Positions 1 through 59,694 are shown, counted from the first letter of the stretch. The stretch: 59,694 nt of DNA from Patescibacteria group bacterium (GCA_034660175.1 JAYEIQ010000020.1:1-59694); one strand, 5' to 3'. Numbers and translations are program-made. Notes: generated from the letters alone by a model not told the origin.

Positions 1-92
1 GATTTTTTCCAAAGAGGTTTGTGCGGCATCAAAGGAAAGAAAAGTGTTCTTTGAAAAAAGGCGATCTACACGTAATATTTTTAAAGGTACTA

Positions 93-419
93 ATGGAACA
101 AGAAGTTAACAAGAAAAAACTATTTGTCGGTAGTCTAAATTACGACACAACTGAAGAAGCTCTCAAAGAGTATTTTTCACAAGCTGGAACTGTTGAGTCA
201 GCAGTCATCATCATGGACAAGATGTCTGGTCGCTCAAAAGGATTTGGTTTTGTTGAGATGTCAACAGAAGAAGAAGCACAAAAAGCTGTTGAGATGTTTG
301 ATGGAAAAGAGTTTGAAGGAAGAGACTTGACTGTAAACGAAGCACGACCTCCACGAAAGAACTTCCGAGACAACAATCAGAATTTCAACGACGGAGGAGA
401 AAGCAATAGCAACTGGTAG
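93..419 (+). CDS. RRM (RNP-1) RNA-binding protein
   Basis: RNP2 LFVGSL and RNP1 KGFGFVEM motifs; ATG at 93 is in frame with ORF 21..419. Confidence 0.93.
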   Translation: MEQEVNKKKLFVGSLNYDTTEEALKEYFSQAGTVESAVIIMDKMSGRSKGFGFVEMSTEEEAQKAVEMFDGKEFEGRDLTVNEARPPRKNFRDNNQNFNDGGESNSNW

Positions 420-442
420 ACCTTTTGATATTGTCAGATCTT

Positions 443-472
443 AAAGCAGGGTTCGCACAGCCCTGTTTTTTG
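443..472 (+). terminator. Intrinsic terminator after RRM gene
   Basis: AAAGCAGGGTT-loop-AGCCCTGTTTT stem followed by T run. Confidence 0.7.
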
Positions 473-699
473 TTTGGGAAATTTTCAATTATAGGGCTTG
501 TGTGTTTGAGTCCAGGAGAGTTGTGTTTTGCCAAAAAAGTTATTTTTCTTCGGCCTTTCGCAAGCACGGCAGCTGCGAAAAACAACATTTTTTGACAAGG
601 CTAGGGCGGATGGATTGAGGTGTGTAATTCTCGTATAATTTGATTGGTAATATTTTTTCAACATGTTAGAATAAAAACATAACAATTAGCACCAAAAAC

Positions 700-1455
700 A
701 TGCCAATTATCATCATTCTGGCGTTGCTTTTGATTGTTGCTTCGATTAAGCAAATCAATCAATACCAAAGAGGTGTGAAATTCACACTGGGAAAATTCAC
801 AGGAATAATGAATCCTGGTTGGAGGATTGTGATTCCAATTTTTCAGGGATATCAGAAAGTTGACATGAGAGTGAAAGCGGTGGATGTTCCAGATCAGGAG
901 GCAATCACCAAAGACAACATCTCAGTTCGTGTGAACGCTGTGATTTATTACAAGGTTAAAGATGCAGAGAAGGCAATCATTGAGGTGGAAAATTTCTTTT
1001 TTGCAGTCTCACAACTTGCACAAACCACAATGAGAAATGTTGCTGGTGAAGTGAGTTTGGACGAGCTGCTTTCCAAGCGCGATGAGATTGCCAACAAGAT
1101 CAAGGACATTGTTGACAGGGCTACTGATGCTTGGGGGATTGATGTCAATTCTGTTGAACTCAAAGATGTTACGCTCCCAGAGGAAATGAAGCGTGTGATC
1201 GGGAAGCAGGCTGAAGCAGAAAGAGAGAAGAGATCGGTCATTATCAAGGCGGAGGGTGAGGTTATTGCCTCAGAGAACCTTGCAAAAGCTGCAAACACGC
1301 TTTCAAAAACAACTGGTGCTCTTCACTTACGCACACTGAACACGCTCAATGACCTTTCTTCCGATCAATCAAACACTGTTATCTTCGCTCTTCCGCTGGA
1401 AGTTTTGCGAGCGTTTGAAAGGGTTGGAATGGACATAAACAAAAACAAAGCTTAA
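700..1455 (+). CDS. SPFH/band 7 (slipin/stomatin-like) membrane protein
   Basis: N-terminal TM; ITKDNISV, AQTTMRNV and QAEAEREKR..I.AEGE motifs. Confidence 0.93.
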   Translation: MPIIIILALLLIVASIKQINQYQRGVKFTLGKFTGIMNPGWRIVIPIFQGYQKVDMRVKAVDVPDQEAITKDNISVRVNAVIYYKVKDAEKAIIEVENFFFAVSQLAQTTMRNVAGEVSLDELLSKRDEIANKIKDIVDRATDAWGIDVNSVELKDVTLPEEMKRVIGKQAEAEREKRSVIIKAEGEVIASENLAKAANTLSKTTGALHLRTLNTLNDLSSDQSNTVIFALPLEVLRAFERVGMDINKNKA

Positions 1456-1475
1456 AAGAGAGGTGATCAAAATCA

Positions 1476-1676
1476 ATGGAATGCAGGCGTGAGGAAAATC
1501 TTGAAAATTGCAATTGTAGCTATCCAGGATGCCCAAGAAAAGGTCTATGCTGTGAGTGTGTGAGACATCATAGAGAAATAGGTGAATTGCCGGGCTGTTT
1601 TTTTGACGAAAAAATTGAAAAAACCTACGATCGTTCAATAAAAAAGTACATTGAAGCACGTAGTAATAATCCCTAA
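1476..1676 (+). CDS. Small Cys-rich protein (DUF6485-like)
   Basis: CNCSYPGCPRKGLCCECVRHH...LPGCFF pattern; GAGGTG SD upstream. Confidence 0.75.
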   Translation: MECRREENLENCNCSYPGCPRKGLCCECVRHHREIGELPGCFFDEKIEKTYDRSIKKYIEARSNNP

Positions 1677-1686
1677 TACTTTTAAC

Positions 1687-1998
1687 ATGGACCTGCAAAA
1701 ACTTAAGATCCTAAAAGAAGACGAAAGAGGAGTGATCTATTATTGCGAAAAAGTTAATCTAATTGTCAGAAAAAAGGGAGCAAGGGGCGCAGATCACACA
1801 CATGAAATGCCCGAAACTCTCTATCTAACCAAAGGAAAAATAGAACTAACAGTGGGAGATGAAACCAAGATTGTGGAAGCTCCAACAAGGATCAAGATTG
1901 GTCCAAATGTATACCACAAAGACCTTGCACTCACAGATATTGAAATGATCGAAGACAAGAATGAGGGAGTGGAAAATACATACGAAAACGTTGACTAG
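1687..1998 (+). CDS. Cupin-domain protein
   Basis: HTHEMPE...G.I.L and I.PNVYH cupin motifs; likely start ATG 1687. Confidence 0.75.
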   Translation: MDLQKLKILKEDERGVIYYCEKVNLIVRKKGARGADHTHEMPETLYLTKGKIELTVGDETKIVEAPTRIKIGPNVYHKDLALTDIEMIEDKNEGVENTYENVD

Positions 1999-2065
1999 GC
2001 GGAATTCCTAGGACGGATAATTTGTGCTATAATAAAGACAACTAAATATTCAAAAAAAACAAAAA

Positions 2066-3898
2066 ATGAAAATTGCAAAAAAAGTGATTTCGCTTTTTGC
2101 TGTTTGTGCTGTTGCTTCTTCGGCAGTGGCTTTTATGGCAAATGCCGACGGAATAGTTGTTTCGCCACCAAGTAGGAAAGTTTTTGAAACAGATCAAAAG
2201 GCAGTCATTTTCTTTGAAGACGGAATGGAGAATTTGATTCTGTCAATTTCTTTTCAAGGTGATGCTGGTGATTTTGCCTGGATTGTGCCAACTCCAGCAA
2301 AACCAGAGGTTGAAAAATCAACAGACGCTCTTTTCACAAGACTTGATGAATTGACTAAGCCTGAATATCCAGAGCCAGCAAGGGACCTTCCGTTGTTGCA
2401 AGGAGGTTTCAGCGGAGACAATGCAGAAAAAGGTGTCACCGTGATTGAAACAAAAAAAATAGACTATTATGATATCAGCGTTTTGGAGGCTTCTGACAAT
2501 CAGTCTCTGTATAATTGGCTCAATGACCATGGATATCGTTTCGCTCAAGCAGGGAATTATATAATCGACGAATATATTCAGAAGGGCTGGTATTTCACTG
2601 CAGTGAAAATTGACTCTGACAGACAAAACTTGGCTCAGGGTCAAATGAGCAGTGGGCATGCAACGCCACTCAAGCTTAGCTTTGCAACGGACCAGATTGT
2701 TTATCCACTGAAAATTTCATCTTTGAGTGGAGTGGAAGACAATGCGCCTGATGGACAAATTACGTACGTTGACGGTGCTGACAGTAAAGCCGCAAAACTG
2801 GACAGTGATCGGATATTGGCAACTGACAAGGTGTTGACTGGTTTTGCTGCAGAAAACGGAAAGATTAGCTTTGGTCTCAAGAAAAGATCCAGTGATCCCG
2901 TGCACAAGATCGTGGGAGTTCGTTCAACGAACAATAGTGGAACAGAATATGACTCTGTGATAATCACCAATAATAGAAATAACGTTTTCCAGATCACAAT
3001 AGTTAAGGACTCTTACGAACAATATCAGGTTGATTTGGGTAGTGACTTCAAGGAAAACGAGTGGCAGAAATTCGATTTTTCTTGGAAGAAAAGTGCTGCT
3101 GGAAAAGGTTTTGATGTGACATTTATGATTGATGGGGCAGAGCGAACATTGAATAGAACAATGACATCAAACAATTATGCAAAAGCCTCTACGGAGCTTC
3201 CAAGGGTTGTTGTGGGAGGAAACTATTTCGAAGCGCAAACTGGTTATGCAGATGGCTTGGGTGCTAGCGACAGGAGTGCTGTGAGAAGGGTTCCAAATAT
3301 TTATATTGACAGAACAGCAGATCTTTTGCTGGATAATCTGAAGATAAATTCAAATGGGAAAAATGTGTTCAGTGCAAATTTTGATGACAATCTTGATATT
3401 TCTCTTGATGGCAGTAATGAAGTCATGAGAATATTTTCCAAGACAATCTATAACAACAATACATATCCTCAAATGGATTCAATGGGTGTTTTGCTCTATA
3501 TTTTTGCTGAGAAAAAATATGACATTGCCGGTTTTGATCAGCAATATGCTGGAGGAATAGACAAGGAAAGCATTGAAAACATTGCAAAATTGGATGGAAA
3601 AATTCCATGGATCTCTCCCAAGAAGAATAAATATTTCTTGACAAGACACTATCGATACATGACAACATCTGAAATGAGCGAAGATCTCTATCCCACGGAA
3701 AGTGAGGATCAGAGCTTGTATAATTTTGTTGGTAATGATGAAACAAAAATGATCTGGGTGTTTGTCTTGATCGGTCTGAGTCTTGTTTCTTTGGGATCTA
3801 TGGTTGGGTTTGTTTTGAAAAACGAAAAGAAAAAGAATTTGCCGGTAAAAGCTATGCCACACGAATTGAAAAAAATCGAAAACAAAAAAAGGAAATAA
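2066..3898 (+). CDS. DUF2330-like exported protein with a central insert and C-terminal TM anchor
   Basis: Signal peptide; FAWIVPTP, L.NWL..HGY, YIQKGWYFTAVK, PLKLSF...YPLKISS motifs; FLTR near the end; C-terminal TM plus basic tail. Confidence 0.75.
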   Translation: MKIAKKVISLFAVCAVASSAVAFMANADGIVVSPPSRKVFETDQKAVIFFEDGMENLILSISFQGDAGDFAWIVPTPAKPEVEKSTDALFTRLDELTKPEYPEPARDLPLLQGGFSGDNAEKGVTVIETKKIDYYDISVLEASDNQSLYNWLNDHGYRFAQAGNYIIDEYIQKGWYFTAVKIDSDRQNLAQGQMSSGHATPLKLSFATDQIVYPLKISSLSGVEDNAPDGQITYVDGADSKAAKLDSDRILATDKVLTGFAAENGKISFGLKKRSSDPVHKIVGVRSTNNSGTEYDSVIITNNRNNVFQITIVKDSYEQYQVDLGSDFKENEWQKFDFSWKKSAAGKGFDVTFMIDGAERTLNRTMTSNNYAKASTELPRVVVGGNYFEAQTGYADGLGASDRSAVRRVPNIYIDRTADLLLDNLKINSNGKNVFSANFDDNLDISLDGSNEVMRIFSKTIYNNNTYPQMDSMGVLLYIFAEKKYDIAGFDQQYAGGIDKESIENIAKLDGKIPWISPKKNKYFLTRHYRYMTTSEMSEDLYPTESEDQSLYNFVGNDETKMIWVFVLIGLSLVSLGSMVGFVLKNEKKKNLPVKAMPHELKKIENKKRK

Positions 3899-3914
3899 TC
3901 ATTGAAAGAATAGA

Positions 3915-4661
3915 ATGTTCTTTTTAAATTTTCTGGGTATAGTAGTCGTTATAGTTCTTGTGATCTATCTTAATAATAAAAATAAAAAAATGGATAACAA
4001 CCAAAATCAACCAAACAACAAAGGAAATGTTCTTCCTGGCAATGCAAATCAAAGTCCTGGTCCAGTAATGTCTCCGGCTCCACCAAAGCCGGTCAAGAGT
4101 AAATATTCTTTGCTTGGAATTTTTATGGCAATCATTTTGTTTGGTGTCATGGTGATGTTGTGTGAGAGAATCATTTTCGATCTCAATCGTTTGGTTAATC
4201 CTGTTATCGATAAGGGGTATACGGAGTCAATGAACCAATATCAAGGTGCATTGCGAAGGGGATATGAATATTCAGCACCTCAACTCCAGAGTTCAAAGAT
4301 GCTTTCTGAATCAATGGGAGTTTCTCCAAACACTCGAATATACTACAAAGCCTCAGAAAAAGGACGATATATGATGTGGAAATTGATTATTCATGCATGT
4401 GTGATTATTCCAATTTTTGTTTTATCTTTTGTATTGTTCTATTTCAGGAAGAAAAACAAGCAGTTGAGGCCACTCCTGATCAGCTTTATGTTTTTTGCAT
4501 TCTGGATGATATTTCATTTGTTGGGTGAAACAATAAATTTTGTGATGGATGAATATAGAAACATAGCTATTTATGTGATCTTGGTGATTTTGGCAGCTGT
4601 TTTTGGAGTGCTAGCATACTACACGCAGACAAAATATGAAAAGAAAGAGGGAGAAGCGTAA
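3915..4661 (+). CDS. Hypothetical multi-pass membrane protein
   Basis: 248 aa ORF with about 5 hydrophobic segments; collinear with neighbours. Confidence 0.7.
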   Translation: MFFLNFLGIVVVIVLVIYLNNKNKKMDNNQNQPNNKGNVLPGNANQSPGPVMSPAPPKPVKSKYSLLGIFMAIILFGVMVMLCERIIFDLNRLVNPVIDKGYTESMNQYQGALRRGYEYSAPQLQSSKMLSESMGVSPNTRIYYKASEKGRYMMWKLIIHACVIIPIFVLSFVLFYFRKKNKQLRPLLISFMFFAFWMIFHLLGETINFVMDEYRNIAIYVILVILAAVFGVLAYYTQTKYEKKEGEA

Positions 4662-4678
4662 AAACTATTGAAAATGAG

Positions 4679-5020
4679 ATGTCTGAAATAAGAAAAATTC
4701 ATGTTTGGCCATTTGCGAGAAGCGTTTCCATCTTTGGTGCTGAGACAACGCTTATTATTCCAACTTTTGTTGTCATTGTGGCGGGCATGTTGGAAGCAGT
4801 ATTTTGGGGATATGGATCGATGGACGTTGAATATTTGATTGAAATATTCCTTGAAGAAGAATTTATTTTCTTTTACATATTCATTATTTCTGTTACAACG
4901 TTGGTCTCGCTAGTGCTTGGTGCGCTTGGTGCTTTCGTGTATAATTTAATCAGTGAGAAATTGGGAGGAATTCAAATGGACATCAACTATTTGGGAACCG
5001 TTGAAAAGTCACAGGAGTAG
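4679..5020 (+). CDS. Small membrane protein (DUF3566-like)
   Basis: Two TM segments; C-terminal YNLIS..LGGI motif. Confidence 0.6.
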   Translation: MSEIRKIHVWPFARSVSIFGAETTLIIPTFVVIVAGMLEAVFWGYGSMDVEYLIEIFLEEEFIFFYIFIISVTTLVSLVLGALGAFVYNLISEKLGGIQMDINYLGTVEKSQE

Positions 5021-5082
5021 GAGGATCAGAAATAGTAATCAAATAAAGCAGAATAACTGAAAAGTTCAAATAAAAAATAAAC

Positions 5083-6588
5083 TTGAAAAACAAAGGTAAA
5101 AAAATCTTAGCAGTATTTTTAGGATTGGCGATGTTATCGACAGTTTTTGTTGTGCCAGGTGGTTATTTTGTGAAAAATGTGGATGCTGCTACTGGAGATG
5201 CTGAGTCTGGTGATTCTGATTTTGAAAAATATTTGAAATATGACAAGTTCAAAAAGGATGATCGCAGAAGCAAATATCGGAAATATAAAAAAGCCAAGGA
5301 TAAATATGGCTTTGATTCATCAGCTGATAAGTTTGCTGCTAAGCTCTGTTATTATAAAATAAAAGAAATGAAAAAGATCGGGGTACCCAGTGCAGTGCGT
5401 AAACTTGATTCTTGTTATGAGGATTACAAAGATTACAAAAATTACAAAAAAAAATACAGACGACCATATAAAAAATACAAGAAATATAAAAAGTACAATA
5501 AGGAGGAATATGACCAAGATGGAAGATATGACCGCTATGATGAGCCTTCTTATGAAGCAGCCTATAAAAGATACAGGCGGACTCAGGGAAATAATCAAGC
5601 AACTTTGGGTGGTGGTTCATTGGGACCGAGCATTAGTGTTGGATTACATGCGATGATTGACGAGCAAATTGAAGATGATTCGTTTAGAATTAGAGCTTTC
5701 GATCCAGACAATGATGATAATCCTGATAATGATGATGCGTTGCCCTTTGACATTAAAGACAGGAACGGTGATCTTGTAGCCAGTGTTGCTGAAGGTGAAC
5801 AGGCTCGTGTGAAATATATAAGCAACAATGAGTTTGTTTTGTATCATTTTGATGGAACAACAGAACATAACAGCACAACAACTGTTTCAAGGCAGATAAA
5901 TTTTGAACCACAAAGTGCAGACGAGGACGATATATGGTTTGAGATTTATCATTCTTCGTATGGGAGCTCATATGACAAGTTCAGAGATAAAGTCAGACTG
6001 AATTATTATGATCCTTCGGGAAGTGGCAATGATAGAACCTGGATCATTAATATTTTGCCACTAGAGCATTATGTTTGGGGAATGGGAGAGATCACTGGAA
6101 CTGGTGATATGGACTATAATCGCACTATGACAATTTCCTATAGAACATATGGTTATTGGAAGATGAAATATAGTACTGCCTATGCAGCTCATGGCTTCAA
6201 AGTTAATGCAACACCTGGGAATCAGATCTACCGAGGATATGTTTGGGAAACAACTTATGACAGGATCAGGCTTGCAGCAGAAGACACAAGAGGAAAAATT
6301 GTTATTTATGATGGGAGAATAGCAATTACTCCTTACAGCTCATGGACTGATGGTCGAACGCGTAGTTTTGAAGATCGTTGGGGATCAACAAATTATCCTT
6401 GGTGTCAATCGGTGAGTGATCCTTGGGGCGAGCATCCAACAAAAAGTACGAGGCAGCTTGTTTCTGATGGTAATCATATGGTGGGGCTTTCTGCTCACGG
6501 AGCTCTTGATCGAGCTGATGCTGGTTGGAGCTATACACGTATTCTGGAGTATTATTATGATGGAATAGACATTTATACTGCATATTAG
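5083..6588 (+). CDS. SpoIID/LytB-domain exported protein with Lys/Tyr-rich N-terminal region
   Basis: IN.LPLEHYV.G..E, QIYRG, YPW..SVSDP, GNHMVGLS..GA, GWSY..IL.YYY motifs. Confidence 0.85.
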   Translation: MKNKGKKILAVFLGLAMLSTVFVVPGGYFVKNVDAATGDAESGDSDFEKYLKYDKFKKDDRRSKYRKYKKAKDKYGFDSSADKFAAKLCYYKIKEMKKIGVPSAVRKLDSCYEDYKDYKNYKKKYRRPYKKYKKYKKYNKEEYDQDGRYDRYDEPSYEAAYKRYRRTQGNNQATLGGGSLGPSISVGLHAMIDEQIEDDSFRIRAFDPDNDDNPDNDDALPFDIKDRNGDLVASVAEGEQARVKYISNNEFVLYHFDGTTEHNSTTTVSRQINFEPQSADEDDIWFEIYHSSYGSSYDKFRDKVRLNYYDPSGSGNDRTWIINILPLEHYVWGMGEITGTGDMDYNRTMTISYRTYGYWKMKYSTAYAAHGFKVNATPGNQIYRGYVWETTYDRIRLAAEDTRGKIVIYDGRIAITPYSSWTDGRTRSFEDRWGSTNYPWCQSVSDPWGEHPTKSTRQLVSDGNHMVGLSAHGALDRADAGWSYTRILEYYYDGIDIYTAY

Positions 6589-6603
6589 TAAAATTAAAAA
6601 GGC

Positions 6604-7131
6604 ATGAAGAGGTTTTTTATCGTAATTGTTATCTTGGCGACAGTTTCTGTGGCTGCATATTATGTTTGGCAAGGGCGTGAAGAGTTTTTATTTCAAGGTG
6701 AAGAGAGCTATGAAGTGAATGAAGAATTTGATGAAGAGGAGAATGGTCTTGACAATCTGGATGATGAAGAGGAAGAATACAAACTTAAAACTGAAGAAGA
6801 AAAAAAGGAAGAAGAAGAGAGAAAATTGGATGATCTGGATGAAGAAGAAATGAGTCTCATCTTAGCTAGTGACTGCGACAACGAATGTGAGGACTGGGAA
6901 GATGACAAAGAAGAATTTGAAATTTGTCAAGAAATTTGTGGGCTCAGGGATGACAGTGATGATTCAAATGATGACTGCGATGACCTTGAGGATATAGAAG
7001 CGGATATATGTTATCGTCGCAAAGCGATAGATGAAAAAGACTTTTCTATTTGCAAAAAAATTGATGATGACAGCTTGAGGAAAAACTGTGAGAACAGGGT
7101 GACAGAAGAAATTTTAGATGACCAAAATTAA
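6604..7131 (+). CDS. Acidic Cys-repeat membrane-anchored protein
   Basis: N-terminal TM, D/E-rich linker, C-terminal CY...A....D...C..I......C module. Confidence 0.7.
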   Translation: MKRFFIVIVILATVSVAAYYVWQGREEFLFQGEESYEVNEEFDEEENGLDNLDDEEEEYKLKTEEEKKEEEERKLDDLDEEEMSLILASDCDNECEDWEDDKEEFEICQEICGLRDDSDDSNDDCDDLEDIEADICYRRKAIDEKDFSICKKIDDDSLRKNCENRVTEEILDDQN

Positions 7132-7158
7132 TAGAAATATTTAATTTCAAGAAAAACA

Positions 7159-7737
7159 ATGAAAAAAACATTGGAGAATTTGGCCAAAGCGTTTATTAGT
7201 GAGTCACAAGCTCGTAATCGCTACACTATGTTTGCCAAGACGGCCAAAAAAGAGGGATTTGAGCAGATTGCAGCAGTTTTTGAGGAAACTGCAGATCAGG
7301 AAAGAGAGCATGCAAAATGGCTTTTTCGTATGATTTGTGATCTCAATGGGAAGGAAAAAACAGGAGAAATAAAAGTTGAATCAAGAGTTCCTTTTGTTTG
7401 TGGAAGCACGATTGATAATCTAGCAGAGGCAATCAATGGAGAAAATTATGAGCATACCCAGATGTATCCTCAGTTTGCCGAGACAGCAGAGGAAGAGGGG
7501 TTGACTGATGTCGCTGCACGTTTACGTTCAATCGCGATTGCAGAAACTCATCATGAAGAGCGATATAAGAAACTCAAAGATGTTTTTGAAGAGAGTTCAG
7601 TTTTCAAGAAAAAAGAAGAAAAAGTTTGGATTTGCCGAAAATGTGGATATATGAAAAAGGGGAATGAAGCTCCTAGCATTTGTTCTTCTTGTGGCCATCC
7701 CCAAGGATATTTTCAAACTCAAAATGAGACATACTAA
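7159..7737 (+). CDS. rbr: Rubrerythrin
   Basis: ESQARNRY, EREHA, GENYE..MYP, ETHH diiron ligands; CRKCG and CSSCG rubredoxin domain. Confidence 0.95.
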   Translation: MKKTLENLAKAFISESQARNRYTMFAKTAKKEGFEQIAAVFEETADQEREHAKWLFRMICDLNGKEKTGEIKVESRVPFVCGSTIDNLAEAINGENYEHTQMYPQFAETAEEEGLTDVAARLRSIAIAETHHEERYKKLKDVFEESSVFKKKEEKVWICRKCGYMKKGNEAPSICSSCGHPQGYFQTQNETY

Positions 7738-7753
7738 TATTTAAATTAAAAAA

Positions 7754-8143
7754 ATGGCTAATGTTCAAAATAAAAAAGAGATTTTCAAATGCAGTGTTTG
7801 CGGAAACATTGTTGAGGTTCTCCATGTTGGTGGTGCTGAATTAGTGTGTTGTGGCCAGTCGATGGACTTTCAAGCAGAGAAAACTCAGGATGAAGGGAGC
7901 GAAAAACATATTCCAGTAATTGAAAAAACTGAAAACGGATTCAAAGTGACAGTTGGTTCGGTGGAACATCCAATGGAGCAAGATCACCATATCGAATGGA
8001 TAGAATTGATTGTAGATGGAAATTTTTACGCAAGAAAATTTTTATCTGTGGGGAAATCTCCACAAGCAGAATTTGACTATTCTGGAGACGGTAAAGTTGG
8101 AGCGAGGGAATATTGCAATCTCCATGGGCTTTGGAAGGCGTGA
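7754..8143 (+). CDS. dfx: Desulfoferrodoxin (superoxide reductase)
   Basis: CSVCGN...CCGQ desulforedoxin domain; EKHIP, HPM...[14 protein letters not shown]. Confidence 0.95.
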
Positions 8144-8177
8144 ACTAGTCTAAGCATATAAAACTCAATAACAAAAA

Positions 8178-10544
8178 ATGCTCCAAGACAACAAAATAGA
8201 CTTGAGAAAAACATCTTCCGGGGAGCAGAATTCTCAAGTTGAGGAAAAAAACATGAATAACGAAAAACCATCCTATTCTGAAATTGAAGATGAAGAAGAA
8301 CAGAATATTCCTGTTTCAAATTCTCCTGATTCAATGGTTGATGAGAACAATGGATCAGAAGAGGATGATCGACTTAGGAAAACGACAAAGAAAGCAAGGA
8401 AATATGTGGTTGCGGTTGTTGTTGTTATCGCAGTTTTTGTTTTGTCTGCGGGTGGAATTTGGGGTATGGAACTCTATGAAAGATTTTTTAAGAGTGTTCC
8501 AATCAAAGAAGTGTTGCCTGGCGATGTTGAGGTAGTCTTGTTGGTCAATTTGGATCCGGAATCATCTCAATATGCATTGCTTGATGAGCACATCAAAAAA
8601 TTTCCTGGACACAAACATTTGATGAAGGAACTTGATAATGTGGGAGAAGGGAAGACTCTTTCTCAGTTCATGCAAGACAAATTGAAGCAACATGGTCTAG
8701 ATTTTCATAGAGATATCAAACCCGTGTTGGGTGAAACTGGTTATGTATTGATTCCAAAGCTGGATCCTATTGAAAAAGAATTTCAAAAGAAATTTTCTTG
8801 GCTTAGTGGTGAAGTGAGTGTGGTGGCGAAAAACTATTTTGCTTTTGGTGGTGACTTGTCAAAGGTGGCTCAAGTTTCGACGGAGCAAGACACTCGAGTT
8901 CTTGGCACAACAAGTGACTACTTTACAACCAATTCAGAAAAAACAAAGGTTGAATCCGTGGATTTTGTGATTGGTGCAGAAATTGAAGATTTGAAAGAAG
9001 CTCAGCGTGTGATTGAAAAAATGAAAACAAACATTAATGCATACGAAATCAGCGATCTGAAGCATCAGGGATATGATTATTTCAAAATTACAAATAAGAA
9101 AGTTGAAAATGATGAAGGGTTAGTGTGCATAAAGGACACGTATCACGCTATTGTTGGAAGAAATTGGGTCATGGCAACAATTGAGGACGATGTTAAAAGA
9201 ATCATTGAGAACAGGAAAAACAAACATGCTCTAACTCAAATCATTTCTTTCAACAAAGCACAGGCGGAAGACTTCGAATCACTTGAAGACAATGAAGATT
9301 TTCATATGGTGTTGACGGATCTGCAGGCCCAAAATTCTGAAATGGAAAAAAGTCTTTTGAGTGTTTTTTTTAAGACTGACTTTGGTGAATTTTTTGATTT
9401 TGACACTACACCAAGTGGATCAGGAACGAACTACTCAGATTATTTTAAGTATCCAGAGCCATATATTGGAGGCTTTTTCATCAAAGCCAAGGAAGAGGGG
9501 ATTGTTTTCAGAAGTACTTCAAACCAATTCACATTTGACGAAGCTGATAATATGGCAATAGACAAGGGCTTGGTTGAGCAAATACCAAATCAAATGGATA
9601 ACAGGTGGGCCGATGTATTTTTGGAGTCTGACAATGTTAAGAGTATGTATTACAGTTTCAAGAGAAACAATCTCACATCGAAAGGACTTAAAGAGTGGAA
9701 CAAAGCTCGTGGTCAATTGAATCAGATGCTAGGTCTTGATTTTGAGAAAGACTTTATAGACCAGTTGACTGGTTCATTGGCATTTGTCGCATATACCAGA
9801 AAAGGTTTTGAGCCGGAAATGGTTATTCTTGGGGATGTTGAAAGCAATCAAAAAGTGATAGAAGTTGTAACTAAAGTTATTGAAGTTGGAAAACAAATGT
9901 ATTTGGGAATGAATCCAAATGCAATTTGTTTTCAAACAGAGGCAGAACAGCAAACATATGGAAATATGTATGGTGCATATGGAACAGACTATTGCTCTGA
10001 AATTCCAAAAGAGCAAAAAAAGCTGATTCAAAAACAAATTGAAGCTATTAAAAATTCTACATTAGTTGAAGCAGAGACTGAATTTGGTAAGATGTATTCA
10101 TACAAGATACCAGAAACATCACTTTCATTTGATCTTGGATTCAAAGACGGAAAAGCGATTTTTGGCTCACATCACGCAATTGTTTTGTCTGCAATGAAAG
10201 ATCTTGGTGCAAATACAGAAATGTCAATTGCCAAAAGCAAGAAGTTTGGGATTGTTTCAGAGAATGTATTTTCAGAAGGATATTCCAAGTCATGTGTCAA
10301 CACTTTGGGTCTTTGGAGCTCGGTTGAATATTATGTTGGTAAATCTGGCATTGCACAAGCTGAGGAGGATAAGGAAATGTTTGATGCTATTGGAGCGATG
10401 ATCAGAACAGTAAATTTGCTAGGTTCGGCTGAGGCTATTTCTTCCACACGGAAAGATGCAATTTCGTCTATGTATCTTGGAATTAAGGAGTTGCCAGAAG
10501 AGGAAAAGAAAAGAGCTGATAAGTTTATTGATGCTTATTGGTAG
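8178..10544 (+). CDS. Large membrane-anchored protein (DUF3352-like)
   Basis: Single TM after acidic N-terminus; two LDF..D....LG/TG-type segments. Confidence 0.6.
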   Translation: MLQDNKIDLRKTSSGEQNSQVEEKNMNNEKPSYSEIEDEEEQNIPVSNSPDSMVDENNGSEEDDRLRKTTKKARKYVVAVVVVIAVFVLSAGGIWGMELYERFFKSVPIKEVLPGDVEVVLLVNLDPESSQYALLDEHIKKFPGHKHLMKELDNVGEGKTLSQFMQDKLKQHGLDFHRDIKPVLGETGYVLIPKLDPIEKEFQKKFSWLSGEVSVVAKNYFAFGGDLSKVAQVSTEQDTRVLGTTSDYFTTNSEKTKVESVDFVIGAEIEDLKEAQRVIEKMKTNINAYEISDLKHQGYDYFKITNKKVENDEGLVCIKDTYHAIVGRNWVMATIEDDVKRIIENRKNKHALTQIISFNKAQAEDFESLEDNEDFHMVLTDLQAQNSEMEKSLLSVFFKTDFGEFFDFDTTPSGSGTNYSDYFKYPEPYIGGFFIKAKEEGIVFRSTSNQFTFDEADNMAIDKGLVEQIPNQMDNRWADVFLESDNVKSMYYSFKRNNLTSKGLKEWNKARGQLNQMLGLDFEKDFIDQLTGSLAFVAYTRKGFEPEMVILGDVESNQKVIEVVTKVIEVGKQMYLGMNPNAICFQTEAEQQTYGNMYGAYGTDYCSEIPKEQKKLIQKQIEAIKNSTLVEAETEFGKMYSYKIPETSLSFDLGFKDGKAIFGSHHAIVLSAMKDLGANTEMSIAKSKKFGIVSENVFSEGYSKSCVNTLGLWSSVEYYVGKSGIAQAEEDKEMFDAIGAMIRTVNLLGSAEAISSTRKDAISSMYLGIKELPEEEKKRADKFIDAYW

Positions 10545-10567
10545 AATGGAACTTTACTTATATAAAA

Positions 10568-10600
10568 AAGCAAGCCCCGGCTGTTAGCTGGGGCTTGTTC
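10568..10600 (+). terminator. Intrinsic terminator hairpin
   Basis: AGCAAGCCCCGGCT-GTT-AGCTGGGGCTTGTT; G-U pairs favour the + strand. Confidence 0.65.
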
Positions 10601-10671
10601 GACTCTTCTTGGGAGTCTGTAATTTTTTTAAGTGAACTGTCACTGTAAAGAAAGTTGACAGCGACTGCCAA

Positions 10672-10953
10672 ATAACATTCCCGCAACGACTTTGCCTTGT
10701 AATGATCGTAAAGAGAAATAAAAAAAGTTAGTGCTGATAAAAAAGTTTTTCAAATAATCACAAATCTAATATTATTTGTCGTCAAAACTTCATTTAACAC
10801 TGTGTATCTGGTTCCATAAAAGAGAAAAATGGTTTTAATATCAGGTAAATTATTTAATTTTTCTCTTTTACTCCGCTCAAATTTTTGTCTTTCTTTTCTT
10901 TTATATTACAATAAGGAAGAAAGGCAAAAAATTCAGATACACAGGAATGTTAT
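10672..10953 (+). ncRNA. Candidate multi-branched structured RNA of unknown family
   Basis: Nested perfect inverted repeats 10672-81/10944-53, 10801-10/10934-43, 10817-30/10857-70 plus further stems; no ORF in the supplied track. Confidence 0.45.
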
Positions 10954-11020
10954 CATAACAAACACTCATACTTCTTCTCTTTCAAACAAGACAAAGCAAT
11001 GGTAAAATAGAACTAAGTTT

Positions 11021-11827
11021 ATGGATATATTTCAAGCAATAATACTAGGTATTTTCCAGGGTTTAACAGAGTTTTTGCCCATTTCTTCATCGGCTCATTT
11101 GGTTTTGATTCCGCATTTTTTTGGTTGGGATGATCCTGGGTTGACATTTGATGTCGCTTTGCATTTTGGGACTTTGATAGCAGTTTTGTTTTATTTTCGC
11201 AATGACATTGTAGAGATAATTTTTGGAGTGGCGTGTTGTGAAAAAGATGATTGTAAAGGAAAAGAAAGAAGATATCCAGAAAATATGATTTGGTTGATTG
11301 CTTTGGCGACGATACCTGGTGCGGTTGCAGGATATTTTTTTAGTGATCTAGCAGAATCTTCTTTTCGACATCCGCTTCTAATCGCTTCAACATTGGCATT
11401 TTTTGGTTTTTTTCTGTTTTGGGCAGATAAGTTTGCCAAAAAACAGCGAAAAGTTGATGAGATTGGATTTGTTGATGCTCTGACTATTGGTTTTTCTCAG
11501 GCAATAGCAATTGTGCCAGGTGTTTCACGTTCTGGAATCACAATCACTGTAGGATTGCTTCAGGGATTAGACAGAAAAAATGCTGCACGTTTTTCATTTT
11601 TAATGTCTGTACCAATAATTCTTGGTGCGAATCTTTTTAAGGTGAAACATTTCTTTGCAACTACTGTTGGTTTTGCAGAAATTGTTGGAATTGCCGCTGC
11701 AATGGTAAGCGGATATTTCGCAATTGCCGGATTGATAAAGTTTATTGAAAAGGCTAGCTATAATATATTTTTTTGGTATCGTCTTGCATTGGCATTTTTC
11801 ATTTTTGTAATGTGGTTTTGGTTTTAA
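11021..11827 (+). CDS. uppP: Undecaprenyl-diphosphate phosphatase
   Basis: QGLTEFLPISSSAH and PGVSRSG motifs; AARFSFLMSVP. Confidence 0.96.
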   Translation: MDIFQAIILGIFQGLTEFLPISSSAHLVLIPHFFGWDDPGLTFDVALHFGTLIAVLFYFRNDIVEIIFGVACCEKDDCKGKERRYPENMIWLIALATIPGAVAGYFFSDLAESSFRHPLLIASTLAFFGFFLFWADKFAKKQRKVDEIGFVDALTIGFSQAIAIVPGVSRSGITITVGLLQGLDRKNAARFSFLMSVPIILGANLFKVKHFFATTVGFAEIVGIAAAMVSGYFAIAGLIKFIEKASYNIFFWYRLALAFFIFVMWFWF

Positions 11828-11836
11828 AAACTTATC

Positions 11837-12145
11837 ATGTCAAAAAAGTTTACAAGAAGAATAGAGAATTTTGAATGTGAAAATTGTGGTGAGATGGTGA
11901 AGGGATCTGGATATACCAATCACTGTCCGAAGTGTCTTTGGTCAAAACATGTTGACATCAATCCAGGAGACAGAGAACACAGTTGCAAAGGTCTCATGAG
12001 GCCTGTCATGGCATATTACACACAAGGAAGATGGAAAATCATCCAAATTTGTGAAAAATGTGGATATGAGAGCAGGATGTTTGTGGATAAGCATGATGAT
12101 ATTGATGAAATAACAAGACTTTCGACTGCAATATTGAAGGGCTAG
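11837..12145 (+). CDS. RNHCP-domain Zn-finding small protein
   Basis: F.CENCG...YTNHCPKCLWSKHVD..PGDR...C.GLM. Confidence 0.9.
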   Translation: MSKKFTRRIENFECENCGEMVKGSGYTNHCPKCLWSKHVDINPGDREHSCKGLMRPVMAYYTQGRWKIIQICEKCGYESRMFVDKHDDIDEITRLSTAILKG

Positions 12146-12167
12146 TGTTTGAAAATACAAGCATAAG

Positions 12168-12194
12168 AAAAAAATCCCGACTTTTCGGGATTTT
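12168..12194. terminator. Bidirectional terminator between convergent genes
   Basis: AAAATCCCGA-CTTT-TCGGGATTTT. Confidence 0.75.
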
Positions 12195-12214
12195 ATAATT
12201 TATGAGAAGTTTTT

Positions 12215-12559
12215 TTATTTTACTTTTTCAATGAATTTTGCAAATATCTTTGGATTCTCAACTGCTATTTGACTTAGCACCTTTCTATCAAGTTCGATTT
12301 TCTTGGTTTTCAGCAGGTTGATGAATGAAGAATATTTAAGTCCATGTTCTCTTACTGCATTATTGAGACGCAGGATCCAAAGTCGACGAAAAACTCTTTT
12401 CTTGGCACGTCGGTCCCTGTAGGCATATTTTCCAGCTTTAATAACAGCTTCTTTAGCAGCTAGATAGTTGGATTTTCTTCGCCATCGAAAACCTTTGGCT
12501 GCTTTAATGACCTTCTTTCTTCTTTTTGATGCAGTTGTTCCTCTTTTGATTCTGGACAT
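12215..12559 (-). CDS. rplT: 50S ribosomal protein L20
   Basis: MSRIKRG...AKGF...YAYRDRR.KKR.FR.LWI.R.N...LDRKVLS. Confidence 0.98.
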
Positions 12560-12584
12560 ATCTGTTGATGAATATTATTAAAAC

Positions 12585-12782
12585 CTATAAACAATTGATG
12601 TCTTGTAAGATGTTTTTTGCGGTCTTTCCTTCAACTATTTGATCAGTTCTTTTTTCTCGTTTTTTGTCTGACGTTTGTCGCGCATTGAAATGATTCTGAT
12701 TGGATCGTCTTCGAAGAACCTTCTTTTTGGAAGTTACTTTGAATCTTTTTGCAACCGCTTTTCTCGTTTTGATCTTTGGCAT
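12585..12782 (-). CDS. rpmI: 50S ribosomal protein L35
   Basis: MPKIKTRKAVAKRFKVT; lies between infC and rplT. Confidence 0.96.
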   Translation of the reverse strand: MPKIKTRKAVAKRFKVTSKKKVLRRRSNQNHFNARQTSDKKREKRTDQIVEGKTAKNILQDINCL

Positions 12783-12857
12783 TTGAAGGAATTAAATCTT
12801 GAAAATTAAAAACTAAAAACACTATGTCTTTAGTTTGCTAAAGTCAAACTAAGTTTT

Positions 12858-13379
12858 TTACTCTTTGAGCTCTTTAGGCGCTAAAAGCATATTAAAACCA
12901 TTAAACTGTCTTTTGGCATCTTGCTCTATTTTAATCGGAAAATCAATTTTGTCAACAAAATTGATTAGTTTTTCCTTGGATTGATCCATAAAAGCTTTTT
13001 CTCTTCCTCTTAAAATAATCTCGACTTTAACTTTGCTACCTTTGGATAGGAATTTTTTTGCTTGTTTTGCCTTGAAATTAAGATCATTTTCACCTGTAGC
13101 AGGTCGAATTCTGACTCCTTTTATTTCAGTCTTCTTTTGTTTGGTTTTGGAGTTTTGCAGTTTTTTTGCCTCTTGATATTGAAACTTTCCCCAATCAATT
13201 ATTTTGCAAACAGGAGGACTAGCATTTGGTGCAATCTCTACAAGATCCAAACCTATCTCTTGTGCCAGTTTGAATGCTTTGTGAGTTTCAATAATTCCCA
13301 ACTGTTCACCGTTCTTGTCAATCAAACGAATTGGTGAAATTTTAATCATTTCATTTATTCTGGTTCTGCGAGTATTCAT
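12858..13379 (-). CDS. infC: Translation initiation factor IF-3 (true start may be in-frame ATT at 13418)
   Basis: RINE.I, LDLVEIAPNASPPVCKIIDWGKF, RGRE motifs; infC-rpmI-rplT synteny. Confidence 0.97.
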   Translation of the reverse strand: MNTRRTRINEMIKISPIRLIDKNGEQLGIIETHKAFKLAQEIGLDLVEIAPNASPPVCKIIDWGKFQYQEAKKLQNSKTKQKKTEIKGVRIRPATGENDLNFKAKQAKKFLSKGSKVKVEIILRGREKAFMDQSKEKLINFVDKIDFPIKIEQDAKRQFNGFNMLLAPKELKE

Positions 13380-13447
13380 TTTTGGGTTGAAAGCACTTCT
13401 TCTTTTTATTGTTGTAATATTAAATTTTAAATATGTCCAAATGTTCT

Positions 13448-13546
13448 ATGCGGAGGTGATGGGAGTTCTTCTTGCTCCGATTCGAATCCTGGGTGCTACA
13501 CACAGAAAGCTTGCTTACTCGCTTCCTACTTGTACCCTTCAACTCT
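13448..13546 (-). repeat. Structured mini-element ending in a duplicate tmRNA 3' end
   Basis: ATG[C/T]GGAGGTGATGGGAGTT at 13448-13467 and 13569-13588 (19/20 identical). Confidence 0.75.
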
Positions 13547-13571
13547 TTTTGTTTCTGTATATTCCATGATG

Positions 13572-13966
13572 TGGAGGTGATGGGAGTTGAACCCATGTCC
13601 AGTCTTGGATCAAATAAATCTTCTACAAGCGTAGCTTATTTGTTTGTTTTGACACCAAAAAGACTTAAAATAAGCAAAATGTCCTTAAGTGTTCTTTCTG
13701 GAAGTGCGCTATTGTCAAATGGCAGAAAGCACCAAAAGACATGAGCTCGATGACGACGTTGGGATCAATTTATCGAGCATCGATTGGCCAACGGGCTGGA
13801 GCCGTTAGGCTACAGCAGCAGCAAATTGAGGAGCAAATGCTTGCGCAAGAGCTCTTTTTGCTTTTGTAATAATGTTTGCACTTAAAACTTTGCCACAGTT
13901 TCACAAGATGTGACGGCTTGACTTGCGGATTTAAAAGAGCACAATCTGTCGAATCCTAGCACCCCC
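13572..13966 (-). ncRNA. ssrA: tmRNA
   Basis: 5' GGGGGTGCTAGGATTCGAC; 3' GGACATGGGTTCAACTCCCATCACCTCCA with G3-U70; tag ORF 13879..13805 ANIITKAKRALAQAFAPQFAAAVA*; adjacent to smpB. Confidence 0.96.
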
Positions 13967-14011
13967 AATGCAGAATTTGAAAATCCAATTCGAAATTCTA
14001 TGTTTGAAGCA

Positions 14012-14473
14012 CTAGATTTTGTTATGTATACATTTTTTCATTGTCCTTTCCATCTTGATGTCATCCTCACGTTTCTGAATCATTTGACGCTTATCTCTAG
14101 TCTTTTTACCTTTTGCGAGAGCAAATTGAACTTTTATTTTACCTTTTTCATTATACACTGAAAGTGGTACTAATGTCAACCCTTCGGTTCCCGATTTTCC
14201 CTTTAAATACTTGATTTCCTTCTTGTGCAAAAGCAGTTTCCTTGGTCCGGTTGGATTATAGTCTGCAATCTTTCCAGCATGCTTATAGAGTGGAATGGTA
14301 GCATTTGTCAGAAACAACTCCTCTTTGTGTGATGTTACAAAGGAGCCCTTGAGTGAGATATGACCTGTTTTAATGGACTTTACTTCATAGCCCTTCAATT
14401 GCAAACCAGCCTCGAACTTTTCCAGGATCTCATAATCAAACCTTGCTCTGCGATTGATGGCAATTGTTTTCAT
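14012..14473 (-). CDS. smpB: SsrA-binding protein
   Basis: NRRARFDYEI...EAGL.L.G.EVKSI, RKLLLHKKEI, GKK..DKR. Confidence 0.98.
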   Translation of the reverse strand: MKTIAINRRARFDYEILEKFEAGLQLKGYEVKSIKTGHISLKGSFVTSHKEELFLTNATIPLYKHAGKIADYNPTGPRKLLLHKKEIKYLKGKSGTEGLTLVPLSVYNEKGKIKVQFALAKGKKTRDKRQMIQKREDDIKMERTMKKCIHNKI

Positions 14474-14572
14474 TTCTTAAATAATGCAAATTACATATCA
14501 TCATAATAGAGTATATGGTTCAAACAATCAACTTAACATCAAAAAGTAAAGATAGGAGTGATTGAGCAAAAC

Positions 14573-14598
14573 AAAAAAGGACTAAAAAGTCCTTTTTT
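14573..14598. terminator. Intrinsic terminator after ABC transporter genes
   Basis: AAAAAAGGACT-AAAA-AGTCCTTTTTT. Confidence 0.65.
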
Positions 14599-14613
14599 CT
14601 ATGAAAATTATGT

Positions 14614-15825
14614 CTATTTATACCTCAATGCATCCAGAGGATCTATTGAGCTGGCGCGTCGGGCAGGAACGAGACCAGTAATGAAACCAACTATTGTTCC
14701 AAGAAGGATGATAAGTCCCATGAACCAGATAGGCGATTGGAAAAGTGCCACTGACGGTCCTCCAAATCTAGACGCCACAAGGTTTAAGAGCAAATTCATT
14801 ACTTGTCCAGCAATAAAACCAATCGCTATTCCACAGATACCACCCAAAGCTCCCATAATGGACGATTCAAAAACAAACATTAACAAAATGTCTTTGTCCG
14901 AGACTCCAATTGATTTCATAATTCCAATTTCCTCGGTTCTCTCCAGAAGTGTCACTGTCATTGTGTTGAACATTCCAATTGCGCTCACAACTAGAGCAAT
15001 CACCCCGAAAAGAGCCAAAACAACCTGAACACCTTTAAAAACTTTATTTGCTTGGTCAACCGTGTCTGAAAGTGAAGAAACTGCATATCCTTGTGAAATT
15101 AGAAGGTTTTTGACAGGTTCAAGTTGTCCTTGGTCAACACATTTTATTTTCATTTTTGAATAGTAGGGAATGGACACTTCAGACGTGATGTCCTGAATGT
15201 TGAGATACATAACTGGTTCTTCAAGCTCGATCACTCCAATAATTTTGAAAGGTTCGTTAAATTTTTTTGCTTCTGTTTCAACATCGCCAGAGTCATCTTT
15301 TGGTTCAAGGTCTTTTGGAACTTTCAGCATCAATGTGAACTCCTTATTAATCATTTCATCTCCTTCTTTATTGAAAATCTTTGCAAAAGCAGAAGAAATC
15401 ACTACACCTCGAGGATTATTGTTTGATAGTATTTCCCCTTCAGCTATTTTAATTCCATCTAGTTTGAAAAAGGATGGTTTTACTACCAGAGCAGTAACAT
15501 CAGAAGTGAGATTGTTGAAATAAATTTGTGAGAACATTTGAGATGCAGGACTCACGTCAGCCACACCATCAACTTGTTGAATTTCATCAAGAACGCTCTG
15601 TGTGATACGCAATTCTTTTGGGTTTGATGGTGTTGCATCAAGTGACAAAAGTGAGTCAGAAGTTGTGATGGATTCAAGTAAAACATTTTGTAGTCCATAA
15701 CCCAATGAAACCAAGAATAGAATGGCGCTAACACCAACACCCATTCCCAGAATAGTCAAAATTGTTCGAGACATTCTCGCCTTAAACATTCTTGTCGATA
15801 GTTTGAAGATGTCTTTTGTTCTCAT
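14614..15825 (-). CDS. ABC transporter permease, MacB/FtsX family
   Basis: RTILTILG..VGV, G.FNTM...LERTEEIGIMKSIG, PARRAS.IDP..ALRY. Confidence 0.92.
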   Translation of the reverse strand: MRTKDIFKLSTRMFKARMSRTILTILGMGVGVSAILFLVSLGYGLQNVLLESITTSDSLLSLDATPSNPKELRITQSVLDEIQQVDGVADVSPASQMFSQIYFNNLTSDVTALVVKPSFFKLDGIKIAEGEILSNNNPRGVVISSAFAKIFNKEGDEMINKEFTLMLKVPKDLEPKDDSGDVETEAKKFNEPFKIIGVIELEEPVMYLNIQDITSEVSIPYYSKMKIKCVDQGQLEPVKNLLISQGYAVSSLSDTVDQANKVFKGVQVVLALFGVIALVVSAIGMFNTMTVTLLERTEEIGIMKSIGVSDKDILLMFVFESSIMGALGGICGIAIGFIAGQVMNLLLNLVASRFGGPSVALFQSPIWFMGLIILLGTIVGFITGLVPARRASSIDPLDALRYK

Positions 15826-17156
15826 ATTGTTTTATTTCCATAGCGCACCAAAAGCAAAATTTCCAGTTCACGAGAAATTTTCTTGGCTGTTCTTTTGTCC
15901 AGACCAGCGCCCCCATTTTTGATAGGCATATCAATCATGAGGATGACTTTCTCAACAGAATATTTGTTCTTGAGACGTTCGTTGATAATGTCTCGCAATC
16001 TTTCTTTTTGTTTTGGTGTTAAACCGAGACGAAATTTAGCTGAAAGATATGTAAAAAGTTTGTTGGTGCTTTCGATAACATTATCAAAATCAATTTGTCT
16101 TCCTTGTGATACTATCTGTCTAACTTCATTTGTAAAGCTTTGAGCAAGTCGTTTATCCCAGCCAGCACCTCCTCTTTCAAGGCTGTTGTCAAGCATTTTA
16201 GCCAATTCATCAAAGTTTTTTCTTGAATAGAAAATCTCCTCGAGAGCTTTTGTTGTTTTGTCCATTTGCTCAAACGTCATTGAAAGCAAGATGTGAGACA
16301 GAAGTTGTTGGGCTTTGAAAGGAGCCATGAGAACACCAATCTGTGAAAGAGTAAGATCTTTGAAGGCGCGCATGAGCATTTTGAGATCCGGTGATATTTT
16401 TTCTTTTACTTCAATTTCTTTTTGAAGTTCATCGTCTGGTGAAATCTTCTTCTTGACTATTTCCTCTTTGATAATTTTTCCATCTTTTATATAGATCACT
16501 CGATCACCATAACGCAGGTGGGCAGGATCGTGAGTGACTAAAATAATTGTTTTCTTGTCTTTCTCGTTTAATTCTTGAAGAATTTTCATCACATTGTGTG
16601 ATGAGACAGAGTCAAGATTACCAACTGGTTCGTCAGCCAGTATAATATCTGGGTTGTTCGCAAGAGAACGAGCAATCGAAACTCTTTGTTTTTGTCCTCC
16701 AGAGAGTTCACTTGGCATCTTTTTGGCTTGGTTCAAAATCCCAAATCTTTTCAGGAGTGTCTCGGACACAATCTTTCTATCCTTACTAGAGTCACCCGAG
16801 GCTGTTTTTGGCAAACAAACGTTATCGACAACATTCAGTGATGGAATCAAATAAAAAGCTTGAAAAATCATGCCAATTTTTCTTCGGTGAAATTCAACCA
16901 TGTCACTCTTTTTGAGTGAATAGATCTCACTATTATCAATCGAGACTGTTCCACTGGTTGGTTTTTGTAGCCCGGCAATGGTGTAAAGTAGAGTTGATTT
17001 ACCACAACCAGATGGACCAAAAATGATCACATACTCCTGAGGATACAGCTTCAAATTGGCGTTCTCAAGTGAACGCACTTCATTGGATTGGCCTTGATTG
17101 TAAACCACACTTGTTTTTTCAAGAACAATCTGTGGTTTTTTTGTTTTGTCTAACAT
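15822..17156 (-). CDS. ABC transporter ATPase (LolD/MacB type) with C-terminal extension
   Basis: Walker A GPSGCGKST, LSGGQ, ILADEP, VTHD; about 210 extra C-terminal residues. Confidence 0.92.
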   Translation of the reverse strand: MLDKTKKPQIVLEKTSVVYNQGQSNEVRSLENANLKLYPQEYVIIFGPSGCGKSTLLYTIAGLQKPTSGTVSIDNSEIYSLKKSDMVEFHRRKIGMIFQAFYLIPSLNVVDNVCLPKTASGDSSKDRKIVSETLLKRFGILNQAKKMPSELSGGQKQRVSIARSLANNPDIILADEPVGNLDSVSSHNVMKILQELNEKDKKTIILVTHDPAHLRYGDRVIYIKDGKIIKEEIVKKKISPDDELQKEIEVKEKISPDLKMLMRAFKDLTLSQIGVLMAPFKAQQLLSHILLSMTFEQMDKTTKALEEIFYSRKNFDELAKMLDNSLERGGAGWDKRLAQSFTNEVRQIVSQGRQIDFDNVIESTNKLFTYLSAKFRLGLTPKQKERLRDIINERLKNKYSVEKVILMIDMPIKNGGAGLDKRTAKKISRELEILLLVRYGNKTI

Positions 17157-17277
17157 TAACTAAATCAAACGAAACTATTTCGTCTTCGATGTTTTTATTT
17201 CTTTTGTAACCCAATTATATCACAATATGGTTATTTTTAAAGAAATCGAAGAAACTACCACGAAGAACCAATTATTT

Positions 17278-18186
17278 CTATTTCATTGTGATAATTACCA
17301 ATCTCCATTTTTCTGCAAGATCTTTCTTGAATTCAATTTTTGCACTTGGTAAAAGTGATTTAATTTCTTGAATAATGAGAGATTTTTGCTCAGGGCTGAT
17401 TTCGATAAGAGTAGTGGCAGAAATCCCTTGTTCGATGGTTAGTAATTTTATTTGATTGAGTAATTTTCGATAGTGATCAAGACCAACTTGTCCCGAAAGA
17501 AGAGCATTTTCTGGTTCAAAAATTTTGACGCAGTTAGGCGAGGTGTTATATATGTCTTTTGAAAGATATGGAAGATTTGCAAGAATTAAAATTGATGAAT
17601 CTCGAATGTCGAATAGGGGATTGTTGACTAAAGGATTGAGAAATCTTCCGTTAAGAAACTTTATATTTTCTGAAACACCATGCTTTTTTGCGTTATTTTG
17701 TGCAACTTTCAAAACTTTTATTGATGGGTCAATCGCGAAAAGATCAGTATTTTCACCAGATATTGTTTGTAATAGTTTTTTAGCAACAGATATAATAATA
17801 TTTCCGCTACCAGTTCCAACATCTACTACAATTATTTTGTTACGTAACATGCTACGTAACATATCGAGGGCTTTATCAACTATTAATTCAGTTTCCGGGC
17901 GTGGTATGAGAGTGTTTTTATCAACAAGGAAGCTCAGACCATAGAATTCTTTTTCGCCAGTTAAATATGCAAGTGGTTCATCATTTGTGCGTCGAATTAT
18001 CATAGATTCAAAATCATGAATTTGTTTTTCATTAAGTCTCTTTTTTGGGTAAGAAATGACAAATTCACGAGATTTTCTCAAGACATTGGCCAGTAAAAGC
18101 TCCGCATCAAGTTGCGGAGTTGGAATATTCGTTTTCTTCAATTTTGTAATTGCTTCAGTGAGCGCTTGTCTATTTGTTTTTTTCAT
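17278..18186 (-). CDS. prmC: Release factor glutamine methyltransferase
   Basis: EPLAY..G..EF, LIPRPETE, DVGTGSG, NLPY; downstream of prfA. Confidence 0.95.
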   Translation of the reverse strand: MKKTNRQALTEAITKLKKTNIPTPQLDAELLLANVLRKSREFVISYPKKRLNEKQIHDFESMIIRRTNDEPLAYLTGEKEFYGLSFLVDKNTLIPRPETELIVDKALDMLRSMLRNKIIVVDVGTGSGNIIISVAKKLLQTISGENTDLFAIDPSIKVLKVAQNNAKKHGVSENIKFLNGRFLNPLVNNPLFDIRDSSILILANLPYLSKDIYNTSPNCVKIFEPENALLSGQVGLDHYRKLLNQIKLLTIEQGISATTLIEISPEQKSLIIQEIKSLLPSAKIEFKKDLAEKWRLVIITMK

Positions 18187-18274
18187 ATTTGAATTGTGCT
18201 AGCTTGTAGTGGTTTTTGAGCACAGACAACTTTTTTTAAATGTGTCATCCTATCACGACAAGTTAATACTTATT

Positions 18275-18299
18275 AGTCGCCGAGAATGCTTCGGCGACT
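18275..18299. terminator. GC-rich hairpin between prfA and prmC
   Basis: AGTCGCCGA-7nt-TCGGCGACT. Confidence 0.45.
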
Positions 18300-18303
18300 T
18301 TCT

Positions 18304-19362
18304 TTATTTTTCCAATAATCTTTTTTGGTCTTCAGCAACCAGTGTGTCAATTATTTTTTCAACATCTCCATTCAAAATGCCCTCGATATTAGACCAGTTT
18401 TTCTTGATTCGATGATCAGTAATTCGATCTTGTGGGAAGTTGTATGTTCTTATTTTCTCAGATCTGTTACCAGTTCCGATCTGACTCTTTCTCGCGTCTC
18501 CTTGTTCCTGGGATTTTTCCTCTTCTTTAGCAGCTAAAAGTCGAGAGCGAAGAACGCTCATAGCCTTATCTTTGTTTTTGTGCTGAGATTTTTCATCTTG
18601 ACATGAAACAACAATTTCGCTTGGAGCGTGAGTTATACGCACTGCACTATTTGTGGTGTTAACACTTTGACCTCCTGGTCCGGATGAAGCAAAGGTGTCA
18701 ATACGCAAATCTGCAGGATCAATCTGTAAGTCAACTTCTTCTGCCTGTGGAAGCACCGCTACTGTTGCGGTTGATGTGTGAATACGGCCTTGTTTCTCTG
18801 TCTCTGGAATGCGCTGAACACGGTGAACGCCTGATTCATACTTCATTTTGGAGAACACGTTTTCACCATTGATCTCAAAAATAACTTCTTTATATCCACC
18901 TATTTCACTGTGGCTTGAATTGAGTAAAAGTGTCTTCCATTGGTTTCGCTCAGCAAAACGATTATACATTCGTAGTAGGTCCGCTGCAAAAAGTCCAGCT
19001 TCATCTCCACCTGCGCCTGCTCTAATTTCAACAATAACATCTTTTTTGTCATTTGTGTCTTTTGGTATCAAGGATAGCTCCAGTTTTTTTCCAATTTTCT
19101 CTTTTTGTTTAGCTAAAGTGACATTTTCTTCTGTTGCCATTTGAATCATTTCAGTGTCTGCCGAAGACATAATTTCTGAATTTTCCTGCATTTGTTTCTC
19201 AATATTTTCAAGTTTTTCAATCATAACAACGGTTTTTTCCATTTGAGCTTGTCTTTTCCCAAGATCTGCCATTTTTTTTGCATCAGAAATCAACTCAGGG
19301 TCTGTGAGTTGATTTTGAATTTTCTGATATTCTTGCTTGAATTGCTGTGCTTTGGGATTCAT
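18304..19362 (-). CDS. prfA: Peptide chain release factor 1
   Basis: GGQ motif, PET recognition loop, [14 protein letters not shown]. Confidence 0.98.
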
Positions 19363-19476
19363 TGTTGATTTTTAAAGTTTTTCTAACCTTTATTCTCTAT
19401 GAAATTGTTTCTGAGGTCAAGCCGAAAACAAAAACGAACCAAGTAGGTCCGTTTTATACAAAAAGAATGCAAGAAA

Positions 19477-19770
19477 CTATTTTTTCTTGGTTTCTTTCTT
19501 TATTTTTGTTGCTTTGGCTCTAGCAGCAGCTTTTGCCTTCTTGTCCTTGCTTGATTTCTTCAGTTCAGAGTGTCTTTCCATCTTTTTCTTAAAGCGATCA
19601 ACTTGACCTGCAGAGTCAACAAGCTTTTTCTTGCCAGTATAAAAAGGGTGGCAGGCACTGCAAATTTCTATTTCCATTTCTTTTGCGGTTGATCCAACTT
19701 TAATCACATTTCCACAAGCGCAGGTAATTTTTGTATCATCGTTATAGTTTGGGTGGATATCTTTTTTCAT
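19477..19770 (-). CDS. rpmE: 50S ribosomal protein L31 (Zn type, Lys-rich tail)
   Basis: [21 protein letters not shown]. Confidence 0.97.
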
Positions 19771-19954
19771 GAAAATAAATTTATATTATGATTTGTGGCA
19801 TAGTAATTTGTACCAACAAATTTATGTAACAAGGATAACACTACCATATATTTTTTTATTTGGCAAGAGGTTTGGAAAATTTTACTTTTTAAAAATTGAT
19901 GTTATACTAAATCACACAAAGTCAGGCATTTTATTAGCATAAAATAGACTAAAA

Positions 19955-21175
19955 ATGAGAATTGGAATAGACGCCAGATCAATATTGAATCCAGAAAAAA
20001 ATCCAGCTATTGGGGTTGGACACTATACTTTTCAGCTCATCCGACACCTCTTGAAATTGGACCAACGTAATCAATATGAAATATTTTTTGATTATCGAGT
20101 TCGACAAAAAGATATCAAGAAATTTTCAAAACCAAACGTGAAAATAAAGTATTTTCCTTGGTCAGATTACAAAAAGTATTTACCAGGTGCCTACAGTGAA
20201 ATCCTGGGCTTGGCTACACTAACTGGAAAGGACTTTGATGTTCTGCACATCACTTCTCCTGACGCGAGAGTTCCTCTTGGATATCGAGGAAAGGTGGTTT
20301 GCACATTTCAAGACTTAGCTGTCTTTAAATTTCCGAAATATTTTTCTCAAGGAAGGCGTTTTAAGGCTCAATATAATCGAAAAGCAATGGCTACTAGGGC
20401 AGACAAATTGATTGCTGTCTCAGATAATACCAAGAATGACTTGATTGATTTGTTCAATGTTCCTGAGGAAAAAATTTCTGTGATTCACAATGCCGCCGAT
20501 AAAAGGTTTTTGCAAGAAATGAAAATAGACAAAGATCAATTGAAAGATGATTTGTGCGATCGTTTCAGAATTGAAAGAGACTATGTTCTATTTGTTGGGA
20601 CCCTTGAACCAATAAAAAACATAACTCGACTCATTCAGGCTTTTAAGCTTTTCAAAGATAGCAACAAAAAAACTGGTAACCCAAGAAATTATCAACTCGT
20701 TTTAGCAGGAAAGAAGGGTTGGCTTGCTAAGGAGTATTTTCAAATTGCCAAGGATTTTGGATTGGAAAAAGATATCAAATTTTTGGGATATGTAGAAGGT
20801 GAAGACTTGAAGAAACTGATGAAGGGAGCAAAATTGTTTGTGATGCCATCACTCTATGAGGGATTTGGGATGACTGTTCTTGAGGCATTATCCTGTAAAA
20901 CTCCAAGTATCATTTCGGATATTGACCCTCTCAGAAAGATCGCTGGAAAATCTGTTGTATACATTGATTCTCACGACATAGAAGATATTGCAAAGAAAAT
21001 AGGATCTCTCATTGAGGATCATGAGAGAAAGAGTCAGTTAGCACGAGACGGATTTCTTAGAGCAAAGAACTTCTCTTGGGAAAAATGTGCACGTGAAACA
21101 CTTGAAATTTACTCTGCCATTGCACAAAAGAATAACAAAATAGTTGATTTTGATTCAAGGAAACACACTTTGTGA
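19955..21175 (+). CDS. Glycosyltransferase family 4
   Basis: MRIGIDAR, GTLEPIKN, PSLYEGFGM.VLEA, FSWEKCA.ET. Confidence 0.92.
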   Translation: MRIGIDARSILNPEKNPAIGVGHYTFQLIRHLLKLDQRNQYEIFFDYRVRQKDIKKFSKPNVKIKYFPWSDYKKYLPGAYSEILGLATLTGKDFDVLHITSPDARVPLGYRGKVVCTFQDLAVFKFPKYFSQGRRFKAQYNRKAMATRADKLIAVSDNTKNDLIDLFNVPEEKISVIHNAADKRFLQEMKIDKDQLKDDLCDRFRIERDYVLFVGTLEPIKNITRLIQAFKLFKDSNKKTGNPRNYQLVLAGKKGWLAKEYFQIAKDFGLEKDIKFLGYVEGEDLKKLMKGAKLFVMPSLYEGFGMTVLEALSCKTPSIISDIDPLRKIAGKSVVYIDSHDIEDIAKKIGSLIEDHERKSQLARDGFLRAKNFSWEKCARETLEIYSAIAQKNNKIVDFDSRKHTL

Positions 21176-21262
21176 TTAAACCAATTCTGCACTGGACAAA
21201 AAACGATATTGTGGCTACAATATTATTTGTTGTCTGTTTTTTTATACATTTTTTACTTAATC

Positions 21263-21336
21263 GGGCGATTAGCTCAGCTGGTTAGAGCGCAACACTGATA
21301 ATGTTGAGGTCCCAGGTTCAAGTCCTGGATCGCCCA
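21263..21336 (+). tRNA. tRNA-Ile(GAT)
   Basis: Cloverleaf GGGCGAT...ATCGCCC-A; anticodon GAT 21297-21299; TTCAA T-loop; CCA not encoded. Confidence 0.97.
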
Positions 21337-21370
21337 CAGAGAAATGATTACAAAAATATAGCAATGAAAT

Positions 21371-21443
21371 GGGCCCTTAGCTCAGTTGGTAGAGCGCCTC
21401 GTTTGCACCGAGGAGGTCAGGAGTTCGAATCCCCTAGGGTCCA
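21371..21443 (+). tRNA. tRNA-Ala(TGC)
   Basis: GGGCCCT...AGGGTCC-A with G3-U70; anticodon TGC 21404-21406; one A-C mismatch in the T stem. Confidence 0.96.
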
Positions 21444-21562
21444 CAGAAAATAATTTACAAATTTTAATTTGAAATTTTCAATGAGCTTTCAATATTTGAA
21501 TTTCAAATGATAAAAAAGTTTTTTTGATTTGTCCAATGGCGAGTTTTTTATTGCAAAAAGAC

Positions 21563-22816
21563 ATGAATGGAAAAAGAAAAAAGTTTGTAATAAGAACGCT
21601 TGGTTGCAAAGTCAATCAAATTGACTCAAGAGCATTAAAGGGAATGCTAATCAGGAGTGGTCTTATTGAGAATGTGAACAGTCCGGATATTGTTATCATA
21701 AATACATGCGCTGTTACAAAAAATGCGATCAAAAAGGATCGAAAGATGTTTAACGGTTTGAAGAAAAAGCACCTCGAAGCAAAGTTCGTTTTGATGGGAT
21801 GTTTTCCGCAGACATACAAAAAGGATGCCGAAAAATTTGACGTTGATCTTGTTTGGGGAACAGTAAATTTGGATGAGCTTGTTGAAAAAATAAAAGTGCT
21901 TTTGGACATAAGTATAAATGTAAGTGCTAGTGTGGGTACGTTAGTAGATTCTCCAAAAACTGGTAAGCGATCGCGTTATTTTCTCAAAATTCAAGATGGT
22001 TGTGAGCAATTTTGCAGTTATTGCAACATACCCTATGCACGGGGAAATTTATGGAGTAGACCCGAAAAAGAAATTTTCGAAGAGATTGCAATGGCAATAA
22101 AAGTTGGGTTTTCTGAGATAGTTTTGTGTGGAATTCATCTTGGTTTGTATGGAAAGGAAAAGGGAGCAAAAACAACTGATCTGGCTGGGCTTCTGAGGGA
22201 AATTGTTTTAATTAAAGGACTTGGCAGGGTTCGTCTGAGTTCAATTGAGGCAAATGATATATCTGATGAACTTCTTTTGCTAATAAAAAACAGCAAAAAA
22301 ATCTGTGATCATTTGCATATTCCCCTTCAATCAGGAACAGACAAAATTCTCGAAGCTATGAATAGGCCATACAACACTTCCTATTTTGAAGGTGTTGTTT
22401 TGAAAGCAAGAAAGCTTATTCCTGATATCTCAATCACGACTGATGTGATTGTTGGTTTTCCCGGGGAAACGAAACGTAATTTTTGCGAGACACTCAAGTT
22501 TATAGAAAAAATGGCTTTTAGCAAGTTGCATGTATTTCCTTTTTCTGCTCATGAAAAAACTCCTGCATCTAAAATGAAAAACAAGGTTTCATCAGAAGAA
22601 AAAGCATTTCGTGCTTCAAAATTGAGAATATTTGGAGAATCTTTTGAAAAAAAATATGAAGAAAAGTTTCTTGGAAAAAAAATTGAACTTATTGTTGAAA
22701 AAAATGATAAAGGTATCTTAATGGGCAAAGAAGAGCACTATTTTGACGTGATTATTGAGAACAAGAAGTCTGAAAAGAATGCTATTGGGACTATGCACAA
22801 ATGTTTTATTGACTAG
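21563..22816 (+). CDS. mtaB: tRNA t6A methylthiotransferase (radical SAM)
   Basis: TLGCKVNQ.DS, INTCAVT, KIQDGCEQFCSYC, HVFPFS. Confidence 0.9.
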   Translation: MNGKRKKFVIRTLGCKVNQIDSRALKGMLIRSGLIENVNSPDIVIINTCAVTKNAIKKDRKMFNGLKKKHLEAKFVLMGCFPQTYKKDAEKFDVDLVWGTVNLDELVEKIKVLLDISINVSASVGTLVDSPKTGKRSRYFLKIQDGCEQFCSYCNIPYARGNLWSRPEKEIFEEIAMAIKVGFSEIVLCGIHLGLYGKEKGAKTTDLAGLLREIVLIKGLGRVRLSSIEANDISDELLLLIKNSKKICDHLHIPLQSGTDKILEAMNRPYNTSYFEGVVLKARKLIPDISITTDVIVGFPGETKRNFCETLKFIEKMAFSKLHVFPFSAHEKTPASKMKNKVSSEEKAFRASKLRIFGESFEKKYEEKFLGKKIELIVEKNDKGILMGKEEHYFDVIIENKKSEKNAIGTMHKCFID

Positions 22817-22881
22817 TTTATTTTATTTTCTTGGTGGTATACAATTGTATTGTCTTTCTGAAAAAAACAAAGTCACAAAAA

Positions 22882-24693
22882 ATGGGATTACTTGAAAAAG
22901 TAAATTATCCAAAAGATCTTAAAAAGCTCTCGACAAAACAGTTGAATGTTTTATCGAGAGAAATTAGAAACTTTCTTTTGGAGAAAGTCTCAAAAACTGG
23001 AGGACATTTGGCTTCCAATTTGGGAGTTGTTGAGCTTTCAATTGCCCTGCATAAGTTCCTGGATTGTCCAAAAGATAGTTTGATTTGGGATGTTGGACAT
23101 CAGTGTTATGTTCACAAGATTTTAACTGGAAGAAAAAAGGGATTTGATCAATTGCGCCAAAAAGGTGGAATGAGTGGTTTTCCTGACCCGAAGGAGAGCG
23201 AATATGATCTTTTCAAGACTGGTCATGCCAGCACTTCAATTTCTATTGCAATGGGAATTGCTGAAGCAAACTTGAGAATGAGAAAGAAAAGTAAAGTTGT
23301 TGCAGTGATTGGTGATGGTTCTTTCACTGGAGGATTGACGCTTGAAGCAATAAATCAAATTGGATACTTAGGAACTCCAGTGACGATCATTATGAATGAC
23401 AATCGAATGTCAATTGCTGAAAATGTTGGAGCTCTTTCTCGATACACCAAAAGAATTGAAAAAACAAAGACATATCGTGATGTGAAGAATTTACTTGATC
23501 AAGTAAAAGAGAATTGTCATCCTGATGACAAAGAATGTATCCGCCGAATATCAAAACTACGAAAATTATTTAAAAAAGTTGGAACTCCGGGTTTGTTGTT
23601 TGAAAAATTGGGAATAAATTATATTGGTCCTGTCGATGGACATTCCTTCTCTGGGCTTGAAAAAGTGTTAAAAGAAGGTGAAAAAGTGACAGGACCAGTC
23701 TTAATTCACGTCAGAACAAAAAAGGGAATGGGCTATGGATTTGCTGAGGATAGGGCGGATAAATTTCATGGTGTTTCTCCTTTTGTGGTTGAGAATGGTA
23801 ATAGCAAAAAATGTTCCAAAGAAAAAAGCTATACGGACGTGTTTGGTGATCAGTTGTTGAAAATGGCCAAGAAAAATGATAGAATAGTGGGGATAACGGC
23901 AGCAATGTCTTCGGGAACAGGACTGAATAAGCTTGCAAATGAACTCCCAAGTCAATTTTTTGACGTTGGGATTTGCGAAGGACATGCTGTCACCTTTGCT
24001 GCCGGAATGGCAAAGAGCGGATATCGACCAGTTGTTGCTATCTATTCTACCTTTTTGCAAAGATCATTGGATCAAATCATTCACGATGTTTGTTTGCAGA
24101 AGTTACCTGTGATTTTTGCAATTGATAGAGCGGGTCTTGTTGGGGAGGATGGACCTACGCACCATGGAGTTTTTGATGTCAGTTTTTTGAGATTTATACC
24201 GAATATTGTTTTGATGGCCCCTAAAGATGGAAATGAGTTGGAAATGATGCTAAGCTATGCTTTAAGAATCAAGAAGCCTGTTGCCATTCGATATCCGAGA
24301 GGCTGCATAGATGATAATTTAATTGAAGATGTAAAACATGAGCAGATTACTATTGGGAAGGCAGAATATTTATTGAAAGGAAGAGACAAAATCGTTGTTT
24401 TTTATGGAAATCATTTGGCTAGGGCTCTGAAAATAGTTGGGGGGAAGAAAGATTTTTCAATTGTTAATGCCCGTTTCGCAAAACCAATTGATAATCGTTT
24501 AATCAAGATGATAGGTAGGGCTAAGGAGGCAACTATTATCGAGGAAAATGCAAAGGCAGGTGGGTTTGCTAGTGGAATTTTGGAAAAACTTATTGCTCAA
24601 AAAATAAATACCAAGATTAAAATAATTGGAATCGAAGATAGTTTTGTTGATCATGGAAACGTAGATGGGCTCAGAAAGAAATATCTTGTCTGA
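22882..24693 (+). CDS. dxs: 1-deoxy-D-xylulose-5-phosphate synthase
   Basis: GGHLASNLG, WDVGHQ.Y.HKILTGR, GDG..T.G, DRAGLVGEDGPTHHG. Confidence 0.96.
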   Translation: MGLLEKVNYPKDLKKLSTKQLNVLSREIRNFLLEKVSKTGGHLASNLGVVELSIALHKFLDCPKDSLIWDVGHQCYVHKILTGRKKGFDQLRQKGGMSGFPDPKESEYDLFKTGHASTSISIAMGIAEANLRMRKKSKVVAVIGDGSFTGGLTLEAINQIGYLGTPVTIIMNDNRMSIAENVGALSRYTKRIEKTKTYRDVKNLLDQVKENCHPDDKECIRRISKLRKLFKKVGTPGLLFEKLGINYIGPVDGHSFSGLEKVLKEGEKVTGPVLIHVRTKKGMGYGFAEDRADKFHGVSPFVVENGNSKKCSKEKSYTDVFGDQLLKMAKKNDRIVGITAAMSSGTGLNKLANELPSQFFDVGICEGHAVTFAAGMAKSGYRPVVAIYSTFLQRSLDQIIHDVCLQKLPVIFAIDRAGLVGEDGPTHHGVFDVSFLRFIPNIVLMAPKDGNELEMMLSYALRIKKPVAIRYPRGCIDDNLIEDVKHEQITIGKAEYLLKGRDKIVVFYGNHLARALKIVGGKKDFSIVNARFAKPIDNRLIKMIGRAKEATIIEENAKAGGFASGILEKLIAQKINTKIKIIGIEDSFVDHGNVDGLRKKYLV

Positions 24694-24742
24694 GTTGACC
24701 AAGGAGATCACAGGGGTTGTTTTCAGTTCCAACAGCATGTTC

Positions 24743-25147
24743 ATGAAAAAACAAACAAAAAAGAAAGAGTTGTGTGCTCAAAACACTCAGAGACTGAGTA
24801 ATGGCAAAAGAATGAGGAGTCAGTATATGGCTGATGTGACATCTCAAGCAATTGGAAGTTGGACATATATCGTTTATCAGACTGTTTTTGTTTTGGTGTG
24901 GGTCTTGTTGAATGTGTATGGTCTTGTCAAAAGTTGGGACCCATATCCATTTATATTTCTCAATCTTGCATTGAGCGTAATTTCTATATATACAGCACCG
25001 ATAATCTTGATGAGTCAAAACCGTGAGGCAGAGCGAGACAGAAAAAGAGCAATAAATGACTTGGCGACAGATCGTCGTGCAGAGCGAAGGATTATTGCCA
25101 TTCAAAAAACAATTGATCGAATTGAAAGGAAGATTGACAAAAAGTAG
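24743..25147 (+). CDS. DUF1003 membrane protein
   Basis: GSW, DPYPFIFLNL.LS, APIILMSQNR motifs. Confidence 0.9.
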   Translation: MKKQTKKKELCAQNTQRLSNGKRMRSQYMADVTSQAIGSWTYIVYQTVFVLVWVLLNVYGLVKSWDPYPFIFLNLALSVISIYTAPIILMSQNREAERDRKRAINDLATDRRAERRIIAIQKTIDRIERKIDKK

Positions 25148-25151
25148 CTTA

Positions 25152-25208
25152 TTGACAAAAAAATTTTGATTGATAGAATGTTTTAGTAGTTGACAAACTG
25201 TTTGCTAA
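25152..25208 (+). promoter_or_regulatory. Sigma70 promoter with degenerate CIRCE-like operator for groES
   Basis: TTGACA 25152-57, TAGAAT 25174-79; TTAGTAGTT-N8-GTTTGCTAA 25183-25208 (one base shorter than CIRCE). Confidence 0.55.
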
Positions 25209-25226
25209 TAAATTAAAACCGAAAAT

Positions 25227-25508
25227 ATGAGCAAGGTTCTACCACTTGGACGAAATGTTCTTGTTAAGCCAGTGACAATCGAAAAGACAACTGAAAGCGG
25301 AATTGTGCTTCCTGAAACAGCATCAGAAGAAAAACCACAGGAGGGCGTGATTGTTGCAGTTGGTGAGAGTGAAAAAATTAATGAGAGAATTAAAAAGGGA
25401 GTAAAAGTCATTTTCAAAAAATATAGTGGAAATGAAGTTGAGATCGAAAAGGAAGAGCACGTGATTTTGGATGCAAAAGATGAAATTCTGGCAATCATTG
25501 AAGACTAA
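25227..25508 (+). CDS. groES: Co-chaperonin GroES
   Basis: PLG..VLVKP...EKTTESGIVLP...EKPQEG.IVAVG, KYSG.E. Confidence 0.96.
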   Translation: MSKVLPLGRNVLVKPVTIEKTTESGIVLPETASEEKPQEGVIVAVGESEKINERIKKGVKVIFKKYSGNEVEIEKEEHVILDAKDEILAIIED

Positions 25509-25538
25509 AAGCCGAGGGATATTTATTTAGATCTTTCG

Positions 25539-25609
25539 ATAGACTTTACAATAGTAAGGTCTATTTTTTATATTAAAAAAACGGCTATGAAACTTTTCCA
25601 GATAGCCGT
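25539..25609. terminator. Two back-to-back terminators (groES on +, aroE pseudogene on -)
   Basis: ATAGACTTTAC/GTAAGGTCTAT plus T run; A run plus ACGGCTAT/ATAGCCGT. Confidence 0.6.
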
Positions 25610-25630
25610 ATTGAAAATTGTCGAAAATTC

Positions 25631-26473
25631 TTACTCAAGACCCCAGACAGCAACAATGTCTTTTTCAGAAATATCTGATCTTCTTTTTTTGGATAATCCT
25701 CAAAATATAGTCCAAATTGCTTCATCATTCGAAAAATATACATCCACTTACCAAGTATATAAAAGATGTTGTTTTTTTGCAGTGATCAAGCAAATAGTTT
25801 GTTTTTCTGTCTTTCTCTGGCATGTTATGTGAAAAAAACCATCTTGCAACCATTTGGTGTTTCAGGAAAGTTATCGGAGTCTAAAAAATTTGCATTTGAA
25901 GATATTGGCGTCGCATCTACAACGATGTCTTAGTGCCCGTTAAAATGTGGGATTTTGTCTATACCAAGTTCATCTGTAACTCTCTTGAGATTTTTTCCTG
26001 TCATTGTGACTTTTATTCCCATATTCTTAAGAACTTTAAAGGCAATACATGATGTCCATCCATTTCCATAAATGATGGCAACTTTTATATTGACTTTTAA
26101 TTTTTCTATGTCACTAAGAAGTGTCTTTTTAAGTCCAAAAGCATCAGTGTTATAACTATAGAGCTTTCCTTGATTGTTGATGACAGTATTTACTGCCAGA
26201 GTTTTCTTCGCTAGCGACTCAACTACATCAAGATGTGGAATTGTAGTTGACTTTAGTTCTTCTCTACTGGTAACTACAGCATTTCTAACTATAAGTGTTC
26301 TGAGTAATTCTGTGTATATTTCGGGAGTGATATCATTATAGAATGTAACATATACAAGATTTAATCCAATTTTTTAGTGCATTATCGTGCTTCTCAATTG
26401 ATGCTTGGTTGTCAGATGTTGAAAATAAAAATTTGGTTTCAGGATTTATTTCTATGTTGTGTACGTTTCTCAT
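25631..26473 (-). pseudogene. aroE: Shikimate dehydrogenase pseudogene
   Basis: Manual translation: MRNVHNIEINPETK...IPHLDVVESLAKKTLAVNTVINNQGKLYSYNTDAFGL...IYGNG...DIVVDATP...GKWMY....KQFGLY; in-frame TAA at 25930-32 and several frameshifts. Confidence 0.85.
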
Positions 26474-26489
26474 AGTTTGTTGTATCTTT

Positions 26490-28040
26490 TTAGAATCCAA
26501 AGAATCCTTTGTCAATCAATTGGATTGTCTGAAGTTTGTGTGTTTGGTCTTTTTTTGTTCTAGCAAAAAGCAATTGATTTTGTTTGTCATATAAAATGTC
26601 TCGGTTTGAAAGGTTATTTTCTACACTATACACATCAATGATATGTGTTCCCCAACGAGTGTCAATGTTCGCAGATTTGACAGAATTCCCAACTGTAAAC
26701 AAAAGATTCTCATAATCATCCATCCACTGTACATTTTGGACGGGTGCTGAAAATCTTGTAACAAAAATCCTGTTTCCTTTTTGTCTGATGGGCTGAACTT
26801 TCCATTCTCTCAAGATCAAGCACCAAATTTCGTTAGTTGTCCAGTAAAGCATCTTTTTACCATCATTACTAAACTGAACTCCTTTGATTTTTTTACTGAT
26901 TTTTTCCATGGAAGTTTCTTTTTTTTCTTTTTCGTCATTATATACGAAAAGCTCACTTTTTGAAGTTTCTATTGCGAGTCGATATTGGTCATAAACAGTT
27001 AGTTTTACAAATGTGTTTTCAGGAGCATCAATCGGCTGATTTGTTATCTGGCGTTTTGAGTCTAAATTATCTTCTTTAATCTCCCAAACAATATTATTTG
27101 ACATTTGAGTATAATAAATTCTATTTTCAGCAAAATCAAATCCGCTAACCTGCGTGTCTATGAGTAATTTTTCTCCGGGTTTATTTATGTCGATATAGAA
27201 CAATTCATAATCTTTGGTCAACGCTACCAACTCATCATTCTTGTTAAACATCCATCGAACTTTTTCAAATTCTGTTGAATCTTCAGCTTCAACATTTGCA
27301 TTATTTGTCAATGTTTCAGTCTTATCTATCGAAAATTCATTAATTTCTTTGTCGAAAAGATCATTAAAGTTGATTACATCCTGCAGATCTTCTTTTTTGA
27401 CTCTTGCTATTACATAATTTTTTTTGCCATCAAGAGAAAAAGGGATCAAGATCCTTTTGTTGTCACTACTCCATTCAACGTTTTCCTCAAAAGTTGAACC
27501 AAGAAATTGAAATTTCTTCGTTGAATAGATTTTCTCAACAGTTTTTTCTTTAATATTCAACAAAGAAACTAAAGTATCGTCATCATTTTTTGTGAAAAAA
27601 ACAATCTCATTTTTATCTCTTGGAGAAATAAAGTACTGATCAATTTGACCAGTTTCATATTTCACAAGATCTCTATTGTCGAGAGGAAAAAGAACTACAT
27701 TCCAAAATTCGGTTGAGATCCCAGAATGAACTTCTATTTCTTTTGACCATGAAGTGTATCCCTCTTTTTCGCAACGAATTGTATGTTTGCCAGGTCGAAC
27801 ACCATTTACAGTATATGAGTTATTGATCACGTTAAGGTTTTTTTTATCTTTTTTCTTACCATCAATGAAAAGATCTATTTCTCTCGGCCAGCTCTTTACA
27901 GTGACTGAGCCACTATAAACGAAGATTTTCCCAATACGGTCGAATCGATATCCTTGTGCAAACAAAACAAGAACTGGAGCAGTCACCAGAAAAAGTGCTA
28001 CAAAAAAAAGCATGTACAGTCTTCGTTGAATCTTGGTCAT
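26490..28040 (-). CDS. PEGA-domain membrane-anchored protein with beta-propeller-like C-terminus
   Basis: N-terminal TM then A.GYRFD; PG.H.I..EKEGY..W.K PEGA motif; WSSD/FSNDG blade motifs. Confidence 0.8.
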   Translation of the reverse strand: MTKIQRRLYMLFFVALFLVTAPVLVLFAQGYRFDRIGKIFVYSGSVTVKSWPREIDLFIDGKKKDKKNLNVINNSYTVNGVRPGKHTIRCEKEGYTSWSKEIEVHSGISTEFWNVVLFPLDNRDLVKYETGQIDQYFISPRDKNEIVFFTKNDDDTLVSLLNIKEKTVEKIYSTKKFQFLGSTFEENVEWSSDNKRILIPFSLDGKKNYVIARVKKEDLQDVINFNDLFDKEINEFSIDKTETLTNNANVEAEDSTEFEKVRWMFNKNDELVALTKDYELFYIDINKPGEKLLIDTQVSGFDFAENRIYYTQMSNNIVWEIKEDNLDSKRQITNQPIDAPENTFVKLTVYDQYRLAIETSKSELFVYNDEKEKKETSMEKISKKIKGVQFSNDGKKMLYWTTNEIWCLILREWKVQPIRQKGNRIFVTRFSAPVQNVQWMDDYENLLFTVGNSVKSANIDTRWGTHIIDVYSVENNLSNRDILYDKQNQLLFARTKKDQTHKLQTIQLIDKGFFGF

Positions 28041-28238
28041 GATAGTTTTAATTTAGTATTCGCTGTTTACAAGTATACCTGTTTCAAGGATTTTTTCAAT
28101 TATCGAAACTATCTTTAAAATCGACTTTTGTCAAGCTTGTCAATGGCTTTTTGTTGTGATACATTCAATATATTGCAGTTGAGTAACCATCTATAATTTG
28201 ACAGGAGGAATGAGTTAATTATTAATCTGATTTTGTAT

Positions 28239-28526
28239 ATGCAACAAAATTGGCAAAACGAGAGAGAGGGAGAAACGGAGACTCAAAATAACACAAAAGC
28301 CAGTTGGCTCAAATTCATTGACACGAGAATTGTGGCATTGTTTGTTTTGGGAATTCTTATTGGAGTCACATTGAAAACTCATGCACTCAAAACAGTTACA
28401 ATGGGCTTTGAGGATTATAAGCTTGCGCAATCAAAGCACGAGTTCGATCTTTCAAGCAACAAATTAGACGAGGAGGAAACAGCAGAAGTTGAAGAAGAAG
28501 TGATGGAGGAAGAGGAGGAATTATAA
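28239..28526 (+). CDS. Small membrane protein with Glu-rich tail
   Basis: One TM (LFVLGILIGVTLK), TMGFEDY motif, C-terminal poly-E. Confidence 0.7.
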   Translation: MQQNWQNEREGETETQNNTKASWLKFIDTRIVALFVLGILIGVTLKTHALKTVTMGFEDYKLAQSKHEFDLSSNKLDEEETAEVEEEVMEEEEEL

Positions 28527-28574
28527 AAAGCATAAAATAATTAACAAAAAAACTTTTAAAAACACTAAAAAAAC

Positions 28575-29783
28575 ATGGACGACAAAAGAAATTCTAGGGA
28601 GGGCTTCGAAAAAGAAGAAAACAATGAATCATCAACTGCAACAGGATCTGAAGATCCTGCAGAGGAAAAAGAATCAGATCAAATTGGAATTGTCACACAA
28701 CATGATGACGAAAAAGAGGAGAAAGTGGAACAGAAACCAATAGAGGAAATTGAGGAAACACAGGAAGAAAACAGAAAGATGAAAAATCTAATCTCTTTAG
28801 TTATAATTCTGGCTGGTGTTGCGATTGGAAGTTTGTTTATAGATGTAGTTCAATTTATGAGTGGAAGTGGCTATTCAGAGCGAGCTTTGAAAGAATCAGA
28901 AATTTTTGTAGCAGGAGAAAAGACTTGGGTAGCATATGAAGATCCTGCAATTGAAGTTCAGGTTTTGAGTGTTGGAGATGGAGAGCTCGCAGAATGTGAA
29001 AATTGTGACCCAACAGAAGTTTTGATGTGGCTCAAGAGGTTTGTTCCAACCTTGATAACAAAAAGAGTTGACGCATCATCTGCTGAAGGAGAAGCTTTGA
29101 TCGAAAAATATGACCTCAAATCAATTCCATCGTTTGTTTTTTCAGATGCGGTTCAAGATTCAAGTTTTTATCAGGGAGAAGCAAGAGTTTTGTTTGCAGA
29201 AAAGGAAGGTGATTTTGTTTTAAACTCTACTGGTCTTGGGATCCCTGTGGGCAAATATCTTGAAACTCCAACAATTTCAGAAGGGGATGCTGTTCTTGGG
29301 AATCCAGAAGCTGCAGTGAAAATGGTCGTGTATTCAGATTTTCAATGTCCTTATTGTAGCAAATATTTCGAGCAAGTAAAGCAAATTGCCGAAGAAAACG
29401 AATCAGTGGTTTTGATTTATAAAGATTTGCCATTGGATTTTCATCCAAAAGCAGTGAATGCAGCACATGCAGCAAGATGTGCCGGACAACAAGAAATGTT
29501 TTGGGAAGTGGCTAGAGAATTATATTCCACACAGGATATATGGGGCAAACAAGAAGGAAAAATGCCATTTATAACTATGGCAACCAAGCTTGGTCTCAAC
29601 AGAGCTGATTTTACAACATGCATTGAAGAGGAGACGTTCACTGAAGAGATCGAGAAAGATATGGATGAAGCAAAGAATTTTGGAATTTCAGGAACACCTG
29701 CAACATTCATAAATGGTCAATTCCTTAGTGGAGTTGTTGAACAAGAAGAACTCAATTCTTTGATAGAAAAAGAGCTTCAATAA
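28575..29783 (+). CDS. DsbA-like thioredoxin-fold membrane protein with two Trx-like domains
   Basis: YSDFQCPYC and GISGTP.TFING; upstream domain with CENCD. Confidence 0.88.
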   Translation: MDDKRNSREGFEKEENNESSTATGSEDPAEEKESDQIGIVTQHDDEKEEKVEQKPIEEIEETQEENRKMKNLISLVIILAGVAIGSLFIDVVQFMSGSGYSERALKESEIFVAGEKTWVAYEDPAIEVQVLSVGDGELAECENCDPTEVLMWLKRFVPTLITKRVDASSAEGEALIEKYDLKSIPSFVFSDAVQDSSFYQGEARVLFAEKEGDFVLNSTGLGIPVGKYLETPTISEGDAVLGNPEAAVKMVVYSDFQCPYCSKYFEQVKQIAEENESVVLIYKDLPLDFHPKAVNAAHAARCAGQQEMFWEVARELYSTQDIWGKQEGKMPFITMATKLGLNRADFTTCIEEETFTEEIEKDMDEAKNFGISGTPATFINGQFLSGVVEQEELNSLIEKELQ

Positions 29784-29815
29784 AAAGTTTTTTACGCTTC
29801 AAATAATTTTGATAG

Positions 29816-30382
29816 ATGCAAAACAAAAACAAATATGAAATTATAATCCACGGACGAGGTGGACAAGGTGCCAAGACAACAGCAGAAATTTTGGTTCAAG
29901 CAGCAGTGGGCGAAGGGAAATATGTTCAAGCTTTTCCTGAGTTTGGTCCAGAAAGAAGTGGTGCACCAATACGATCATTTGTGAGAATATCAGATGAGCC
30001 AATCAGAACTCATGAACCCGTTACAGATCCGGATTGTGTTTTAGTGCTTGATGATACAATTTTAGATGTTGTTGATGTAACACCAAACCTCTCAGACAAA
30101 GAACCTCTTGTGATTAATTCAAAAAAAGGAAAGCAGGAGCTTGGAAAGCAACATAACTTTTCAGGAATAATTATTCCTGTTGATGCAAGTGGAATGTCTC
30201 TGGAAGTTATTGGAGAAAATAGGCCAAACACGGTGATTTTGGGTAAATTTGCTTTTGTGACAGAAGTAGTCAAGATCGAAGGCATTGTAGAAGTTTTCAG
30301 AAAAAAATATGAGTCAAAAATAGGTAAAGAAAAAACAGATAAAAATGTTGAGGCTATTATGAAAGCATACAACACACATTGA
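29816..30382 (+). CDS. porC: Pyruvate:ferredoxin oxidoreductase gamma subunit
   Basis: HGRGGQGAKT, FPEFGPERSGAP. Confidence 0.93.
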   Translation: MQNKNKYEIIIHGRGGQGAKTTAEILVQAAVGEGKYVQAFPEFGPERSGAPIRSFVRISDEPIRTHEPVTDPDCVLVLDDTILDVVDVTPNLSDKEPLVINSKKGKQELGKQHNFSGIIIPVDASGMSLEVIGENRPNTVILGKFAFVTEVVKIEGIVEVFRKKYESKIGKEKTDKNVEAIMKAYNTH

Positions 30383-30392
30383 TTATATTTTT

Positions 30393-30716
30393 ATGGTTCA
30401 AGAAAAACAGTCATTCAAACATGTGAAAATAGTAAAAAAATCCAAAAAAAAAGTTGGAAGTGAGTTTGGTGCGGTCATAACAAATGAACCTGAGAACTAT
30501 CCCCAGACAGGTCAGTGGAGAGACCAAATTCCAGTCGTGAACAAAGAAAAGTGCATTGGCTGTGCAATGTGCTCAAGACATTGTCCAGAAAATTCAATAT
30601 CGATGAAAAAAATTGGTGACAAAAACAAATCTGTTGTTGATTATAAGTTTTGCAAAGGTTGTGGGATTTGTGGGCAGGTTTGCCCCGTTGGTGCAATAGA
30701 AATGAAGAAGCAGTGA
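30393..30716 (+). CDS. porD: PFOR delta subunit (2x[4Fe-4S])
   Basis: TGQWR..PV, CIGCAMC...CP and CKGCGIC...CP. Confidence 0.92.
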   Translation: MVQEKQSFKHVKIVKKSKKKVGSEFGAVITNEPENYPQTGQWRDQIPVVNKEKCIGCAMCSRHCPENSISMKKIGDKNKSVVDYKFCKGCGICGQVCPVGAIEMKKQ

Positions 30717-30735
30717 TAAGAAACGAAAAAAGAAG

Positions 30736-31434
30736 ATGAAAGAAAGAAATGATAAAAATTATTTAGTTGTTGATTTTGATAGTACATTTGTGAAACTTGA
30801 ATCTCTTGATAATTTAGCAGATTTTGCACTAGAGGGAAATCCTCAAAAAAAACAAATTCTTCAACAGGTGGAAACCACAACAAAACTTGGAATGGAGGGT
30901 AAAATAACCTTTCCGCAGTCACTTTCTCGACGATTAAAACTTTTCTCAGCAAATAAGCAACATATCAACAAGCTGATTGAGAAGCTCAGCGACAATATTT
31001 CAGAATCTATAAAAAAGAATCAAAATTTCTTTAGAGAAAATTCAGATAAGATTTATATTATTTCAGGTGGTTTCATAGACTACATAGCTCCGATCGCCCA
31101 AAATTTTGGAGTTGCGTGGGATCACATTCTTGCAAATGAATTCTGCTTTAATAAGCGAGATCGGATCACAGGAATCAACAAAGAGAATTGTCTTGCTCAA
31201 CAGGAAGGCAAAGTAAAAGCAGTAAACGCTCTTGATTTGGATGGAACAATTTGGGTTGTAGGAGATGGCTTCACTGACTATGAAATCAAAAAGGCCGGAA
31301 GTGCTGATAAGTTTGTAGCCTTTGTTGAAAATGTCAAACGTGACAATATTATTGAGAAGGCGGATCATACAATTGAAAATTTTGATGACTTAAAAAGACT
31401 TATCGAGGAACACAAAAACAAAATGGATATATGA
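30736..31434 (+). CDS. HAD-IB phosphatase (phosphoserine phosphatase-like)
   Basis: DFDSTF, ISGGF, GK, VGDGFTD motifs. Confidence 0.88.
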   Translation: MKERNDKNYLVVDFDSTFVKLESLDNLADFALEGNPQKKQILQQVETTTKLGMEGKITFPQSLSRRLKLFSANKQHINKLIEKLSDNISESIKKNQNFFRENSDKIYIISGGFIDYIAPIAQNFGVAWDHILANEFCFNKRDRITGINKENCLAQQEGKVKAVNALDLDGTIWVVGDGFTDYEIKKAGSADKFVAFVENVKRDNIIEKADHTIENFDDLKRLIEEHKNKMDI

Positions 31435-32561
31435 AAAACATTCAAACTAAAAATCTAGCACTGACTGGCGGACATGCTACCGGAGAGGCCATAAGACAAA
31501 TAAATCCAGATGTGATGGCGGTCTATCCAATCACGCCCCAGACACCAATTGTTGAGTATTTTGCAAAAGCTGTGGCCGATGGCAAGTCAGATACTGAAAT
31601 AATACCTGTTGAGTCAGAGCACAGCGCTATGAGTGCTTGCATTGGATCGGCTGCAGCAGGTGCAACAACTATGACAGCTTCAAGTTCTCAGGGAATTATG
31701 TATATGATGGAAGTTCTGCCCGTTGCTTCATCGATGCGCTTACCGATTGTCATGGCTGTTTCAAACCGCGCAATATCTGGTCCAATAAATATTCATGGCG
31801 ATCATTCCGATGCCATGGCCATGAGAGACACCGGTTGGATTCAAATTTTTTCTGAAAATGCTCAAGAAGCATATGACAACACAATATTGTCAACAAAAAT
31901 TGCGCACAAAGCACTGCTCCCAACTACGATAAACATGGATGGTTTCGTAACATCACATAGCGTTGAAAACTTGGAGCTACTTGATGATCTCAAGGTAAAA
32001 GAATTTATTGGAAAATATGAGCCAAAAAAAACCTTGTTTGATTTTGATAATCCCAAAACTTTTGGTCCAGTCGCATTACAAAATAGCTATTTCGAGTTTA
32101 GAAAACAAATTTTTGATGCAATGGAAGAGGCAAGATCAATTTTTAACGATGTGACCGTTGATTTTGGAAAAATATCCGGTAGACGTTATAATCAAGTTGA
32201 AAGATACAAAATAGAAGATGCAACTAAGGTCATTGTTGCAATTGGCTCAACCGCTGGAACAATAAAGGAAGTTGTTGATCGACTTAGAGAAAAAGGGGGG
32301 AAAGTTGGTTTGCTCAAAATAAGACTTTTCAGACCATTTCCATCTGAAAACGTCAAAGAGGCTCTTGGGAATGTCGAGAATGTTGTTGTGATGGATAAAA
32401 ATATGGCATTTGGAACAAAACAAGTTTTGGCAAGTGAGGTTCAAGAAGCAATTGGAAGGGAAGTCCAAAGTGTTGTTTACGGTTTAGGCGGAAGAGATGT
32501 ATATGAAAAACAAATCATCGATCTTTTTAAAGGAAAAAATAAGAGCGGTTATATAATATAA
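31431..32561 (+). CDS. porA: PFOR alpha subunit
   Basis: YPITPQT, ESEHSAMS, SSQG, IHGDHSD, FRPFP, GLGGRD. Confidence 0.94.
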   Translation: MKNIQTKNLALTGGHATGEAIRQINPDVMAVYPITPQTPIVEYFAKAVADGKSDTEIIPVESEHSAMSACIGSAAAGATTMTASSSQGIMYMMEVLPVASSMRLPIVMAVSNRAISGPINIHGDHSDAMAMRDTGWIQIFSENAQEAYDNTILSTKIAHKALLPTTINMDGFVTSHSVENLELLDDLKVKEFIGKYEPKKTLFDFDNPKTFGPVALQNSYFEFRKQIFDAMEEARSIFNDVTVDFGKISGRRYNQVERYKIEDATKVIVAIGSTAGTIKEVVDRLREKGGKVGLLKIRLFRPFPSENVKEALGNVENVVVMDKNMAFGTKQVLASEVQEAIGREVQSVVYGLGGRDVYEKQIIDLFKGKNKSGYII

Positions 32562-32565
32562 AAAA

Positions 32566-33597
32566 ATGGAAAAAGGACCACAAATCAGGTTTGTTGGAGG
32601 AGCCTCGACAGAAAAGAAGCGCCAGATCAAAAAAGAAATTGAACGCGCGTTATATGATCACTATCCAACTATTAGTAAAGAAGACTTAGAAATAATTAAA
32701 AAGGAGGAGCGCCCAAAGACAGAAATGGAGTTAGGATTGTTCGATTATGCGAATAAAGAAAGCAATATACTCATGGAAAGAGCAGGACTGCCTTCTTATG
32801 ATATACCTGCAGAAAACTTTCACATGCTTTCTCCAAACAGTATCATGAAGCCATCGGAAGAAATAGTTTAGCCACAATGCTTGCTTTAGATCAGACGGTG
32901 CTTATAAATAATAAGAACCTTAAAGAGCAACCTATAAAATTTATCAAAACCGTGTTTCATGAATTAATGCATTTAAAAGGTCACTTATCAATTGAAGCTC
33001 AGAAATTAGATGGAAAGATCACCAAGTCTCTTTACAGGGAAGGCGTAATAGTCTTCTCCGCGCAAGAGAAAAAACACTGGTAGCGAGCACGTACATTTTA
33101 GGGGCTTGTACGAAGCTATTGTTTCTGATTCCGAGAAAGAGTTTATGAAAAAGATTCTAAACTTACCTCTTTTTTCCAAAGGAAAAGAACGCCTTAGTCT
33201 GTTTGAGAAGAAAGAAAAAATAAGACAGCTTGCTGACCATTACAAAGTTTCTCCAAAAGACATTTCTTGGATTAGTGAAGACGGGAAAGAATATGCAGGA
33301 ATACACTATCCGAAGCACAGGGACGTTTTTGATTATGTTTGCAGAGAAGTACTGAAACAATTTCCAAAAAAATATTCCTCATTTGAAGAAGTGAAATCAG
33401 AATTTCTAGCAAGTCATTTTACTGGTAGACTATTACCGATTGCAAGCATAGTTGAGGGGATGTTTGGCAAAGGTAGCTTTAGAAGGCTTGGCGATATGGA
33501 CGATGGAAATATTTCAGCAATTCAGACTCTTGAAGCCTTGAAACAAACCAGGAATAGGTTTTTAAAGAAACATTTAAATGAAGACATAAAAGAATAA
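32566..33597 (+). pseudogene. HExxH-containing hypothetical gene split by two frameshifts
   Basis: ORFs 32566-32871, 32877-33083 and 33106-33597 join into one ~343 aa frame through shifts in A runs at ~32836 and ~33072; FHELMH...HFRGLYEA. Confidence 0.7.
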
Positions 33598-33605
33598 TAC
33601 AGTTT

Positions 33606-34520
33606 ATGAACAAGAAGACTCAAAAATTTACTGTTGCGACCACTTGTGCCGGCTGTCCGATCGGTCTTATTATCCGTACTGTTCTGAACGCGACGGATGA
33701 TAATATTGTTGTTGCCAATGCTACCGGATGCATGGAAGTGACCTCAACGATATATCCCAACACAGCATGGAATGTTCCGTATATCCATAGCGCATTCGGG
33801 AATACAGGAGCTACGATATCGGGAATAGAGACTGCTTATCGATCACTGAAAAAGCAGAATAAGTTGAGAACCGGCAAACCCGTGAAATTTGTTGCTTTTG
33901 GAGGAGATGGAGGTACATATGACATTGGTTTACAGGCTCTTTCTGGAGCGCTGGAACGTGGACATGATTTTTTATATATTTGCTACGACAATGGTGCGTA
34001 TATGAACACAGGAAATCAGCGAAGCGGCGCAACACCTATTGGTGCAGATACAGAAACAACACCTTCTGGTAAAAAATCTTATGGAAAAAGAACAAGAAGA
34101 AAAGACATGATGTCAATTGTCGCTGCTCATCATATTCCATATGTAGCAACTGCTAACGTCGGTTTTTTGCAAGATTTTGAAGATAAAGTCAAAAAAGCAT
34201 TTGAAATGAAAGGACCAAAGTTTATTCTTGTCTTTTCTCCTTGCGTTGTTGGTTGGAAATACGAACCTTCTCAAACAATAGACATTGCTAAGCAGGCAAC
34301 AGAAACGAACTTTTGGCCTTTGTTTGAAATAGAAAATGGACGATATTACTTGAACTATGAACCAAAAAACAAGCTTCCCATTGAAGAGTTCTATAAGACT
34401 CAAGGAAGATTTAAGCACATTTTCAGAAGACAAAATAAGGATGAAATTCTTGGCAAAGTTCAAGAGGAAGTTGACAACCAGTGGAAAAAACTTCAAGATC
34501 TAACAAAACTTAACGAATAA
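33606..34520 (+). CDS. porB: PFOR beta subunit (TPP binding)
   Basis: CAGC, ATGCMEV, GGDGGTYDIG, YDNGAYMNTG.QRS. Confidence 0.94.
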   Translation: MNKKTQKFTVATTCAGCPIGLIIRTVLNATDDNIVVANATGCMEVTSTIYPNTAWNVPYIHSAFGNTGATISGIETAYRSLKKQNKLRTGKPVKFVAFGGDGGTYDIGLQALSGALERGHDFLYICYDNGAYMNTGNQRSGATPIGADTETTPSGKKSYGKRTRRKDMMSIVAAHHIPYVATANVGFLQDFEDKVKKAFEMKGPKFILVFSPCVVGWKYEPSQTIDIAKQATETNFWPLFEIENGRYYLNYEPKNKLPIEEFYKTQGRFKHIFRRQNKDEILGKVQEEVDNQWKKLQDLTKLNE

Positions 34521-34523
34521 AAA

Positions 34524-35675
34524 ATGAGTGGCGATATACTTTTGTTGATAGTTATTTTTATTGCTGGGATTGCGACAATTATTATTTTCATAGGCAGGAA
34601 AATTTCATCTGTTCAATCAAAAGACATGGGGAAAGAAATGCTCATGCTACAACAACAAATTGGGCAAATAAATCAAACGCTAGATCAGAAACTTTCTGAA
34701 ACCAAATCTGAACTAGATAGAAAGCTTTCTGAGACAAACAAAATCACCAGGGAACAGTTTCAAGAAGGAACCCAGTTTATGAGCGGTATTTCGAAAGACA
34801 GTCAAGAGATGCTACACAAGATAAGCCAACAGTCGCAAGAGATGGTTAAGGGAGTGACAGAGAGACTTACAAAGCTAGACGAAACAAACAAGCAAGTAAT
34901 TGGTTTTTCTGAGCAACTTTCAAGTCTTGAAAAGGTCCTTAAAAGTCAAAAACAAAGAGGAAGTCTTGGAGAAGCAGGTTTAAAGTTGGTTTTGGAGAAT
35001 ATACTTCCACCAGACGCATTTAGTTTGCAATATCAATTTGATGATGGTGACAAAGTTGACGCTGCGATCTTCACGAAAGATGGAATAATCCCGATTGATG
35101 CAAAATTTTCTTTGGAAAACTATAATAGAATTGTTGATGAGGAGAATGAAGACAAAAGAGAATACTATAAAAAGGAGTTTAAAAATGATCTAAAAAAAAG
35201 AATCAACGAAACCAGCAAATACGTGAAGCCAAACAAAGGAACACTCGATTTCGCTTTCATGTTCATCCCTGCAGAAGCAATTTATTATGATTTATTAGTC
35301 AATGAAGTGGGAGTAGTAAAAGGAGATACTCGCTCACTTATCGATTATGCATCAAAAGAGAAAAATGTTGTTATTGTCTCACCAACCACCTTTTCTGCAT
35401 ATTTGAAAACAGTTTTATTCGGCTTGCAGGCATTAAAAATAGAAGAGCAAGCCAAAACAATACAAAGCAACGTTGAAAAGTTTTCCAAACATCTAAATGT
35501 TTATGAATCTTTTCATGAGAAACTTGGCAACAGTCTTGCAACCACAGTCAACCACTATAAAAAATCTCACAAAGAGCTCGGGAAAATAGATAAAGATATC
35601 ATGAAAATAACAGGCAATGAAAAAACCTTGCGACTAGAAGAGGTCGAGATCGAGAGTCCAAAAAATGAGGATTGA
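34524..35675 (+). CDS. rmuC: DNA recombination protein RmuC
   Basis: N-terminal TM and coiled coil; RG.LGE..L, PIDAKF, T.DFA.MFIP.E, SPTT. Confidence 0.92.
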   Translation: MSGDILLLIVIFIAGIATIIIFIGRKISSVQSKDMGKEMLMLQQQIGQINQTLDQKLSETKSELDRKLSETNKITREQFQEGTQFMSGISKDSQEMLHKISQQSQEMVKGVTERLTKLDETNKQVIGFSEQLSSLEKVLKSQKQRGSLGEAGLKLVLENILPPDAFSLQYQFDDGDKVDAAIFTKDGIIPIDAKFSLENYNRIVDEENEDKREYYKKEFKNDLKKRINETSKYVKPNKGTLDFAFMFIPAEAIYYDLLVNEVGVVKGDTRSLIDYASKEKNVVIVSPTTFSAYLKTVLFGLQALKIEEQAKTIQSNVEKFSKHLNVYESFHEKLGNSLATTVNHYKKSHKELGKIDKDIMKITGNEKTLRLEEVEIESPKNED

Positions 35676-35695
35676 TAGTGTAATTATATTCAAAC

Positions 35696-35720
35696 AAAAA
35701 TCAGCATCTAGCTGATTTTT
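35696..35720. terminator. Bidirectional terminator
   Basis: AAAAATCAGC-ATCTA-GCTGATTTTT between convergent genes. Confidence 0.75.
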
Positions 35721-35740
35721 ATTTATTTGTAATAATATGT

Positions 35741-38170
35741 TTATAATCCAATCATCATTAGCTGTGCATCAGAACTCACGAAATAGATCTTATTTTCTTT
35801 GACATCAAAGTGTAGATCCTTTGCACCAATTATCTTTGAGTTTTTGAAGGTTCTTTCAACATGGTCAGTTTCTTTATTGACCATTCCAACCACACCCTGT
35901 TTGTCATCGAGGACATAGTAGTAATCATGATCAATTGCAGTCGTGATTTTTGCTGGTGTTATCTTTGGCTCATAGTCAAGAAGGAATGAGTTCTCTTTTT
36001 TGTTCTTAAAATACTTTTCGATTGAGCCATCTGAATAGACAAGTCTAATTGAATCATCAATAACCATATCAGTGGCTCCTGAAGCGTCTATTGAATCTTT
36101 CAGCCAAACAACAGGCTTATCAGTGTCTCGTGAATAACGATAGATTTGACCAGACTTTCTGTCAAAAATATAAAAATAAGACAAATAAGATCCAACGCTT
36201 ATCACATCCAGCTCTTCCGGAAGATCGACTTTATTTTCGTCAAAAGATTTTGTCACCCTGTTGTAATTAACAACTTTTTCATTGGATACAAGAAGAATCA
36301 AATTGAGATTGTTTATAGTTCCTATTGTTCGAGGATTCTTGATGTGTTGACCAGCTGATATTTCTTCTAAAGTTCCATTGTGAGTTTCATATCGATAGAA
36401 AGAATTTAATGCTGTTAACATAAAAATGGATCCGTCATCATATGCCATAGAAACAACGTCAGCTTCTAAGTCAACGACTTTTTTGACTTCGGTTGTATTG
36501 TCATTGACTGAGGCTGGCTCTTTTTGTTCTTGCTGTGCTTCTTCGTCGAAAACTTGTTCATCTTTGGATGCGTCGTTTCTATTAGAAAAAATAGATACGA
36601 CATAGAAAATTCCAACAATAAATAAAAACAAAACAATGATTATTGCAATTATTTTTAAAGGAAATTTTCCTTCTCCATGAATGTCAGATTTTTGATCTGT
36701 TGCAGTTATTTTTTTTGTTGCATTTTTCGCCTTTTGAATCAACTTTTTTGTACCTAAAGAAAGGGTTTCTTTTTTCTTGAAAATATCTTTAATTTTCTCT
36801 TTGTAGATGTTGGTTTTCCGAGAATCTTTACTCCAAAAATTCTTTAATTTCATGTCTGTTTTGTCTGAGAACTTTATATATTTCTTTTTGTCAACAATCA
36901 GCATATCTTCTTCAAAAAAAGAATTGGACGATAGTGAACTTTTTTTTATTTTTTTAACTGGTGGAATTTCAGTAGAAAATTTTTCGCTATCAACACCTTT
37001 TAGTGATTCTTTTTTTGTAAAAATTTCTTTCTTTCTTTCCGCTCTCTCTTCTTTCTTAATCTCTGTTTTTTTTGATTTTATCCCTTTTTTGTTTTCAGAG
37101 AATGGAAGGTTCTTCTTTATTTTCTCCACTATTTTGTTCGATTTATTCTTTAGTGAATCGATCGCGGAATCTTCGCTTTCAGTGTTTCCTAATCCTTGGT
37201 CACCTTCTTTAATGAATAGTTCTGGTTGTTTTTCAAATGGAGAAAGATTTTTATTCTGAATTTCATTTTCCATTTTCTCGTTTTCTTCTTTTTCTTTCTT
37301 GTCTCCGTTGATTATGGCTTCTGTTTTCTTTGCGAGATCACTTTTGTCTTTTTCTTTTTCATCTTCCCTTTTTTTCATATCGTCTTTAGACTTCTTTTCT
37401 TTTTTATATTCATCATTTTTTCCAAAGTAATTCTTGTTTCTTCTCCTTTTGTTTTTTGCAGGAGCTTGTGCAATTGTTTTTTCTTGAAAATTTACCACTA
37501 TTGCACCGACATTTTCTCCTTCGGTCTCCAAGGTAGATTTAATAAGATTGTCAAATTCATCGGATGAAAAAGTATTCGAGTGCCTTTTTAGATCCTCAAA
37601 TGGAAGTGGTTCGTGGATAGAAGGTGTTGAGAAAATAACCTTGTCATAAATTTCAACAACTCCAGAAGAAACATCTGAAAAAGTCTTCATGGGATTGTTG
37701 GCTGGCTCATCAAGTCCTTTTGATATCTCAACTATTTTTTTATCTCTTATGAGAAATATTTTCCCTTTGTTTGTTTGTGTAAAAAAGAAATGACCGTTAT
37801 TAACCACCCCAATCGCAGCATCTAGCTTCCCATGCCATCCCACCAATTCATGTTGAGCAAGTTCAGCAAGTGCAGAGTTGGCCTTGTGAAGAGCGGCTTC
37901 AAAGCTTTCTCCTGTTGGCCTCTTTGAATTTTTGTAAAATTCTTTTCTGATAACTTGCGTAATGAGATTTGGTAAGTATGCTGATTGCTCAGAGTGATCG
38001 TGGACCTGAATGACACCGAAAACTTCACCTAGCTTGCTTTGAATTGGTGTTTCACCTTCAAGATGAAACACATTCAAAAAAGACTGCAACTGAGAATCCT
38101 TGCAGGCGACAATCTCAAAGTGATCAGTTTCTATGGTGGTTTCAGTTTTAGGGTGTATTTTTTTGACCAT
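35741..38170 (-). CDS. Large bitopic protein: PP2C-like N-terminal fold, K/E-rich linker, TM, extracellular beta-propeller
   Basis: FEAALHKAN...L...G..FL.RD-type N-terminal region, low-complexity middle, TM IIAIIIVLFLFIV, Y.FD....QIYRY blades. Confidence 0.6.
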   Translation of the reverse strand: MVKKIHPKTETTIETDHFEIVACKDSQLQSFLNVFHLEGETPIQSKLGEVFGVIQVHDHSEQSAYLPNLITQVIRKEFYKNSKRPTGESFEAALHKANSALAELAQHELVGWHGKLDAAIGVVNNGHFFFTQTNKGKIFLIRDKKIVEISKGLDEPANNPMKTFSDVSSGVVEIYDKVIFSTPSIHEPLPFEDLKRHSNTFSSDEFDNLIKSTLETEGENVGAIVVNFQEKTIAQAPAKNKRRRNKNYFGKNDEYKKEKKSKDDMKKREDEKEKDKSDLAKKTEAIINGDKKEKEENEKMENEIQNKNLSPFEKQPELFIKEGDQGLGNTESEDSAIDSLKNKSNKIVEKIKKNLPFSENKKGIKSKKTEIKKEERAERKKEIFTKKESLKGVDSEKFSTEIPPVKKIKKSSLSSNSFFEEDMLIVDKKKYIKFSDKTDMKLKNFWSKDSRKTNIYKEKIKDIFKKKETLSLGTKKLIQKAKNATKKITATDQKSDIHGEGKFPLKIIAIIIVLFLFIVGIFYVVSIFSNRNDASKDEQVFDEEAQQEQKEPASVNDNTTEVKKVVDLEADVVSMAYDDGSIFMLTALNSFYRYETHNGTLEEISAGQHIKNPRTIGTINNLNLILLVSNEKVVNYNRVTKSFDENKVDLPEELDVISVGSYLSYFYIFDRKSGQIYRYSRDTDKPVVWLKDSIDASGATDMVIDDSIRLVYSDGSIEKYFKNKKENSFLLDYEPKITPAKITTAIDHDYYYVLDDKQGVVGMVNKETDHVERTFKNSKIIGAKDLHFDVKENKIYFVSSDAQLMMIGL

Positions 38171-38402
38171 ATCTCAAAAACAATTCGGCATTGCTATGAA
38201 CATTGAAAGTATAATATATTATATTGTTGTAATTATTATAAAACAAAAAATGATTAGTAGCAAAAATTTGAAGACAACAGACTATTTGTTATATTGAACA
38301 GCGGTATGTTGAACTTTCTTTGCGAGGAAAATTCAGCCAAACAAAAAAGAACTCTTGGGAGCTCTCTGTTATGCTAATTTAAAAATATTTTTACTTATAA
38401 CA

Positions 38403-39566
38403 TCATTTCCTCCTGCTTTTTTCAAGTTCACTCATTGCATACAAAAACAAACTAGAGCTCCAAGCGAAAGGAACAGTAGATTTCCAAAAAAAGTTTCCAA
38501 AAGGTTTACCGTCAAGTTTATATGTCTCATAAAAATGTCCATTTTCAACAATCACCAAAGACAAGTCACGAAGAGTCTTTGTTGCTAGTTTAATATTTCC
38601 ATATTCGATCAAAGCAACAATAAGTATGCATTCAACCCATGGCCAGCTGATACCGTTGTGGTAACTATAAATACCAACTAGTGAGGCAAATGGATTAATT
38701 TTCCACCAAGGGTAAGGAGGATCATTGACGGGATGAAGACCACTTTTTTTCGATATGATCGATTCAACTTTAGAGAAAATCCACACAACCTGCCTTCTAC
38801 CAGCAATACCAAAAAGAGCTGCGAGTGTGTTTCCAGCCAAATCAAAATATTCCTGAGTCACATTCTCTTTTGAAACGCTATCAGCAAAGAAGTTTTTTCC
38901 TGGCAGCCAAAAAACATCTACAATACTTTTTCTCACAAGTCTAGCTGGGGGAATGTGAACGCTTCTTGCATATCCAAGTGATTTTGTCACCAAATCAAGT
39001 TGCTTAATCGCCTCAAACCAAAGACAGTTGGTATAAAGAACAAAACCTTTTTTGAACACTGTATCCATCCAACTACTCAAACCATGCTCATTTAGGAGGC
39101 ATCCTCTAATAAGTCGCTTTGTTGGGTAGAATTCCAAAGCACTTCGAGCTTTAAGAAAATTATCTTTCGCAAATTTTATATCACCAGTTCTTTCTACGTA
39201 TCGACAAAAGGCAATGACAAAAAGCAAATTTCCATCCATGGAAAAACCTGATCTGAGTGAGGAACGATAGACTGGCTTCAGTCTTGTGCGCAAAATTTTA
39301 ATTTTAAAAAGATACTTTACTTGATTAAAATCATTTGAAATTTTACGAGATATTTTGCCACTCTTATGCTGATACTTCATGAAAAGTTCAAGAGTTTTTT
39401 TTGCTTGCTCAAAATCACCAACTTCAAGCATACCAAACACGGCCCAAAAAGAATCACGAGCCCAATAATCAGAAAAATTCACTAGAGATGCAAAAACACC
39501 CCATTTTTTATAGCAAGCTCTTAAGTCTTTACAAGCGATTTTTTTTGCCTTCTGGATGTTATTCAT
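38403..39566 (-). CDS. Six-hairpin glycoside hydrolase (amylo-alpha-1,6-glucosidase/GH100-like)
   Basis: YWARDS, WMDT, YTNCLW, YHNG.SWPW, F.E, FAWS motifs. Confidence 0.75.
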   Translation of the reverse strand: MNNIQKAKKIACKDLRACYKKWGVFASLVNFSDYWARDSFWAVFGMLEVGDFEQAKKTLELFMKYQHKSGKISRKISNDFNQVKYLFKIKILRTRLKPVYRSSLRSGFSMDGNLLFVIAFCRYVERTGDIKFAKDNFLKARSALEFYPTKRLIRGCLLNEHGLSSWMDTVFKKGFVLYTNCLWFEAIKQLDLVTKSLGYARSVHIPPARLVRKSIVDVFWLPGKNFFADSVSKENVTQEYFDLAGNTLAALFGIAGRRQVVWIFSKVESIISKKSGLHPVNDPPYPWWKINPFASLVGIYSYHNGISWPWVECILIVALIEYGNIKLATKTLRDLSLVIVENGHFYETYKLDGKPFGNFFWKSTVPFAWSSSLFLYAMSELEKSRRK

Positions 39567-40200
39567 TTTTTATTTTATTTTTCTTCAACTTTTCTATTTT
39601 ATTACCACTTACAAAGAACTTCTCGAGAAGCTTCTTTTTGATTGCAGTTATATAAACAAAAACGAGCAGAGCAACAGCAAAAATAGCCCAACCCGCAAAT
39701 TTAATATAGCGATCTATTTGTTCAGCTGCAAAACCAAAAAAATAGCCCAAACCAACCAGTATTCCACTCCACACAACACCACCAAGCAAAGAATAAACAA
39801 GAAATTTTTGAAAAGGCATTCGAACAGTTCCTGCTAAGATGAAAGCAATCCAACAAAGTCCCGTTGTCGACTTTACATAGAAAACAATTTTTGCTCCGCT
39901 TTTATCAAATCGTTTTTCAAGTCTCTCAATCATTTCTTGTCCCACGCCCAACATTTTTTGTGATTTATCTGCAACTCGTTTTCCTCCGAAAAAACCAATG
40001 GCATACAAAATCACATCTCCTAAAATATCACCTGTTACACTCAAAACAAAAACAACGACCCAACTGAAAATTCCCAAGGAAGCAAGAAACGCTGCCAGCA
40101 TTGTTACTATCGGACCTTCCACAATCATCAAAAGCAACATAATGGGATATCCCCAACTAGGAAGTGACCTTGAAAGCTCTTCCACTGAGAATTCGAACAT
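39559..40200 (-). CDS. DedA family membrane protein
   Basis: VEGP, GD..GD..LYAIG..GG, AG..RMPF..F, VW.....LGY.FG. Confidence 0.9.
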   Translation of the reverse strand: MFEFSVEELSRSLPSWGYPIMLLLMIVEGPIVTMLAAFLASLGIFSWVVVFVLSVTGDILGDVILYAIGFFGGKRVADKSQKMLGVGQEMIERLEKRFDKSGAKIVFYVKSTTGLCWIAFILAGTVRMPFQKFLVYSLLGGVVWSGILVGLGYFFGFAAEQIDRYIKFAGWAIFAVALLVFVYITAIKKKLLEKFFVSGNKIEKLKKNKIKNE

Positions 40201-40355
40201 GAATAACTTTTAAGAAAAGTATGCTTTAATTATAAAAGGTTTCAACGTTGCTAGCAAGTTTTAAGACTGCTCATTTTCCGTGTCTGATACTTATTTTGTT
40301 TGCACCAAAAAAAAACGTGTGTTACACTTAACGTATAAAACAAAAACAAAATGAA

Positions 40356-40685
40356 ATGAGTACTACAAAAAGAAGACAGTCAAATTCAAAAAAGTCTTCG
40401 CATATCAAAGACATATTGTTGCAAGTTGGGGGAGTTTTTTTTCACAACCTTTTTGATCAAGTTAAAGAGGGAGTGAAAGTTAAACTTAATAAATTCCTGC
40501 AGAATGTGAAACGGGTTGCGACAGTTACATTTCTTGTTGTTGTTGGTGTTCTGTTTCTTTTTGTTGGTATGGCAAACTTAATTGATAGTGCACTGGGAAT
40601 TAAAGGATCAGGTTTTTTGTTTATTGGAATCGCTTTGACTTTGATGGGATATTTAATACACATGTTGGGAAAAAGTTCTAAATAA
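40356..40685 (+). CDS. Two-TM protein (YqjE/holin-superfamily-III-like)
   Basis: Amphipathic N-terminus, two TMs, basic C-terminus; adjacent to ElaB/YqjD-like gene. Confidence 0.5.
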   Translation: MSTTKRRQSNSKKSSHIKDILLQVGGVFFHNLFDQVKEGVKVKLNKFLQNVKRVATVTFLVVVGVLFLFVGMANLIDSALGIKGSGFLFIGIALTLMGYLIHMLGKSSK

Positions 40686-40722
40686 TTTATAAAGGAGAAT
40701 AACAATTAAACGCTAAAAGAAA

Positions 40723-40995
40723 ATGAACAAGATTACGGCAAAAAGAAAAGTGGCTCAAGCTAAAAGAAAAGCAAAAAACGTTGCTTCAAAAGCTGAAAAA
40801 AATGTTGAGCAGACAAGAAAGCAGGCAGAGAAAGAGGTTGCAAAAATTAAAAAAGAAATGGACAAAAGCATCAAAAAAGTTGAATCTTTTGTCAAGAAAA
40901 ACCCAGAAAAAGCAGCGTTGATCTCTGCTGGAATCGGCACAGCACTCGGAGCAAGCTTGGCAGTGTTTATGAAAGCAAAGAAAAAGAGAAAATAA
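40723..40995 (+). CDS. ElaB/YqjD/DUF883-like tail-anchored protein
   Basis: Lys/Ala-rich helix, then FVKKNP..AALISAGIG..LG and a basic tail. Confidence 0.7.
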   Translation: MNKITAKRKVAQAKRKAKNVASKAEKNVEQTRKQAEKEVAKIKKEMDKSIKKVESFVKKNPEKAALISAGIGTALGASLAVFMKAKKKRK

Positions 40996-41019
40996 CAAAC
41001 TTTACAGCAAGTCACACCG

Positions 41020-41053
41020 AGACACTTCAAGCTTATTTCGAAGTGTCTTTTTT
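41020..41053 (+). terminator. Intrinsic terminator
   Basis: AGACACTTC...GAAGTGTCT followed by T run. Confidence 0.65.
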
Positions 41054-41272
41054 GCACCAAAAACACCGATTTAAAGCAGTTTTTTATTGGTGATGTTCAG
41101 CATTGACATAAATCTTTCATAAGTGCTATCATTAAAGACAGAAAAGATAGTGTTTTACCCACAAAAAACATAAAAAAATAACAAGAAGGGGATTGATAAA
41201 TGTCATGAAGAAATGACATTATATTTTTGTGATAAAACCTTTTTGAGATAATTTATTTAAACAAAAAAATTC

Positions 41273-41956
41273 ATGAGCGATTTTGTTAAATTTGCAGTTG
41301 ATCAAGGCGTTCCAATTGAAACGGTCACATTGATCCTTATGCTGCCAATAGTTGTAACTATAATTGCTTTTTTTCGTCAGATCGTTGGAATAAAGGCTTT
41401 TGGAATTTACACGCCAACTTTGGTGACTTTTGCTTTTTTTGGAATCGGTATTGACGCCGACAGTTTTTTAAAAGGAATGAAATATGGAATTTCAATTTTC
41501 GTCACTGTAATTGCCATTGGCACACTTACCAGAATTATCCTTAAACGTCTTCGCCTCCTATATCTTCCTCGAGTTGCAATTGTGATCACCATCGTTTCTT
41601 TTTCAACACTAATGATTTTGATTCTTGGAGGTGCTCTTCAAAGAACTGGTCTTGCTAGTGTATCAATTTTCCCAATCTTGATTATGGTTGCATTAGTTGA
41701 AAAATTTGTTTCAACTCAAATAGAAAAAGGGGCACGTACTGCGGTCATCCTATCTGTAGAAACTCTCATTATCTCCCTGGTTTGCTATACAGTTGTTAGT
41801 TGGAGAGAGTTGGTAGGTTTTGTCCAACAATATCCATGGATTATTTTGATAATACTTTTGATAAACTTTGCTCTTGGCAAATGGACAGGTTTGCGTATCA
41901 GTGAATATATTCGTTTTAAACACGTCATCAAAAATGCTGAACATCCTAAAAAATAG
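41273..41956 (+). CDS. 7TM protein of the type usually fused to an inactive transglutaminase (stand-alone here)
   Basis: ILMLP...IAFFRQIVG.KAFG.Y.P, LLYLPR, FPILIM...VEKF, G.WTGLR..EY.RF. Confidence 0.85.
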   Translation: MSDFVKFAVDQGVPIETVTLILMLPIVVTIIAFFRQIVGIKAFGIYTPTLVTFAFFGIGIDADSFLKGMKYGISIFVTVIAIGTLTRIILKRLRLLYLPRVAIVITIVSFSTLMILILGGALQRTGLASVSIFPILIMVALVEKFVSTQIEKGARTAVILSVETLIISLVCYTVVSWRELVGFVQQYPWIILIILLINFALGKWTGLRISEYIRFKHVIKNAEHPKK

Positions 41957-43334
41957 CGAGGAGATTTTGGGCATGAACGCTCGAAACTTGAAATATATCA
42001 GACCATACAATCTTTCTGGCTCTAAACGTCTTGCTGACGACAAGCTTTATAGCAAGGAAGTTATGAAAAAGGCTGGATTACCAGTTCCTAAACTGATAAC
42101 AAGAATCAGATCCAGAAATGAGTTGGACGATTTTGATTTTGGAAGTTTGCCAAATAGTTTCGTTCTCAAGCCAAACTTTGGATTTGGCGGTGAAGGTATT
42201 TTGGTTGTTTATGGGAGAAGAAAAGACCAGGACAATGTATGGGTCAAAGCAGACAGAAAAATCATTACAGAAAATGATCTCAAAACACAAATTGGTAACA
42301 TTCTTGACGGTTCTTTCTCACGAACCAACACACCAGATATTGCTTTCTTCGAAGAACGTATCATGCTCAGCAAGGATTTCAAGCCATATACATACAAAGG
42401 CATTCCCGACATTCGCGTAATTGTATTCAATAGAGTGCCTGTAATGGCCATGTTACGAATTCCAACAGAGCTCTCCGGTGGAACATCAAATATGCATATG
42501 GGTGGAATCGGAGTTGGGATTGACATGGCAACTGGAGTTACGACGAGCGCCATTCAATTTGATCGATCGGTTGAATATGTTCCGAACAAGAGACTTCTAT
42601 TGAGTGGAGTAAAAATTCCTTACTGGGATGATATTCTCAATTATGCTGTCAAAGCTCAAGATGTTTCTGGGCTTGGATATCTCGGAGCTGACATCGCCAT
42701 TGATCGTGAACGTGGACCTGTTTTCATGGAACTGAATGCAAGGCCAGGTCTCTCGATTCAAAATGCAAATGAAGAAGGGTTGCTTGGACGATTAAGGAGA
42801 GTCGAGGGACTAAAAGTGAAAACAATTAAAAGAGCAATTGCTCTTGCACAAAATCTATTCGGCGGAGAAATTGAAGGGGAAATTGAAGATATGTCTGGAA
42901 AAAAGATAATAAGAACCATTGAGAAAATAAAACTCACCGGAAAAAATGGCAAAGAACTTGAAATAGAAGCAAAGATCGATACTGGGGCGCACTCAACTTC
43001 AATAGACAAAGATGTTGCGATCAAGTTAGGATTCTCTGATGTAATTGACTATTTTGACAAAATTGAAAAACCAAAAGACATCACAAGAAAAACAGGAAGA
43101 ACAATAAAGAAGGAAATAAGAAAAAAATATCTTGAAAAACATCGTGATTTGCAAGATATCGGCATTATCTATTCTCCAAGTGGTGCTACAATCCGACCTA
43201 AAATAATCCTGAATTACGTGATGGATAGAAGAAAAGTTGTCTCAAGAGCAAACATCGTTCGTAGAACAGATCTCAAATATCCAATGATCATTGGAAGAAG
43301 GGACCTCAAAAGATTTATGGTAGAAATTCAATAG
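41934..43334 (+). CDS. Alpha-L-glutamate-ligase-like ATP-grasp protein fused to a retropepsin-like (RimB-type) protease
   Basis: ILGMNARN..YI..YN, DDKL, FVLKP..G.GGEGI, PDIRVI, AMLR.PT, ELNARPGL.IQ.AN; C-terminal AKIDTGA.STSID and R....YPMIIGRR.L. Confidence 0.88.
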   Translation: MLNILKNSEEILGMNARNLKYIRPYNLSGSKRLADDKLYSKEVMKKAGLPVPKLITRIRSRNELDDFDFGSLPNSFVLKPNFGFGGEGILVVYGRRKDQDNVWVKADRKIITENDLKTQIGNILDGSFSRTNTPDIAFFEERIMLSKDFKPYTYKGIPDIRVIVFNRVPVMAMLRIPTELSGGTSNMHMGGIGVGIDMATGVTTSAIQFDRSVEYVPNKRLLLSGVKIPYWDDILNYAVKAQDVSGLGYLGADIAIDRERGPVFMELNARPGLSIQNANEEGLLGRLRRVEGLKVKTIKRAIALAQNLFGGEIEGEIEDMSGKKIIRTIEKIKLTGKNGKELEIEAKIDTGAHSTSIDKDVAIKLGFSDVIDYFDKIEKPKDITRKTGRTIKKEIRKKYLEKHRDLQDIGIIYSPSGATIRPKIILNYVMDRRKVVSRANIVRRTDLKYPMIIGRRDLKRFMVEIQ

Positions 43335-43339
43335 AAACA

Positions 43340-44272
43340 ATGACAAAAATTGTTCTGATCTTATTTTCCAAGCAATATATTGACAAAAACAAAAAAAGTC
43401 AAAAGCTAAAAAAAGGCTTTGAAAGCCTGTATATTTTTGCCAAAAAAAGAGGAATATGTTTTTGTAAGGCACCAATCTCCTGCTTTAATAAAAAAGAGGA
43501 AAGTTTTGATAAAGCCGAATTTTTTGAAAGTGGCCACTGGATACAAAAGCCAGACATAGTTCCGAATGTTATTTATGACAAAACGCCGTTCCATATTTGT
43601 GAAAAACTTAAAGAGGATCGAAGAAAAATATCACGAATTTTCACCTTTATAAACGATTTGGCTCTAAGCGAATTGATGAGTGATAAGTGGCTAACATACC
43701 AAAAATTCAAGATATATTCACCTAAAACTGTTTTAATCGAAAAGGGTGACGATCTGGGAAAAATAAAAAGCTTAGACTGTGAAAAAATAATTTTAAAACC
43801 GCTCTCTGGTTCTGGAGGAAGTGGAATAGAAATTGTAGATCATGAAAAAATTTCCAATAAACAATTTCCATACATAGCCCAAGAGCTTATAACAACAAAC
43901 ACGGGTATCAAGGGGATAGTTGATGGTCCTCATGATCTGCGTGTAATTATCAAAGATGACAAATTGATATATTCATATGTGAGAATTCCATCCAGAGGGA
44001 GACTACTGGCAAATCTTTCACAGGGAGCAAAGATCAAAGTGATTGATATCGAAAATTTACCGACGCAGATCCCAGAAATAGCATCACATATTTCAAAAAA
44101 ACTTGAAAATTTTCACCACAAACTTTATTCCATTGATTTTGCCTTCGACAAAAAAAACAAACCATGGATAATTGAAATGAACTCCAGGCCGGGGATTACT
44201 CTTGAAAAAGATGAAGGGGAAAAAGGAAGAATTCTCTGGGACAATTTAATTGAAATGTTTAAAAGTTGTTAA
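43340..44272 (+). CDS. ATP-grasp ligase (RimK/YheC-D-like)
   Basis: DKW, ILKP..GSGG.GI, AQELI, HDLRV, ANLSQG, SIDF, IIEMNSRPG. Confidence 0.85.
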   Translation: MTKIVLILFSKQYIDKNKKSQKLKKGFESLYIFAKKRGICFCKAPISCFNKKEESFDKAEFFESGHWIQKPDIVPNVIYDKTPFHICEKLKEDRRKISRIFTFINDLALSELMSDKWLTYQKFKIYSPKTVLIEKGDDLGKIKSLDCEKIILKPLSGSGGSGIEIVDHEKISNKQFPYIAQELITTNTGIKGIVDGPHDLRVIIKDDKLIYSYVRIPSRGRLLANLSQGAKIKVIDIENLPTQIPEIASHISKKLENFHHKLYSIDFAFDKKNKPWIIEMNSRPGITLEKDEGEKGRILWDNLIEMFKSC

Positions 44273-44279
44273 ATCGTAT

Positions 44280-45254
44280 ATGAAAAAAGTATTAATTTTG
44301 TTTGGAAGATCGAATTGGAAGAAAAGTAAACCCTTTGGCAACAAAAAATATTTATATTCTTATGAATATTTCTACGAACTGTGTAAGAAGCAGGGAATGC
44401 AGATATACAGGGCTTCATATCAGTGGTACAACCATGATAATAAAAAGTTTGATAATGCCTGGACTTTTGAAGGGAAAAACAAACAATGGAAAAGAGTAAG
44501 TGACATCAAGCCGGATCTGATTTTTGATAAAACAAAGGCCACGCCGGAAGCCTATTACGAAAAAGAAAAGATCGCTAAAGAGTATAGTTTTTTAAATGAT
44601 CTACATTTCACAAAGCTCATAGACAACAAGTTATATACAGGATTACTGTTTCCAAAATGGTCTAAGGGTAATTTATTAACAAAGAACGTGCGAGAGCTTG
44701 AAATTGCACTGGAAAATATTAAGTCTGAAACAGTAGTGCTAAAGCCACTCGAGGAAAGCGGAGGAAGAGGGATCATCATTGACAAAAAGGATGAGATTCT
44801 AAGACTAACAAAGAAAAATAATTTTGTTTTCACTCCATATATTGTTCAAGAGTTTATTAACACATCAGCAGGAATCCCTGCAGTTATGAAAGGAGTTCAT
44901 GATCTACGACTGGTTTTCATAAACGACATGTTGGTTTATTCTTATTATAGACAACCAGCAAAAGAGAAACTACTTGCCAATCTTGTTCAGGGTGGGAGAA
45001 TGGAAATTGTTTCTTTAGAGAAGCTTCCAAGAGAGCTGGATCCGATTATTAGTTTCACTCATAATATTTTTTCTCCATTTCCTTCCAAGATCTTTACTGT
45101 CGATATTATGTTTGATGAAATGCAAAAACCATGGATTGTCGAACTTAATTCAATGCCGGGGATGTATTTTGAGCCTGGACAAGAAAAAATAAGAAGGCAT
45201 TTTTATCAAAAATTACTTGAGGTAATCAGAAATGAATGTGTCAATCAGATATAA
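44280..45254 (+). CDS. ATP-grasp ligase, paralogue of the preceding gene
   Basis: NK, VLKP..ESGGRGI, VQEFI, HDLRL, ANLVQGG, TVDI, IVELNSMPG. Confidence 0.85.
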   Translation: MKKVLILFGRSNWKKSKPFGNKKYLYSYEYFYELCKKQGMQIYRASYQWYNHDNKKFDNAWTFEGKNKQWKRVSDIKPDLIFDKTKATPEAYYEKEKIAKEYSFLNDLHFTKLIDNKLYTGLLFPKWSKGNLLTKNVRELEIALENIKSETVVLKPLEESGGRGIIIDKKDEILRLTKKNNFVFTPYIVQEFINTSAGIPAVMKGVHDLRLVFINDMLVYSYYRQPAKEKLLANLVQGGRMEIVSLEKLPRELDPIISFTHNIFSPFPSKIFTVDIMFDEMQKPWIVELNSMPGMYFEPGQEKIRRHFYQKLLEVIRNECVNQI

Positions 45255-45274
45255 CAGGTAATCATTTAACAACA

Positions 45275-46756
45275 ATGCAAGAAATGAACACAAAAATAGG
45301 ATCTGTCACAGATGTCAAAAGATCGATTGGTAATAATGATTATAAAATTTTTGGAATTGGCGGCACACCAATAACACGTGCGGAAATCTATTCTCTCATC
45401 GATGATTTTGAATTGATCTGTACAGTTCCTTCTGGCGATCTTGCATGTGTTCAGAAAAAGCTCAGAGTCACTTGTTTTGAAATGAGAAATGAGAAGGGTT
45501 TTTATGTGAAAAAGCCAGACAAAATACTTGCCAATCCCAAGGTCGTTGAACATATCAAGGAAAGGTCAAAAAATAAAAAAGTTGGTATCTTACTCATGAA
45601 GCCTACAAAAAAGGCTACGGAAATTTGTGAGAGAAATGGTTGGACCTTACTTGGAAATAAAGATGAAATTGTCAAAAAATACAACAATAAAAATGAGTTT
45701 CAAGAACTACTCAAAAAAATTAATGTTCCTACGAATGCAATCTCCGTTAATCTAACTGAACTTCCAAAAGAGCTTAACAGTGCATTCGAGAAACTGGGCA
45801 ATGATATAGTTATTCAATTACCAGAAAGTTGTGGGGGCAGGGGAACTTTTTTCTTTAACAAAAAACAGCAAGAAGAAATTCCAACCTTGATCAAAAAAAG
45901 AGTGAAAACTTTAAACGAAGATGTTCCTGATGATTCCAGAGTTGTTATTAATAGTTTTTTCGAAGGACCATCCCTTAGCTCGCTTGGTTGTGTCACGAAA
46001 GAGAACGGAACTATTTCTTGTGATCCACAGTATCAATTGATAGGTATAGAGAAGGTCACTTGTGGTAAAACTGATGCAACGGGGGTTTTTTGCGGGAATG
46101 ACTGGGTTCTTTCAAACGATATTCCTAATAATATAAAAGAGCAATCTCAAGAAATTACTGAAAAAATTGGCAATAAACTTAAAGAAAATGAAGTTTTTGG
46201 CATTTTCGGAGTTGATTATATTTGGGATAAAAAGAGAGATGTTTTGGTTCCAAATGAGATAAACGTTCGAATAACTGGGGCTTTTCCAACAATAGTTTTT
46301 TCTCAATTGGAAGCTGGCACGGTGCCACTGATTGCGTTTCACGTACTGGACTTTTTGGATATCTCATACTCTCTTAAAGATTCCGAAATTTATAATAACA
46401 GAAAACGGAAAAAAGGAGCTCATTTGATCTTGTTCAATCCCAAAAGACACGATGTCGTTTGTGGTAATGAGATCTCTGGTGGTGTCTATTCTCTCGACAA
46501 AGAAAAGCATGTAAAATTTGAGCGTCTGGGATTCGAGTTTAACGATATAAAAAATCCCAAGGAATTTATCATAACAGATGGGATTCCAAGCAAAGGAGTT
46601 GTGCGAAAAAAAAATAAGAAAATCGTCAAAATAATAACCAAGGAAACAATCTGTAAAAGTCCTCAAAAATTGAACAGATGGGGAAATGAAATTGTTACCG
46701 CAACATACGAAGCTCTTGATTTAAAAAAAAAGAAAGAAAGACTGGAAATAATTTAA
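45275..46756 (+). CDS. Divergent ATP-grasp ligase with C-terminal accessory domain
   Basis: NNK, IVIQ...SCGGRGTFF, FCGNDW, GIFGVDY, EINVR.TG; start may be 45236. Confidence 0.78.
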   Translation: MQEMNTKIGSVTDVKRSIGNNDYKIFGIGGTPITRAEIYSLIDDFELICTVPSGDLACVQKKLRVTCFEMRNEKGFYVKKPDKILANPKVVEHIKERSKNKKVGILLMKPTKKATEICERNGWTLLGNKDEIVKKYNNKNEFQELLKKINVPTNAISVNLTELPKELNSAFEKLGNDIVIQLPESCGGRGTFFFNKKQQEEIPTLIKKRVKTLNEDVPDDSRVVINSFFEGPSLSSLGCVTKENGTISCDPQYQLIGIEKVTCGKTDATGVFCGNDWVLSNDIPNNIKEQSQEITEKIGNKLKENEVFGIFGVDYIWDKKRDVLVPNEINVRITGAFPTIVFSQLEAGTVPLIAFHVLDFLDISYSLKDSEIYNNRKRKKGAHLILFNPKRHDVVCGNEISGGVYSLDKEKHVKFERLGFEFNDIKNPKEFIITDGIPSKGVVRKKNKKIVKIITKETICKSPQKLNRWGNEIVTATYEALDLKKKKERLEII

Positions 46757-46942
46757 ACCGGAACAGGAGAACAAAGACACCAGAAATAACAGCCGAGAGC
46801 TTGGATGAGACAAAAAGAGTGGTTATTACAATAAACAATAAATAAAATAACGGAGGTGTTAAAAGTAGTTTTATTTAAAACATTAATTCTATCAATTGGA
46901 CTCGCTATTTTGGCGAAAATAATTTTGTATAATAAATATTCC

Positions 46943-49576
46943 ATGAAAAAGGATTCAAAAACTGGAAAAGTTATAAAATTGAATAAAAACAGAGATGGAT
47001 TGAAATCTCAAAAACCAAAAAAATACCGCAAGACAAAAATTGCACTTTTTTTGTTTGGAATGCTTGTTTTAACAGGTATCGTGGCAATTGGAAGTCTCTT
47101 TGCTTTCTATGCAAAAGATCTACCAAATCCAGAACGAGTCAATCGTCGTGTCGTTGCAGAATCAACCAAAATCTATGATCGAACAGGTGAAAAGCTTCTC
47201 TATGAAATTCATGGGGAAGAGAAAAGAACAATCATTCCTATGAAAGAAATTCCTGATGCGGCAAAATATGCAACAATTGTACTTGAAGATGATATTTTCT
47301 ATGCTCACAGTGGCTTCGATATTGGAGGACTCATTAAGGCTGTTTGCCACGAAGCCTCTTCTGCGGCTGGAATGGGTGATCTTGGTGGTCTTTGCCCTCA
47401 ACGTGGTGGATCAACGATCACTCAACAATTTATTAAAAATTCAATTTTAACCTCTGAGAGAAGCTATTCTAGAAAGATTAAGGAAATCATTTTGGCAATA
47501 GAAATAGAACAAAAATTTGAAAAGGATGAAATTCTGAGAATGTACTTGAATGAAATTCCATATGGATCAAACGCCTATGGAATTGAAGCTGCTGCACAAA
47601 CATTTTTCGGCAAACATGCAAAAGAACTAACACTTGCTCAAGCAGCAATGTTGGCTACACTGCCAAATGCACCAACATACTATTCGCCTCACGGTACGCA
47701 CACAGACAGACTGCTAGCAAGATGGTCTCACACCATTGATCAAATGGCTAATCTGGGATACATAACGGATCAACAAGCCGAAGATGCAAAAAATGAAGAC
47801 ATTTTGTCTCAAGTTAAATCACTTGTAGATGATATTGATGCTCCACATTTTGTTCTCTATGTAAAAGAAAAACTTGTTGAAGAATTTGGAGGAGATGAGA
47901 TTAAAAGCGAAGGACTAAAAGTGGTGACTACACTTGACTGGAACTTGCAACAACTGGCAGAGAAAACCGTCCGAGAAGGTGTTGAAGAAAATGGTGAGCG
48001 TTATAATTTTGAAAATGCAGCCTTAGTTGCAACCAATCCTCGAAATGGCCAGGTTCTTGCTATGGTTGGTTCTCGAGACTACTTTGATGAAGAAATTGAC
48101 GGAAATGTTAATGTTGCAACAAGACTCAGACAACCAGGCTCATCTTTCAAGCCATATGTATATGCACAAGCTTTCCGTGAAGGATATACACCAAAAACAA
48201 CACTTTTTGATGTTAAGACTGAGTTTTCTCAAATAGCTCAGAATGAATACAAACCACAAAACTATGATGGCAAATTCAGAGGACCAGTACAGATGGAAGA
48301 TGCCCTGGGCATGTCTTTAAACATTCCAGCAGTAAAGGCGCTCTACCTTGCAGGAGTCAAAGACTCAATCAGACTTGCCAAGTCAATGGGAATTACAGAT
48401 CTCAATCAACCTGAGAGATATGGCCTTTCTTTGGTTCTTGGTGGGGGAGAAGTTAAACTTCTTGATCATGTCGGTGCATTCGGAGTCTTTGCGAATGAGG
48501 GAGTTAAACATGATCAAAGAGTGATCTTGAAAATTGAAGACTCAAAAGGTGAGGAACTGAAAAACTATGAAGACTCAAAAGGCAAACGTGTTCTTGAAAA
48601 AGAAGTTGCCCTTGAAATGTGTGAAATTCTTTCAAACAACAAATTTCGAGCGCCTACTTTTGGGACAGCAAATCCACTAAATATCTCAGGAAGACACGTG
48701 ATTGCAAAGACAGGAACAACAAACGAATATCGCGATGGTTGGTTAGTTGGATCTTCGAAGTCACTTGCTGCAGGTGTCTGGACAGGAAACAATGACAATA
48801 GGGAAATGGCAGTTGGTGCTGCAGGAGCAAACGTTGCTGGTCCAATCTGGAACACTTTCATGAAAGAAGCGCTCAGTAATCATCAAGATGAAAAGTTTGA
48901 GGATCCAAAAAAGCGAGAGAAGAGTGACAAAAAGATCATCGATGGTGGTTATAAAGTCGTTGAAAGAATTGATGTTTGCAAATATGACGATGGAAAATAT
49001 TGTCTTTCCAACAAGCATTGTCCCAAGAAAAAGAAAGATGACAAAAAATATTTCACTGGCCATAATATTTTGCACTATGTCGACAAAGAAGATCCATTGG
49101 GGAAGGAACCGAAAAGGCCGAAGGATGACCCTCAATATAAAAATTGGGAAAAGGCAGTTAAAAAGTGGGGCGAAAAACACGCTGATGGCAAAGGAAGAGA
49201 TATTCCTCCAGAAAAAGAATGTGATGAAGATCATTTCTCAAACGATTTCTCTAGTATCAAAATTGCATCGCCAGGGAATGATGATACGATAGATAATGAC
49301 AAAATCACTATCAAAACAGACATTTCTGGTGTTGCTGAAGTTAGACAAGTAGATTTCTTTTTTGATGGTGAAAACATTGGATCAAGAAGCAGACCTCCTT
49401 TTGAAATTGACTACAGAATACCTTCTAGCAAAAACAACAAAATAGTGGCTATCCGTGTCAAACTCTATGACGAAGAGGACGGAAACGATGAAGATAAGAT
49501 CAGTGTGAAAATAGATATACATGATGGATTTTTCAGTTTGTGGAACTACTTCAAGACTCAAAAAACTATAGTGTAG
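46943..49576 (+). CDS. Class A penicillin-binding protein (PBP1A family) with C-terminal Ig-like domain
   Basis: ED..FY.H.G, GGSTITQQ, RKIKE; S.FK (PGSSFKP), SLN, KTGT. Confidence 0.94.
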   Translation: MKKDSKTGKVIKLNKNRDGLKSQKPKKYRKTKIALFLFGMLVLTGIVAIGSLFAFYAKDLPNPERVNRRVVAESTKIYDRTGEKLLYEIHGEEKRTIIPMKEIPDAAKYATIVLEDDIFYAHSGFDIGGLIKAVCHEASSAAGMGDLGGLCPQRGGSTITQQFIKNSILTSERSYSRKIKEIILAIEIEQKFEKDEILRMYLNEIPYGSNAYGIEAAAQTFFGKHAKELTLAQAAMLATLPNAPTYYSPHGTHTDRLLARWSHTIDQMANLGYITDQQAEDAKNEDILSQVKSLVDDIDAPHFVLYVKEKLVEEFGGDEIKSEGLKVVTTLDWNLQQLAEKTVREGVEENGERYNFENAALVATNPRNGQVLAMVGSRDYFDEEIDGNVNVATRLRQPGSSFKPYVYAQAFREGYTPKTTLFDVKTEFSQIAQNEYKPQNYDGKFRGPVQMEDALGMSLNIPAVKALYLAGVKDSIRLAKSMGITDLNQPERYGLSLVLGGGEVKLLDHVGAFGVFANEGVKHDQRVILKIEDSKGEELKNYEDSKGKRVLEKEVALEMCEILSNNKFRAPTFGTANPLNISGRHVIAKTGTTNEYRDGWLVGSSKSLAAGVWTGNNDNREMAVGAAGANVAGPIWNTFMKEALSNHQDEKFEDPKKREKSDKKIIDGGYKVVERIDVCKYDDGKYCLSNKHCPKKKKDDKKYFTGHNILHYVDKEDPLGKEPKRPKDDPQYKNWEKAVKKWGEKHADGKGRDIPPEKECDEDHFSNDFSSIKIASPGNDDTIDNDKITIKTDISGVAEVRQVDFFFDGENIGSRSRPPFEIDYRIPSSKNNKIVAIRVKLYDEEDGNDEDKISVKIDIHDGFFSLWNYFKTQKTIV

Positions 49577-49668
49577 CAATACATTGTTTTTTGCTCAAAA
49601 TGTATGGGAATTTTTATTTTCGTGCATTTTTTATTTTTTAAAATGAGGCAGATAATATCTTTCAAATC

Positions 49669-49731
49669 TTGACAATCAGCACGGTTTCGTTAGAATGAAG
49701 AACGTTAGCAAACAAACAATGTGAATGCTAA
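49669..49731 (+). promoter_or_regulatory. Sigma70 promoter and CIRCE operator for groEL
   Basis: TTGACA 49669-74, TAGAAT 49691-96; TTAGCAAAC-N9-GAATGCTAA 49705-49731. Confidence 0.8.
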
Positions 49732-49771
49732 ATCGTATTTACAAATGCCATAATCATTAAATTACTTATAA

Positions 49772-51466
<1,695 letters not shown>

Positions 51467-51486
51467 TATTCACAAAATCTTTCCAT

Positions 51487-51529
51487 AAAAAAACGGCTTG
51501 GCTCGATGATTCGAGTCAGCCGTTTTTTT
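51487..51529. terminator. Bidirectional terminator
   Basis: AAAAAAACGGCT...AGCCGTTTTTTT. Confidence 0.8.
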
Positions 51530-51548
51530 CGTTCTGAGTCTTTATTTC

Positions 51549-52217
51549 TCAGTCGATTTCAAGTTCAGTTTCTTCTTGGTTTCGTATTGATTTTCCAGCT
51601 TGGTCGATGCACCAAAGAATTTTTTTGTGCCAAAGAGTACAAACACTCCCCAACAACATAATTGCCAAAAGTGCCGTTGGTCCAATGTAGACTGTCTTCA
51701 GCCAGTATAACTGAACAACCAGAGCCATCGCACAAGTCAAATGGACAAATTGTCTTATTTTGCTTGAGACATGAACATCTAATCCAATTTTTTCTTTGAT
51801 GGCTTCCACACCACAACTAATGTTTTTCTTGGCAACAAAAACTTCAATGCCCACAAGAATTGCAACAAATGTTACAGTCAAATAATTTGTGGTGTGGTGC
51901 AGAAAATTCCACACCAGGGCAATTCCCAAAAAGCGATCGCGAAAACCGTCAATGAATTTCCCCACCCAACTGTGTTGATCGAATTTGGTAGCCAAGTAAC
52001 CATCAAGTAAATCAGATAACCCGATAAGGAAAATTACAATAGGAATAGTAGTAGTCCAAAAATTGGATTTGAATTGAACAATGTAGAAAATTGTCAACAA
52101 GATTCCAATCATGGTCACTGTGTTTGGTACCGTCAGAATTTTGTTCCTCACAACCTCTCTGAGCACATTACTGCCAGAGAACTCTCCAATTAGATAATAC
52201 GTTAGCTCTTTCAACAT
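51549..52217 (-). CDS. CDP-alcohol phosphatidyltransferase family protein
   Basis: TVPN.VT, D.LDG.LA........G..ID...D signature. Confidence 0.85.
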   Translation of the reverse strand: MLKELTYYLIGEFSGSNVLREVVRNKILTVPNTVTMIGILLTIFYIVQFKSNFWTTTIPIVIFLIGLSDLLDGYLATKFDQHSWVGKFIDGFRDRFLGIALVWNFLHHTTNYLTVTFVAILVGIEVFVAKKNISCGVEAIKEKIGLDVHVSSKIRQFVHLTCAMALVVQLYWLKTVYIGPTALLAIMLLGSVCTLWHKKILWCIDQAGKSIRNQEETELEID

Positions 52218-52412
52218 TTGATTTCTCCTCTTCTGTCATTCTCTGTTAATTTTCAAAAAACTAAAGTATTTAACATTTATTCATCTCATTTAGATGTTAA
52301 TTATACTCAACGTAAACCGTCAAAATTGCAGTTCAGATGGTAAAAACATCCTCAACCGCATACCATAGTTTTTCCTTCTTGACACTCATAGCTCCTCCTC
52401 AAAAGCAAGTTT

Positions 52413-52568
52413 CTAAAGATTGTCGAAATCATCATCAAAGGGATGAAAAGGGTCATAACCGTTTTTTTTCACGAACTTCATGCGAAACTCCCGCCACTCC
52501 TTGTTGGTATTTTCCATTTCCTCCATCTTCTCACTGATCCATGTCCAGATTTTTCTTAACATTTCCAT
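52413..52568 (-). CDS. 51 aa small protein absent from the ORF track
   Basis: GGAGGT SD before ATG; MEMLRKIWTWISEKMEEMENTNKEWREFRMKFVKKNGYDPFHPFDDDFDNL. Confidence 0.5.
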   Translation of the reverse strand: MEMLRKIWTWISEKMEEMENTNKEWREFRMKFVKKNGYDPFHPFDDDFDNL

Positions 52569-52825
52569 GTTTCCACCTCCAAAGGATTTTGAAAGTTACA
52601 ACTTTGACAAAAAATACTTTTGTCTTGCCAAAAAGATAATACGCTACATCACCAAATGAGACGTGAATACCTTTGATATTTGTTCCTATTTTAGGCTCAT
52701 TTCCTTTTCCAAAGGTGATTAAATTGAAAATATGAAATTGACAAAGAAACTCGTTTTTTAACCAATCATTATACATCAAACTGCAATAATTGTCAATAGT
52801 TGATATTTACTAAATTATACAACAT

Positions 52826-52885
52826 TTGACAAATTTTTCACAGTGTAATAGAATCTAATTAGCAGTCTTATGTATAGAGTGCTAA
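52826..52885 (+). promoter_or_regulatory. Sigma70 promoter and CIRCE operator for the hrcA operon
   Basis: TTGACA 52826-31, 17 nt, TAGAAT 52849-54; TTAGCAGTC-N9-GAGTGCTAA 52859-52885 (1 mismatch to consensus). Confidence 0.92.
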
Positions 52886-52910
52886 TTGACTAAATTAAGA
52901 ATAAGTCAAT

Positions 52911-53684
52911 ATGCTCAGCGAAAGACAGGGAAATATTCTAGCCTCAATAGTTCGAGAGCACACTGCAACAGCAGTGCCTGTTGGAAGCACTCAGCTCGCA
53001 AAAAAATATCATCCTGAAATTTCACCAGCAACAATTCGAAATGAAATGGGAAAACTGGAGAAAGATGGCTTCATCATCAAACCTCACATTTCATCAGGTC
53101 GTGTTCCATCTGACAAAGGTTATCGATATTTCGTGGACAAGTCGCTCAAGACAAAAGAACTTTCACAAGATGATCAAAAAAGATTGCAAGTTGAATTACT
53201 CAAGACAAAAACACAGAACGTTCGACTTTCATGCACACTCGCAAAAATGCTTTCCGCAACCTCTCACTGCATGGCAATAAGCGGAGTAGTGGGAAAAAAG
53301 GAGTTTTTTGATTTTGGAATGCACACCCTTTTAGAAGACCCGGAATTCAATGAACTTGACGATATTTCAAAAATTTTTGCTTCACTGGATCTTATTGACG
53401 AAAGAGCAGAGGAATTGCTGGCCCAATTGGAGGATGGGGAAACAAAAATTTTTATTGGCAAAGAGAACCCTATCAAGGAAATCCAAAAATGCTCAATGAT
53501 TATTGCACCATATCGTTCAGCAAGTGGAGAGCGTGGAATTCTTGCAATTGTTGGACCAAAAAGAATGCACTATGGCAAGAATAAAACATTGATCGATTTT
53601 GTGAAAAATATTTTTGGAGAAAAAGACAAAACAATGATAGCTTTTGTTGTCTCATTTCCGTTTTCTCAAACAATAAATTTCTAA
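52911..53684 (+). CDS. hrcA: Heat-inducible transcription repressor HrcA (short form)
   Basis: PVGS, SPATIRNEM..LE..G....PH.SSGRVP.DKGYR, IG.EN, GPKRM.Y. Confidence 0.95.
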   Translation: MLSERQGNILASIVREHTATAVPVGSTQLAKKYHPEISPATIRNEMGKLEKDGFIIKPHISSGRVPSDKGYRYFVDKSLKTKELSQDDQKRLQVELLKTKTQNVRLSCTLAKMLSATSHCMAISGVVGKKEFFDFGMHTLLEDPEFNELDDISKIFASLDLIDERAEELLAQLEDGETKIFIGKENPIKEIQKCSMIIAPYRSASGERGILAIVGPKRMHYGKNKTLIDFVKNIFGEKDKTMIAFVVSFPFSQTINF

Positions 53685-53693
53685 AACTTGGAC

Positions 53694-54593
53694 ATGGTAA
53701 AAACAAATAACAAGGAAGGTAAAATCAAGGACCCTCAGGAAATTGGACTGGTTCGACCAATGGCAATAACAATAAAAGCTGTTGTGGTCAGTACACAGAG
53801 TGGAAAAGTATTACTCCTCAAACGCTCAAGAAAAGAACTTTTTAACAAAAATAAATGGGATTTGCCTGGAGGACACATTGAAAAAGGTGAAACGATCGAA
53901 GAATCTCTGAAAAGAGAAGTCATGCAAGAAACAGGATTGAAAATTGAAGTGGGACCGCTCTTGCAATTCACCGAATTTGAAAAGTCACACAAAGCTTTTA
54001 AGCAGGAGAAGAGAGGCTTGAGGTTCATTGCCTTGTCTGAAAGTGAAGATGTGGAGTTGGGAAAAGAGCATAGCAAATTTGTTTGGTTGACATTCGAAGA
54101 CGCAATCAAGAAACTCTCAAATGATGGATTTGAAAAAGAAAAAAAAGAAGTTATGGTCCTTGCTAAACAGAGAATTGAAATGGAAGAAGTAGTTGAAAGT
54201 TGGAAACGAACAGTAGCAGACTTTGAGAATTTCAAGAAAAGAACAGAGACAAGCAATGAAGAATTTCGTAAATTTTGTTTAGAAGGTTATGTAAATGATC
54301 TCTTGCCCGTTTTGGACAATTTTGAAATGGCAACAGACCACATTCCTGAGGATCAAAAAGACTCGCCATGGATCACTGGCATCATGCATATCAAAAAACA
54401 ACTGAAAAATGTCCTGGCAACACAAGGGGTGAGTGAAATTAAGAGCAAGCCAGGAGAAAAGATTGACGTTTCAAAGCATGAAGTGATCATTTCGAAAGAC
54501 AAGAATGGCAGTTCAAAAGTGAGCAAAGTTCTCAAGAAAGGATATGAAATGAATGGAAAAGTCATCAGGCCTGCAATTGTTGAAGCAAAGTAG
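53694..54593 (+). CDS. grpE: GrpE nucleotide exchange factor with N-terminal NUDIX domain
   Basis: Nudix box GGHIEKGETIEESLKREVMQETGL, then ADFENFKKR, LLPVLDNFE, KGY....VIRPA.V in one ORF. Confidence 0.9.
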   Translation: MVKTNNKEGKIKDPQEIGLVRPMAITIKAVVVSTQSGKVLLLKRSRKELFNKNKWDLPGGHIEKGETIEESLKREVMQETGLKIEVGPLLQFTEFEKSHKAFKQEKRGLRFIALSESEDVELGKEHSKFVWLTFEDAIKKLSNDGFEKEKKEVMVLAKQRIEMEEVVESWKRTVADFENFKKRTETSNEEFRKFCLEGYVNDLLPVLDNFEMATDHIPEDQKDSPWITGIMHIKKQLKNVLATQGVSEIKSKPGEKIDVSKHEVIISKDKNGSSKVSKVLKKGYEMNGKVIRPAIVEAK

Positions 54594-54676
54594 TTTATAC
54601 ATTGAGTATTTAGTAATTTATTAATTGTTCAAATGTTGTTGCATCAATTTGTCAGCAACACGAGAACCAAAAAAAT

Positions 54677-55090
54677 ATGAGAAGAAGACATCAATTAGTA
54701 CACTGGGATCCCTTTGCGGAACTCACAGGTCATTGGGATGACGACATGATCAGCGGAGAATTTGCTCCAGCTGCAGACATCTATCAAGACAAGGACAATG
54801 TGATCGTTGAAATGGATGTCCCTGGCATCGATGGAGAAAAAGTTGACATCTCTGTTGAGAATGATGTTTTGACTGTTTCTGGATCCAAAGAGGAGAAAAA
54901 AGAGGTTAAGAAAGAAGATTATTATCGAAAAGAGATCCGTTGTGGAACTTTTTCTCGCTCAATCATCTTGCCTATGCAAGTGAAAGGAAATGAGGCAGAG
55001 GCTCAATTCAAAAAGGGAACATTGAAAATCACTCTTCCCAAGGCTGAAGAGGTCAAACCAAAGAAAATCGCAGTTCAAGTCAAAGAGTAG
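54677..55090 (+). CDS. Hsp20/alpha-crystallin small heat-shock protein
   Basis: PAADIY, DVPG, LTVSG, G.FSRSI.LP, A.FKKG.L.ITLPK. Confidence 0.94.
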   Translation: MRRRHQLVHWDPFAELTGHWDDDMISGEFAPAADIYQDKDNVIVEMDVPGIDGEKVDISVENDVLTVSGSKEEKKEVKKEDYYRKEIRCGTFSRSIILPMQVKGNEAEAQFKKGTLKITLPKAEEVKPKKIAVQVKE

Positions 55091-55094
55091 TAAA

Positions 55095-55141
55095 AAGCAA
55101 AAGGGCGGACTTTCCGTTGAAAGTCTCGCCCTTCCTTGCTT
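55095..55141. terminator. Strong hairpin after hsp20
   Basis: AAGC..AAGGGCGGACTTTC/GAAAGTCTCGCCCTT..GCTT. Confidence 0.6.
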
Positions 55142-55490
55142 GATTACCAAGATTTTCTAGGTAACAGTAGCATTGAGTAACCCATCCAAATGAAACTCAG
55201 CGTTTCCGATTATGAATCTGATCTTTTTCTGATTCGTGCCCTGACCAGCTAGTTCTTGAATCTTATTGACCTTTGCTCTGAAACCATTCAACATGTCCCT
55301 AGTTTTTTTCCAATGATTATTCCTCCCTTATCCTGTAATTTTTATCAAACAAGATACATTTTTATTTTCAGAAAAACATATTCCAATTCTATATTTGAAT
55401 GAGTTTTCCTGTCAATAATAATGTTGTTATCTGTCAATAACATAAACACGACAGAATTTTTTAAAAACCATAATTAATCAAGAAAAAACA

Positions 55491-57455
55491 ATGGCAAAAA
55501 TTTTAGGAATCGATTTGGGAACAACCAACTCTGCTATGGCAGTTGTCGAAGGAGGAAATCCCGATATCGTGGAGAACAAAGAAGGTAACCGCACAACACC
55601 TTCAATAGTGGCAATCAACAAAAACGGTGAGCGACTCGTTGGTCTTTTGGCCAAACGTCAAGCTGTCACCAATCCTGAAAACACAATTTTTTCAGCCAAG
55701 CGATTGATTGGAAGAAAATTTTCAGACTCTGAAGTTCAAGAAGCTTCAAAAAAACTTCCTTTTAAGGTTGAAGAAGGTGACAAGGGAGCAGTTGCAATTC
55801 AAATGAATGGCAAACAGCTCAGACCTGCAGAGATCTCTGCAATGGTCTTGCAAAAACTCAAAGCAGATGCAGAAGCAAAACTCGGAGAAACAATCGAAGA
55901 GGCAGTAATCACTGTCCCCGCATATTTCGATGACTCACAAAGGAAAGCAACCAAAGATGCTGGTGAAATTGCTGGTCTCAAGGTGAAAAGGATCATCAAC
56001 GAACCAACTGCAGCAGCTTTGGCATATGGCTTCAACAAGAAGAAAGACGAAAAAATCGCAGTCTATGACCTTGGAGGTGGAACTTTCGACATTTCCATTT
56101 TGGAGGTTGGCGAAGACACCGTGGAAGTGAAATCAACAAACGGAAACACCTATCTCGGTGGAGACGACTTCGACGAAAAAATTATTGATTGGATTCTGGA
56201 AGAATTCAAAAAACAAGAAGGTGTTGACCTTTCCAATGACCCCTTGGCTCTGCAACGAATCAAAGAAAGCGCTGAAAAAGCCAAAATTGAGCTCTCAACA
56301 GCACAAGAAACAGAAATCAATCAACCATTCATCACAACTGGAGATGAAGGACCAAAGCATTTGGTGATGAAAATTACTCGAGCAAAAATGGAAGAACTTA
56401 TTGGTGATTTGGTGGACAAAACACTTGAGCCTGTGAAAAAGGCACTTGATGATGCAAAACTGAAAGCTTCTGACATCAATGAGATAGTGATGGTTGGAGG
56501 AATGACTCGCATGCCATTGGTGCAAAAGAAAGTAGAGGAGTTCTTTGGCAAAAAACCATCAACTTCCGTAAATCCAGATGAGGTTGTTGCCATGGGTGCA
56601 GCAATCCAAGGTGGTGTTCTTGGAGGAGATGTGAAAGATGTTCTGCTCCTTGACGTGACCCCGTTGACTTTTGGAATTGAGACATTGGGAAGTATTGCCA
56701 CACCACTCATTGATCGCAACACAACAATTCCAACTTCAAAATCACAAATCTTCTCAACTGCCGCTGACAATCAGCCATCAGTTGAAATTCATGTAGTTCA
56801 AGGAGAGCGCAAAATGGCCGCTGACAACAAATCTCTTGGACGTTTCATGCTTGATGGACTTCCACCGGCTCCACGAGGAGTTCCACAGATTGAAGTTTCT
56901 TTCGACATTGATGCTAATGGAATTTTGAACGTGAAAGCCACAGACAAAGCAACTAATAAGGAACAATCTATTCGCATCGAGGCTTCTTCCGAAATGAGCG
57001 ATGAGGAAATTGAGAAAATGAAAAAAGACGCTGAAATTCACGCCGATGAAGACAAGAAAAAAGCTGAGGCAATCGAAGTAAAGAACAATGCAGACACATT
57101 GGTACACACCACTGAAAAAACCTTCAAAGATGCTGGTGACAAAATTTCAACTGACAAGAAAAAACCAGTTGAAGAAAAACTGGAAGCTTTGAAAAAGGTC
57201 AAAGATGGTGACGACATCGAAGCGATCAAAAAAGCATCTGAAGAACTTTCTACCGAAGCACAAAAGATAGGCGAAGAGATGTATAAAGCCGCACAAGAAG
57301 CTCAGCAGGCAACCAAGGGTACACCTGAGCCAGGTGGAGATGGCCAACCACAAGGTGGCGATGCTCAGCAAGGAGCCGATGGCAAGCCCGGTGATGAGCC
57401 AAAAGTGAAAGAGGCAGAGGAAGTGAAAGAAGATCCAAAGGAAGAAAAGAAATAG
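55491..57455 (+). CDS. dnaK: Chaperone DnaK
   Basis: [30 protein letters not shown]. Confidence 0.99.
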
Positions 57456-57466
57456 ACTTATTATTC

Positions 57467-57490
57467 AAGCGGGGCGCAGAGCCCCGCTTT
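57467..57490 (+). terminator. Terminator after dnaK
   Basis: AAGCGGGGC-GCAGA-GCCCCGCTTT. Confidence 0.7.
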
Positions 57491-57503
57491 GATTTTAAAA
57501 AAA

Positions 57504-58385
57504 ATGGATCAAACAATCGATAAACAAGTAGAGTTAATAAAGAAAATCATCATAATTGGCAAAAAATTGCCTTCGAATATTGATAGGATTGGAAATATAC
57601 CTGTTGCAAGTGGAGTGCATAATATTCGAAGAACAATCTTTTTTAATATCCAAAAATTTTACGCTGAAATATTTTTCAGTCATGCTTCCTTTTTATTAGA
57701 AAAGATAAGGGAAGAAAAGAAAGAAAATTTTATTTTCTTTGTACCAAATCTCAGAACTCTTCTGGAAGTCTATGCCAATCTGCTACATTTTTTAAATCAG
57801 TCTGATGATAAAAAAGCCGAATTGGGAGAGAGTATCGTTTTATGCCAATTGTCAAAAAATATATGTGCCATCCCAAGTGACAAAAAAAGTAAACATCTTG
57901 AGTTGAAAAAACAATACAGCACACATTTAGATATACTGAAGTCTTTTTCTGATAACTGGAAGTTGTTTGTTGACCCACAAAAATTACCCAACAAAAAGAA
58001 ACTAAGAAAAATGGAGCTAATTAATCCAGAAGTATACACCATCTTCAAAAAAAATAATTACTTTGAAAATTGCTCTGAATACACAAATAAAGTATTTGAT
58101 GGAAAAATAACAAGAGATTCATTGTATAACTTTTATAACAACTTATCAGATTATGTTCATGGTAGTTTTCTCTCTTACTCTAAGACGTCAAAATCAACAA
58201 TAAATGAACAATATTGGTTGATAGGAAAAGTCCAATTGTTTTCTATGTTGATAATTGAGTTGATTAATAAAAAAGTAATTCATAACGCAAGACAAGCAGA
58301 GCTCGAAAACTGGGTAAAAGAATTCCAAGAACAAATAACGGACTTTAAATACTATTGGCAAAATAAAAAACTTGGAATAATTTAA
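57504..58385 (+). CDS. Hypothetical helical protein (HEPN-like/DUF5677-like pattern)
   Basis: LRTLLE and Y..LSDYVHG motifs; very AT-rich. Confidence 0.55.
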   Translation: MDQTIDKQVELIKKIIIIGKKLPSNIDRIGNIPVASGVHNIRRTIFFNIQKFYAEIFFSHASFLLEKIREEKKENFIFFVPNLRTLLEVYANLLHFLNQSDDKKAELGESIVLCQLSKNICAIPSDKKSKHLELKKQYSTHLDILKSFSDNWKLFVDPQKLPNKKKLRKMELINPEVYTIFKKNNYFENCSEYTNKVFDGKITRDSLYNFYNNLSDYVHGSFLSYSKTSKSTINEQYWLIGKVQLFSMLIIELINKKVIHNARQAELENWVKEFQEQITDFKYYWQNKKLGII

Positions 58386-58399
58386 TTTAATCAGAAGAA

Positions 58400-58726
58400 A
58401 TGAATCAACAAAACCATAACAACAATCAACAGGGGCAAGGACAGAATCTTAACCAACAGCAAGTTCAGATCAAAGCTTCTGAGAAGAAGCTGAAAGGGGA
58501 CTATTCCAATCTGGCGAAGATCCTTCACACCAAAGAGGAATTTGCAATTGACTTCATGAGCGTATTTCCTCCAACAGGAACATTGAACAGCCGAGTGCTT
58601 TTGTCTCCAGGCCATTTCAAGCGCTTGACGAAAGCAATGGATGAGAATTTGAAAAAATATGAAGAAAAGTTCGGTAAAATCGAATCCTCTGCCGGCCCAG
58701 AGCAAAACAAAATCGGTTTTGAATAG
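58400..58726 (+). CDS. DUF3467 family protein
   Basis: G.YSN...I.HT.EEF..DF, SRV..SP.H.KRL...M..N...YE.KFG.I. Confidence 0.85.
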   Translation: MNQQNHNNNQQGQGQNLNQQQVQIKASEKKLKGDYSNLAKILHTKEEFAIDFMSVFPPTGTLNSRVLLSPGHFKRLTKAMDENLKKYEEKFGKIESSAGPEQNKIGFE

Positions 58727-58747
58727 TAGCGACTATAGTCGCTACTA
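58724..58747. repeat. Perfect 24 bp palindrome
   Basis: TAGTAGCGACTATAGTCGCTACTA equals its own reverse complement. Confidence 0.85.
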
Positions 58748-58857
58748 AAGTACGTACTATAGAATGCTACAACACTTGACAAATCTTTTATTTCATGTTA
58801 GTCTTAAACGTCAACTGAAACTGTTCCAGTTCAACGAAGAGATAGGAGGAAAGAAAA

Positions 58858-59310
58858 ATGGACAAAGAAAATGCGAAAGGGAGAAAGTGGGGAAAAATGA
58901 AGATTAACAAGAAAGTGATTTGTCTTTTTCTTTTATTACTATTATCACTGATAATAGTAATAAACATAGGTAACAGCAAAGTATCTCTTATCGGGAGGGA
59001 TGCTCCAAAGGGAAATATTTTTTGCTTCATTAGCTTTTGTAACGAAGCCAAAAACATCTATTCTGTTTTCGGCGTTGTCGCCGGTGAGGCTGAAGAGGAT
59101 ATCGTTTCTTTAATCGGTGTTTCCGCTGGTGAAGCAGGAGGAATTATATTTTCTTTAATCGGCGTTTCCGCTGGTAAAGCAGGAGGGGATATATTTTCTT
59201 TAATCGGTGTTTCCGCTGGTGAAGCAGGGAAAGCTGTAAGAGGTTTGATTGTAGTCAGGGAATTGCACTTATGGCCACCTGTCATAGAGTTGTCAGTTCT
59301 TGATTATTGA
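58858..59310 (+). CDS. Membrane-anchored protein with 15 aa Gly/Ala-rich tandem repeats
   Basis: GGAGG SD, TM segment, repeats SLIGVSAG[E/K]AGG.IF. Confidence 0.65.
   Translation: MDKENAKGRKWGKMKINKKVICLFLLLLLSLIIVINIGNSKVSLIGRDAPKGNIFCFISFCNEAKNIYSVFGVVAGEAEEDIVSLIGVSAGEAGGIIFSLIGVSAGKAGGDIFSLIGVSAGEAGKAVRGLIVVRELHLWPPVIELSVLDY
59105..59229 (+). repeat. 45 bp in-frame tandem repeat (about 2.8 close copies plus a degenerate upstream copy)
   Basis: TTTCTTTAATCGG[T/C]GTTTCCGCTGGT[G/A]AAGCAGG starts at 59105, 59150 and 59195. Confidence 0.9.
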
Positions 59311-59329
59311 ACATTCAATGTGTTAAATT

Positions 59330-59365
59330 AGCCACCAGTCGGAAATCCGGTTGGTGGCTTCTTTT
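59330..59365 (+). terminator. Intrinsic terminator
   Basis: AGCCACCAGTCGGA/TCCGGTTGGTGGCT followed by TCTTTT. Confidence 0.7.
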
Positions 59366-59694
59366 ATCCGCCATTAAAACCTGTCTGTCGATAGACGTGG
59401 GAAAGCATTACTATGATCATGATAATAAGCGTTACTACTAATCCATAACGCCAGTAGTCCGATAGACACAAAATCTGTCCCACACCAGAGTGAACGATAT
59501 ACCCAGAAATATTAAAAATAATCTCTGAAACAGTTAGCCAAAAAAAACTGATCTTATAGTATGCTGTCTGAATAAAATGAGATACGTATTGGACACTTCT
59601 ATTAAAGAAACTATGCTGAAATAGACTGTCCAATATTTAAAACTATCTCATCATGAAAGCAACTCAAAAAGGATATTATCTCATCCCGAACATA

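Follow-up and report, generated by a model that had tools for sequence, protein, structure and literature searches.

The five genes at positions 41273-46756 of a 59,694-nt stretch of DNA from a Patescibacteria group bacterium (GCA_034660175.1, JAYEIQ010000020.1:1-59694; hereafter the window) form a stripped-down relative of the Rlo envelope-stress system of Pseudomonas. The core consists of a bare 7TM protein (g1) and a single ligase-protease polypeptide (g2), the smallest Rlo-type form so far, followed by three further ligases (g3, g4 and g5) that represent one state of a rapidly changing gene cassette. We see an even chance that g1 and g2 constitute a membrane-docked enzyme, which would assemble and shorten a peptide that is made without a ribosome, is probably acidic and varies between lineages. 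In Pseudomonas, Rlo influences how cells tolerate osmotic stress and antibiotics, how they form biofilms and what shape they have. Throughout an entire order of reduced genomes, in which few non-essential genes persist, the g1-g2 pair is fixed; its small size makes it attractive for reconstitution, for structural work and for identifying the product.

Organization of the locus

A first-pass annotation of this DNA had described five packed genes on one strand, and all five ORFs were found where it had placed them, with gaps or overlaps of at most 30 nt between neighbours. Its domain assignments (a 7TM protein, a ligase carrying a DTGA retropepsin, two RimK/YheCD-like ATP-grasps and a divergent ATP-grasp) agree with the Pfam and NCBIfam matches. 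The features are as follows.

41103-41132, plus strand: promoter-like site 5′ of g1 (TTGACA, 18 nt, TATCAT, with TG; consensus match only)
41273-41956, plus strand: g1, stand-alone 7TM_transglut membrane protein, RloB-like 7TM part without the outer domain (PF14402)
41934-43334, plus strand: g2, fusion of an RloC-type ATP-grasp and a retropepsin-like domain (ATPgrasp_ST, TIGR02291)
about 41958-42863, plus strand: ATP-grasp part of g2
about 42918-43331, plus strand: retropepsin-like part of g2
42978-42989, plus strand: DTGA active-site motif of the retropepsin domain, g2 residues 349-352 (invariant in 58/58 sequences)
43340-44272, plus strand: g3, RimK/YheCD-like ATP-grasp with an N-terminal pre-ATP-grasp domain, cassette gene (Pfam YheCD, RimK)
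44280-45254 (alternative start TTG 44250), plus strand: g4, paralogue of g3, cassette gene (Pfam RimK, TTL)
45284-46756, plus strand: g5, divergent ATP-grasp of biotin-carboxylase/L-amino-acid-ligase fold, cassette gene (PRK06524, predicted model)
46856-49576 (likely start ATG 46943), plus strand: PBP1A, backbone gene bordering the variable slot on its downstream side (TIGR02074, E 3.7e-150)

The likely start of g2 is the ATG at 41934, which gives a protein of 466 aa and a 23-nt overlap with g1. The longest g5 ORF extends from 45236 to 46756; gene callers elsewhere start at M17 (45284), resulting in 490 aa.

The core pair: a bare 7TM protein and a ligase-protease fusion

The 227-aa g1 protein matches the Pfam family 7TM_transglut (PF14402) with an E value of 8.1e-31. 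The NCBIfam RloB model aligns to it only over positions 306-508 of 508 (95.5 bits, cut-off 900), and the transglutaminase part is therefore absent from g1, as the first-pass annotation had claimed. Pseudomonadota, too, have 7TM proteins of this stand-alone kind, with lengths of about 200-224 aa. The predicted g1 model (pLDDT 85.8) consists of seven long helices, and an alignment of 58 g1 sequences contains 38 invariant columns. Comparison of the model with the PDB by Foldseek returned nothing at E≤0.001, the best match (E 0.79) being Nqr/Rnf membrane subunits. In a wide VIA-align search a helical part of Cas10d scored best (Z 9.9) and Rnf/Nqr subunits reached Z 8-8.8, values under the level that the tool deems meaningful for helical bundles. 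A convincing transporter relative was found by neither Foldseek against the PDB nor VIA-align.

Both domains of g2 reside on one polypeptide, in line with the earlier description. Its ATP-grasp part matches Pfam ATPgrasp_ST with an E value of 6.2e-67 and covers model positions 10-314 of 317 of the alpha-L-glutamate ligase-like family TIGR02291. With 286.1 bits it stays slightly under the cut-off of this family (314.2), and it is far under that of the RimK family TIGR00768 (44.6 bits, cut-off 143.4); these two scores therefore fall short of fixing glutamate as its substrate. Over the C-terminal residues 329-464, similarity to RloA retropepsin models is weak (E 5.1e-5). A profile built from 58 g2 sequences matched the RloA structures 9g58 and 9g59 (1.8e-6 and 1.8e-5) with the DTGA motif aligned. 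D349-T350-G351-A352 did not vary in 58/58 sequences, and K79, D253, E266, N268 and R270 were likewise invariant (58/58).

Inspection of the g2 N-terminus (MLNILKNSEEILGMNARN...) by eye revealed no hydrophobic signal segment. The protease, which has no such leader and is attached behind the ligase on the same chain, should therefore be cytoplasmic, and the export step of the Pseudomonas system would thus not be required here. Fusions of g2 to MATCAP occur in other lineages.

Predicted docking of the ligase domain on the 7TM protein

A complex prediction for g2 with g1 yielded a score of 0.63, compared to 0.00 for the best of three controls. When the tool was calibrated, this mark was reached by 116 out of 157 complexes of solved structure and by 2 out of 215 mismatched pairs; the counts apply only roughly here, as the prediction used alignments of our own. 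Three prediction runs shared at least 90% of the contacts, and partner pLDDT was at least 78. The contacting residues of g1 (36-39, 152-156 and 202-222) are all cytoplasmic according to the positive-inside rule, and invariant residues are enriched among them (9/22 versus 29/205 elsewhere; Fisher one-sided p=0.004). On the side of g2 the contacts comprise the N-terminal residues 4-20 together with residues 273-282, which lie beside the E266-x-N268 site; they are not enriched for invariant residues (3/23 versus 77/443 elsewhere). The PDB contains no solved complex of this kind, no chain matching g1 at E≤1 and no RloC-type chain matching g2. Sequence searches of the PDB with g5, g2 and g3 singly gave weak matches only (best E 0.0012 to 0.018). 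According to these predictions, the ATP-grasp domain of g2 docks on the cytoplasmic face of g1, which lends support to the membrane anchoring suggested by the first-pass annotation.

Conservation of the core and turnover of the cassette

Within the order, g1 is located immediately 5′ of g2 in 61/61 genomes representing 12 families and 40 genera. Across the phylum g2 was found in 127 of the 401 genomes sampled, and 38 of 39 further g2 loci carry g1 directly upstream. A search for related loci in a collection of genome contigs with g2 returned one locus.

Extra ATP-grasp genes, one to five in number, lie right behind the 7TM/ligase pair in all 50 complete loci of relatives, so the association of the additional ligases with the pair that the first-pass annotation relied on is upheld. 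The idea of three extra ligases as a fixed design is not: the 50 loci display 43 gene orders, and the three genes seen here are one of these 43 states of a fast-turnover cassette. Nearly all cassette genes (148/150) are on the same strand. Six or more ATP-grasp families are represented among them, next to pieces resembling cyanophycin synthetase, to MATCAP peptidases and to sugar enzymes; glycosyltransferase, deacetylase and acetyltransferase genes occur in cassettes. Among the cyanophycin-synthetase-like cassette genes of relatives, c7 matched the ligase domain with 295.1 bits and c18 the Mur-like domain with 171 bits; one locus (L083) encodes an 852-aa cyanophycin-synthetase-like protein (722.2 bits, cut-off 850). 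Some members of the phylum have g1 and g2 alone (e.g. L096 and L106), from which it follows that the extra ligases are dispensable for the core function.

Natural fusions link the g5 family and the cassette to core components, namely g2-type ligases, retropepsins and MATCAP. A g5-like part is joined to ATPgrasp_ST and a retropepsin in P0064, to a retropepsin in P0065, to MATCAP in P0036 and to RimK in P0086 and P0087. Furthermore, P0162 combines a g5-family member with an NlpC/P60 cell-wall peptidase domain.

The ligases g3, g4 and g5

The proteins g3 and g4 share 35% sequence identity (E 5.0e-51), and judged from their sequences both are RimK/YheCD/GshB-like. Pfam matches were YheCD (2.1e-14) and RimK (4.2e-9) for g3, and RimK (4.9e-10) and TTL (8.5e-9) for g4; with 45.6 and 41.5 bits, respectively, both remain below the RimK family cut-off of 143.4. 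The motifs K-P...GG.GI, D...D and E-x-N-xx-PG are common to g2, g3 and g4. A g3-g4 pair also follows g2 in three other genomes (G007, G054 and G041).

Pfam ATP-grasp matches of g5 were weak, and its full-length match to NCBIfam PRK06524 reached 125.5 bits with a cut-off of 684. The predicted model is a confident ATP-grasp (pLDDT 91.4), which Foldseek superposed on biotin carboxylase, PurK, PurD, BacD/YwfE and BesA with TM scores of 0.47-0.58. Sequence identity to BacD/YwfE and BesA, which are stand-alone L-amino-acid ligases, and to biotin carboxylase is 12-15%, and g5 is far under every curated cut-off. Throughout the g5 family an invariant glutamine (Q178 in P0001 numbering) occupies the position of the presumably ATP-binding lysine in the 'LKP' motif of g2, g3 and g4. 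The biotin carboxylase function implied by the PRK06524 label was rejected, as the match is under the cut-off and the genome, which is 93% complete, has no biotin carrier domain (0 Biotin_lipoyl matches; 14/14 control genomes matched). Housekeeping roles of g3-g5 found no support either: no cut-off for Ddl, GshB, PurD, PurK or biotin carboxylase was reached. The best scores were 40.4 for GshB (cut-off 272), 19.9 for Ddl (cut-off 243) and 21.1 for PurK (cut-off 318.4), and a distinct Ddl match is present elsewhere in the genome (C22:33999-34457). A place of the extra ligases inside housekeeping clades, which the first-pass annotation had named as a refuting outcome, was not seen in this comparison.

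Comparison with known systems

Iyer et al. 2009 reportedly made predictions for this gene neighbourhood in their work on amidoligases. The likeness to a proteobacterial protease/7TM/ATP-grasp module and to RimK/RimB pointed out in the first-pass annotation is borne out, and the module is now known as RloABC, an operon of Pseudomonas aeruginosa (accessible text of Lormand 2025, mBio, PMC12239564). According to the same text, RloA cuts glutamate-rich sequences and protease mutants are rescued by losing rloB or rloC; Proteobacteria account for 96% of RloB hits. Lormand 2025 was the only relevant work from 2024 onwards among the matches listed for Rlo, and the word 'Patescibacteria' was absent among those listed for Patescibacteria, ATP-grasp and RimK. 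Both loci bring together, in one operon, a 7TM_transglut protein, an RloA/RimB-type DTGA retropepsin and an ATP-grasp, which in RloC belongs to TIGR02291 and in g2 scores slightly under the cut-off of this family. In contrast to RloABC, the locus described here is missing the outer inactive transglutaminase domain, carries the protease at the C-terminus of the ligase, whereas RloA is separate and secreted with a signal peptide, is followed by a variable cassette of further ligases and resides in a reduced-genome organism of the Patescibacteria type.

RimK and RimB likewise pair an ATP-grasp glutamate ligase with a retropepsin-like endopeptidase. As far as the accessible text of Little 2025 (J Biol Chem, PMC11957791) describes, RimK produces poly-alpha-L-glutamate, RimB has both a cutting and a stimulating effect, the two together generate poly-glutamate in free form both in vitro and in cells, and RimBK is a natural, proteolytically active ligase-protease hybrid. 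The order of domains differs, since RimBK has an N-terminal protease followed by a RimK-family ligase, whereas in g2 an RloC-type ligase precedes the protease. Moreover, RimK acts without a membrane partner and has an acceptor motif in S6, which is missing here: the S6 gene (L074 1189-1773, minus strand) encodes a C-terminus ...DEILSI without the Glu-Glu end.

Cyanophycin synthetase (CphA1) provides a further parallel, as it elongates the carboxyl end of a peptide by a template-independent ATP-grasp reaction while a second ligase module adds side-chain residues, and matches to its domains were seen among the cassettes of relatives. Unlike the single multidomain CphA1 enzyme, the modules here are separate small proteins. 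The window has no cyanophycin-type (TIGR02068) gene; the only match was g2 with 16.3 bits (cut-off 850).

Proposed function and alternative explanations

The favoured reading, a membrane-docked enzyme making and trimming a peptide, builds on the domains, the conservation of the pair, the turnover of the cassette, the fusions and the predicted interface. The substrate, the product, any export and the type of acceptor (free peptide or protein tail) we infer, with the chemistry taken by analogy. By comparison with RimK, the ATP-grasp of g2 would spend ATP via an acyl-phosphate and extend a carboxyl end by amino acids, of which glutamate or a different acidic residue is the most likely. The retropepsin domain, presumably dimeric, would cleave the acidic chain and in this way limit its length or recycle it; it may also speed turnover, as RimB does with RimK. 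In the predicted complex the active-site region of the ligase faces the conserved C-terminal tail of g1 on the cytoplasmic side. With the ligase docked there, the product would be made at the membrane, and it might either be passed outward through g1 or be kept on it. The RimK-like g3 and g4 and g5 with its L-amino-acid-ligase fold could contribute further residues, in which case the product would be a hetero-oligopeptide of lineage-dependent composition.

A possible, if improbable, alternative is that the ligases extend one particular protein at its C-terminus or at a side chain and that the retropepsin (MATCAP in relatives) removes the extension, as modelled on RimK/RimB with ribosomal S6 and on tubulin ligases with carboxypeptidases. 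Both peptidase families act on protein tails (retropepsins: accessible text of Little 2025, PMC11957791; MATCAP: Pfam PF08014 description), g3 and g4 match the tubulin-tyrosine-ligase family with 27.1 and 35.5 bits, and the g2-MATCAP fusions of other lineages fit the idea. Acidic ends of cytoplasmic proteins are encoded, such as NusA (...EEVEEEE) and S16 (...KKEEEKKE); they stem from a raw scan in which 5 of 1039 ORFs came up. However, S6 does not end in Glu-Glu, no candidate acceptor gene was conserved at the locus among the neighbourhoods of relatives, and docking to a 7TM protein together with a cassette that shifts among close relatives would be unexpected for a housekeeping mark. Storage of scavenged amino acids as a poly-glutamate-like or cyanophycin-like reserve or osmolyte polymer, released by the system's own peptidases and with g1 as regulator or anchor, appears distinctly unlikely to us. 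It would agree with the cyanophycin-synthetase-like cassette genes of relatives, with the free poly-glutamate made by RimK and RimB (accessible text of Little 2025, PMC11957791) and with the osmotic nature of Rlo phenotypes (accessible text of Lormand 2025, PMC12239564). Such a polymer leaves unexplained why 50 loci show 43 cassette orders, why cassettes hold genes for glycosyltransferases, deacetylases and acetyltransferases and why the docking surface of the 7TM protein is invariant, and the window itself is devoid of a cyanophycin-type gene.

We regard as very unlikely that the ligases place side-chain or bridge amino acids on peptidoglycan precursors that are polymerised by the neighbouring PBP1A. 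PBP1A closes the slot downstream on the same strand in 50/50 complete loci, some relatives have a FemAB gene farther downstream, Rlo mutants show changed cell shape and ampicillin sensitivity (accessible text of Lormand 2025, PMC12239564), and the P0162 fusion includes a cell-wall peptidase domain. In all five same-class genomes lacking g2, however, PBP1A is situated on the strand of RuvC, 0.35-7 kb 3′ of it. This neighbourhood is therefore inherited backbone synteny that predates the module, and we dropped it as a clue to a cell-wall role. Moreover, PBP1A is inside the examined neighbourhood at only 7 of 39 loci outside the order, and none of g1-g5 contains a nucleotide-sugar or Mur-ligase domain.

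A bolder version of the favoured peptide-synthesis reading, which we would be surprised to see confirmed, makes g1-g2 a coupled synthase and translocator extruding a template-independent peptide, with the cassette ligases setting its sequence and thereby a strain-specific surface 'barcode'. If true, host-attached ultra-small bacteria would diversify such a barcode by gene swapping, comparable to O-antigen or capsule loci. The swappable cassette is in any case a natural experiment, and comparison of the products could show rules of peptide assembly free of both ribosome and NRPS.

Signals flanking the operon

The promoter-like site at 41103-41132 agrees with the consensus at 11 of 12 positions and has the joint top score within 40200-50000, equalled by 49669-49696. 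An Rfam search gave no match inside or beside the operon. The gap between g5 and PBP1A amounts to 99-186 nt, depending on the choice of PBP1A start. The scan for terminator-like sites reported none from the g5 stop at 46756 up to 46856, where PBP1A could start at the earliest; a weak one is located at 46902-46916, ahead of the later candidate start at 46943.

Five-gene operon and domain content

Between positions 41273 and 46756 the window contains five same-strand open reading frames whose spacing or overlap never exceeds 30 nt, and the PBP1A gene comes next after the fifth. Domain scans of these reading frames confirmed the five-gene operon described in the first-pass annotation.

Features of the operon and its upstream region (window positions)
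40356-40685 (+): small protein with two C-terminal membrane helices
41103-41132: promoter-like site, best-scoring of the scanned region
41200-41219 (+): inverted repeat ATGTCAT ... ATGACAT, seen by eye
41273-41956 (+): g1, 7TM_transglut membrane protein
41934-43334 (+): g2, ATP-grasp fused to a DTGA retropepsin
43340-44272 (+): g3, RimK/YheCD/GshB-like ATP-grasp
44280-45254 (+): g4, RimK/YheCD/GshB-like ATP-grasp
ending at 46756 (+): g5, divergent ATP-grasp

The g1 product (227 aa) matched 7TM_transglut with an E-value of 8.1e-31 and aligned to the C-terminal 7TM part only of the NCBIfam RloB model. Translation of g2 most likely starts at the ATG at 41934, giving 466 aa. Its N-terminal two thirds matched ATPgrasp_ST (E 6.2e-67) and reached 286.1 bits with TIGR02291 ('alpha-L-glutamate ligase-like'; cut-off 314.2), while the last 140 residues matched RloA-type retropepsin models weakly. 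A profile of 58 g2 sequences matched two crystal structures of RloA, 9g58 (1.8e-6) and 9g59 (1.8e-5), with the DTGA motif aligned. The g3 and g4 proteins are 35% identical to each other and have the motifs K-P...GG.GI, D...D and E-x-N-xx-PG in common with g2; we take these to be ATP/Mg sites. The only RimK-type matches in the genome (0.98 Mb, 23 contigs, 93% complete; the window is contig C20) were g2, g3 and g4. None of g3 to g5 reached the cut-offs of the Ddl, GshB, PurD and PurK models, a result in favour of the first-pass reading, which membership of the extra ligases in the housekeeping clades Ddl, GshB or PurD would have contradicted.

The inverted repeat, a possible operator or hairpin, sits in the leader, downstream of the promoter-like site and upstream of g1. 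Relatives of the small upstream protein (clusters c14 and c40) are encoded just upstream of g1 in 10 loci of the window's family, including the window itself; a Pfam scan of one c14 member gave no match.

The g1-g2 pair is conserved

The feature is real and conserved. g2 was present in all 61 genomes of the order, the window's own included, which represent 12 families and 40 genera. Full-length matches were 53-68% identical, and three matches were cut by contig ends. g1 was likewise found in 61/61 genomes, always directly upstream of g2. Across the phylum, 127 of 401 sampled genomes contained g2 at E<=1e-10, and 39 of 40 further neighbourhoods from other families carried it, 38 of these with g1 directly upstream. 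The Atlas cluster closest to g1 occurs most often in Minisyncoccota, and a g5 homologue from a relative (P0012) bears the source label 'Patescibacteria group bacterium'; the reduced genome and the patescibacterial affiliation assumed in the first-pass annotation are therefore reasonable.

In this order g1 is a bare 7TM protein; in many other lineages it is extended in front by a PKD domain and some 170 additional residues. Ten long or intermediate g1 forms were scanned, with PKD matches in seven and transglutaminase matches in none. Across lineages, g2 carries a retropepsin, a C-terminal MATCAP peptidase or both.

Rapid turnover of the genes between g2 and PBP1A

We called and clustered open reading frames in 61 sources, namely 60 neighbourhoods of relatives and the window. 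g2 was found in 60 of them, and 50 contained both g2 and a downstream PBP1A gene; the remainder mostly end at a contig edge. The backbone order was YebC-RuvC-[g1-g2-cassette]-PBP1A, followed by RuvA or DciA-DnaN, and PBP1A closed the slot in 50/50 complete loci. The cassette between g2 and PBP1A comprised one to eight genes (median 3), with 148 of 150 genes on the same strand. At least one extra ATP-grasp gene was present in every complete locus (18 loci had one, 11 had two, 20 had three and a single locus had five), so that the first-pass reading, which had been made to depend on synteny of the extra ligases in relatives, is not refuted. The three extra ligases that it had described are present here, but they are not fixed and represent one of many cassette states, as 43 distinct gene orders occurred in the 50 loci.

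ATP-grasp families in the cassettes (at least six)
g3/g4 type
true RimK type with Rimk_N (130.1 bits, cut-off 143.4)
RimK type with a long C-terminal extension
cyanophycin-synthetase G-domain type (295.1 bits)
LysX/RimK-like type
g5 type

Other cassette genes encode a cyanophycin-synthetase M-domain-like Mur ligase, MATCAP/QEGLA peptidases, a GT4 glycosyltransferase, a YdjC deacetylase, a GNAT protein and a methyltransferase; two families had no Pfam match.

Cassette turnover is fast. Among 13 locus pairs with g2 proteins 80-90% identical, no pair agreed in its gene order, with a mean Jaccard index of 0.25. On a g2 tree from a quick search with SH-aLRT support only, the g3/g4 type (25 rows) needed 17 changes; within the clade of the window's family, g5 was present in 8 of 19 rows and needed 7 gains or losses. 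g5 was found in 9/61 genomes: seven family-mates, where it adjoins g2, the window's own genome, and one with only weak matches (23-26% identity). The g3-g4 tandem after g2 recurred in three genomes from three families. In another lineage of the phylum (genome G126), a nearly full-length cyanophycin synthetase gene directly follows g2 (L083 5601-8159, plus strand; 722.2 bits, cut-off 850).

g5 resembles carboxylases and L-amino-acid ligases in its predicted shape

Other gene calls start g5 at M17, giving 490 aa. Pfam barely detects the protein. NCBIfam PRK06524 ('biotin carboxylase') matched it over its full length with 125.5 bits (cut-off 684), and also matched 10/10 sampled relatives far under that cut-off (60.9-194.2 bits). 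A word-indexed search returned only 21 relatives; when 1.84 billion representatives were searched with a profile, 2292 matched at E<=0.001 and 459 at E<=1e-30, most of them over the full length. The structure model was confident (pLDDT 91.4, pTM 0.90) and superposed on biotin carboxylase, PurK, PurD, BacD/YwfE and BesA with TM 0.47-0.58 at 12-15% identity. Because of this superposition, we assign the modelled g5 to the ATP-grasps of carboxylase/L-amino-acid-ligase shape, outside every characterised clade. A working biotin carboxylase was ruled out since the genome contained no match to a biotinyl-carrier domain, which was detected in 14/14 control genomes.

Eleven long matches from the profile search were scanned for fusions, which in other organisms tie the g5 family to the g1-g2 system.

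Fusions of the g5 family
P0064: ATPgrasp_ST, retropepsin and g5-like
P0065: retropepsin and g5-like
P0036: MATCAP and g5-like
P0086, P0087: RimK and g5-like
P0034: g5-like and GNAT
P0162: more distant g5 relative and NlpC/P60 (cell-wall peptidase domain)
P0165: more distant g5 relative and PLP enzyme

Predicted docking of g2 on g1

Complex prediction for g1 and g2 passed with a score of 0.63, the best of three controls scoring 0.00. At this mark, calibration passed 116/157 solved complexes and 2/215 mismatched pairs, counts that are rough because our own alignments were used. Three runs agreed in at least 90% of contacts, with partner pLDDT of at least 78. The PDB contained no chain matching g1 at E<=1, and no RloC-type chain matching g2 was found. 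No like complex has been solved, and the pass is therefore unlikely to reflect a memorised structure. The score expresses the confidence of a model rather than a measured interaction.

The predicted g1 contacts (residues 36, 39, 152-156 and 202-222) would all lie on the cytoplasmic side according to the modelled helix layout and the positive-inside rule. They include the invariant residues G202, W204, G206, R208, E211, R214 and F215, and invariant positions made up 9/22 contacts versus 29/205 elsewhere (Fisher one-sided p=0.004). On g2, the model places contacts at N-terminal residues 4-20 and at 273-282, beside the invariant E266-x-N268-x-R270 site. These were not enriched for invariant residues (3/23 versus 77/443 elsewhere), and the protease domain fell outside the predicted interface.

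Relation to known systems and possible function

The nearest known system is RloABC, which has the same three families in one operon and a product that is likewise unknown (Lormand 2025, PMC12239564). Compared with RloABC, the window's form lacks two defining features, the transglutaminase domain and a separate secreted protease; on the third g2 is borderline, its score lying just under the RloC model cut-off. The form works like the Rlo system and is not a plain member of it. RimBK is a published ligase-protease fusion in which the two domains stand in the opposite order and the ligase is RimK-type (Little 2025, PMC11957791). Among the literature matches listed, no paper on the Patescibacteria form was found.

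We propose a membrane-docked system that would build and trim a peptide. The g2 ligase would add residues, probably acidic ones, to a carboxyl end, and its retropepsin would cut the chain. The latter may also drive turnover by analogy with RimB, which cuts poly-glutamate and is required for efficient RimK synthesis (Little 2025, PMC11957791). g1 would anchor the active site to the membrane and might also move the product outward; the cassette ligases would vary the product's composition. The domains, their conservation, the cassette turnover, the fusions and a predicted interface are what the analysis shows, and the substrate, the product, its export and the acceptor are inferred.

Editing of protein tails is a possible but rather unlikely alternative to such a pathway. 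Ribosomal protein S6 (L074 1189-1773, minus strand, on contig G000:C2 of the same genome) ends in ...DEILSI, and the RimK acceptor motif is absent. NusA and S16, cytoplasmic proteins with acidic ends, are possible acceptors of a glutamate-type ligase and are taken as leads only. A reserve or osmolyte polymer, which would recall the cyanophycin-synthetase-like genes of some cassettes, seems distinctly improbable, and peptidoglycan modification we consider more doubtful still. The neighbouring PBP1A gene was given no weight for a cell-wall role because its adjacency is inherited gene order: in 5/5 genomes of the same class without g2, PBP1A follows RuvC on the same strand at a distance of 0.35-7 kb, and outside the order it occurs within the fetched stretch in 7/39 loci.

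Additional observations

The S6 protein has 194 aa, about twice the usual length, with a K/E-rich C-terminal extension of approx. 100 residues. NusA (G000:C8:11045-12457, L117) ends in ...EEVEEEE and S16 (G000:C8:17416-17946, L118) in ...KKEEEKKE. The housekeeping Ddl match lies on another contig (G000:C22:33999-34457, minus strand), covers model positions 53-203 only and contains one TAG, which may reflect a split or broken gene or an assembly error. The FemAB family includes tRNA-dependent peptidoglycan bridge-building enzymes, and in several taxonomic families of the order a member is encoded after RuvA, just downstream of PBP1A (L046, L047, L062, L065, L069 and others). A tRNA-Ile(GAT)/tRNA-Ala(TGC) pair usually sits in the rRNA spacer; one occurs at 21263-21444 (plus strand), and no rRNA match was obtained anywhere in the window. 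A tmRNA gene is located at 13569-13966 on the minus strand.
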